A stretch of DNA of 63,919 nucleotides, filler included, from Piptocephalis cylindrospora (taxonomy: Eukaryota), in the NCBI GenBank assembly GCA_003614145.1. It is 3 parts of 3 records of this genome, joined end to end, with 100 filler letters (N's around TTAATTAATTAA, not from the genome) between each part and the next. Parts side by side here need not be neighbours in the genome. Positions count along the whole stretch, not along the records: positions 1 to 22,217 come from KZ987800.1; 2 more parts are not named here. One strand, given 5' to 3'. Positions within the stretch are counted from its first letter, which is position 1; the number at the start of each line of letters is the position of its first letter. Of the stretch, positions 1 through 63,919 are shown piece after piece. Under the pieces are notes generated by a model, which saw only the letters and a program-made list of their open reading frames with translations, made no database searches and was not told the DNA's origin. The translations under genes and the position numbers were made by a program.

Positions 1-673
1 TTCTGGAGGCGGAGGAGCATGTAGGATGAGTAGTGGCTTGTCCGTTAAAGGTGATGGCCTTGGGGAAGCCCATAAACTTGAAGGGTCGACCATGGACTTG
101 TTGGAAGAGGACATCATCATCGGTATGATAATGATCTGAGAGAAAGAAAACCCTTTCTTCATCGTACGCTGCAGGTGGAGAGGCTATGGCCGGGGAGGAG
201 GGGGCCTGAAGGGTCTGGGCAATGTGAGCCTCATCCCCCTTGACGATCAAGGCCCCGTGAATGGTGTGAGAGTGGAAGCGGGTGTGGGCATGCCAAAAGT
301 AACTTCCTGGATCCATAGTGTAAAAGTCATAGGTGTACTCCTGTCCCGGAGCAATGGCAGGTTGACTGACTCCGGGAACCCCATCGGCCCAGGGAGTGCC
401 CATCTGACGGATACCATGCCAATGGATGGTGATACCGACGTCGGCTTCATTGAGCACGCGGACGATCAAACGATCACCAGCATGAGTGATGACGGGTGGA
501 CCAGGGAACGTACCATTGACTATGAGAGCCCGACCTTTAACGACGCAATCAGGGGAGATGTTGCCTCTGGCGATGGTGAGAGTTTTACGGATGATCCCTC
601 CTTGGATGGTGCCTACGAAGAGGACGAGAAGTAGAGTGAAGAGTAGAAGAGGAGGGAGAGAAAAGGTGGGCAT
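1..673 (-). CDS. Secreted multicopper oxidase (laccase/ascorbate-oxidase-like), 5' part; continues beyond window start
   Basis: Manual minus-strand translation from ATG 673: signal peptide MPTFSLPPLLLFTLLLVLFVGTIQG, then NGTFPGP, copper motifs ITIHWHG and YFWHAH, WADGVPGVSQ and YDEERVFFLSDHYH. Frame is open to base 1, so it is absent from the ORF track. Confidence 0.93.
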   Translation of the reverse strand, partial: MPTFSLPPLLLFTLLLVLFVGTIQGGIIRKTLTIARGNISPDCVVKGRALIVNGTFPGPPVITHAGDRLIVRVLNEADVGITIHWHGIRQMGTPWADGVPGVSQPAIAPGQEYTYDFYTMDPGSYFWHAHTRFHSHTIHGALIVKGDEAHIAQTLQAPSSPAIASPPAAYDEERVFFLSDHYHTDDDVLFQQVHGRPFKFMGFPKAITFNGQATTHPTCSSASR

Positions 674-1369
674 GTCGAGCAGATGAGGCCAAGGGTGATC
701 TAATGGAATGGTAGAGGGTAGGAGTAAGGAAATTCGTAACACGGAAGGCCAACTGACAAAGTGAGGAGGAGGAATCGTTTGATGTGGGAGATCAGGTCTG
801 ATGGGTGTTGACAGCAAGAAAAAAGGGATTTCGACTGGAACAGGTCGTCACTTGCGAGATGAGGGGATCGGAGGACGTGTGAGTTGAGGACGGCGAAGCG
901 AATTGACCCGAGGGGAGATGAGGGGCCGAATGCGAAAGTACCAGACTACACAGACACACGATGAGGAGAAAGTGAGGAGATCTGGGGAGCGGGAGCAAAG
1001 AGAGATTGGAAGCGAATGAGGAAGGGGAAGATTGCAAAAGAAGCGGGAAGGAAGGAAAGAGGGGGAAATGAACAGGCTTCGTTTCGGGTCCAAACGGAGG
1101 TCCCAGCCTTGTCCTCCACAAGGTTATGATAGTAGCTGTTCTCCCTGTGGAGCGTTGTCGGAGTAGATATTCCTTGAAGGGAGATAATGGCTCAAGGTGT
1201 TCAAGCTCCGCCAATATGATAAATGCATCGGTGAAAGCCTGATAAAACGGGTCCCTATTAAAACCAGGACCAATATCAGTATGTCGCAAATTTGAGAAGA
1301 TCACAGTCCTCACTTTTTCCTAAAGGTCTTCACGGGTCAATCTCAAAAAGGTTCAGAAATTTTCCTCAC

Positions 1370-1800
1370 AATATCGTCGCTTCCTCTATGGATCTTCTGA
1401 GCGTGAATTCGGATTGTCTATGGTGCCCAGACATCGAGGAAGACCCGGCTTATCGCTTTGCCTATTGTTCTCCAGTGGTGAGCTTATGGATGAGGGTATG
1501 GGAAGCTTTCCAAGGCTCATCTACAATCAGGATGGAAGAAGCACTGTATCAGCTTCAGGGTCTGCAAGGGTTCAGGGGGCATGAACGAATACTTTCTCTA
1601 TGGATGTGCCCTTTGGACAATCCATATAGCGCACACGAGGCTCATCTTCTTCCCGGATCAATCATCCGGCCTCATCCATACGTGGCATTCACTAGTACAT
1701 CGACGCCTGGAGGCCAAGGCTAGGATAGCGCGCCTTCGAGGATCGGAACCAAGGTTCCGGTTCCGTTGGGCGGTGTTGATCCGCTGGACTACTAGACTGA
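1370..1800 (+). mobile_element. Degenerate non-LTR retrotransposon (L1/Tx1-like) ORF2 C-terminal remnant
   Basis: CLWCPDIEEDPAYRFAYCSPVVSLWMRVW resembles the zf-RVT pattern CxxC..EE..H.F..C..V..W with His replaced by Tyr. After a frameshift comes ALWTIHIAHTRLIF, like the LWxIWxxR..IF helix of LINE ORF2 ends. No RT domain is visible. Confidence 0.55.
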
Positions 1801-2766
1801 GCTGCCACCCAGTCTGGGTTCAGCTGAATCTCTGAAAATGTGCTATTTGGGTGCGCGTGATTTTGGTGTTTTTTATGTCTCTATGATGACGAGTAACCGC
1901 CGCATTCCCCTCAGTCCGTGACAAGAGCGTGAATTCGCGTGATCTTTTGGGTGCATTTTCCCCATGAGACAATACATTTTTCAACAATAATGAGTAGTCG
2001 CCTACTGGTAATACATCATATTATTTCCCAATACATTTCGCTGTTTATTACTACTAATACATCATACTTTCTCTCCCTCCATGGATCTTCCGAGTAAACC
2101 CGTTGGGTACCACATTGCCATTGGGCCCTCCCTCTGAAATTTGCCACAAAAGTGAGAGTGGCCCCCATCAAAGATGGGGTTCAAACCCGATTTGGGCTGA
2201 GTATGGGGCTGAATATTTCACTTCCGACACTTGGCCATTGGTCAAGGCCTCAAGTCAATGCTGTATCCCTGCGGCGGAGCGTGAAATATGTTTTTTTCAT
2301 GGAGAGGTTCGCTTCAGGGTCATCCTTGGAGGATAACAAGGAGGATGGGTGAGCCGAGGGATAGGAAAAGTAGAGGACTGGGGGTCGGTGGAGGACAGTC
2401 TTCTCATAGCAAGGGCCGCCAGATATATCATTCTTCCATGCCGGGAAGTAAGGATGAGAAATCGAGGACGTAGCAGCCTAAGTCAAACTCGGAAGCGTGT
2501 AGCTGGAAGGACCACTGGGAGAAGGGAGAACGATGAACGTGGGATAAAGCACATGGTTGTGAATGGGATGAGGTGGCAAGGAGAAATGAGCTTGGATTTT
2601 GGGGTTGGGGTTGGGGTTGGAGTTTGGGAAACGGATCAAGGAAACGGAGACATGGTCGGTCAAAGGAGCACAGGGAACCAGAAAGGTGGAGTACACCATA
2701 GTATTGACAAAGATAAAGTGTGGATCGATACACAGGAAACTCTGACAAAGAAGAAAAGGAAGGATT

Positions 2767-2778
2767 GATATATAAAGA
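2767..2778 (+). promoter_or_regulatory. TATA element GATATATAAAGA upstream of the ricin-like gene
   Basis: About 150 nt before ATG 2927 and followed by a CT-rich leader. An identical 12-mer occurs at 4829-4840. Confidence 0.5.
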
Positions 2779-2926
2779 AAAGCCTAGATCCGTCTTGCTA
2801 CTCTCCCATCCACTTGAGGTTTTTTCCCGGCTTCGCTCCACTTTCTCTTTCTACGCCTCCTTCCACTCTTCTTCACCCTCTCTAACGACCTGTCCATCCT
2901 ACCTCATCCTCCTTAACGATCTTCTC

Positions 2927-3847
2927 ATGTCCTTGTGTACCTTTCTCCCATTCCTTCTCTTCCTACTCTCCTGGATCTGCCTTCAAGCGCACGTCTCAGC
3001 TGCAGCCCTGCCCCCCTCTCCCAACAGCCTCAAGAATCCCGAGGCTCACCAGACATCAAATCATACTACCTTGGTCTCCACCAGTTACCTCCTCTCCCCC
3101 GTGCCACCCAGCCCTGTATACTCTCAGGTTCAGGCCTTTCAGAGTAACAACACGAATGCCACCATATCGGATGGGACGGCCTTTCGACCCGTTATCCTCC
3201 ATGGAAACGGCACCCAGATCATCTCCGCTCCTGGTGCTCAGGGACTCTCCAGCACCTCGGAGGCAAGCGGTATCCCCTTCCATTACACTCGTACATTTGC
3301 CATCCCTCCAAAGTACTTTGGTCTTTGGGGCTCTCCAGAGTGGCATCTCTTTGTGGAGGAGCCTAGTCTTCTCTTTTCCGATCCTACCCTATCAGTCACC
3401 CACAGTCCCTTCTCCTCCCTGCCCACCTCCATCTCCCCCCATGCCTTTAAGCTGATCAAGGTCAAGGAGGATAGTCGACTCCCCTATGACACCTACTTTT
3501 TTGGCCATGATCGATCCGATGGTCGTGTCCTGTGCCTTACCCAAGGATGGCTCTGGACAGGCCTTCGATTTCGTCCTTGTTCCCCCGCGACGAGTCTTCG
3601 AGTACGAGGGGTGGAGCGAAACGAGGCCACAGGCGTCACGCGCATGGTCTTCTTGGACAGTTCTGGCGTGCTTGGAACCGAAAGATGCCTCAAAATCCGG
3701 ACCATACTGGGCCCAAAGGCTCACCTTGAATCCTGTCAGGATGGGGATCCCAAGGAGTTCCTCTCCATTACCGACCCGTCCAATGGAGCCGTCATCGACC
3801 TTGCCTCTCTGAATATGACCATGGTGGGCTCGGAGTTCCCTGCTTGA
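2927..3847 (+). CDS. Secreted protein (306 aa) with a probable ricin-B/beta-trefoil-like C-terminal region
   Basis: Signal peptide MSLCTFLPFLLFLLSWICLQAHVSA, Ser/Pro-rich stalk with NxT sites, and two CL...L..C repeats (LCLTQGWLWTGLRFRPC; RCLKIRTILGPKAHLESC). Confidence 0.65.
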   Translation: MSLCTFLPFLLFLLSWICLQAHVSAAALPPSPNSLKNPEAHQTSNHTTLVSTSYLLSPVPPSPVYSQVQAFQSNNTNATISDGTAFRPVILHGNGTQIISAPGAQGLSSTSEASGIPFHYTRTFAIPPKYFGLWGSPEWHLFVEEPSLLFSDPTLSVTHSPFSSLPTSISPHAFKLIKVKEDSRLPYDTYFFGHDRSDGRVLCLTQGWLWTGLRFRPCSPATSLRVRGVERNEATGVTRMVFLDSSGVLGTERCLKIRTILGPKAHLESCQDGDPKEFLSITDPSNGAVIDLASLNMTMVGSEFPA

Positions 3848-4828
3848 AGCTCTCCTGTATTTATCTTCCTACCATGGGTGATGTGATCCATTGCTTTTTG
3901 TTATGGGAAAGCATTTCCTTTTTTTTCTTCATATCTCATTCTCTTTCATACCTTTTCACAAATTTATCCTGTCATTACTTTGGTTTTCGTCTCTATTTTC
4001 CAGTCTATTCTTAGGGGAAGGGGGGATTCATCTGACCTCGTCAGTGGGAGCACGTTTCTGGACTGTTACACGCAGTGCGGGATGACCTACTGTAGCCATC
4101 GTTGTTCAGTACGACTGCTTGCCGCTCTATGCCACGGAAACACGAGGAGAGAGCTTTCTCTCGGTTAGTCTTTCCCCAATTCTACAGGCTGGATCAGCAT
4201 TATCAACCCTTCCTGATCAATCCTTTCCCACCAGCAATAAGTAGCCCCCCGCCACTTGTTCACATCATTGTCCATCTCTAGGAACAGCATTCACCTCTTG
4301 ATCAGGTCGTGGCAGATCATCAAAAGTGGCATCCTGTCATAGGCCTATGTTCGACTCGTACTCATCCAGACTGCAGATACTTTCTCATGGGCATTTGAGC
4401 AGCCCAATCCCCCATAGCAACTGGCACCCACACGGCATTTACATTCACGTGGGTTTACCCCGCATTCCGTCTCGTCTCCGCTCATAATAGCACTTCTCCT
4501 TCCGTAATGCTTTTATTGGTGCAGGTAGGATGAGTGCGGGGTAGGCGGAGTCTCTGTGACTGGTAAGATCTGCAGCGGAGGCAGGGCGGGAAAGACGGGA
4601 AAGGTCGGATCATCAGCAGCAACGAAAAGGGAAGATGAGTCTGAAAGGGAAAAAGGAGAGGCGGGGTCTGAAAGGAGAGGATGGAAAGTGAGGCCTGAAA
4701 GTGACAAGGGCAGACAAAGCCTGGAGTAGCGGAAGGAACGGAGCATGAACATCCCGGAAGGAGAGAGCCCTCCTCCTTGTCAGTATTCATGGCTCTGAAG
4801 GGCGGAAAGGCTCAGAGAAACCGCATCA

Positions 4829-4840
4829 GATATATAAAGA
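4829..4840 (+). promoter_or_regulatory. TATA element GATATATAAAGA
   Basis: Identical to 2767-2778; lies upstream of ORF 4995-5864. Confidence 0.5.
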
Positions 4841-4994
4841 CTCTGTTCATAGCCCATACCTGCCCTCCTTCCGTACATCCCCCTACCGTCCTCCTGGCTT
4901 CCATCACCATCTGCCTCTCCATTGACCAACCATCACGTTTGACGCCTTACCCCATTTACTCGTTACGCCTTTCATCCCCACTCCTTCCAACGAT

Positions 4995-5864
4995 ATGTCA
5001 CCTCCCTCCACCCTTGTCCCTCCCCTGACCTCCGCCGCTTCCTGGATGGTAGATCCCATGTACGCCACCGTCCTAAAGGTCACCCCCAAGGGTGAATCAT
5101 ACAAGTATTCCATAGTTTCTAAAGCGGAAGGTCCCATTGTTCCACCCACCTACTCCGTTGAGGACCCTAAAGCTAAGGACTATGAGATCCTGGCCGCCAC
5201 TCTTCAAGCCTACCTAGGTAATGCATATGCACAGGGGCTTTTGGCCCCTGAGAGCTCCAAAAATACTCCGGTACATGCCCTGCCCAAGGATCAAAATTCG
5301 CAGTTCCTCGAACTACTCAAAGAGACCCGTCGCTCCTGCATTGCCGTAAATTCGGTCATGCATGGCCAGCACTACGGATCAAGTTACAGTCGTGGGTACA
5401 ACGGACCCAAATTCAGAGAGCCCATTCATCCCGAGGTTGTTCCGACTTCGAATATCCTACATGTGGATCACCTCATTATGCCCCAAATCTGTAATAGGCT
5501 CATTATGTATGCTGATCCCGCTCCATGGATGATCGCTTATGGAACCAAGCTTGCTGGGGACTACCTTGCTACACTTATTAAAAAGTCTTCTGAAGACAAA
5601 AATCTAAAGGAAGCTCCGAAGTACATGAAGAGGCGTCCCAAGGATATAGTGAAAGCTCTTCACTGGTCCAACTCAAAGTTCCTTACCATCCTGATTCGTG
5701 ATTACAAGAAGGGAAAGATCTCTGGTCCTATCACTCGTGAGGTAGCCCAAGAACTTCTTCTTGCTCCTCGTCATGCTCTTCTCAAAAAGGAAAAGGAATC
5801 CACCGCGGTCTTGAGTGCACATGACGCCCTGATCACATCTTTCTTTCCCATCGGGTCCAATTGA
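4995..5864 (+). CDS. Hypothetical protein (289 aa), possibly the body of a secreted gene with a broken N-terminus
   Basis: Long intronless ORF with normal composition. Signal-peptide-like fragments lie upstream in two frames (see findings). Confidence 0.6.
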   Translation: MSPPSTLVPPLTSAASWMVDPMYATVLKVTPKGESYKYSIVSKAEGPIVPPTYSVEDPKAKDYEILAATLQAYLGNAYAQGLLAPESSKNTPVHALPKDQNSQFLELLKETRRSCIAVNSVMHGQHYGSSYSRGYNGPKFREPIHPEVVPTSNILHVDHLIMPQICNRLIMYADPAPWMIAYGTKLAGDYLATLIKKSSEDKNLKEAPKYMKRRPKDIVKALHWSNSKFLTILIRDYKKGKISGPITREVAQELLLAPRHALLKKEKESTAVLSAHDALITSFFPIGSN

Positions 5865-6667
5865 AATGACCATTTTTTCAGTATACATCTTGACCTAAAT
5901 ATAAATCACATTTTTCCCAATTCAATTGTCATTCTTATGCAGTGTTGCTATGCTCTGTGATTCTTGCTGATGATCAAAGCAGCTGTCATCAGAGAGTGAC
6001 CTATGTTTGTATTCATCTTGTCTTTGTCAATGGTCCTCCCAGCAAATCTCATCGACAATGTTGCTTCGGCACGATGGATCACCCTTTTCTCTTCCTTCAC
6101 CCGGTGGTAGAGTGGCCCATTCAAATGAAAAGGTATAGGTAGAAATGTGAGAGCCTTGATCTCCTCATGCCTCTCTTTCTCTCACACTGCCTCGAAACGG
6201 CCCGCTTTAAAGCCGACCCGCCCCCATCCGTCCCTACTCACTTGTAATCTCCGCTCCTTACCCTATATCCAATGACGGGTCTGCTACAAGTCTCTCGGCA
6301 CCAAAGCCCCTATTCCATCTCCGATTCACCGTGGATCAATAGGGATCGCGCGACAAGTCCGGTTGACACGTTCTTTTCCCTAGCTCTGGACGAGTCTATA
6401 TTGGCCTATCCCTCTCCCCTCGCCTGTTCCCTTGGACGGCTCTCCTCACCTTCTTTCCCCCCTTTCTTTCTTCCCATCCTCCCTTCGTACTTTAAATCAC
6501 CTCCTCTTCCTCTTCCTCTTCCTCTTCCCCTCGCCTATCCTCCTACCCATCCTTGTCTCCACTTGTCACCTATCAAGCTATCTACTTTGCCCCTTTCTCT
6601 TTAATCATCCTCGTAAATCCCCGTAATCGTCTTATTTCCCCATCTTGGATCCCTTCCATCCCGCTAA

Positions 6668-8326
6668 ATGCGCTCTGCCTTTTCCTTGGCAATGCTCGTC
6701 CAGGCGACGATCCTTGCCCTGTCCCTGCTCATCAGCCCTTCCCTTGGGTACATGTCCTTTAAGGTTCGGAATAAAGTCATCACGGCCCACACCTATGACT
6801 TTTTCCAGGTCAAGTATGACTATTATGACCGTCCCAATGGGATCGTCGCGTTCATGAACCCCTCCAACACCGTCGCAGACCGGTGCTTCTTCCAGGAGGC
6901 CAAATACAATGATACCGTCGTTGCTCAGGGCGGGATCAAGAATGAATCGGGTGAGTTTTACGAGCACACTGTCATCCTCCTCAACCCCGCCGCGGGTGCG
7001 GCTGTCGGGTGTCTCACCATCACTCAAATGTCCATTGCGGCCGTCAAGTACGGGAAAAGCCTAGAAGCCGTCGGGTATCCCCCGGCCTCTACCCTCATCC
7101 TCGCTTCAAACTTTTACGGTGTCGGGTACCCAGGAGGTCCGCTCTCCGAGTTCTACCCTTCCAGCAATCCCAGGGTTTCTGATGGCCCCCCAGCCATGCC
7201 CACAGCCTTTATTAGCTATGAGGATTCCTTAAAACTCGTCGGTCTCGTCCAGAGATACATCCCTGCTGAGGTGTCTCAGGAACGGGGCCCTTGGAACGAT
7301 GCCTTCCTCGATCAAGGCTACGTTGCCTACAACTGGGCCCTCTTTGCCTTTAATGTACTCATGTGCGTCTATGGTCTCTACCGCTTCGTGTCCCTCCTGC
7401 GGTTTGGATCCATCAAGGCCGATATCCGTACCTCGGTCTTTGTTCTCGGCGTCATCTCCACTATTGTTGGCGCTTGCACCTTCCCCATGATGGTCATGAC
7501 CTTAAAGTACCGTGTCCTCATCCAGGTATCCAGCGCCATTCACAACATCTCCTTCTACCTCCTTCTCCTTCTGTGGTCTGGTGTCCTGTCACGCGTCCAG
7601 ATCGACCGATCCTTTGCCCCCTTCCGGATCATGATCTACGGGGCCATTGCCTCAGCCATCGTCATGCTCATCATTGGTATTGCCCGTTATACTTCTCAGG
7701 GCGCCCCCTGGACCAATCGCGCCTTCCGAGTAGTTACATATCTAATCCCCTCGGTCGAGGCTTTGGCCGCCCTCCTTTTCCTCGCCTACTCGGTGCGCTT
7801 TGCTGTCCGGATGAATGAGTATAGTGTAACCCGCGATGTTCGTCGTGCTCTCTCCAGACTCACCAAGCTCTCTGTCATTGGCTTTGTCTCCTTTGTCATT
7901 CTGGCCGTAACCAACATCCTCAGCAATGATTGGGGCTCCTTGGGTAGTGTCACCACCACCATGGCCCTTTATATTTCTCAAAACATTGCCATGACTCTTC
8001 GGTCCGCCGGAATCATCTACATCCTCAACATCGCCATCCCCACCGATACCACCTCTGGGTCCTCTTCGGGCACCTCCTCAGGTAAAAAGGCTGGGTCTTC
8101 GGGATGGGTGGCCTTTTCTCGTGGCTGGCGTCGTGCTCTCTTCGGCACCACCTCCCAATCTTCTAGCTGCGACTCCACAGGGAATCGCCAGCATCACTTC
8201 AACAGCTCTTACAGCGGTGGAGAGTCCTGTGCTACCCCAAAGACGGGTCAGAGGAGCCACTGGCATTTGGAGTCCGGCTCAGTGGATTCTCAGGAGAAGA
8301 GTCACTTGACTCGATCCCAGGCCTGA
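6668..8326 (+). CDS. Signal peptide + extracellular (PA-like) domain + 7-transmembrane receptor-like protein, 552 aa
   Basis: Hydrophobic N-terminus, ~190 aa ectodomain ending PTAFISYEDSLKL...GPWN, seven hydrophobic segments, Ser/Gly-rich tail. Intronless. Confidence 0.85.
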   Translation: MRSAFSLAMLVQATILALSLLISPSLGYMSFKVRNKVITAHTYDFFQVKYDYYDRPNGIVAFMNPSNTVADRCFFQEAKYNDTVVAQGGIKNESGEFYEHTVILLNPAAGAAVGCLTITQMSIAAVKYGKSLEAVGYPPASTLILASNFYGVGYPGGPLSEFYPSSNPRVSDGPPAMPTAFISYEDSLKLVGLVQRYIPAEVSQERGPWNDAFLDQGYVAYNWALFAFNVLMCVYGLYRFVSLLRFGSIKADIRTSVFVLGVISTIVGACTFPMMVMTLKYRVLIQVSSAIHNISFYLLLLLWSGVLSRVQIDRSFAPFRIMIYGAIASAIVMLIIGIARYTSQGAPWTNRAFRVVTYLIPSVEALAALLFLAYSVRFAVRMNEYSVTRDVRRALSRLTKLSVIGFVSFVILAVTNILSNDWGSLGSVTTTMALYISQNIAMTLRSAGIIYILNIAIPTDTTSGSSSGTSSGKKAGSSGWVAFSRGWRRALFGTTSQSSSCDSTGNRQHHFNSSYSGGESCATPKTGQRSHWHLESGSVDSQEKSHLTRSQA

Positions 8327-8869
8327 GTCGATGATTAGGGAACATGAGTGTAGGTGTGTGTGTCATGAAATGCTGAGGATCCTTTCTGTTCACTTCCTTT
8401 CTCGGCAGGATGATACAGCTTGGTTTCAAGTGATCATACTAGCTCTAGTGGTTCGAGTAGTCTATATGCATAAGAACCAGGGGTGAGTGAGGATGAATGG
8501 AGTGTGGTGAATGAACTCTTGGAGATATCCGGGTGATTGTCTATCATGCTACGTGTTCGATCATCACTTCAGAGTTAACAGGACTTGGGAATGGACCCTG
8601 TAGACTTGAGACCTGTGGTCTGTACTCTCCACTATCCCCATGAAGAGGGCGGATACATTAGGAACGGGAAGGACACATAGAGTGTCAGTAGTTTCTCACA
8701 CAATTAATCAAACAATGGACGGGAACTCGGTCTAGAGGGGATCGGGTCACTCAGCCAGCCTCGATCTTTCCATAGCCTCCCTTCCTTCCAATGTAGTCAT
8801 TTTGGCGGCGTTTATCTTACAATGATATCAGCGAAAGAGTGTCGATCGGTTATAAGAAGACAAGATGAG

Positions 8870-10121
8870 ATGCGTACTTTCCTCAAAGTATCCTTACTCC
8901 CCTTACAACGATCCTCTCCCCCTCTCCCCCTTCTCCTTCCTACTCTAACCATACATCCCAACACGATATCCGAACCAACGAAACGCACTTGGCTCCGTCG
9001 TCGTCAGTCAGCTCCTCAGGGAAATGAGCCCGTAGATGATCTTGCTGTACCAGGCTCTCCCTCCATGGCCATGTCCGAGCTCATGCCGTTGGCCGCGCAA
9101 AATTATGCTGTCAAGGAAGTGACTGCACGGTCCAATGTCATCCTGGGTCAAGGAGGGGCCATTATCGTGACTCGAAAATTTCAAAAAGATCAAGCTATAG
9201 TCAGTGGCTCCAAGCCTCCTCCGGCATGTCCCGCTAGGCTACTCACCCTTCCCCTCCTATCTTTTTTTCCACAGGGTTGGGAGAAGACCAGAATTTTTAC
9301 CATTGCCGATGTGGATGGGGAGCAATTTGGATGGCTCATTGAGGATAATAATCCGTCATTTAATGTCGCCATGGGCCTTCAGCTTCTCAAAATCCATCGT
9401 CCCTTTAAGGCCCGTGTAGAGGGTATGGACGGTAATGTCGTACTTCGAGTAAGTGCTCTTTAAGGCTGCTGTCGTCGACTTAGGAAAAGGGTGGCTACTT
9501 ACTCATAGAAACCCCTTCTCCTCTCCCTCTCAGATTATTCGGCCATTCACTTGGGTGAATAGTATCATATACGTGGATAACATGGAAGGGCAGAGGATAG
9601 GATCCGTTCAAAGCAAGTTTCATGCCTGGAAACGTTCCTATGACTTGTACATTGGGTAAGTTCACGACGCTCCCTACTGGATGAGGCAAGGTGCTTTGTC
9701 TCGCACTCACCCTAACCTTGGCCCCCTGAGCAGAAAGGACCGCTTCTCCAAGATTCGTGGAGGGGCCTTGGCATGGGATTTTTCCCTGCAGAATCGTGAG
9801 GGTCAATTGATCGGACATATTGGATGTTCCTTTCGTGGCATTACTCGAGAGGTATGTGCCATCTGGATTCTAAAATAAGTAGCATGTGTCATTTGTCATT
9901 GCATATCTTTCCCATCATGAAAGCTCATTCTAAGACCCACGAACCCTCTTATCTAGGCACTTATGGACACGGGAAGATACATCCTGGAGATGGAAAGTGT
10001 TCAAGACCCGGAAACTGCCCGTTTTTACCCCCTTACTATATCCGAGCGTGCCGGCATGCTAGCCACCGCAATTTGCATTGACTTTGAATATTTTTCCCTC
10101 AGTCTGGCTACTTATGGGTAA
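8870..10121 (+). CDS. AIM25: Phospholipid scramblase family protein (AIM25-like), about 5 exons
   Basis: Spliced segments GWEKTRIFTI, QLLKIHRPF, IIRPFTWVNS, IGSVQSKFHAWKRSYDL, LAWDFSL, DTGRYIL and ERAGMLATAICIDFEYFS, separated by GT-AG introns. Start codon and last bases are uncertain. Confidence 0.85.
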
Positions 10122-11579
10122 GTATTCTCCTAGTCTAGGGGGCAAATGACCTGTTTCGTGGTATGTGGGTGCGGTATCATGGGCCTGACCGTCAGTAGCT
10201 TGAAGATGCGATGGGCACAGAGTGAGATTCTATGCTCGTTGAAATGAAAGTGAGATGATTTTAAATCAACTTTGTCCTACTCTTCACGATTAGTGTGTGG
10301 GAAAAGGGTTTTAGTCATGGATACATAATGGAAACGACGCTTTTAAATACTTTAGATCAAGTAAAGTGGGTCTCTCTAACTAACTAGTTGCAATAGTCAT
10401 CCCTTCCTCATCTCCATCGTCTTAGTAACCTTAGTGCATATCCCGGTCTCTTGTGATGATGAAGTCATTATATCTCATCCTAGTGGGATAAGCAAGAGGA
10501 TCCGAACACACTACTTACGCTGAAGCTGGTATGCGCGATACCAGGGGCTAAGGCTTTCGACGCGTACCCTACCAGTTAGTTTTTACGGATACTACAGAAG
10601 CCTCTGGCTCACTCCAAGGGATTATAGCTGGGCCATCCAACTGTTAGGCGCTGGAAGGGGTCTAGAGTGTGCCGCCCTCCAACTGCTCGGCAAGATGCTG
10701 GGGGATATTGAGGGCAGCGCCATTGGGATCCTTAAACCTGACCTAGCGCAAGGAGAGGGTGACCAAAAGCCAGAGCGTTGTAGAGCTTGAATTTGGGGCC
10801 ATTTGATGCCGTTCCAGGATCTAACAACACTACTGACACTATTGACACTACTGGGCTAGTTAGTTAGAAGACTCCAGCCCTTGGCCTCTACTACAGCTCC
10901 CGTCTCACATTCACAGTGAAATAATGTATATTGGCCCCATACTTTCTGCCAATCAACACATGATCTAAAGCAGCGATAACTGGCTGCTCAACTCCGCTGC
11001 TCACTTGGTCAGCGACCTCCATTCCAAAACAGGAATATAAGGATGTGCCCACTTTAGTGACCAATTAGGATGCGACCATCCAGTCGGCTAAATCCCTCTC
11101 CAGAGAGGAACCTATCACCACTACTATCAGCCTCTATTCTGACTAGATTGGGGGTTTTCATGGGAATTCCTCCTCCCTATTCACGTCAAGCCTACCGATA
11201 TGAACAAAAGCTGCTGATGATCAGTTTATCTTTCGTATCTTCCTCTCTTTCCCCTCTCTCTTCCACATTGCTCAAAACCCTCTCCCTCTTGCCCGGTGCA
11301 ACATCTCGCTTTCTTTCGCCCTCGTCGTGTCCTCATCGCCCTTCCTCCTCTTCCTTCCTAAATTCACTCAGCCGCCCGGAGCGTCTTCCCTCGCCCACTT
11401 CTCTTTTCCCCTTTCCCCTCTCTCTTCATTGGCCCTCGCGCTCATCAAATCATCCCTCGCCACCACCTCCTCCGCCTTTTTCCTTTCCACGCCCTGTCCC
11501 TTGCCCTAGAGCAATCACCCGCTCACATTTTTCTCACTCTCGCTTCTCCCGACATCCCTCCCCATATCTTCTCACCACC

Positions 11580-14500
11580 ATGAGACCATCCATGCTTATC
11601 ACATATGCCAGCATTCTAATCTTGGCCGCCCTACATGAAAGTTACAATGCAATGCCTAGTAAGTTTCGGACTGGCTTCCACGAGTTCCACATGCAGCTGC
11701 AATGAAATGTATCCGCAAGCATAGATTTAGACTTACAGATACACCTTTTCTATTTGATGTAGTTGGGGTCAATTCCCGTACGGCCCTATATGCATCTCCG
11801 ATCGTATCATCGTCTTCCACCGTAAGGGTAAACAGTAAGTTGTGATGAAGAGGGTGGTTGCTCATCAAGCATCGTGGATGGGGGAAGAGAGAAAAAGAAA
11901 TTCTCTCATATGGAATGGGTGACCCATCCCATCTATTGATGAGGGCATTACAGTCTGATCTGTTTGTGTAAACAGTCGTTTGGCTAAAGTCACTCATATC
12001 GACCTCCACTCAACCCATCCTACCATCTTGCATGTTGCTTCCAAAAAAAATCACTTTTTATATGACCTCACATAGCTGCAACGGTATGTCTCGAGTGTTT
12101 CTTTGCGCTTCGATGGCAATGGCGCAAATCGTCACTTTATAGCTCATGCGCCCCTTTCTTCTATCCCTTTTTTTAGAAACTCGGTAGTAATCCTTTAGGT
12201 ATGTATAATTTGACGATCGGCTCATTCCCTTCCCCTCCTCGAATTTTTGTATTTATTATTACACGCTTCTCATTACTCTTCATCTATCACCAAACTCTTC
12301 TTACCCATTCTAGCCGCGCAAAAGGCTCTTCAGAAAGTTCAAGGGAGGAACAATGGTGGGGAAGCTCCACAGCCTGTCAAGGTAAACTACTATTTCAGGC
12401 CCTTTCTTAATGGATGGCCATGGAGTGTGAGCAATGCTCCTCCCCAAACAAGATGACCAATCTATATCCCTGTTGCATTGGGAGAACTCTTGTTTCTACT
12501 CATAGCATCTACACTCTGATGCATATGCTCACCATTCCTTCCTATCTGTATTGCCTCCATGAGTAGAAAGCTAAAGCGTCAATAACTCCTAACGAAAGAT
12601 CAGCGGTTGCTTTAAATCAAAAGAAACCGGTGGCCTCTCTTAACGAAGAGCCCGCTCTCACCCCTAAGCAGCAGGTAAGGAGTATCCAGAAGACACAGGG
12701 CATGATGCAAAAACATTCTCTCTCAATCTTTGTCAAGTCCATGTGTGACACCTATTCTTCTCCTCGCTCACCATCCCTTCAATGGTGTATCTATTAGGCC
12801 GAGGTGAATCAGGTTCAAAGTGTAGGTTATCTATCCATTGGTTTTTGACGAACAGTTTCTTGCCCATCAACTCATTCAGTTTCCTCTCCTTTCCTCACTA
12901 TTTCTTTTTTTCTTAGTCCTACAAAAACCTCGAAGGTATCCTTGAATCATTGCAGGTAAGTGCTGTATCATGGGGAAGGCCTTTTGCTTCTTGTTGCGCT
13001 TCTAATTCTCGTGAGGTTCGTTTCTCTTTATCATTAAATCTCTGTATCATCTGTTGGTGTTGGTTAGAGAGTCGATAAGCAAAGCGGCATGATAACAACC
13101 AAGAGCGGCGCCCAGATGCCGGTAAGCTTGTTTTTCTTTGAGGGAAAGGAAAAGTACATGCTATCCCCTCATCTCTCCTCCCACCCTTTTCTCATCATCT
13201 ACACCAGGCCCTACAGGGAGATTCCTATGCTGTCACCGTGAGTTAGATGTAACTGGGAGTACTGGGATATTATACTCTGCCCCACTCTTTGCCATAGATA
13301 GCCTAGTGCTGAATCCTCTGCTAAAAATCCTTCCCATTTCTTGACTCCTAGAATTTCCGTCAGGTTTGGGATAATGTAGTATCCTTGCAGGAACGCGGTA
13401 TTTACTCCAAGGTAGGCTTAAACTCTATCATCTTTTCTCCGCAGGGGCTTCTAAAGGATGTAGAGGCTTTTAGTGAATCAAAGATAGCCCCCGATCGGCT
13501 AGAGAAGGTATTACATGAATATTCAGATCGTCTAACGCGCCCTTTCTATTATTTTAGGAGCTTGACGGCGTTACTGCTCAGCTGGAGATGTTTCCTACCC
13601 GAATGTCCATGATCAAGGTATGAGGTTCATGGAGAGAAGTGTAGCTTTCACATTGAAATGAGAGTGAGGAAAGGATCTCTCTTATCATAGGGTCTTGAGA
13701 GCTTTTTACCTCCGTCATTCTATTGATCTCTTTTATTCTGAGCTTACTTAATTATCTCATAACGTGATAGTCTGGAAAGCCTGCAAATTCCCCTTCCTTG
13801 TCCAATACTGTTCGTGCAGATGAGGTAAGAGTGCAGCATTAAACTTCCCGAACCAATTGGCTGAGGAGGCATCTTGTCTATGTTAATGAGCTAGGTGGAG
13901 GTTGATCCACCTAGTTTACGATCCTTTACACACGTGACTTCTCTTTTTAACATATACACTTCTCATATCCCATTAGCTCCGCAAGCCTGAGTTCGTCAAG
14001 GGTGAGGTAAACCGACTTGAAATGGTAAATAGCTTTTCGTGGACGATATGCGGATGACCAAGATTGAGTAGACAAAGTTCAATGACTTACCTTACCTTGG
14101 GACATCATTAACTTGCGTAGGAAATGGATGATATGATCAATCGCGCCAAGTTCCAATTGGTAAGTCATGGACGGCATGCATCCTGGGCTTTTCGTTTCTT
14201 ACAGTGGGTATATACTACTCGGGAATGATAATGATTACTGAGGACGCATCGTGGAGTGCTTTACTTTTAATGCCAAATTCTCATCACCCTCTTTTGGCTC
14301 ACATCTCTTTAGGCCTTTCGTAGAGAATTTAGCGAGGTAAGTACCTTGTAGTGAAGGATGAAGTGTTACTACATTCATAACCCCTACTTGAAACCAATTT
14401 CTCCGGCTATGCCTTGGATGTGTAGGATTCCTCCAGCGATGTATATTTCTACAAATGGGTAAGTAAAAAATACTCCATGTATTATTGTCACTGAAAGCCT

Positions 14501-15060
14501 TTAACACCAGATTTCCTCCTTTTCTGATCCTAGCAAAACGATCTGGTGTTGAATGATGTCAAGCAACTCTCCAAGGTCTTTCCTGTCAAGACTGTCAGTA
14601 TAATTTTTTCCTTTGATTTTTTGCGTAATTAGAGGCACTAAAAGGCGCCTGGAACCCTAAAGGCAACAAAATATGCATTGGTACTCGACTCACCCATCCT
14701 ACCTGCCCTTTATATCCTCGGACTGCTTATCTCGTATCCCAATAGAGGTTCCAACAAGCTTATGAAGATAAGCTGCAGGCCTTTGACAATTGGCTTACCA
14801 ATCCTACCGACGTCGGAGGCAAGGTGAAGCCCTTTCAAGCCCCTACCTTTGACCGTGCCAAGGTAGGTGCTGCCTATGATGGGTTGGGGTGTTCAATCAT
14901 GTGAATGCCATAAAGTGCGCTGGCTCGAGATAGGATGGATTCTGTGTTTACAGGGGCCTTGCACAGAAATCCTAGCCCCTTACTAAATTTGTATGATACG
15001 GGCTAATTACTTTTCCTACAGGCTGAAACTGAACTGGACCAAATCCTTTCCAAGCCCTAG
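11580..15060 (+). CDS. Micro-exon-type secreted protein A (about 339 aa, 20 exons)
   Basis: Exons: 11580-11658, 11763-11834, 12076-12083, 12177-12198, 12314-12381, 12567-12674, 12798-12821, 12917-12955, 13068-13121, 13208-13237, 13352-13411, 13558-13617, 13771-13824, 13977-14006, 14121-14159, 14313-14336, 14426-14458, 14534-14593, 14746-14862, 15022-15060. All introns are GT-AG and the exons join into one stop-free ORF starting with signal peptide MRPSMLITYASILILAALHESYNA. Confidence 0.82.
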
Positions 15061-17902
15061 AAGCCTAGCTTTTTGTAAGTTTACGCTGATGCTCTGTAAA
15101 TCTTTTGATGGTGATGTACTTTCGGCAATGGCCATGCCATACTTCCCCAGCGCTCAACAACACCCTCTGTTTTTGGTTCCCTTGGTGGTTTAAGGTTAGG
15201 TGGTTACCTACTCTGACCTATATAGGATAGGGTGGAGATAAAGCGCATGCGCTATCTATTTTGAATGCAGGATGATATCACTGTGATATCTATTGCCGCG
15301 AGCCCTTGCCTTTACGGGAGATTACAGTCAACACTTTTCTAGAACCGGGATGGCCTTTTCCTTCCTTTTCCCTAAGGATATTTTTGCTCTATGAAACTGA
15401 AATAGAACCATACTCGTGTTTCCTGAATGTACATCCTTCCCCATCTTGGCACCCATTTTTAGCCATTCTTTTCAGGTGGATCCTCAAATATTTACTCTAG
15501 AAAAATGCACCATTTCTGATCCTTCTATTACTTGATGAATGGTCTTGATTTGATGGAATAAAGTCGGTACAAATTGAATGGCTATCTAAAAGAATAGCAT
15601 ATTCTCGTGATGGTGTCCGGCGCTGTCAAACAGCACTACAAGCGTCGAATGCAATGATTGCCACTTTGAATCTGAGTACCTTAACCAACCAGCCATTTAT
15701 TTGGTTAATACAGCTCTGTTGTGCACAGATACAATCGTATCGTCCTAAGTGAGTATTATGCTGATTTGAGATGAATTTGTGTAGCTGAAAAGCCCCTGAT
15801 AAGATGCATATAGCCAACATTATTGAATTTCCCTTTAGGCGTTAGGCATAATACTGACTGTGGGGCCATCGACTCGATAGGAGCCAAGGTCCACTGGAAT
15901 TTTCGTCTTCCTAATAATACACCAGAGTAGACATGTAAAAGGAGAAATAGGCAGGAGAGACCTTTATTCCACAGCCGTAACCTCTCTTCACACCAACACA
16001 CACACCACCTATCCCAGAGTTTGGTATCAGTCTAGTACCGGTCTCCATAGGGGCGACCAAAGGTCATCACGCTGATAATCATTTACATTGATGGCGGGTA
16101 TTTATGATTTTGACATATAGGGTGTTGCCAGTGACTCTGAATAGGGACGGATGATGGTGGGCAAGGGTACACGGAACGTCTCGGATTAGAGATACATAAA
16201 AGGGGAGAATGAGTGAAAGGGAAGGAATACGGCCTTAGCTGGGTGAACGCTGCTCTTCTTGACTCAATACACACATCAGAATAGTGCGATCCTATGGGTC
16301 CGAACATTGATTATAGTCTTACTGAGAGTATTTGATTCGCTAACTATTCACCTTGGACTCTCGTCTGGATTGGACTTGGGCCAGCCTTTCGACATTGGGC
16401 GCTTGGGGGTATATCTACTTTTTTCTTGGGTGTTGTTGAGCGCGTCTAAGGGGTGATACATCACGTTTTTCATCTAGACTGTATACCCTTCCTTCCTCTC
16501 TTCCCCAATCAAACTTTAGGGTCTGCTCCATTCCCACACCTTGACTAGATGAGTAAGCCTTGACTCCGCATTTAACATACCCTGAATGGGTGAATGGGCA
16601 GGCTGGATCATACTCAGCGCATACTTGGTTCACCTCGCCCTTTCTGCAATATTCGTCAGGATTAGATGTTCAGCTGGTGTCTCCGCCTGTTTTATGTCTC
16701 TCCAGCTGCTGCTACCGCAGGGTTTGGACCTAGCCAACCAGGTTGGGCGAGTCAATTCAAGCTATAATAATTACACTAAGGAGACCCAGAAGCGCCAAGC
16801 AACTGTTTGGCCCCATGTCATCTTGTAGAACATTACACCAGACTTTAAAGGAAAGGGATTCAGTTATATGCATTGCACCTCCAAGGTATGAAGTTCACTT
16901 CATTCTGCGTACGCATTGTTTCCCTTTTTAAAGGTAGTGTTAAGCATCTAAAGACAATGCATTCTATCAGACAGCAAGTTATGACTAGCCAATCACACTA
17001 ATAGGTCACATGGGCTAGAGGTACCATCAGAGGTCACAGACGTGTATAATTTTCAACCGCTACGCGCTACTCTGCCTTCACACCTGTCAGTGTTTAACTC
17101 CGCTCGTATACGGGGCCACAATGTTACGGGAAATCAGATAGACTTTGATTTATCCCTTCTCATACTCTGAGTAAATGGGCGGACTTTGATTCCGTTTAGC
17201 AGTACTTATTCAACTCCGATGGTTCAAGGTGCGCTCGAGTAGCTCCACCGCACCATTCATTTATTCACACTGCTCGTTTGAGCATCCTCTCACCGCCATT
17301 CTATGAGTGGGAATATATGTCTATCATTTCTAGCTAGCGTATAAAGGCTGTAGTACCACTCCAACCGACTACTTTCTATCCCTTTTTCTCTCCTTCTCCC
17401 CTTTTCTCCCTTCTCCCCTCTTCTCCCTTTCCTTCTCTCTCTCCCACTCTTCCCTTCCCTTCCTCTCTCTCTAAAAAGCCAAGACTGCCTGGCGCAGCCA
17501 TTCCCTGCTTTCCATTTTTCAATCTTCTCTCTCTCTCCTTCTCTTGCGTCCGTTGCGCTCCCACTCCCAATCTCATTTTCTCTGGGACAAGTTGATCTCC
17601 AATCCAATCATCTTCCCTTCACTCTCCCTTTCTCCCCCTCGCTCCTTCTCTTCACCTTCCTTTTCTCACCTTCCCCTCCTCTCCCTCTATACACTTCGTT
17701 CTCGCTCCTTCCCTTTTCTTCTCCCTGGCTACAAACACGAGTTGACCTCTTGTTCATCGCCAACCTATTCCATCATCCTTCCACCCGTTCCTCTCCCACG
17801 CTCAAGTCTTTGAAATCCCTCTTTCACAACTCACTTCGATTCCGTGTCCCCCCCCCGCCTTCTTTGTCCTTTCTTTCACTTTCGACAAATCAGCCCATCT
17901 CC

Positions 17903-20900
17903 ATGAAACTTTTTTCATTTCTCCTTACTGCTGCTTTCCTTGGTCTCGTCATTGACCATGGAGTGGACGCAGCCCCACCTGGCAGAACTGGTAGGTTTCT
18001 TACTTTGCTTGCTGCTATCCCGTCCCTGGTTACGGCCTTTCATGAGTACGGTTGGATTACAGCTGGCTAACGATCCTTTTATTACACTAGTACTGTTTAC
18101 ATCACCCCCACGTGGTTCAGTGATCAAATCGCCTCGTAGTTCTGAAGCAAGTTCCACAAATTATAACAGAGGTATGCAGATGAGAGGGTACGGGCAGGCT
18201 TTTGATGGATTATTTGATCCTTCATAGTCGTGCTAACCACCCATCTCCTTCTTACCTATATTTTCTATGCCTTCATCATTTTATTCTTTTACCGTTGTAC
18301 AGCGCCTGAAATTGTAAGTGGATTTCTTTAATTCCTTTTTTTCCCTTACAGGAAAAATTTCCTTCCTCCAACCATTACCATACACTCATTGTCTTATCAC
18401 CTTATTGTCGCGTCACTCGATCAACCAGCAACCTGTTGTCCTTCGTAAGTATGACTGAGAGCCATACCCCTGAAATAGAAGGTGTTCGTAATACTCCATG
18501 GTTTACGGTCACGGTCTGTAATGACAATGCATCCTATATAGATAATCAGCGCAACTCCAGGACCGTAAATGGAGAGCACTCATCCGAGAGCCCCAACGTA
18601 AGGATTCTATGCTTTCTTTGAAACGGAGGTGCCAGAGAAAAGTCTCTTTCATAGGTCGTCAGCTCATTATCGTATTCATCCACCTACCACTCTTTTAACC
18701 TATTAACCATGGCTGGGTGGGATTTTTATGGTATTACTATTAGGGCGCATCGATCAGGAAATCGTCCAGTAAAGTCGTTGGCGTCGGTCACACTGGTACA
18801 ACGACCACTACCGTTAAGGTATAGCAAAGAGAGTGGAGATGTAAACTCTCTTGAGACACTCGCAATTATTTCAACTGACTAACTCTTCGAATCGTCCTTG
18901 GACAGAGTGCTTCTTTGAAAGAAACGGAAAAGGTAAGGATCAAGTAAATTAGAACCGGAGCGATTGTCCCTATGGAAAGCTCAGTTCGGGATCCTCTAAG
19001 ATGGATTATAGCGCTAAAAAAAAAGGGACTCACGCTATTGAGCATTATCTAGGTCCTTGAAACGTTGGAGGGCTGGTTTGTTCATTACAAGGTAGGCCAT
19101 TATATATATTTACTTCGGGTCTCTAAATACGGATACTTTATGGCAAAAAGCACTAAAAACTATTATTCCTTACAATCAGAGTCTTCCGAGGGAAACTAGG
19201 ATGGTATGAGTACTGCGTAACTGGCTACTGCATCAAAAATCAGCTATTTCTGTTGAAATGCGCCTACTAAGTTCGCTGGTGTTTATCTATTTGGGCTTTT
19301 TTACTAGGCACATTACGCTACAATCCTAAAGGCAACCGATAAGGTAAGCATGATCTATGGGGTAGAGGAAAATCAAATTTTAAACGCTAGGCTGAACCTA
19401 TCTACTTTGTTTATATTATGATGTCATACCTCACCTATGTCATCATCACTAAAACTTTTCCATATCCATTTATAGTATACCTTTGAGGCGTGGAAATCTC
19501 TTTCTAAATCTTCCAATGCGGAAATTCCAGATAATGTAAGTGCCATTGAGTTGATTATTTTTTCGTTCTACCCTGAAATACCCCTTATTCGCGTGGTGGC
19601 TGCATGAATGCAAATTTTTTGCCTTCCCCTACTGATTCTTAGCATTAACCGTTACTTTTAAATTATGCTCAGGAATTAAGCACGTTAAAGGCCAGAATGA
19701 TCGATGCCGAATGGAAGGCCACCATTATCAGGGTAAGTTGTCGATTGAATGTGCGGTTGTGGTATTAGAGAACAGTAGGAAATTATCCTTGGGATATCTG
19801 GATAATGCCTTTTGAGTTCTTCGGGCCTTCTCTAGTCGATTTTAATCTTGCTTGCGTACACTTTCCTCGTCGAGGTCGAAAAAATAATCTTTTCTTATCC
19901 CTTCTTTATTAATTCTTTGCCCTTTTTGTAGTCTGAGATGCACGATCCAAATTCGATTAGATCGAGGTGGCTCGAGGCTCCAAGTGATAAGGATGTAAGA
20001 TAAGCGAGTGGGATGTTTCTTTTTACAAACCCATAGGATTTATGGACGGGTTTAGATGGGCATTTATTTTCCTTGATGGCTAGTCATCGAGAAATAATCC
20101 GCCATTTAGCACAACTCTTTGTGACTCTCTGTGGTGAATAAAGGCCCATGTGGGTAGGAGTTCGTTAACCCCTCAATCTCCTCCTTTTTAGCTAGAATAC
20201 CCTGTTGTTGCTCGTACAGAAATAAGCCGCATTGAGGGGGTAAGATCAATCTTTATCGCGAGCGTTTTAGTGAATGGATTGGTTGCATATTTCTCATCTC
20301 TTTCCCTTTTATATGTACTCCTTCCGTTTCTTTGCTGCCACGCGTATCCACATATTCTGCTATCTTTAGGATATCAAATCAATCCCGGGTGACTTTCTGC
20401 ATAATTCTGATGTAAGGTTTCGTCAGTATTTGCACGCGCTTGTTCTAACGTGAAATCATCTAATTTGCGGATTTGTAACTCATACTGACTTTTCACATAT
20501 ATACTTCCTTTATCCCAATCATAGAAAATATTCACACCAGAAGATGTATGTTATTCAGGTTACGAGTTCAGCCTGTTTTCTCTTAGTTTCCTTTCTAAAT
20601 AATCATCTCTCTACTTTCATCGGGGTAAATTCAGGTTCCATACATCTACAGCTATCTGGAATGGGTAAGATTTTGCTTTTTCTTGAGGAGAAAGGAAAAT
20701 TGAAGCGTTATATGCACTGATTTGTTCTTCTTGAAAATATGCCTTGTGCACTTATTCTAGAGAACGAAACAGGTATCGAGTGACATTCAACGTTTCGGAA
20801 GAGCCACGGCTAACGATGAGGCCGCGCAAATGGTACGTGTTATTATTGGTTGATAAGCGCCGTTATAGGACGCTTGATAAACAACCAAATTAATTGTCTC

Positions 20901-22160
20901 TCGATGCCACATTCATTGATTTCAATCTGACATTTTCTACCGTTCCCAACTTCTTTCTTTCCTATTGAATTATATTTCTGCAATAGTGGGTAAAGAAATG
21001 GAATACTGATCTGAATCAGTGGGAATTTTGGTTTAGTCGCCTTAAGCAGGGTCAAATGGGTCAACAGCCAAAAATTCCTTCCTTGGATATGCCTATCCGT
21101 AGTGGATCGTCTGAATTGGAAGCACCTTCTACATCAAAGGTACGTGACCATGTGAAAGTGCCTGTCCTAGTCGCTAAATATCCCTATGGTAACTCATTGT
21201 GGTACACTCTTTTTCGCTCATTTTCCTCCTTTCCCTCGCCATTATTTTGACTTTTGTTTCAAAATAAACCCCTGCGTTCTCGATAAAGGTAAGAGTTGAG
21301 ATGATGGGAGCGAGGGAAAATGGCGAAGAGGATGAGAGGATATAACATAAAAGTGATCTTTTTTACTTGTGCCTGAACTCACCATTAAATTATCTTGCTC
21401 ATTTAGCTTTTGAATGATTTCCGAGAAAGAGCTGATCGCTTAAACGTAAGTTCATCATGGACGGGAACTGGAGGCTAGCACATCTAAGCGTGTTTTGGAT
21501 TTAAATAACAATTTCCACTTCCTTTTGCCGCATGACGCCTTCTGCTCTCCCCGCAACTTCGGGCATCTTGATATTTTGTGCTGCAGGATAACCCTGAAGC
21601 TGCTTCCAAGGTTTGTACTAATTTCTGGACTTTGATTGGATTTTCTTCACATGGGCGTACTCTGAATATCTTATGGCCTCTAACCTGTGATCATCTTGAC
21701 TACATAGGATACGAAGGATCAACTTATCAAAGTAGTTTTTTTTATTGATCGGTAAAGGAAACAAGTAGGGTATAATATGTTAAACTAAACAGTACGGCCC
21801 CCTATTATCTATTTAGGAAATTGATGGATTCCGTAAAATTTCCACTGAGTATCTTTTGACCAAAGGCCTCTCAGCCAGCCCTGTAAGTTACCGAATGTCT
21901 TGTGACTTTAGCTTTTTGTTTGGCAACTTCTATAATGTGCTGGTGCTGGTTGGATGATTCCCCATCTACCTTCATTGCACCTGGTAGGAGATATTGCATC
22001 ATGATCTATACGAAGCGTAGTTGATGGCTTTCGTATCCGACTCATCCTTCTTAACTCCTTCCATTTACTCTTGACTTATCTCTGTCTCTCGCATATTATG
22101 CACTCTCTCGATTGGGGCAGGAAATTCAGGGCACTGTTGCTAAAGTTATCCGGGATTTGA
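17903..22160 (+). CDS. Micro-exon-type secreted protein B (about 407 aa, about 25 exons), paralog of A
   Basis: Exons: 17903-17990, 18091-18171, 18303-18313, 18429-18444, 18542-18597, 18744-18818, 18906-18932, 19053-19091, 19180-19203, 19308-19343, 19476-19535, 19673-19732, 19932-19994, 20192-20239, 20370-20411, 20525-20545, 20635-20664, 20761-20832, 20987-21139, 21407-21445, 21587-21610, 21708-21731, 21817-21882, 21988-22016, 22121-22160. Signal peptide MKLFSFLLTAAFLGLVIDHGVDA. The 3' end is ambiguous (stop at 22020, 22160 or 22189). Confidence 0.82.
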
Positions 22161-22217
22161 ATGGCATAAAGATCGATGGTCAGTGGTGATAAATAAGCCT
22201 CTAGGATCCAAAAGTAT

Positions 22218-22317
22218 NNNNNNNNNNNNNNNNNNNNNNNNNNNNNNNNNNNNNNNNNNNNTTAATTAATTAANNNNNNNNNNNNNNNNNNNNNNNNNNN
22301 NNNNNNNNNNNNNNNNN
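22218..22317. other. Assembly gap with artificial six-frame-stop linker
   Basis: 44 N + TTAATTAATTAA + 44 N. Confidence 0.97.
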
Positions 22318-23535
22318 CCCTGAAACTGGCGGGTCGACAAAAACTCCTCCACGAGCAGCTCCGGGCGATGGACCCAAGTATTGCATGTCTCCAAGAGGTG
22401 GACAATCTGAATAGCTGGATGGCCCTGTTTCGCGAGCTCCAATACGTTTATCTGTACTGCCAACACCCGTTGAAGCAGCATGGGTGCTGTATCATCTACA
22501 AGAAAAATCTATTTGACCTGTCTGGATACACTGAGGTTGACCTGGATGAAGAGGGATCCCTGGAGGGCTCGGATAGTCCCCCAGCGTCGGGATTTACCAA
22601 AACCATGGCGCAGGTCATAGCCCTTCGATGGAAGGAGCGACCGGAGCAAGGACTGGTCATTAGCAACCATCATCTTTTCTGGCCTCCGTTGGCCGCTTAT
22701 GAAAAGCTGAGGCAAACATGTGTCATCCTGGAAAAATGTGTTTCCATTGGTAGTTTGCGCCAATGGCCCATTCTAATGTGTGGAGGTAGGAAATACGGAT
22801 AAGTGTTTCGATCTGTACTGGATGAGAATAGGGCTTACTCAACTTCTTCAATTACCCTTGTACGAATAGATTTCAACTCGACCCCCAGATAGCGCAGTCT
22901 ACAGCTCCATGACTGGATCCCCTGTGGGAGAGGATGGACGGAAGGAGCTTGATATTATTCCAAAGTACTATTTCCCTCAAGGTAAGCACGCTAGTGAAAG
23001 TACTGCATCATTAGAACGAGAGGGGGTCCAACTAGAAAGCCTTTTGTATTTTCCCTACTCTTCCCGCTAATGTTGCATACCAACTACCTTCCTGGTAATG
23101 ATAAATTACTGGGGGATATTAGAAGGAGAGGATAGAGAGGCATTAATGGATGAGGAGGATAAGAAGAAGCTGAAACTCATTTCTCCCCAAGCCCTGTTGG
23201 ATCGAATGGCCTCCTTGCCCCGGGCGACTTCGGCGTACGGACGGTACGTGGAGATGGACCCAGCAGCTAGCAATGACTGGTCAGTGTCTGGAGAGCCTCG
23301 GTGGACCAATTATACCGAATGGAAGGGTACCTTAGATTACATATTCCAGGTAGAAAACGAAAATGCCAAATCCCTTGTACTTGAAAGTGTCCTTCAACTC
23401 CCCACGGAGGACATTATGCGCCCTGGACTTCCGAATGATCAGTGGGGTAGTGATCATTTATGTTTGATGGCACGGTATGCCATGGACGATGAAAATGGGC
23501 AGCGAGGGGGAGAAGAGGATGTAAATGGGGTATAA
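22318..23535 (+). CDS. CCR4/nocturnin/Angel (NGL-like) EEP-family nuclease, 5' truncated by the gap, one apparent frameshift
   Basis: Motifs IACLQEVD, HGCCIIYK, NHHLFW, spliced CGDFNSTP, TLDYIF and LPNDQWGSDHLCL. Confidence 0.88.
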
Positions 23536-23772
23536 TAGATCATTTCCCCTCATCCTGTCCTATAAAATGGTAGGGTTGACTGAGAAAGGAGACTGTCGAT
23601 GAATAGGAAGAAATATGTATAAATCGTCTCCTGACCAGGTAATAAAGCCATCCATTTATCAAACTGATAAGTAAAATATGTATCTTGATTTACTCCCGGG
23701 GACCCAGTTGGGTCAGGACGGCATCGACGACGGTCAGAGATATCGTATCATTACAACAAAATCAAACATCCC

Positions 23773-25206
23773 TCACGGATGAACCACAGAAGTGGGTAAA
23801 GGGCTGGCCTTTTCCTTGGAAAGAGACCATGCGCAGTATCGGGGCCAAGTATGAGCCCGAAGAAGAGACCAGACATCTTGCTGCAGAGGATTCAAGATAT
23901 CCTTATCGATTTCCTTATCCCCCAGGGTGATGGCATCGACCAAGTCGAGAAGAGTCGATTTGGGGATGTTGACACGGCAATGGGATCCATATTGTAGGTA
24001 GGTTTCCAGGATATATTGAATGTGAGTCTTCCTCTCCCTAGGTAGTAACAGGGAGTGTCGACGACACTCGAGGTATAGCATGACCTGTTGGATGGATAGA
24101 TCCGCCATGGCATATCCCTTGAACTAAAGGGCTTGTTGGTAAGATGCATGCGGGGGCAGGTCAACACGTGCCGCTTACCTTTTCAAATGACTCGGGGTGA
24201 GATAGAGCGCGCTGAAATGCGATCTCGCACTGACCATCCGGGGTAATGGGCGGAGGAGCCAAGGTGGAAGCTAGAGGCCAGGCGACGAGGATGAGGTAAG
24301 CGCTGATAAGGTAAGCTTCGTAGATGATACTCCGGAGGACATGACGATATCTTGGACTGGAGGTAGTCAGAACGATTGAGCCTCCAATGGCTAGAGAAGC
24401 GGTGCAGAGAGAAAGGAAGAGCTCACGGATGATGCCATAGTTTTCCCTGATCTTGAGTACCTGGAATGACAATGCCTATGGGGGGAGGGGAGGGAGGGAA
24501 AGGATGAGCGGGAAGGACTTTTGGGCAAGCGCCAATAAAGGAAAGTGCCTCATACAGGAAATAAGGTAATGATGTAGATGAGAGCACAGATGGTCTCTGG
24601 GGTAAAGGGGGTCCGTCGTACACAATCCATGGGATCAGCGACAATGTCCAGTTGTGCATGGTCAGCAAATGCGACCCAAGCGGTGAGAATGGTGTGGGCC
24701 ACAACAGCAAGACCCACCCAGGCTACCAAGGCTTGCTGGCTAAACCACCTTCTGTTTCGCCAAACCCAATCTATCCGTTGAGGAGACGGTGTCATAGAGG
24801 AGGTTTCTGATCCTTCTGGAATGCTTCCATGAGGATATTGAGAGGTGGGAGGGCTCACGGAGGAGTAAAGGCCGCCGTAAAGATGGTAAATAGCCCTTTG
24901 GCTCCTAACTTGAACGATGAGATGAGCGTAGCGAGCAGCAAGGGCCAAGAGGGAAAGGGGAAGGCCTAGGCCCAAAGTCCAAAGTTCGAGACCACATGAG
25001 TAAGGCTCAGTATAGGAGAGACGCATGAGGCTCCATGCAGCCAGAAGAATGTTGGAGAGGGCGAGGACACAAGTGAGAAGGGGGGACCGATGGGCAATTG
25101 AGGGATTCCATCGGTGAGTGAGGAAGAGGATGAGCAGAGGCACGACGAGGAGAAGATGAGCGGAGAGAAGGGTGATGAAAAAGTACTTTTCCTTCATTTG
25201 GGGCAT
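23773..25206 (-). CDS. 7TM-RGS protein (GprK-like receptor with RGS domain), 3 exons
   Basis: Seven hydrophobic segments (RSPLLT, CGLELW, IRENYGIIREL) followed by RGS-like ILETYLQYGSHCRVNIP...LQQDVWSLLRAHTWPRY. Confidence 0.85.
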
Positions 25207-25802
25207 AGAGAAAAGTGTGGACGAATGGTTGGTTCAGGAGAAGGCGGAGTGATCGAAGTGGTGAGAGAAGTTTATCGCTGATCGGAGTGACGAGAGAAGG
25301 AAAAGGGGGGCAGAGTAAATATAAAGGGGGAAGGGGGCAAAGAGGGAGACAAACCAAGGCAAAATAGACAATGAAAGACGTGGTGGACGAGTGGGGTTGG
25401 GCAGAATTGGAGGATTTGAGGGGAAGCGAGGATGATAAGAGAAGGCAATGGAATATGGGACACAAGGCAGCGCACATCCCATAGACATTGTCTCTATAAA
25501 GACGCATTTTGGCCCCCCACCATGCTGAGGTGGGCTGAGAAGGAGCGAATCCCTGGGCAGGGGACCCATGTCGTTCATACAATTCAGGTCGAGATGTATG
25601 GATTTACATGCTGGATTATGCATCCGAGGGGGTGGGAGGATGGGGAGGACGCATGAGGTTGACCGAGCGGCGACACGGCTGTATCCATCGATTCATCAAT
25701 CATTGATTTCCTGTAAGGATAGCCTCAATTGAGCGTTGAATGAAGTATCAAAAAGCACAATTCTCTATTCCATCCCCATTCGCTTTTACTCCGAGTCCGC
25801 TT

Positions 25803-26255
25803 CTATCCACTTTCTTCCTCCTCGCCTCGATAAATGGCTATATTGGCAGGGGTTTCCTGGACACGGACTTCGTGTAATCTGGGACCATGCTCAGAGGGAT
25901 CGTCAGCCCGGACCAGGGGCTCCAAAAGCTCCCAGATGAAAATTGCAATGTTCTCAGCGGTGCTAGGATGGGAAGCAAAGTAAGGGACATCCAGATCCAA
26001 ATGATGATGATCCAGGGGTTCTAGGACATTTTGTCGAAGATGGGCCTTGAGATTGACCAGGTTGACGACCATGCCCGTCCGCTCATCCACTCTACCTCGA
26101 ACCAAGACAGTAACCGTGTAATTATGGCCATGGCCTGAGGCGTGATTGCACTTTCCGTACACCTGGGCATTTTCTTCGTCGGACAGGTGAGGCGAATGGA
26201 GCCTGTGTGCGGCTGAGAAGGTTTCCGTCCTAGAGACGTAGGCGATGCGTGGCAT
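25803..26255 (-). CDS. PTS: 6-pyruvoyl-tetrahydropterin synthase
   Basis: FSAAHRLHS, YGKCNHASGHGHNY, LDHHHLDLDVPYF, STAENIA and VRVQET motifs. Confidence 0.95.
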   Translation of the reverse strand: MPRIAYVSRTETFSAAHRLHSPHLSDEENAQVYGKCNHASGHGHNYTVTVLVRGRVDERTGMVVNLVNLKAHLRQNVLEPLDHHHLDLDVPYFASHPSTAENIAIFIWELLEPLVRADDPSEHGPRLHEVRVQETPANIAIYRGEEEESG

Positions 26256-26759
26256 GTCGGGATGGAGGAGGTTGATGGGTGAACGGGAGAAGAGAGAGAA
26301 GAAAAGGCCTAGGTCTAGGTGATATGGGAGAGAGTGTGTGTGTCCAACTGATCCTTATTTGTGAACCGTGGGAGATTTAGGGTGCTTTTGAACGTGTGTA
26401 TATGTGGAGAGTGTGTGTGAAAAGTGGGGACGGGAGGACAAAAAGGCGAGGAGATGGACAGGTGGGACCGATACGCTCTCTCTATTGTGGTGAGGAAGCA
26501 GGGCGGAGGTGACGAAAATAGAGTAACCAGGGACCACAAGGTCAATGGGTTGACCTGGGGAAAGGAACATAGTGACAGTTGGCCATTTCCTCTTTGATGT
26601 GTACTCACGACGGCGACGACAATGATTAAAAAGGATGACTGTGTAAGTAATATGGGAGGGCATATGTGGTTGTCAAGAGGGAAAGGCGTGAGTAGAGAAG
26701 AGGTGGGTAGGATGATGCAAGGATATATGCATATCATCCATCCTTGCGGCAAGAGCCTA

Positions 26760-27339
26760 TCAAGGAGTTTCCAAGAGGACCTGGGCAATGAGATGATCAC
26801 CATCATGGGAGATGGAAAGATGGCTTGGACCCACTTGGCTCCGACATCGGGGATGGAGGAACAGAGCGGGTTTGGCACCTGCTTATAATGATAATACTTA
26901 TTATTAGTGGGTAAAAAGGGTTGGAGTAGAGTATGGGGGGTGGGATGAGAGTAAAATAGTACACTGACCTCCAGACACTTTTATGACTTCTACATCTTGC
27001 CACGTTAGCCGGCAAGTTGGATAGGCGGCTTTATATGCAGCTTCCTTGGCGGCCCATCTGCCTCGTTGCATGGGGTCAGAGATGATGAAGATAAGGGGGG
27101 AAGGAGGGATAAGGAATCACATTTCCTCCAGGATATGGATCAAAAACGTACCGTAGAGCAAGGTATCGAGCCAGAGGGATAAAATCATCCTGTTCTAGAA
27201 TTGCCTTGTCCATTTCTTTTCTTTCTTTTGGAGTAAGGATTCTACGGGCAAAATGGTCGGCTCGACCCGGGGCCCGGGTAAGAACACGAAGGATCCTAGG
27301 GATATGGACCAAGTCTACGCCAATCCCAAGGATACCCAT
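26760..27339 (-). CDS. PPT2: AcpS-type 4'-phosphopantetheinyl transferase (mitochondrial holo-ACP synthase), 3 exons
   Basis: ILGIGVDLV...FARRILT, spliced R/WAAKEAAYKA, and GAKP...HLSISHDGDHLIAQVLLE. Confidence 0.92.
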
Positions 27340-27695
27340 CACCTTGACTGGAGAAGAAGTGTCAAGTTGTATACACTTGTTGTGCAGGATAAGGTAAGAT
27401 AGCGAGTAGGATAGCCGCTGTCACTTTAGGGTTGGGATGAGGAAGAAGGGTGCCCCTGGTCTATTCTATCATACCACAATATCCTCGGTTCAACGGTGTA
27501 GATAGCCCAAGCGATTAGACTCAGCAAGAGAAGCTGAGAGAGGAGGCCTATAAGGACAGAAGAGGGGGGAGTGCTCGTTCAGACACAACGACACTCTTTG
27601 CCCTACGCTCAAAGAACACAGCCTCCAGTCCACAGTGGCACGACATACCCTTTCTCTTCTTCCCCATCCCCGCCTCCCTTTCCCCAAGTCAAGCC

Positions 27696-28145
27696 ATGTC
27701 CTCTACTGCTCGTCTCTCCAGCCTGGCCAAGAACGTCCGGGAACTTCGTCTCCACTTTTGCCAAACTTCCCCTGCCTCCCAGGGACTTCGGTGAGTTGGT
27801 TAGGGTGCTGACACCTCCTTGCTTCTCCTAATAAGAATTACACCGCCACGGCCTTCCCATAGAGACTTTGTATCCAAGAACTATGTTAGTCTAAAAAAGA
27901 CCCATCCCACTCTCCCCATCCTGGTCCGGGAGGCCTCTGGTGTCGAGGCCAAGGCTTATGCACGCTTTGGTAAGTTGACGCTATTACGTTGGGTTGGACG
28001 TGGGATGTGGTGCTCTTCTAATACTCATCGAGTGCACGGCTCCTCCATAGACAAGGGGGTAGAGCGTCAATCGGTCCTGTCCAATCTGACTGAGGAGCAA
28101 GTGGCAGACCGTTTGACTCAGTTGACTTCTTCCTCATCGAAATAA
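27696..28145 (+). CDS. NDUFA2: NADH:ubiquinone oxidoreductase B8 subunit (L51/S25/CI-B8 family), 3 exons
   Basis: VRELRLHFCQTSPASQGLR/DFVSKNYVSLKKTHPTLPILVREASG..AYARF/DKGVE. Confidence 0.92.
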
Positions 28146-28373
28146 ATCAACCGCCCATACCGCCCTCTCTTATTCTCCCATATCCCAATCACGGTTGTCC
28201 TTTGATTTGTCAGAAAGGAGGGAGATGATTACATGAGCATGAAAGTATATGATCACTGGCTAAAAGATAACAGCAATAATATCACCAACGACGATTAAGA
28301 TATGACATGGTATGGCATGACACGATCCATACCACCGCCCTCAAGGGAGTATCAACAAGGATGTCTCATCATC

Positions 28374-28693
28374 TCAGATTTCAAAGGGTCCTCGAGCCAC
28401 TTCAAACCTTTCTAAATACTTTCCAGGGACCATGACAAGGCCTACAAACCTCTTCGTATCTGGAGGGGGAGAGTGAGCTAGGAGATACAAAGACGGTCCA
28501 CGGAATGATTACCTTGGTTACACTCCAAAGCCTCGGCCAGTAACAGATTCTGATGGCCGTCCACCCCGAGAAACTGGCCTTCGAAGCTACGACCGTCCGA
28601 GATATGGACGCGAGCCATCTTGGAGATGCACCCAGTGAGCTCCCTGACAGACTCACGGGGATCCTCTTGGGATGTCGTGGGGAGGGTGGACAT
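28374..28693 (-). CDS. MAK31: Sm-fold protein, NatC auxiliary subunit (Mak31/NAA38-like), 2 exons
   Basis: RVHISDGRSFEGQFLGVDGHQNLLLAEALE spliced to RFVGLVMVPGKYL. Confidence 0.78.
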
Positions 28694-29119
28694 GGGGGTA
28701 GAATAGCGGTAGTGGCGGTGACGTGAGTGTAGAGAGGGAAGAGCGACAGGGAGTTGGATGAGCTACACAGGGGCGGTGTGGGCACATGAGAGAGTGATCT
28801 CGCCATCCGGAGATCTGTACTCCCAGTTCCCCCCCCCCCCCCCCCCCGGAAAGACGCAAGGGGAAAACGACGCGTACCAAACGCTTACAAAACAAAACCC
28901 AACAACACAAAGGGGAGGACGAACAGAAAAAACATCTTCACAGAGACAATCAACTCTGGATGAAAAAGAATAGAAGAATCACTCTAGTCCCCAGTACAAG
29001 AAAGGACCGTAGGAGATCCGGGGTGGTTTATGTCTGCTCGAAAAGGCAGCTATGCAAAGGTCACGTACAGTTACTCATGCCATCTTAAATGAAAAGGGTC
29101 GCCCTGAATGGGAGGTCCT

Positions 29120-30226
29120 TTAAAGGGAATACCCCGTAGTGGGGACATCCTCGGTGGGTTGGTCCTTCAATTGCCGTAGACCCTCAACGACCTCGGTGAT
29201 TACAGCGGCGGCCCGCTCAGCACCATCCCGACCGACCTGGAAGTGTAGAACTAGCCGTGCGCTAGACTGATTCAGAGCCATGAACCGTACACCCTGGGCC
29301 TCGCATAGACGAGCGACGCGTCTCATGTCTAGGGCATCCTCGACACCAAAGAACACCATGTTAGTCTGGACGGGTAGAAGAATACGAAGGCTGGCCGCCT
29401 CGAGCTGGGTCGAAAGCCAAGCAGCATCAGCATGATCACCCTGCATACGGATGACGTGACGGTCAATGGCGTGCTGGGCGGCGACGGCCAGCATACCCGC
29501 TTGCCTCCAGCCACCACCAAAGAGCTTCCGAAGCCGGCGGGCCTTGGCGATGGTGGCGGCATCGGCCACGAGGATGGATCCGATGGGGGCACCCACCCCC
29601 TTGGAGAGACAGATGGACAAGGTATCGAAGAGCTTGCCGTACTCGCTCATCGGGGTCTCGGTGGCGACGCTGGCGTTCCATAGACGAGCGCCGTCTAGAT
29701 GCATAGCCAGACCCTTGGAACGGGCAAACTGGGAAATGCGACGGATTTCCTCGACGGGAAAGTACATGCCGTTGTGAGTGTTCTCCAGGGAGATGACACG
29801 GGTGGGGGAAGAGACCATGGTGATGGGATCGTCCTCTACCACGGCATCCCGAACATCCTCCATGGTGAGGTAGCGACCGTTCGAGGCGGCAACGGGGGTA
29901 ATATTGGCCTGGCTATGGTAAGCAATACCACCGCACTCGTACTTGTACACATGTGCGCGAGCGTCCGACAAGACCGAGTGAGGTGGGCAGGTCAGAAGGG
30001 CACGAAGCCCCAGCTGGTTGCTCATGGTACCGGAGGAGCAAAAGAGGGCAGCTTCCTTGCCAGTTAGCTCGGCCATGTACTTTTCTAGACGGACGACCTC
30101 GGGATCTTCGCCATACACATCATCACCGCAATCGGCCTGGCTCATCTCGACAAACATTTCCGGAGTAGGCTTGGTGACTGTGTCACTCCTGAGGTCATAG
30201 ACCGGGTAGGATGGACTAATTGGCAT
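29120..30226 (-). CDS. GLY1: Low-specificity L-threonine aldolase
   Basis: YDLRSDTVTKP, GDDVYGEDP, SGTMSNQ, ISLENTHNG, HLDGARLWNA, CLSKGVGAPIGS (PLP lysine) and GGGWRQAG. Confidence 0.96.
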   Translation of the reverse strand: MPISPSYPVYDLRSDTVTKPTPEMFVEMSQADCGDDVYGEDPEVVRLEKYMAELTGKEAALFCSSGTMSNQLGLRALLTCPPHSVLSDARAHVYKYECGGIAYHSQANITPVAASNGRYLTMEDVRDAVVEDDPITMVSSPTRVISLENTHNGMYFPVEEIRRISQFARSKGLAMHLDGARLWNASVATETPMSEYGKLFDTLSICLSKGVGAPIGSILVADAATIAKARRLRKLFGGGWRQAGMLAVAAQHAIDRHVIRMQGDHADAAWLSTQLEAASLRILLPVQTNMVFFGVEDALDMRRVARLCEAQGVRFMALNQSSARLVLHFQVGRDGAERAAAVITEVVEGLRQLKDQPTEDVPTTGYSL

Positions 30227-31567
30227 GGTTGGGGCTTGAGGGAAAAATGGGGGTGGGGATGTGGGGGAGAAAAGGAAAGGGAAGGGGGGGAGGGGGGGAA
30301 GGAGGGGAGGGGACAGCAAGTGAGTGATGGCAAGAGGAGATGGGGAATGGTGGTGAATGATGGGGATGAAGCACCGAGTGGCCTCAAGAACAGCTGTTTA
30401 AATAGCCGTTTCTCTCCCCTCACAGAATGATCAGAATGAGGGGGAGCGGGATCTCGTCTTGGCTTAGGCCTTGGCCCCTCTCCCTTCCCCACCATCCAGG
30501 GTGGATGAAGCAGGCAGATCTATGGTGAGGAGGATTGATTAGTGCGGAAGATTCCAGAGTTTGGACTGTTATCCTTTTTTTCACGGTACTTTCTCCCCCC
30601 CTTTCACCAACCAAGATGCTTATCATGAGACAGTGTGATTGGTCAATTGAAATCTTGCCGGTCGGATGGTCGGATCCAGTAACACACACACATAGTGAAG
30701 TGAATGAGAGACAAGCACGCACAACACGCGCTGCCTCTCGCTCACAATTTGTGACCCTGGGGATGAAGGAGGCTCTAGGAAGATATCGGACGATTTGGTT
30801 TACCTGGATTCGATTTACCCTTGAAGGATGTGCAGAGGAGCAAGGGCCCAAGGGAAAAACTCCGCGCTACAGACCATTGCCTCTGATATCTCTCTTGCAC
30901 GGGTAATGAGGGGATGTGCGAGTGTGTGCTGACTCATCCCCTCCTGATAAACTCGCTTATTCCCATAAGAGGACAGCAGCATGCATTAGCCAGTACCTGG
31001 GGATAGAAAGGTCGTGAGGAGCTGGGGAAACTAGGAAGGCCTGCAAAAATTCATGATCCTTTGCTCTGAGGGTAGCAAGCAAGACAATGACTACGCGACT
31101 GAATCTTCATCTTGATGAGATGACGCATTGTAGCAGCATGTAAAACCCTAGATGAAGAAGAGATGGCCATTCTTCCCTCCCTTCCCCTCCCAGTCCCCCA
31201 GGATAGCAGGGGATGGAGCGGCTGGGAGAAAGGTCGTTCCTTACGCCAAGGAACAAGATCCCATCGATGGAAGAACCAATGCCCTTGTCCCCCTATCTCC
31301 ATTGATAGTCCCCTTGAATGGTGCATACGTGGCCTTGAGGACAGGGCATCCATTCCCTCTCTCCCCTAATCTCTCTTGGGGGATTTCCCATCCATCATTT
31401 ATCTCCTCTTCGCTCCACTCCGACCCCTGGCTCCGATTCAGGTCCCGACTATCGCTCCGATGGCATGGGAAGGGCCAATCCCCATGCCCCACATCCCTCA
31501 TCCCCTAGCCCACACAGCACATCCTCTGACCTACACCCCGATGCATCACGCTGCTCCTTATCTCCGA

Positions 31568-31826
31568 CTGCCTGTAATGGTAGTCCTCGCACCTCTTTTA
31601 GACACATCTTGTCTCTTCTCCCTCCCCCATCCTGCCTGTAATGGTATACGACGGACCTCTTTTAGACACATCTTACCTCTTCTCCTCACTCACCTCCCGC
31701 TGCTAGCCCCTCCTGCCTGTAATGGTAGCCTTCGCACCTCTTTTAGGCATAACTTGCTTCTTTTCACTCCTCACCTCGGTCCTTGACCCCTCCTGCCTGT
31801 AATGGTATCTTGCTAACCTCTTTTAG
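31568..31826 (+). repeat. Four-copy degenerate tandem array with invariant core CTGCCTGTAATGGTA-N8-ACCTCTTTTAG
   Basis: Cores start at 31568, 31632, 31713 and 31793 (periods 64, 81, 80 nt). The N8 blocks are GTCCTCGC, TACGACGG, GCCTTCGC and TCTTGCTA. Confidence 0.9.
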
Positions 31827-32864
31827 GTTGCTGGATCGAAGGTAGAGAGGTAAGAAAGTCTATTGCTGGCAAGGAAGTCTTGGGTCTTGGGGAGGTTCTT
31901 CACCATGGAGGGTGGTCCTGGTTGCGAAGAGGAGGATTTCTGGCTGGAGAGAAGGCTCTTGAGGATGAGAAGGCCCTTGGAGAGGAGAGGAACGCCCTCC
32001 CGGCGACAAGTAGACGCTGGCCGGTGGAAGCTTCCCCATATGAAAAGAGCATTCTAATTTTGTCCATATTTTGTTGAATTTTCGATTTTTTAAAAAATCC
32101 AATTAATGTGTCACAGGCGGAGGCGCAATTTTAAGGCCAGAAAATAAGTGATTTTTCAAAGCAAAGGTGGACGAGGCGTGCCAACAATCAGTATATTTCC
32201 TTCGTAGATATTATGAGGTTAATGTTAAGGCTTTAAGATGATTTTTAAGGCTTTAAGGACTTATCCAGGGAAAGGCCTCTCTTTAGCCCATGAATGATCT
32301 GATCTGCTTGATCCGTGCCAAGGATAGCATGGCATGATCCGTCAATCACCCATGGTCATTAGGAAAGAATGCCATCATCCCTTCACTCATAGTCTTTGGG
32401 ACCGTCGTGTCTCTACTTCTCAAACGCCTTAGTGTTATCTCCTCCGGCCTTTATAGATACATTACATCCAGGGCACGAGTATCTAAAGCCATCGGTTGCG
32501 GTTTTTATGTAGAGATATAAGGTTCATATCCACGGCACTGAAGGAATAGGTGTGTTGGCGGTATAACCCCGTCGGGGCTTGTGGGTATCCAATACTACAG
32601 CCAAAGGTCAGACTTCTAGTCTGGTATTGACAGAGTCCCACGCCATCTCTATTCTCAAGGCTGAACTGTATGTCATGTGGCGTAAACTCCCCTTTTAAAA
32701 ACAGTGATTTACGAGCTTCAGAGACTGACATCTCTCGCCCTCGCCCCTATCCTCTGCTCCCCCATCCCGTCTTCCATCTCCCTAAAGAACCGCCCATCCG
32801 CAACCCCAGCCCATCCGCAGCTCCAACCCAGCCCCAGTCTTCCTTCTCCCCCCTTCTCCCCATC

Positions 32865-34491
32865 ATGGCGGTGACCTTTCAGGAAGATCGTCCTATAGCC
32901 ACACAGTCCAAGTGTGGTTCTACCCTCCTACTCCACTTACTTGACGTATGTTCTGGGGAGGGCGTCGTAATCGAGGGGGCGAGAGGCCAGCTCCCTCTAT
33001 TATATGCATCACCACTCACCCCTTGGGTACCCTCTGAGAAACTACACAGTTGGTCATGGGATGGTGCTATGAATCGACTATTGAGGCTGTTTCCTCATTA
33101 CTCGGTCAGTATCACGAGTCGCAACTACCAATGTTCTTCAATTCATCCTCCTCCCCTCCCTAGGCTACATGTCCATCTTCTTCTGGCTCAATGCTCAAGT
33201 CCCTCAGCTCTACACCAACTACCTTCTCGGGTCCGCCGCATCCCTCTCCTTACCCTTTCTCCTCATATGGCTGCTAGGTAAGAGGGATTTCCTGATATGT
33301 GAGAGTATTCAACCGCCTCATCGTCCATCGTCCATCTCTTTAGGTGACATTACCAATTTCCTGGGATGTATCCTCACCAATCAACTTCCTTTCCAGCGCT
33401 ACCTAGCCCTCTACTTTTGTCTTATTGACCTCTCCCTCCTCATTCAATTCTTCTACTATGAGCATGGATGGTCTACTCCCATCTCCTCCTCTCCCATCTC
33501 CTCCAATTACGTTGAGGCCTCCCCTTCCTCCCAACGTGAATCGGTTCATTTCGACCTCCATGAGGAGGATGAGGAGGATGAAGATGATGAGGAGGGAGAG
33601 GAAGGGGGTGAGAGACAGAGATTAACTGCATCCTTTCACTCCTCTGCTTCCCAACATCATGGCCCCCAAAGATCCATCCGGGAAAGAGCACGCATTGCCG
33701 GAGAAACCTGGGGCGAGGAGGAGGAGGAGGGTGGTCGGAGAGGTGGATGGAGAATGACCCTCTCTGAACGCTCTCCATTGGCTCGCCATAGTCTTGTAAA
33801 ATACTACTCCCTTACAAGTCAGGATCGTGCCAAGCATCTCAAGAAAATGTATAGTCTCTCCCCTATCTCACGCATGAGATGTAAGCCTCCCTCCCCTTCC
33901 CTTCTCACTCTTTCCTTTCTTTAGAGCATCCGTGTCCGCCTTTTCCATTGGGCTCCTACTCACCAGTCAACGATTTCTTGGAGAAACAGCTGAATTCGAC
34001 CAATCCTCCCCTTCCCCCCATCGAGTCCTTGACAAACGATGGATAGCCTCTCCTTCTACCATGGCCGTGGAAGAGCCCATAGAGGATGGTATGATGCTGA
34101 ACATTGGCGTAGTCATGGCTTGGACCTGTACCTGCCTCTACCTTGCCTCACGTATCCCTCAGATTGTCTTGAACGTAAGTTCCATGATCTTTATTTTCCT
34201 TTTTTTTTCTCTCTCTTTCCTTTCTCTCTCTTTTTCCCACCTTGATCTCACACCACCTTCGTTATCCAGTACACAAGGGGAACTGCCGAGGGTCTCTCCA
34301 TTTGGATGTTTGCCTTTGCTGCCCTTGGTAATCTTACTTACGTCCTCTCCATTGCCCTTCATATTGAGGGATCGGAGGAATGGTTGAATGCTCTTCCCTA
34401 CATCATCGGAAGCGCCGGTACCCTCTCCTTTGACGCCACCATATTTGCTCAATTTTGGTATTATCGCAAACTATATGCCTCCTACTCTTGA
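32865..34491 (+). CDS. PQ-loop vacuolar cationic amino-acid transporter (YPQ/PQLC2 family), multi-exon
   Basis: WLNAQVPQLYTNY...LSLPFLLIWLLGDITNFLGCILTNQLPFQ and LYLASRIPQI...EGLSIWMFAFAALGNLTY...LPYIIGSAGTLSFD. The 5' exons are uncertain. Confidence 0.88.
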
Positions 34492-34975
34492 TGGGGCATT
34501 TCATCATGATGTTTATGGTTTAGATGGCGTCTATGTTTGCGTATCTGTCTGTTTCTATGCATCAATCAGGCCTATCCCCAGTAGAGCCTCCTTTTCTTTC
34601 TTGGTAGGTAGGGCAAAGGTCATAAAAGCAATCTTTTGAGAAGTGGAGTACATTATATCTGCAAACATCGCCTCTTTTCTTAGAAGGGATTTGTCTTTGA
34701 CAATTCAAAGGCTTTATGATGAGATCATATGTCCTGTCTAAGTCAATGACGATCAACTACCAGGACAATCATCATCTTCCACTTTTCCTCCCATGGTTAC
34801 TGAATAGCCAGCCACCAGTCTCACTCATGTCATCACAGCTACCCTTATCACTACAAAGCACAACTGTGTGTCTCCCACATACCTCTTCTTCAGTATACAC
34901 CAACCTGTCAAGACCAGACACACCTACCATCCTTTCCTCTTTACCATCCGTTCTTCAGTACTCTTCTTTTCTGAT

Positions 34976-35881
34976 ATGACCGAAAACAACAGCCAAAGAC
35001 AGCAGGAGGAAATAGAGGCCCTCGAGGCCATTTACGCCCAGGATGAACTCAAAATCCTATCCCGGGAGTCTCCCTTTGCCCTGCAGGTTCAGGTCAAGGC
35101 AGGTCCTGGTAGGGTCCTCGTGGCCCGTTTCCATCTTCCCGAACACTATCCATCTACCTCCCCACCCATCTATGAGGTGGAACCTGCTCCGTGGATTCCC
35201 GAATCTTGGGGGGAGGATGTGGCCTCGGGCCTTTTGGATGCATGGGTTCCGGACTCTGAGAGTCTCTTCACGGGCATCGAATGGCTTCGTGCTTTTGTTC
35301 AGGATAATTGCCCCTCCCTCCCCGAGGAACCCTTAGGAGGGGATCAGGAGTCAGTCAGCCATCATCCGGATCCGGCCACACCTAGCCCAGAGTCACTGCA
35401 GAAGCCTGCAGCCCCTGGCATGTCCAAAGAGGAGATGCGAGCAAAGATGGAGGAGGAACTGGGAGTTGTGCATGGTCCTGAACTCATCGACCGCCGATCC
35501 TCCTTTGTAGCTCACCTTGCTCCAGTCCACTCTGTCGATGAGATCAAGAGAGTTCATGAGCACATCGTCAGCGAACGTCGCGTCGCCAAGGCCACCCACA
35601 ATATATACGCCTACCGCATCCAGCAGGACAATGGTCAGATCCTACAGGATCAGGAAGATGATGGAGAGACCGCTGCCGGCGGTCGGCTCCTCCATGTCAT
35701 GCAGATGCTTGGCGTTGTCGATGTCCTTGTCGTCGTCAGTCGATGGTATGGCGGCATCATGCTGGGTCCCGACCGTTTCAAGCACATTTGCAATGTTGGT
35801 CGGGCTCTACTTGACTCACAAGGCTATCTCAAAGAGGGGAAGAAGAGGGTAGGGGGGGAATTCAAGGTCAAAAGCTACTGA
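34976..35881 (+). CDS. YIH1: IMPACT/Yih1 family protein (RWD + UPF0029)
   Basis: EEIEALEAIY, LPEHYPSTSPP, ATHNIYAYRI, DDGETAAGGRLL and VVVSRWYGGIMLGPDRFKHI. Confidence 0.95.
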   Translation: MTENNSQRQQEEIEALEAIYAQDELKILSRESPFALQVQVKAGPGRVLVARFHLPEHYPSTSPPIYEVEPAPWIPESWGEDVASGLLDAWVPDSESLFTGIEWLRAFVQDNCPSLPEEPLGGDQESVSHHPDPATPSPESLQKPAAPGMSKEEMRAKMEEELGVVHGPELIDRRSSFVAHLAPVHSVDEIKRVHEHIVSERRVAKATHNIYAYRIQQDNGQILQDQEDDGETAAGGRLLHVMQMLGVVDVLVVVSRWYGGIMLGPDRFKHICNVGRALLDSQGYLKEGKKRVGGEFKVKSY

Positions 35882-48426: not shown

Positions 48427-50215
48427 ATGGACCAAGGTGATTCCCAGTCGCTCTACCGGCCCTCGAGTTCCCCTTCCAGGGCTCCTCCCTTCTCCTCCCT
48501 GGCCCTGGGCACCCCTCCGTCCCGCACCGTCGTACCCATCCCGCCCATCCCGCCTGTGCCCTCTGCCTCACCGTTACAACCCTCTTCTCCATCCCACGCC
48601 CACACCCAGTCCCTCATTTCCGCGTAGGTCCCCTGTGTGCTTTGGCTGAGTAAGGGGGAGGCCGTGCTATACAACATCTCTCACCCCACACACTTCCTCT
48701 CACAGACACCTACAGACACGTCGACCCTCCTTGCCCCCCCTGTCGGGCTTTCATTCCCGGGGGAAAAGCATGGATTCGGCTCATCCCCACTCATCTGCCG
48801 CAGTCACCGCCTCTCCCATGTCCTCTACAGCTGTAGCTTCGGCTGCTGCCGCCGCTATTGCCACCCTAAACGCCCTTCCCAGGCCTCCCTTTCCCCCACC
48901 CACCTCCAATACAGAGGAGGAGGTATGGGTAGTAGATGGGTTGGTTGAGGCCTTTCTCGGAACCCTGGGAAAAGCAGGAGGCTCAGGCACCCACTCCTCT
49001 CTAGACCCATCCTCCCTCTCCTCTTCTTCTTCTTCTTCCTCCTCCTCCTCCTCCTCTTTGTCACAGTCCCCTGAAGGATCAAAATTTCGGGGGGGAAGTG
49101 GAGGTCATCTGGAAGAAAGAGCCCTTGCCGTGCTCACGGCCATTGGGGAAATTGGAAGGGCCATTCGTATGGCCAGCTCCGCCACCTCCCACTCCTTGCC
49201 CAAGTGTGGCCCGGCCCTGGCCAGTACCTCCAAGTCGGCTCAGGCTACGGCTACTCGACTCATCCGCGCCCTCTCCCGACCCGAAACCCCAGCCTCCCTT
49301 GTTTCCGCCATCCGGGCTGCCTTGAGCGCGTGGAGACATGTGGTCAGTGAAGTTCGGGGGTGGGCCGAGGCCATTGCCGGGGTGGAGGAACGCGCCGCTC
49401 GACGCCTCATCGCCGCCATTGAATTGGGATCCATGGAGATCCGCTGTGCATCCTCCTTTTCCCCCGCTAGACCCAGCGGATCTATGGAACAATCCAAAGG
49501 AAGGATGCACACGGAAGGAGGTATGCTCGGGGGTGAAGTGCGGGGTCAGCCTCTCTCCTCTTCTTCCTCCCTCTCCTCTTCTTCCTCCTCCTCCTCCTCC
49601 TCCTCTTCCTCCTCCTCTTTCTCCTCCTTGACTGCCCGTGGATTATCTCACGGAATAACATCGGATTACTCGGGCGGTGGTAGCGCGTCTACATCCTCCA
49701 GCTCAGCGAGATCCAATACCCCAGAACCCATTGCCCCCATAGGGATCAGGGAAAGAGCTCGATCCAGGGATTATCATGGCCCATTTCCCCGCCATCGTCG
49801 AGGTTCCTCGGACGTGGGTCATCAGCCCGAGGCCAGCTCTCCTATCCCTCTACCCGTCCCTTCCACCCTTTCCCTGCTCGATCCTGGAACCCCTGGCTGG
49901 ACTGCCCCTATCCTGGCCATGCCCCGGCCCAGGTCTCGAAATGTCGTAAGGAGGTCTCCGGTGTCACACTCCACTGACTCTCACCCTCTCCCCACCACCA
50001 CCTCCCTCCTTGAGGACAAAATTGACGGGACTGGTCCCATGCGTCGGAAGGCCCCCACCCTACCATCACATGCCCCCTCTTCCTCGGTCCCATCCACCGC
50101 TTCCATGACCCTCATCACCGCCACTGCCCCCTCCTCCTCATCTTCCTCTCCTTCCGCCTTTCCCTCTCCACCCCTGCCCTCCTCCACCTCCTCTACCTTT
50201 TCCATCATCTCTTCC

Positions 50216-50248
<33 letters not shown>

Positions 50249-51658
50249 ACAGCCTCCTCATCCCTATCCATGCCCCCACAGCCCCCTATTATGGCCGCGG
50301 CCATTGGGAAACGTGTGCCTAATCTGACTTTGGAGCTCACCTCGAATGAGGATCGGATGTCTGGGTGGATGACTGCCGCCACTGGTCTAGACAATAGGGT
50401 CATCCGATCGGTTCATCGGTGCCTTGACGCTTGTAAACTCACCTTACCCCTTCTTCAAAGTGCCCTTGCCGATAAAAAGGCTCAGAGACCGGGAGAAGGA
50501 GATGAGGAGGAAGAGGAGGAAGATGAGGATAGGATCCATGAACGGGAGACCGAGGAAGAACTGTACGATTGTGTGAACCGAGTGGGAAAGGCCACCGTCA
50601 AGCTCGAACGCTCCCTCGATCATATTCATGCTATAACCCAAGCTCATCAGGAGCTGGCCGAGGTGGATGAGGGGGTTGAGGAGGAGGAAGAAGAAGGCTA
50701 TGGCGATGGGAGTAGAGACGAGGAGGAAGGAGGAGGAGCCAAGACTGAGGAGAAAGTCAACATCTCCACCATGGACACAGGCATTCTCCGGGTCTTTGGT
50801 GAGGATACTGGACTACTCCTCCAGGCCATTGTGCGTATGACCCGTACCACCCGTAGGATCCTGGCCGAGGCCTCTGGCGATGCTGGGGATGGGAGCGAAG
50901 GCGGTCATCGGGGTCACTCTGCCTCCTCCTCCTCCAGACATGGCCATAGCCTGAGCACCGGAAGCACCAGTAGTAATCTCTCCGTCGTCAGCACCTGTAG
51001 CGCCGCAAGTCATTCCGGAGGCTCCTCGGATCCTGGAGTAGATGAGGATAAAGAGGATGGGGACAAATCTGGCTCTTCCCCTCCCCCGACTACCGCCTCC
51101 TCCCCTCCCACCATCTCCTCGCCTTCCCCGACCAGGCTTGTCCTCCCCAAATCGACTCGACAATCGATCCAACGTCTTGCCCGTATCTCCAAAGAGCTAG
51201 CTGTGGCTGTTAGCGTGGCTCCTCCATCCCCAGGGTTTCCCACCTCTAGATCCAGGGCCCTCCGACCTCCCCTCACCCCTCAGGCCCCCCGAGGCTCCAC
51301 GGAGGGTGGAAGGAGGAAGCAAAGGTCTACAGGCTCGGTGGATGAGGGTCTTCCCTCCTCTCTACCCTTTCGGCCTAGACTTCCGGTCCATTCCCAACCC
51401 ATACGACGGCCCTCCGACACCAGCCCCTCCTCCTCCTCCCGCCCCACCGTTATCTCCCATGTCGGCGGTGGTGGGTATGAAGGCTCAGGGATTATGGGGC
51501 ACCGCCCCCCTCCTTCCTCCTCCTCACCCTCGTCCTCCCGGCATCCCCCGAGGTCCCTTCGACGTAGTGGAGATAGTTGGGTGAGTATGCTCTCCACCGG
51601 AAGCCACATATCCACTGCCCCAACCTCTCCCGAAGAGGAGAGGGATGAAGGGGAGTAA
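48427..51658 (+). CDS. SOG2: SOG2-domain (RAM network) protein with long Ser/Pro-rich insertions; one 5' intron (~48624-48704)
   Basis: Helical blocks AALSAWRHVV...EERAARRLIAAIELGSMEIRCA, VFGEDTGLLLQAIVRM and IQRLARISKELA match the SOG2 pattern as I recall it. No LRRs seen. Confidence 0.62.
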
Positions 51659-51893
51659 TTGGGAGAAAATGTGACTTTGTCTGTAGAGAAGGATAGTCCC
51701 AAAAACGATTTTTGCCATCTCCTGTAGTATATCGACGTTTGACATGGTTTATAATCAGACGCGCTACCTATTCCAACAACAATCAAACACAGCATGTGGA
51801 TTGAATCAAGTGTTTATAAAATGGACCCGGCTCACACAGACACACCCACACCCGCACGCCCTGGGGGGGCTTGGAAGAGGCATGAGAAAGTAT

Positions 51894-53312
51894 TTATGCC
51901 TTGCTCTTCTTCTTCTTCTTCTTGGCGGGCTCCTCGCTATCAGCGGACCTCTTGGTTCCCTTCTTGGCCTTCTTGGCCTTCTTCGAGCTGCTGGCGGCAT
52001 CGGTCTCGGCGGAGGCGCCCTCACTCTTCTTCATGGCCTGACGCATGACCTCGGCATTCTTGGTGGGCTTACCTCCAGATTCGTAGAAGGATAGACGGTC
52101 CTCGACTTGCTGGTGAAGGGCCTCGCCAAAGGAAGTGGTGGGCTCATCGGAGAAGCAATCGATGCGGGAGGCAATGGTGCACTTATTAGCGAGGAACCGG
52201 GAGATACGGCCCTTGTTCTTCTGACCAGCACGACCGATGAAGGAGGAGTGGTAGATGAGACCGTACTTGGGAGTCTTTCCCTTGGTCTTGAGAGCCCGGA
52301 ACAGGGCCTTCTCAGCCCCAAGGATCTGGACGGTGGAGGCGGGGTACTTGGAGAGATTGGTGAGAGAACCAGCGTGGGAAATGAGCCTGGCACCGACAGA
52401 GTCACCAATAAGGGCAGCGAGGTTAGGGGCAACATGGGACATCTTGGAGGAGAGATAGGCGGACAGGTCAGATCGGTACTGGGCCAGAGAGATAACTCGG
52501 GTGGCAAAGTGCTCGATGTTGATCAGGTCAATGGGGGAAATATCGGTACCCATGGAAGTACGGGAGGCATCAATGATCTGCTGGGCCTTGCCGGCATCCT
52601 CAGTGATCTCCTCGAGACCAGGGAGAGAAGCTTCAGTAAGCTCGGACTTGTTCCGAATGAAACGGGCAAGCTTGGCAAACTGAGCATGATCCTGGATAAT
52701 CTTGGAGAGTTCGGGGAAATGCCACGAGTACCACTCACGGATACGCATGGAGAAGGTGTTGACATCCTTGTCCAGCTGGTCCAAGAGGGCAATGGCCTGG
52801 ATGATCATGTTATCGGACCGGTTGACATTGAACTTAACCTTGGCCCGGGAGTAGGCATGACCTAGACCCAGTTGAGCCCTTTCCAGGTCCCCGGCCTTGA
52901 GCTGAGACAGGAGGTGGTCGGCGTGCAGACGGACGATACGACCTAGCTCCCAGACGAGTTCGTCGCTAGCACACTCTAGGCCGGTAGCGGCCTTGACGGA
53001 CCCGGCGAGGTTACGCTCGATGACCCCCAAGACGACCTTGGACTTCTTCTTGCTCGACTTAGCTAGGTTAAGGTCGAGGAAGGCGGACAGGGCCGAGGAA
53101 CACACACCCTCGGACACTTCGTTCTGGTTCTCCAGAGCATCGGCCGCCGACTTGAATGGTAGGAAGGACCGGACCTTAAGGAGCTGGGTGGCCTTGCCCG
53201 AGTCTTGCACGGCTGACTGAACCGAGTCGAGGTTCAAACCAATCTCATCCGAGGACGTGCACTCAAAGAGCGCGTATCCCGAAGCAGTTTCGTAGAGGAG
53301 ATGGGAGACCAT
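51894..53312 (-). CDS. NOP56: Box C/D snoRNP protein Nop56
   Basis: [71 protein letters not shown] and Lys-rich tail. Confidence 0.98.
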
Positions 53313-54396
53313 GCTGCGCGGGTTGGGGAATAGGGTGATTGAGTTGATGAAGGAGGGAGAGAGAAAAGGAGGGGCGGCGGTGGTGGTGGGGGATTGGGAT
53401 AGGCGGGGAACTTGACTGAGGAAATAGAGCGGTGGGGGTGCTATGAGTGTGTGGTTTGGTGGGCGTATATGAGGATAAAAGAAAAAAAATTGCTGTGTTT
53501 CTTCTCCAAGTGTTCGTGTGTGGCCGTATGTGTGAGCACAACACCGGGAGATAGAGGGGCTTCATAGGCAAGCATGAGCTTTGATAAGTCACAAAAATCC
53601 AAAATTCAAATGTTAAATTCTGAAAGCACCTGTTGCTGAATATTGGTATGGGGTCCACCAGAATGCCTCTTGGACGCGTGTTTCTCCATAACAATAATTT
53701 TTTATACAACCATGAAGTCCTGCCATGCCCATGAACGTGTACCTCCTCATAAGACAATACATCCCTCAATCACAAGCGGGGGGAACCTGCTGTTTTTGAT
53801 AAGAAAACAAGCATTCATTCTAGGAGAGTATATTTATTAGGATAGCTTGCTCGATAACAAGTTAGTAAAAATGCCCAAAAAAATAAAATTGCGCTTTATG
53901 GCGTTGATGTGCTTGCAATTCTAGGATGATGATAAAAACTAAATTTTATTACCCCGTATGAGGTTGGCTACAGGGTATCCGAACACATTGACTGTCTTTA
54001 ATTAGGTCGACATCCTGCAATTCTAGGGCAGATAAAACAGCTATACTTTTTAGTTGCAGAGGTCAATTCCTATTCAATAGTACGCGGTTTTGGTGAAGAT
54101 CCAGGGCTCAAACGCAATTTATTACTATCATGAGAAGATATCCGTATGATCTCATGATGATAATAATATCAAAAGTGATCAGCGACTTATGACAAGTGGC
54201 TTCAATTGCGTTGGCATCCAATGATCATGTAGAAGCATTTCAGCAGCCAAAATCAATGCTATCAAGGGTGGATCCCCGAGTTGGGTGAATATCCTTGAAT
54301 GTGCGCAATCATCATACTATCGGCTAAAGCCTGTTCAAAAACGGTAAATTTCATCTTTTTACTACTAAAGTAGAATACAGTATACTCCATTCAGCA

Positions 54397-55901
54397 TTAT
54401 TTAGCTGTTGTTCGAGTCCTCGCTCGTCTCAACACCCACTTTGACATATTAGCTGCAATGGCCCGGTGAAGGTATTGAACTTTCTCGGTATAAGCGGGGC
54501 TTCCCCTTAGCGCGGTCACTTCTTGCATAAAGTGTTTCTGGGCCGGTAGGATCATGTCAACCTTGTGAAGTGGAAGGAAAAAGGCCACATGGATCATAGT
54601 CTCGTATCCCGCCTTCCAGGCCTCCACATCGGACCGCTCCTGCTCCTCCGGGGATACATCTACATGAGGAATCCACCGCTCCTCATCCTCCATAAATCGA
54701 GTCAAGAGGCGCATGACCATGGAGTGTCGCCTGGCTGTGATGTGCGACCGGATGAGAAGACCCCATAGGACCGGGTCAATGCGAAGGGAGGGACGAAGGC
54801 GAAGGAGATGAAATGCCTCCTCGGCGAGCCCGGACGCGCCCCAATCCCCCAGGAGCCCCAGCATCCTTGTTCCCAGTTCCTGATCTATCCCGGGCCATCC
54901 CTTCATCTTGATGAGTCGACGGAACGCATAGTTTATGCCCCGGAGATGATGCCCGTACACACTAGCATGGAGGATCCATTCCCAGACAGACAGACTACCA
55001 TAAGAGATCTCGGAGGGATCGAGGGAGAGACCGGAATTTTCTGCCGCCAGGGCCACCTCCATAGCCGTTTTTCCCTCATACACCTGACACAGGGCATGAA
55101 TGAGCCGGGTCCATACGACCGAGGGCAGGGTCTGTTGTAGCCTTCGGGAAATGAGCCACTCATCCAGTGCTTGCTCCACATTTCGGTCTTTGAGATATCC
55201 AATGATCAAAAGCGCTCTTTGCCTGTCTCCTATCATCAGTCCGTCTTTTTCCATTTCTCGCTTTATGCACCAAGCCAATCCAGTGTTCCCGGTCTTTGCA
55301 AATGTCTGCGAGGGAGATGAGCTTGGAAAGTCAACGAAGAGGGAAGGAAAATGGTACTTACATGAAGGATATTGTGATAGGTCATCATGGTACAGCACCG
55401 TGCATCCTTGGCCTCGAGTAAGATGGTCTGAACAATTGTCAAATGGCCATATTGGGCCGCGGCCTTGAGTGCACTGATATACATGATAGGGGATACGGGC
55501 ATGGGGGTGAGGGAGTGGCCATGTCGTTGAATCGCCTTGGACAAAAGCCGAAAGGTATTGGATGGGTGCTTGTCCCATAGCGAGTAAAGCTGCTTCTCCA
55601 GAGATGCCTGGTAAGGTCGTCTACTACTTCTCTTTTCATGGCCTTGGGGCCTTTGAGGCTTCCTATCCGTCTTGGGCACAGGAACGACATCCAGGATATC
55701 ATCCAAGGCAGGGCTGGTCTCCTGGTGAGAGATGCTGTGAGACTGGTCCTGCCCATCCTTCTGGTCGTGAGCGGCAGTGGTGACCAAGTGCCGTTTAGGA
55801 AGGAGATGCGGAGCGGGTGGTCGCAGGGCTGAGGACGGGTATCCAAGGAGGGGCCATGCCTTGGGCCACCGCTCCCCAGCTCTCCAACATAGTCGACTCA
55901 T
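54397..55901 (-). CDS. PPR-like helical-repeat protein, probably mitochondrial, 2 exons (intron ~55308-55360)
   Basis: Arg-rich presequence-like start and degenerate PPR-like units (MYISALKAAAQYG, TYHNILHTFAKTG, VWTRLIHALC, LWGLLIRSH). Confidence 0.7.
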
Positions 55902-56440
55902 GAGGATCCTGTGAAAGAAGAGAGGCTTGGCAGGGATGAAGGAAGCGAGGGAGAAAGGGGGAGGGGGGCCAGGAGTAGCGATTCAAAAAATACATACGCG
56001 TATCCCAAGAACGTCAGCAGTATTCGCATGTAATGTTGATGCTGCTGGTACTGCTCTCCTACCTAGCACATTGAAGGAAAGGTTTGAATACCTTACCTCT
56101 CTCACTTGCTTAAAGCCCAATATTCCTCTATCCCAGCTGGATTGCAGGATGAAGGGGCTTATTTTTATTATTATTTCCACTCATATTTATATTTGTAGGG
56201 ATGGAGTATGTGACTAATTACATGGCTTTTCAGGCCGAGGAGTACGAGGGGCTAAAAAGAGTGAGGGATCCTCCCCTCAGTAGTCTTTTCGCATCCCCCT
56301 TACTATCGGCTCTAAAGTGGTGAGTCTTACTGCACACCGAAAAGAAGTCAAGCGTGAAAGGCGCCTTCCCCCCTCCCCCCTAGCCCCTCCATCCAGAAGC
56401 TACCTTCCTTACGTGCCCTCTCCGTTCTTCATACACGCCC

Positions 56441-58331
56441 ATGCTGCCCTTTCGAACTCTCTCCATCCTCGGCCGGCTGGGTCGGATGGGTAAGCGTGTG
56501 CCACGACAAACCCACATCCTCTCCGACTGGAAGCGCGTATCCTCCACCACGACATCCAAGCCATCGGACACCACCGACACTCCTCCCAGCCCTAACCCAA
56601 AAAGATCTAGCGTAAATCTCAAGTACATTCGGGGAACCCACGAAGGTTCACCCATCTCCCCAGTGAACAAACGATTGCGAAAACGATTGGGCACACTCTC
56701 ATCGGCTGCCCCCGGGTCAAGGACACGGGAGGAAGCAGCAAAGGATTTTGCCCGTATTTACCAAGAGATCTTGCATCGTAAGCTGATTCCGGATCGAATG
56801 ACCTACGAATTAACCTTGACCTATGCTGTGTGTATGGATCACTGGACACTGGCCATACAGTTGCTCCAAGAGATGTGCGAGGCAGGGCTTCCCCCCCACC
56901 CTGGCCACCTTTCCTCCACTCTTCCGAGTGCTCTATTCATCCGGAAATAGTTGGCGAATTTACCTCCTTCTCGAACTCATGAAGACCTTTGAAATACCCA
57001 TAGGCCGGGAAACCTATGAGGCCTTAATTGTTCTTCAGCTCCACCCTCTCTATAGAACCGGATCATGGACATTGCCAGAAGCAGAAGGAAATGGTATTTC
57101 CTACAAGACGACCCGATTCCCTCATGAAATTGAAGCTGCACTGGCGAATCTCCTTGAGATGCTCTCCTTAGCCTCTGGCCCCACTGAAGCTCCTCTAAAA
57201 TCGGATGGTGGGATAAAAGAGTATAGTAAATCGCCCCTAGGACAACTCCTCCACCTGCCTCCACCAGCGCTCTCAGCCACCAAAAATTCCCTGACCTATA
57301 TGAGCTTTAAGCCGTCAGAGCAACTCGTAGAAAAAACTATTGGTGCCTTGGTGAGTTTAAATGAAGCCGAGGTGGGGGTGGAGCTGGCCAAGGCGGTGAA
57401 AAAGAGGGGGGTTCATATTGGACCGGCGTCCCAACATAGCCTCCTCGCAGTATGCGCCCATCAGGATTACTTGGAAGGGATCCGTTGGAGCTGGAATACC
57501 TTGGTCGAGGAGGGTGGTCATAAACCCTCGGAGGGCCTGTGCAGTCAGCTTCTTCGGTCAGCCGCACGGACAGGGGACTCCACCCTGGCTGCTTCACTGA
57601 TCCGATATATGCACGGGACACTTCAGGTAACCCTAACAATCAACCACTTTTTCTCCCTCCTTGAGGCGCATGCCCGTGTTGGAAATGTCTCAGGATTATC
57701 AGTCCTCGTCACCTATCTCAAGGCTCAGGGCCTGGGGGTTGTGGACGGTTGGCTGGACCTCCGATTGCTTCGGGTATGGCGAGAGCAGCTAAGTACCTCG
57801 GTCAGCCAAGTGGACGCAGCCTACACGACTTTGCGGGAAGAGCGCTCCCAGGGCCGACCGGTGGAACCTGAGGTGTTCACTACCGTTTTGGATGCAGCAA
57901 TTGACCTGGGCGAGCCACGAAGGGCTCTGGCGTTGTGGCAAGGCCGAGTAGAACTCCTGGGAGAGGATGGGGCCAAGAAGGGGGCCACAAATCTATACGC
58001 CTCCATGCTCTCCCTATGCCGAGTGACTGCTGATACCGAGTTGATGGATCAACTGCTCAAGGAGATGAAGGATTCCGAGGTGTCTCCCTCAGTCCAAGGG
58101 TATGTCCATGCCCTGGCCACATGCCTTTCGATCGAGGGGCCCGGCTGGGAGAGGGCCTTCCACTTCCTAGGGGCTGTGCGGTCGATGACGCGGGCGCCGC
58201 CTCGAGAAATGTTTATTCTCATGGCCGAACGATGTATTGCTGAGCATGACCATCGAGGCCGACTTCTCCTAGAGGAGATGGTCAATCTAGGCTATGCTGT
58301 CCCTGATGTGTTGGAGGATCAACTGGTGTGA
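56441..58331 (+). CDS. PPR-repeat mitochondrial protein, apparent +1 frameshift at C7 run 56891-56897
   Basis: PDRMTYELTL...ALQLLQEMCEAGLPP(TLATF), PSEGLCSQLLRSAARTGD and YASMLSLC...LLKEMKDSEVSPSVQGY. The two ORFs join cleanly across the homopolymer. Confidence 0.78.
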
Positions 58332-58473
58332 GGGATGAAAATACTGACAAAATGTAAATTATCATTTCAATGAAAATGCGGAGATGGAAAAGAAAAGTGA
58401 TCTAGTTTTCTTGCTGAAGTGATCCCTTCCCATTGCACGCTAGAATGGGTGCGGGACTTTTCTTCATCCCGTC

Positions 58474-60649
58474 CTAAAAACGGCTGATGTCCCGTCCAAA
58501 GATCCAAGAGTAAAGCCTATTAGAGATGGAGGGGAAAGGAGGAAGAATGAGACGATGGGAGAAGCCCCGAATATTATCGGCAACTACCCGTTACCTACCA
58601 GTATGAAGGAATCAAGACCTTGTTCTTCCATGACACACTCATATTTAGATACGCTGACCTCCAAAAGATCCAGGCTCCCACCCCGGACCCACGGACCTTT
58701 TTTGGGGATTCTCCGATTTCGGCCACCGCTAATAGAGTAATGAGGATGAGAATGTTTAAAGGGGATGACCAAGACATTTTAGCCCACACTATCATAATCG
58801 TACCTCTCCAGCCTCCAACATAGGCCATGGCCCCAGCGTACCGGTATCTAAAAGGGGGAATATTGGCTTCCACCCCGGACTGCTGGGTAATTTGCTTAAA
58901 GACTGCAAGGGGATGTATCAGAGAGTTGACATATCATGATGTGTAGTGCAACGGAGGAAGTAACATACCCTTTCCAAGATAGCTGGCTTGTTGATTGGCC
59001 ACTTGAGCGGTTGCAGGTAGAGGGGAGCCCTTTAGTGAGGAGCAATCTCCAATGGCATATCTGATTTGAGAAATGATAATAAGGGATGATTAATGAAAGG
59101 ATAGAGGCAATGGATCACCTCTCTCCAATTAATAATACTTACACTCCATCCATGGGTTGACCTTGGGCATTGAGAACTCGAAGGTTGCTATCCACTTCCA
59201 ACCTTCCCACCTTATCCAGGGAGACCTGATCTTTGAGAGAAGACAACAGGGGATTGGCCGCAATTCCCGTTGCCCATACCAAAAGCCCATAAGGTACTAC
59301 TATCCAGAGAGAAGGATAGAATAGGGATGAGTAATGGTTATCAATAAAGAGCCGATAAATGCTCTTCAAGCGCCCCTTACCCTCTTCCTCCTTCCCATCT
59401 CCGATTATTAGGGATCGTTCAGTCACTCGAGTGACATTTGCACCTGGGTAAAATGAGATGAGGAATGAGTGTGACGTCAGCCCGCTTGAATCATCCAACT
59501 AGGTCCGAAGATCCTTACTTGTCCGAATGCGAATCCCTTCTCTTTTGAACCTTTTGGAGGCATACTCAGAGAGCTTGGCATCAAAAGATCCGAGGATACG
59601 GGGAGCAACATCATAGACGGTTACAGAGGTATGAGGCATGAGTTCAGGGTAGAACCTGGACATGTCATCGTGGATCAGATCGGCCAACTCAGCGCTGAGT
59701 TCTACCCCTGTTGGGCCGCCTCCCACCACTGCATGTAGGATGGGAAAGGGGATGAGCAATACACAGATGACGACCTCTCCCCGAAAAGATGCATACCAGC
59801 AAAGTGAAGTAGACGGCTTCTCTCCTCGGAGGAGAGACCGGGTTGAGCAGCCATCTCAAAGCAATCCATGATACGCTTTCGAATTCTCCGAGAGTCAGTG
59901 ACGTCCTTGAGGAAGTGAGCATGCTCTTTAACCCCTTCGATGCCAAAAGTGTTTGTGTGGGAACCAACGGCGATGACTAGACGATCGTATGGGATTCGGA
60001 AATTTCGGATATCTTTAGTATCCGAGAAGACGGATTGACACTCCACCACCCCGTTGCGGGGATCTAGTGGGGGAAAGAGGAGTGAGCTAGATGGCCTATG
60101 TCCCCAGAAAAACCAGACGCGGCTCACCGATAGAAGTGCACTTGGCCTCCAAGTAGTTCTTCCCCTTGGCAAAGGCCCGGACAGGTTCAGTAGCGGCACG
60201 GAACTCTAAGGTCCCCGACGCCGTACCCGCTAGCAACGGAGTGAAGACTGAATGGGAGGGGTGAGCTGTACTGAGATGACGCATGATCGCTCGGTCCAAA
60301 TGACTTGGTAGACGACCTACCAAAATAATTACGTGGGGAAATCAGGGTCACATCATAGGATTCGGCCTTGAGATGACGTAACAGATTGAATCCGGCCCAG
60401 CCCGAGCCTATCCCGCTGAATGGTAAGTACTTTGGCTAACTGGAGAGATGTGCATATATTCAACCCACCAAGAATAATCAATCGACCACACGGGGCAGGC
60501 TTGGATGTTTGCATTTCGGGTGGAAGGTGAACGGTAGTTTCGTTTGACTGAGAATGAGTGATGGTGGCCAGACCCTTGGTCAGCGGGATCAGTCTCTGAC
60601 CCTTTACTCTGGGTAGGAAGCGAGTGTGAGAAGGGACCAGTCGAAGCAT
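58474..60649 (-). CDS. Type II (alternative) NADH dehydrogenase, NDE1/NDI1 family, multi-exon
   Basis: LIILGG..GWAG, FTPLLAGTASGTLEFR, YDRLVIAVGS, VVGGGPTGVELSAEL, LVWATG, LPATAQVANQQ, WRSAYL and WIFGRDISRF. Confidence 0.95.
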
Positions 60650-61458
60650 GAGGGACACAGGAAAAAAGTGGAGGATGGATAAGCGGGAGCTGGATAAGTG
60701 AGTGGATAAGTAGGGCTATGAAGACTTTGCCCTCGGTATATATACACATCTCAAGGAAGATAAAGCGCGTGAAACAGCCCTTCTTAACATAACGGCACAC
60801 AATGAGAGATGAAGAGAGCGCACGTCATAACTCCGACTCGTGCGGATGAGTGTGATGAGAGGAAGAACGGAAGGGCAGGGGGGAACCCTCCCTCCCGCAG
60901 TGGAACAACCCATGGATAGACGACGGGTGATCCTCGTAGCGGATCGGGAAAGACCGGAGGCGGGCACGAATACGATTTTTAAGGGAGACCTGACCTTGTT
61001 TATGGGGAATGGGTATTCATATCCGGACCGATTCTATCCTTTTAAGATTGAATTCGGGAGGCAGTGATGGTGATGGTTTAATCAATAATCATCATCGTAG
61101 AACCCAAGTGAACGAAGGATGGACCGTGGTGAATGTGAGGGATGACAACCCTAAAGGGAGACAACAACAGCCAAAAAGTGACCTAGCAATAAGGTAAAGA
61201 TAAATGGAAATCTAATCCAAGTCATCAAAGGTGAAGGTCATCAGGGGGAGCAGGGGAAGAAAAGATTGGATCATCAAACGGTGAATAAGCAGGGAGAGGG
61301 AAAAGAGGTTGCATAAAAAGAGAAAGAGAGGATGGATGGATGGGGTGGGTGGAAGCAGATAAAACCATGCCCATCTCATCCCGTTACTGAAATCACCTGC
61401 AATAATCGCGTGTATCCTTCTCCCTTGCACCGTCTCAGTAACCTCCCAGGGAGGGGGG

Positions 61459-61492
61459 CGAGGTGAGGTGAGGTGAGGTGAGGTAAGGTGAG
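61459..61492 (+). repeat. (GAGGT)n pentanucleotide microsatellite
   Basis: gaggtgaggtgaggtgaggtgaggtaaggtgagg. Confidence 0.85.
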
Positions 61493-61635
61493 GAGGGGGG
61501 GAGTGAGAGTGGATCAATAACCCATTCGAAACTACATCCCCTTTCATCATGACACCATTCAACAGGGCTTCTTCACCACCTTTGATTTTCACATCTTTCA
61601 ACATGATCTCTCTACCCCAACCAGAATGACCCCTC

Positions 61636-63919
61636 TCACCCATCCAAGCCACCACCGATACGCAGAATGGACCTGAGAGACGCGGTCCACTCCTCGGGAT
61701 TGGAGGAGGCTCCGGAGCCTTGGGTGGTGGAGGAGGATGGGGAAGGGGCGGTCATGGAGGCTGAGAGACCCCGAGCTACCGGGGGGGACGGACCCCCAGA
61801 AGTAAAGCCAGGGGAGGAAGCAGCGGTATCGACAGCACGGAGCATCCTGAGAAGATGTTGCTCGGATGCGTTGATCTCCTCGGCCGGGATGGTGGCCATG
61901 ACCGAGGAGCTAGGCGGGAGGGCAGGAGCGCTATGGCCACCGCCCAAAGCACCAACACTCCCGCTCATCATCATACCAGGCAGGGTCATGGAGGAGGGAG
62001 GAAGACCTCCTCCAATGCCATTCCCTCCCATCAACATGGTCAACCGTGGATCCTCAGCCATCCCTTGAAGTGAGGGAGAGATGTAAGGAGAGGAGTTGGC
62101 AGAACGAGGGATCGTCCCACCGAGGACAGATGCAGAGGAAGTGGGAGGGAATCCAGGGTTGGCCATGCCGCCCCCAAGGGAAAAGGAGCTACTGGCCTTG
62201 TGAAGGTTAGTGCGAGGGGAGGTCCTCTCCTGCCTTGGAGGATGAGAATCAGAAAGGATGGTCTGAGTAGTGTCCAACCCCCTCATGACCGGGGAAATCC
62301 TTCCAGTATTGGTGGTACCAATCGTGGATGTCACCGTTGATCCCTGGCCATGGGTAACCTCGGCGCCAGGAGTAAAGACGGGGATGGGCAGGGAGGAGGG
62401 GGCAGGGGAGTTATGAAAGTCGGGACCGGCATAAGCTGGTTCGGCCACACCTCCAGTCGAGCCAGATGGACGGCCATGAGCACTGGGAACAGTGGTGGTG
62501 GTGGCCATGGTGGTTCGCTGGGCCGTCTGCTTCCCAACCCCGGGTGCAGCCATAGGATATGGCCCACCCTGGGTTTGATGAGGAGGGGGAGGGGCAGCAG
62601 GATGATGAGGATGCCTAGAGGGGTGCATCATCATGGAGGGCTGGCCGATCATGGCAGGATGAGGAGGATACCCGTGGTTGGGAGGAGGAGGAGGAGGAGG
62701 GAGAGAGGTGACAGACCCATGAGGATGCCCTCCGTACCCCTGGAATCCAGGGGCATACCCCTCAGCGGGTAAATAAGGATATTGGCCGTGGCCGAGATGG
62801 TTGGAGGGGATGCCAGACACCGGGTCCAGAGTAATGATATGCTTGTTGGCATCCATGGACGACATGGTATCAAGAATGGCGCTTGATGAGGTAACGCCGA
62901 TGGCGGCATCAGGGGAGGGAGGGAAGTGAACATGAGGGTAGCTGTGACTCGGAAAGTTGCTCGAGGGAGGAGGAGGGGGAGGGGCCCTACCCGAGGGGGA
63001 ATGGCCTGAGGGTCCGGTGGAGGTGGGGGAATTGGCCTTTCCTTGCCCACGAGGGACGACGGTACTCGAGGAAGAAAAAGGGGTAGGATGGGATTTCGGG
63101 GTCATGGGCTGTTCCACTTCCGAAGTCTCCTCACTCTCACTTCCGCCACCGCTCCCTCCTCCTCCGACGGCGACAGAGGAAGGAAGGATCTTGGACTGAT
63201 TGGACGAATGAGAGGTAGATGCTTTGCCCGAGAGAGTAGATTTGGAGGATTTGGAGGTGGCCGTTGCGGAGGGAGAGGACTTGCCTCCCCGCCTCCTACC
63301 GCTCACATTGCCTTGAACCTTGACCGAAGCATTGGTCTGGGAGGAGGAGGGAGAGGAGGAGACGGGGGCCACTCGACGATCGGATCGACGATTGGCGCCA
63401 CTACCAGTACCACCCCCCCCCCCTGTTGCTTCTTCCGTCGATGAGTGGCATTAGGAGGTTGGCTTCCTTCATTGGGGGGACCTTCAGTGGAAATAGGAGT
63501 GGGATTTGAGGAGGAGGAGGAGGATACCCCACTCTTCCTAACTCCTGGCCCGCCACTACCCTTTCCAGATCTTCCTCCACCTGTCTTGGTGGAACGATCT
63601 GCGCCCGTGGTGTTAGAGGAAGAGGTCAAGGATTTGGCAGTGATCTTGGATGAGCCCTGGGATGAAGAGGGAGCGGCGGGTGGAGGGGCCTGGCCACGCT
63701 TAAGGATAGTGACTGAGGGAGGAGAAGCTTGATTACCCGTGGTACTAGCGCCACCACTGGTGGTAGGAGACCGAGCACTTGACCGACCCGTCTTTTTTCC
63801 CGGGGCAGACTTGGGGGAGGATCCGGGATGAGAGGAGCCCGGTTTATTCGATGCAACAGAGGAAGATCTGGGCCCAGGGGATGGGGATGCAGAGGGGGAA
63901 GGAGAAGGGGAAGGGCCAT
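61636..63919 (-). CDS. Disordered Ser/Pro/Gly-rich protein with Edc1/PNRC2-type decapping-activator motif; 5' part outside the window; frameshift at G11 run
   Basis: YAGPDFHNSPAPSSLPIPVF motif and C-terminal leucine-rich helices SEQHLLRMLR and TASLRSILRIG. Reading continues upstream through the 63303-63629 frame to the window edge if the homopolymer at 63413-63423 is corrected. Confidence 0.75.

Follow-up and report, generated by a model that had tools for sequence, protein, structure and literature searches.

Two adjacent genes of Piptocephalis cylindrospora built of small phase-0 exons: probable diverged tandem paralogues with predicted secreted helical-repeat products

Three described systems come closest to the two genes of Piptocephalis cylindrospora analysed here, designated A and B, which belong to none of them: the aphid bicycle genes and the schistosome MEGs are analogous in gene design, and the flax-rust AvrM and oomycete WY effectors in protein design. 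As described in PMC9168663, bicycle genes have about 17 small exons, the internal ones almost all of phase 2, with CYC motifs, and their products are secreted putative effectors of a parasite. They share with A and B the secretion (predicted here), the many small exons of nearly a single phase, and the sequence divergence past recognition with intron positions kept. A module repeated one to four times per bicycle protein (PMC9168663) may have a counterpart in A and B, where the evidence for a repeat is moderate. In contrast to the phase-2 exons with CYC motifs (PMC9168663), the exons of A and B are of phase 0 and encode no cysteine; for bicycle proteins saposin-like folds are reported (PMC13041983), whereas three-helix bundles are predicted for A and B, and bicycle genes number hundreds against three known members of the A/B family.

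The schistosome MEGs, in the account of 10.1101/2023.06.21.545858, are likewise parasite genes for secreted products, with 10–20 short exons whose lengths are mostly multiples of 3 nt. Their exons are mostly of 15 nt and their introns reach 5 kb, whereas the median internal exon of A and B measures 41–51 nt and the introns 75–267 nt (mean about 130 nt). Several studied MEG products are disordered and alternatively spliced, whereas the core of A and B is predicted to fold. Like those of MEGs, the internal exons of A and B mostly do not exceed 81 nt and are mostly multiples of 3, but the combination of ~15-nt exons with long introns is lacking. The AvrM and WY effectors would resemble the A and B products, as predicted at low confidence, in being secreted and in their degenerate tandem helical bundles, and are of similar size; the repeats show no significant sequence homology to each other and keep mainly buried hydrophobic residues (PMC4617103). 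However, the AvrM repeats are 68-aa four-helix bundles (PMC4617103), as opposed to the long three-helix bundles of ~85 aa predicted in A and B, for which no sequence or Pfam match to these effectors and no RxLR motif was found, and the host of the organism is a fungus rather than a plant.

The window, i.e., the whole stretch of 63,919 nucleotides (filler included) that was analysed, contains A and B as adjacent, co-oriented genes (Table 1). Both give stop-free frames with GT-AG borders at all introns (19 of 19 in A and 23 of 23 in B), and both reach beyond the interval 12917..21139 considered in the first-pass annotation, since A begins at 11580 and B finishes at 22189. The exon peptides are found verbatim in public gene models for 16 of 20 exons of A (P0001) and 22 of 24 exons of B (P0002). 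A homology-blind gene finder, whose splice matrices were trained on the same A and B sites that it then scored, recovers 18–19 of 20 and 22 of 24 exons, respectively, and the donor sites are strong (AUC 0.98). For gene A, a P. tieghemiana homologue (P0003/P0004) aligns best to the chosen model and supports the 48-nt length of exon 14. A 63-nt exon in intron 11 and a 30-nt form of exon 14, both used by the public model, were rejected because each reduces the score against this homologue (201 vs 177). Among the runs on record as RNA, none contains gene A or B; three runs marked "RNA?" contain unspliced, adapter-ended pieces only and leave a neighbouring intron-containing gene uncovered, and are therefore uninformative on expression. 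No exon chain was found between A and B, and the dispersed repeat located there has no second copy in the window.

Table 1. Features of the A and B genes and of the region between them (positions along the window)
Feature	Position	Strand	Basis or remark
Gene A	11580..15060	+	20 coding exons, 345 aa; splice modelling, blind gene finder, public model P0001, homologue P0003/P0004
Gene A exons 1-10	11580-11658, 11763-11834, 12076-12083, 12177-12198, 12314-12381, 12567-12674, 12798-12821, 12917-12955, 13068-13121, 13208-13237	+	
Gene A exons 11-20	13352-13411, 13558-13617, 13771-13824, 13977-14024, 14121-14159, 14313-14336, 14426-14458, 14534-14593, 14746-14862, 15022-15060	+	
A exon 1, predicted signal peptide	11580..11658	+	N-terminal window is hydrophobic (KD 2.3); no such segment further on
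A exons 2-6, basic S/T/P-rich linker, predicted disordered	11763..12674	+	Composition; modelled as coil at pLDDT < 35 in the equivalent stretch of the two models
A module 1 (exons 7-12), predicted three-helix bundle	12798..13617	+	In the model of the homologue, residues 138-226 align to three-helix bundles as a single unit
A exon 13, Pro/Ser-rich inter-module linker	13771..13824	+	
A module 2 (exons 14-19), predicted three-helix bundle and linker	13977..14862	+	Homologue model residues 240-335
A exon 20, predicted terminal helix	15022..15060	+	39 nt including stop; as long as exons 8 and 15 of A and exon 20 of B; homologue has same end point
High-copy dispersed repeat, unclassified mobile element	15860..16076	.	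Numerous divergent, loose-ended contigs; depth reaches about 21,000
Gene B	17903..22189	+	24 coding exons, 407 aa; splice modelling, blind gene finder, public model P0002
Gene B exons 1-12	17903-17990, 18091-18171, 18303-18313, 18429-18444, 18542-18597, 18744-18818, 18906-18932, 19053-19091, 19180-19203, 19308-19343, 19476-19535, 19673-19732	+	
Gene B exons 13-24	19932-19994, 20192-20239, 20370-20411, 20525-20545, 20635-20664, 20761-20832, 20987-21139, 21407-21445, 21587-21610, 21708-21731, 21817-21882, 22121-22189	+	
B exons 1-6, predicted signal peptide and disordered S/T/P-rich linker	17903..18818	+	
B module 1 (exons 7-12) and linker exon 13	18906..19994	+	
B module 2 (exons 14-19), predicted three-helix bundle and linker	20192..21139	+	Residues 205-310 of the model align to three-helix bundles as a single unit; similar to the first modules of A, B and homologue when exon-anchored
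B module 3 (exons 20-24), predicted additional three-helix bundle not in A	21407..22189	+	Residues 320-396; exon-length repeat

The intron phases run 1,1,0,1 and then only 0 in both genes, and in gene A the non-zero phases are confined to the linker of exons 2–6. All core introns are of phase 0 (15 of 15 and 19 of 19 in the two genes), compared with 16 of 45 introns in rough models of 25 other regions of the window, and every core exon is a multiple of 3 with phases 0-0. Internal exons have a median length of 51 nt in A and 40.5 nt in B; 16 of 18 and 21 of 22, respectively, do not exceed 81 nt, and only 6 of 18 and 9 of 22 are of 36 nt or shorter.

The exon-by-exon homology of A and B claimed in the first-pass annotation is confirmed as an observation, and the two genes are best regarded as deeply diverged tandem paralogues. 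They have a common exon order, exons 1–19 pair one to one with strongly correlated lengths (Spearman rho 0.92), exons 8, 11, 12 and 14 are equally long, and the phase string is the same across 18 introns. Every length difference within the core is a multiple of 3. For the phase-0 exons 6–19 the length match has a permutation p of about 1e-5, and the positive correlation is gone when the pairing is shifted by 1–3 exons. The peptides quoted in support of the original claim are all present at the places given for them. At the sequence level, ordinary comparisons of A and B are non-significant (BLASTP of the public models, E at least 0.17; hhalign probability 0.25%), and gapped shuffle tests give p 0.002–0.034. 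The ungapped score anchored on exons 7–19 is 28 versus -110 +/- 27 for shuffled sequences, with none of 5000 shuffles reaching it (z 5.1), at an identity of 28/202 (about 14%). This score is specific to the pairing, as shifts by +/-1 or +/-2 exons give p 0.16–0.87 and permutation of the pairing p 0.0001–0.002, and after trimming of the exon-edge residues z amounts to 3.7 and 3.4. Moreover, two separate AlphaFold models have helix/loop strings in 87% agreement (MCC 0.67), a level that none of 234 circular shifts attains. A non-significant alignment together with dissimilar folds had been named beforehand as evidence against homology; the former was found with BLASTP and hhalign, whereas the predicted helix layouts agree.

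These data also bear on the alternative that A and B encode helical, secreted proteins with no relationship to each other, matched by chance through hand-picked exons and generic amphipathic helices. The non-significant BLASTP and hhalign results, the low anchored identity and the predicted status of all splice junctions of A and B would allow for it, but public models and the blind gene finder yield nearly the same exons, the length match is lost on shifting, phase strings and helix layouts coincide, and the genes lie next to each other in the same orientation, all of which makes mere coincidence very improbable.

With exon borders projected from A, the P. tieghemiana homologue P0004 also scores against B, at p 0.003 and 0.014 for two anchorings and at 0.18 for a third; ordinary local alignment of B with P0004 gives z about 0. 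The A core is identical to P0004 at 64 of 242 positions (26%), compared with about 90% for two housekeeping proteins of the same two species (336/368 and 134/151), in line with the fast sequence change noted earlier for this family. P0004 may be a paralogue rather than an orthologue, which would make this rate comparison weaker. The family has only three known full-length members. A further paralogue was not detected in the window (tblastn, best E 0.66), and a word search with B returned only B among 1383 candidates, at a sensitivity that would miss relatives near 30% identity. One metagenome hit (L001) was rejected as a relative, being a bacterial plasmid-like contig in which one short peptide matched.

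As the first-pass annotation had stated, both proteins are helical as predicted and lack cysteine in their translated frames (as does P0004), and no known family was recognised. Pfam searches with P0001, P0002 and P0004 gave no family at E <= 10, the spectrin profile included; the PDB sequence search gave no match better than E 0.14, and the Rfam, Foldseek and Atlas searches gave nothing significant. The AlphaFold models are of low confidence (mean pLDDT 39.8 and 44.5). The signal peptide and the helix layout in modules of about 85 residues are low-confidence predictions. Structural matches of these models are generic (Z <= 10.3, against a bar of about 13 for helical bundles). Each predicted module aligns with three-helix bundles of the spectrin-repeat, BAG and GAT-like types (Z 8–10, rmsd 2–3.5 A over 75–95 residues), but these scores fall in the range of common arrangements, no Pfam hit accompanies them and the A and B modules are split by Pro/Ser-rich linkers; spectrin and plakin repeats (Z 8.1–10.1) are tied with unrelated bundles in these low-confidence models. 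The WY and AvrM folds are absent among the 50 matches listed, which are generic bundles, and the saposin and HsbA folds are also absent among the matches listed; in neither case does absence exclude the fold.

Instead of the single unnamed helical domain proposed originally, the region most likely represents a tandem repeat of a three-helix module of about 85 residues, with two predicted copies in A and three in B, the evidence for repetition being moderate. In both models the chain divides into distinct three-helix units, and the exon groups at which it does so are the same. An unguided search in B for three similar 4-exon windows returned those at exons 8, 15 and 20 (equalled by 4 of 1500 permutations; p 0.003), and the best pair in A is likewise at exons 8 and 15, at p 0.61 for an exon-length repeat within A alone. 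In exon-anchored comparison, module 2 of B is similar to the first modules of A, B and the homologue (z 3.2–4.0), and only 3 of 15 cross-module pairs are significant; local alignment gave no significant cross-module pair, and profile tests are weak (best p 0.03–0.05). Module 3 of B is the best-modelled part (pLDDT 57–81 per 10-residue block), with no detected sequence similarity to the other modules, and exon 20 of A is likely the stub of a third module.

The suggestion that individual exons correspond to single amphipathic helices did not hold. In the models, exon borders coincide with predicted loops in 2 of 16 cases (B) and 2 of 13 (homologue), compared with 30% of all positions, and they would thus lie mostly inside helices. 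The evidence for a common helical register at exon starts is no more than suggestive: positions 2, 5, 9 and 12 are hydrophobic in 11, 14, 13 and 10 of 16 hand-picked exons, and for unselected exons p is about 0.02 pooled and 0.12 per gene. The placement of borders is also relevant to a MEG-like mode of variation, in which skipping of symmetric exons in numerous combinations would provide each gene with a large number of secreted isoforms. Schistosome MEGs are described as operating in this way (10.1101/2023.06.21.545858), every phase 0-0 core exon of A and B could be skipped in frame, and A has in-frame alternative sites at exons 10, 11 and 14 as well as the candidate 63-nt exon at 13445-13507. 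We nevertheless consider such variation quite unlikely, since with borders inside predicted helices a single skip would remove 10–24 residues from a bundle, the donor sites are strong and the record of the homologue keeps the full exon chain across the core.

We return to A and B as diverged tandem paralogues composed of single-phase micro-exons, and consider it somewhat better than an even bet that their products are Cys-free effectors, predicted to be secreted and to comprise a disordered stalk and repeated three-helix bundles, that likely bind host proteins. Consistent with secretion, neither protein shows a transmembrane or GPI-like segment. The Piptocephalidaceae are described as parasites of fungi (PMC6899921), and haustoria are reported for mycoparasites of the Zoopagales (PMC10386755), which is the setting in which a secreted effector role may be envisaged. 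Both proteins would be secreted at the haustorial interface and would bind host proteins via variable bundle surfaces atop a conserved hydrophobic core, and the phase-0 exons would have permitted gain of whole modules, lengthening of loops and shifts of splice sites during evolution without frameshift. The same secreted helical-repeat paralogues could perform a different job, either as spore or appressorium surface or attachment proteins or as apolipoprotein-like carriers that take host lipid into amphipathic bundles. The long amphipathic helices (mean hydrophobic moment 0.31–0.33 vs 0.28 in shuffles), the lack of any catalytic motif or family in the searches and the stalk-plus-repeat layout, which adhesins also have, are consistent with such a function, but it appears unlikely given that the amphipathicity excess is small (1–2 SD), that no GPI-like tail, cysteine or N-glycosylation sequon was found in A or B, and that fast divergence is more readily explained by host conflict than by nutrient transport.

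A search that covered mostly literature outside subscription journals yielded no paper dealing with effectors or with micro-exon genes in Piptocephalis or related mycoparasites. It is conceivable, though doubtful, that A and B represent the first examples to come to light of a more extensive effector family in Zoopagales mycoparasites, one that sequence comparison does not reveal, and that single-phase micro-exon effectors arose here independently for a third time after MEGs and bicycle genes, in this case in phase 0. In-frame cassettes would then let three-helix modules duplicate, be trimmed and possibly be skipped to match different fungal hosts. The gene-structure signature, consisting of a signal-peptide exon, intron phases 1,1,0,1 and then phase-0 cassettes of 39 / 21-24 / 24-36 / 60-72 / 60+ nt, offers a route to such genes where BLAST fails. 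With it, two questions would become testable: by what means one fungus, as a biotroph, manipulates another, and for what reason single-phase micro-exon effector genes have evolved convergently in parasites from different kingdoms.

The predicted exon chains of the neighbouring genes A and B (see the table) contain only GT-AG introns (42/42) of 75–267 nt. Splice matrices trained on one gene and tested on the other against background gave an AUC of 0.98 for donors and 0.87–0.91 for acceptors. Verbatim exon peptides were present in the public models of both genes, 16 of 20 for A (P0001) and 22 of 24 for B (P0002); both models are named as Piptocephalis cylindrospora hypothetical proteins in a protein search with a single exon per gene as query. 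P0004, a homologue from P. tieghemiana, aligned to the present A model with a score of 201, as compared with 153 for P0001, and the score fell to 177 with either the additional 63-nt exon of the public model or a short exon 14, both of which were rejected. These scores support the present exon chain of A over the public one. Within the coding exons covered by DNA contigs X2 and X3, no differing letters were found. For the 63-nt candidate in intron 11 of A, alternative use or decay of an exon could be the explanation. The donor past the A stop codon possibly marks a 3' UTR intron, and the donor in the longest B intron possibly a lost exon.

Coordinates of genes and other features in the window
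Feature	Position	Strand	Description
Gene A	11580-15060	+	20 exons, 345 aa
Gene B	17903-22189	+	24 exons, 407 aa
Candidate exon, A intron 11	13445-13507		63 nt, in frame; used by P0001, missing in homologue; 13352-13507 open throughout
Consensus donor site	15075		14 nt past A stop codon
Strong donor, longest B intron	21289		after pyrimidine tract without usable AG
Dispersed repeat between A and B	15860-16076		~200 bp, high-copy; many divergent copies in DNA runs
Perfect 16-bp inverted arms	15150-15165, 16428-16443		1.26 kb apart, either side of the dispersed repeat
N gaps	22218-22318, 44409-44508		TTAATTAA filler
Orphan gene, predicted secreted protein	2927-3847	+	intronless, upstream of gene A
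Orphan gene, soluble protein	4995-5864	+	intronless, upstream of gene A
Orphan gene, multi-pass membrane protein with N-terminal signal	6668-8326	+	intronless, upstream of gene A
Two tandem tiny paralogues	about 38600-38792, about 40120-40319	-	63 and 66 aa, Cys-rich, hydrophobic

The exon-by-exon homology of A and B proposed in the first-pass annotation is well supported by gene structure. Intron phases are alike in both genes (1,1,0,1 and 0 thereafter), the lengths of exons 1–19 correlate at 0.92, and the length match of the phase-0 exons 6–19 has a permutation p of about 1e-5; the positive correlation is lost when the pairing is shifted by one to three exons. Core introns are in phase 0 in 15/15 and 19/19 cases, as compared with 16/45 for introns from other parts of the window; for B, the Fisher p is 6e-7. 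That the two genes are non-homologous would agree with the failure of BLASTP (E of at least 0.17) and hhalign (probability 0.25%) to detect A against B, and with a z of about 0 for B against P0004, but this reading is very improbable. The ungapped in-register score for exons 7–19 was 28 versus -110 +/- 27, a value reached by 0 of 5000 within-exon shuffles, and after trimming of exon-edge residues z remained at 3.7 and 3.4. True exon pairing exceeded random pairings (p 0.0001–0.002) despite an identity of only 28/202 residues, and shifted pairings gave no signal. P0004, with borders projected from A, was also scored against B under three anchorings, with p of 0.003, 0.014 and 0.18. AlphaFold was run separately on P0004, with P0001 supplying the alignment, and on P0002 by itself, and both models are of low confidence (pLDDT 39.8 and 44.5). 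Their helix/loop strings, compared without B exon 9 (missing from P0002), nonetheless agree at 87% in exon register, equalled by 0 of 234 circular shifts. Homology of A and B is very likely.

The feature is real, but what was first described as one unnamed helical domain reads better as a probable tandem repeat of a predicted three-helix module: exons 7–12 and 14–19 in both genes, and exons 20–24 in B. Exon lengths in B run 39/24/36/60/60, 42/21/30/72/(153) and 39/24/24/66/69, and when B was scanned, unguided, for three 4-exon windows resembling one another, those starting at exons 8, 15 and 20 were returned (4 of 1500 permutations as good). The best pair in A again starts at exons 8 and 15, which alone is not significant (p 0.61), and the 39-nt last exon of A stands where B module 3 starts. 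Structure searches split the models at the same places (P0004 138–226 and 240–335; B 205–310 and 320–396), each piece resembling three-helix bundles of generic type, among them spectrin, plakin, BAG, SPX and designed ones, with best Z of 10.3 and 9.6, short of the level that the search tool sets for helical bundles. At the sequence level, B module 2 is similar to the first module of A, of B and of P0004 (z 3.2–4.0), whereas none of the other 12 among the 15 cross-module pairs reached significance; three projected P0004 borders had been adjusted by hand. Cross-module local alignment and profile tests were weak, with no sequence signal for module 3. By eye, AEVNQVQS in A exon 7 resembles GEVNRLEM at the end of A exon 14, and an LEAPS..K motif ends both B exons 13 and 19. 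The earlier reading of many exons as single amphipathic helices fails, as only 2/16 and 2/13 exon borders meet a predicted loop, although loops account for 30% of positions overall.

Both proteins have a hydrophobic N-terminus, no later hydrophobic segment and a predicted disordered S/T/P-rich linker of ~90–110 aa; Cys, as initially noted, and RxLR are absent. Pfam, PDB sequences, Foldseek and ESM Atlas gave no known family, in line with the first reading. A sensitive P0001 search of 1.84 billion representatives returned a single relative, P0003 (E 6e-5), which matches the last 213 aa of P0004 without a difference. A metagenome hit, L001 1-18952, is an AT-rich bacterial plasmid-like contig (ParA-, topoisomerase-, DNA methylase- and toxin-antitoxin-like genes, by eye) and was discarded as an unrelated chance match. 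Among eight intronless window proteins looked up, six were in the collection and two had a P. tieghemiana member, with 336/368 and 134/151 identical residues versus 64/242 for the A core and P0004. Therefore, either A and B change very fast, as the first-pass annotation held, or P0004 is a further paralogue; each would fit a rapidly turning-over family.

Genes A and B lie in an AT-richer stretch (GC 39–49% per kb versus about 50% in most of the window). The other genes are ordinary, with 0–5 introns and 45 introns in total, as judged from approximate gene models built automatically for 25 further regions, some imperfect and one probably spurious. The three orphans upstream of A have no significant Pfam match and are singletons at 90% identity. 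The Met-Gly-Cys start of the tandem paralogues suggests lipid anchoring. At the inverted arms, an opposite-strand joint occurs in one DNA run, and the left arm differs from the window in two runs, reflecting either an amplification chimera, an assembly chimera or a small inversion. Gene B ends ~30 bp ahead of the first N gap, and thus more family members may sit in unassembled sequence.

As far as the available source text describes them, aphid bicycle genes share single-phase micro-exons, sequence-invisible homology and, probably, variable module number with A and B (PMC9168663), whereas their defining phase 2 and CYC are lacking here. Schistosome MEGs, as partially described, are partly similar in gene design (10.1101/2023.06.21.545858) but differ in exon and intron sizes. 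Combinatorial exon skipping of the MEG type is improbable for A and B, because skips would cut through helices. Single-phase exons would permit in-frame gain of a whole module (B), changes in loop length (exon 9, 54 vs 24 nt; exon 19, 117 vs 153 nt in A vs B) and splice-site sliding with the frame kept. AvrM and WY-repeat effectors, from the accessible description, resemble A and B in predicted protein design (PMC4617103), with no sequence or profile match.

According to the portions of the sources at hand, Piptocephalidaceae parasitize other fungi (PMC6899921), and Zoopagales mycoparasites form haustoria on mostly Mucoromycota hosts (PMC10386755). A literature search turned up no description of genes of this kind from these fungi, and supplements outside the search could bear on novelty; a 2026 mycoparasite-effector study (PMC13188720), in its available text, contains a single mention of Piptocephalis, as a retained dataset. 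We infer secretion, delivery and host binding of both proteins, and slightly favour a role at the host interface, where the secreted proteins would confront those of the host with variable three-helix bundles; a function at a surface or in lipid binding appears rather unlikely. Genes A and B represent a new form of a known parasite gene architecture, with a putative function.
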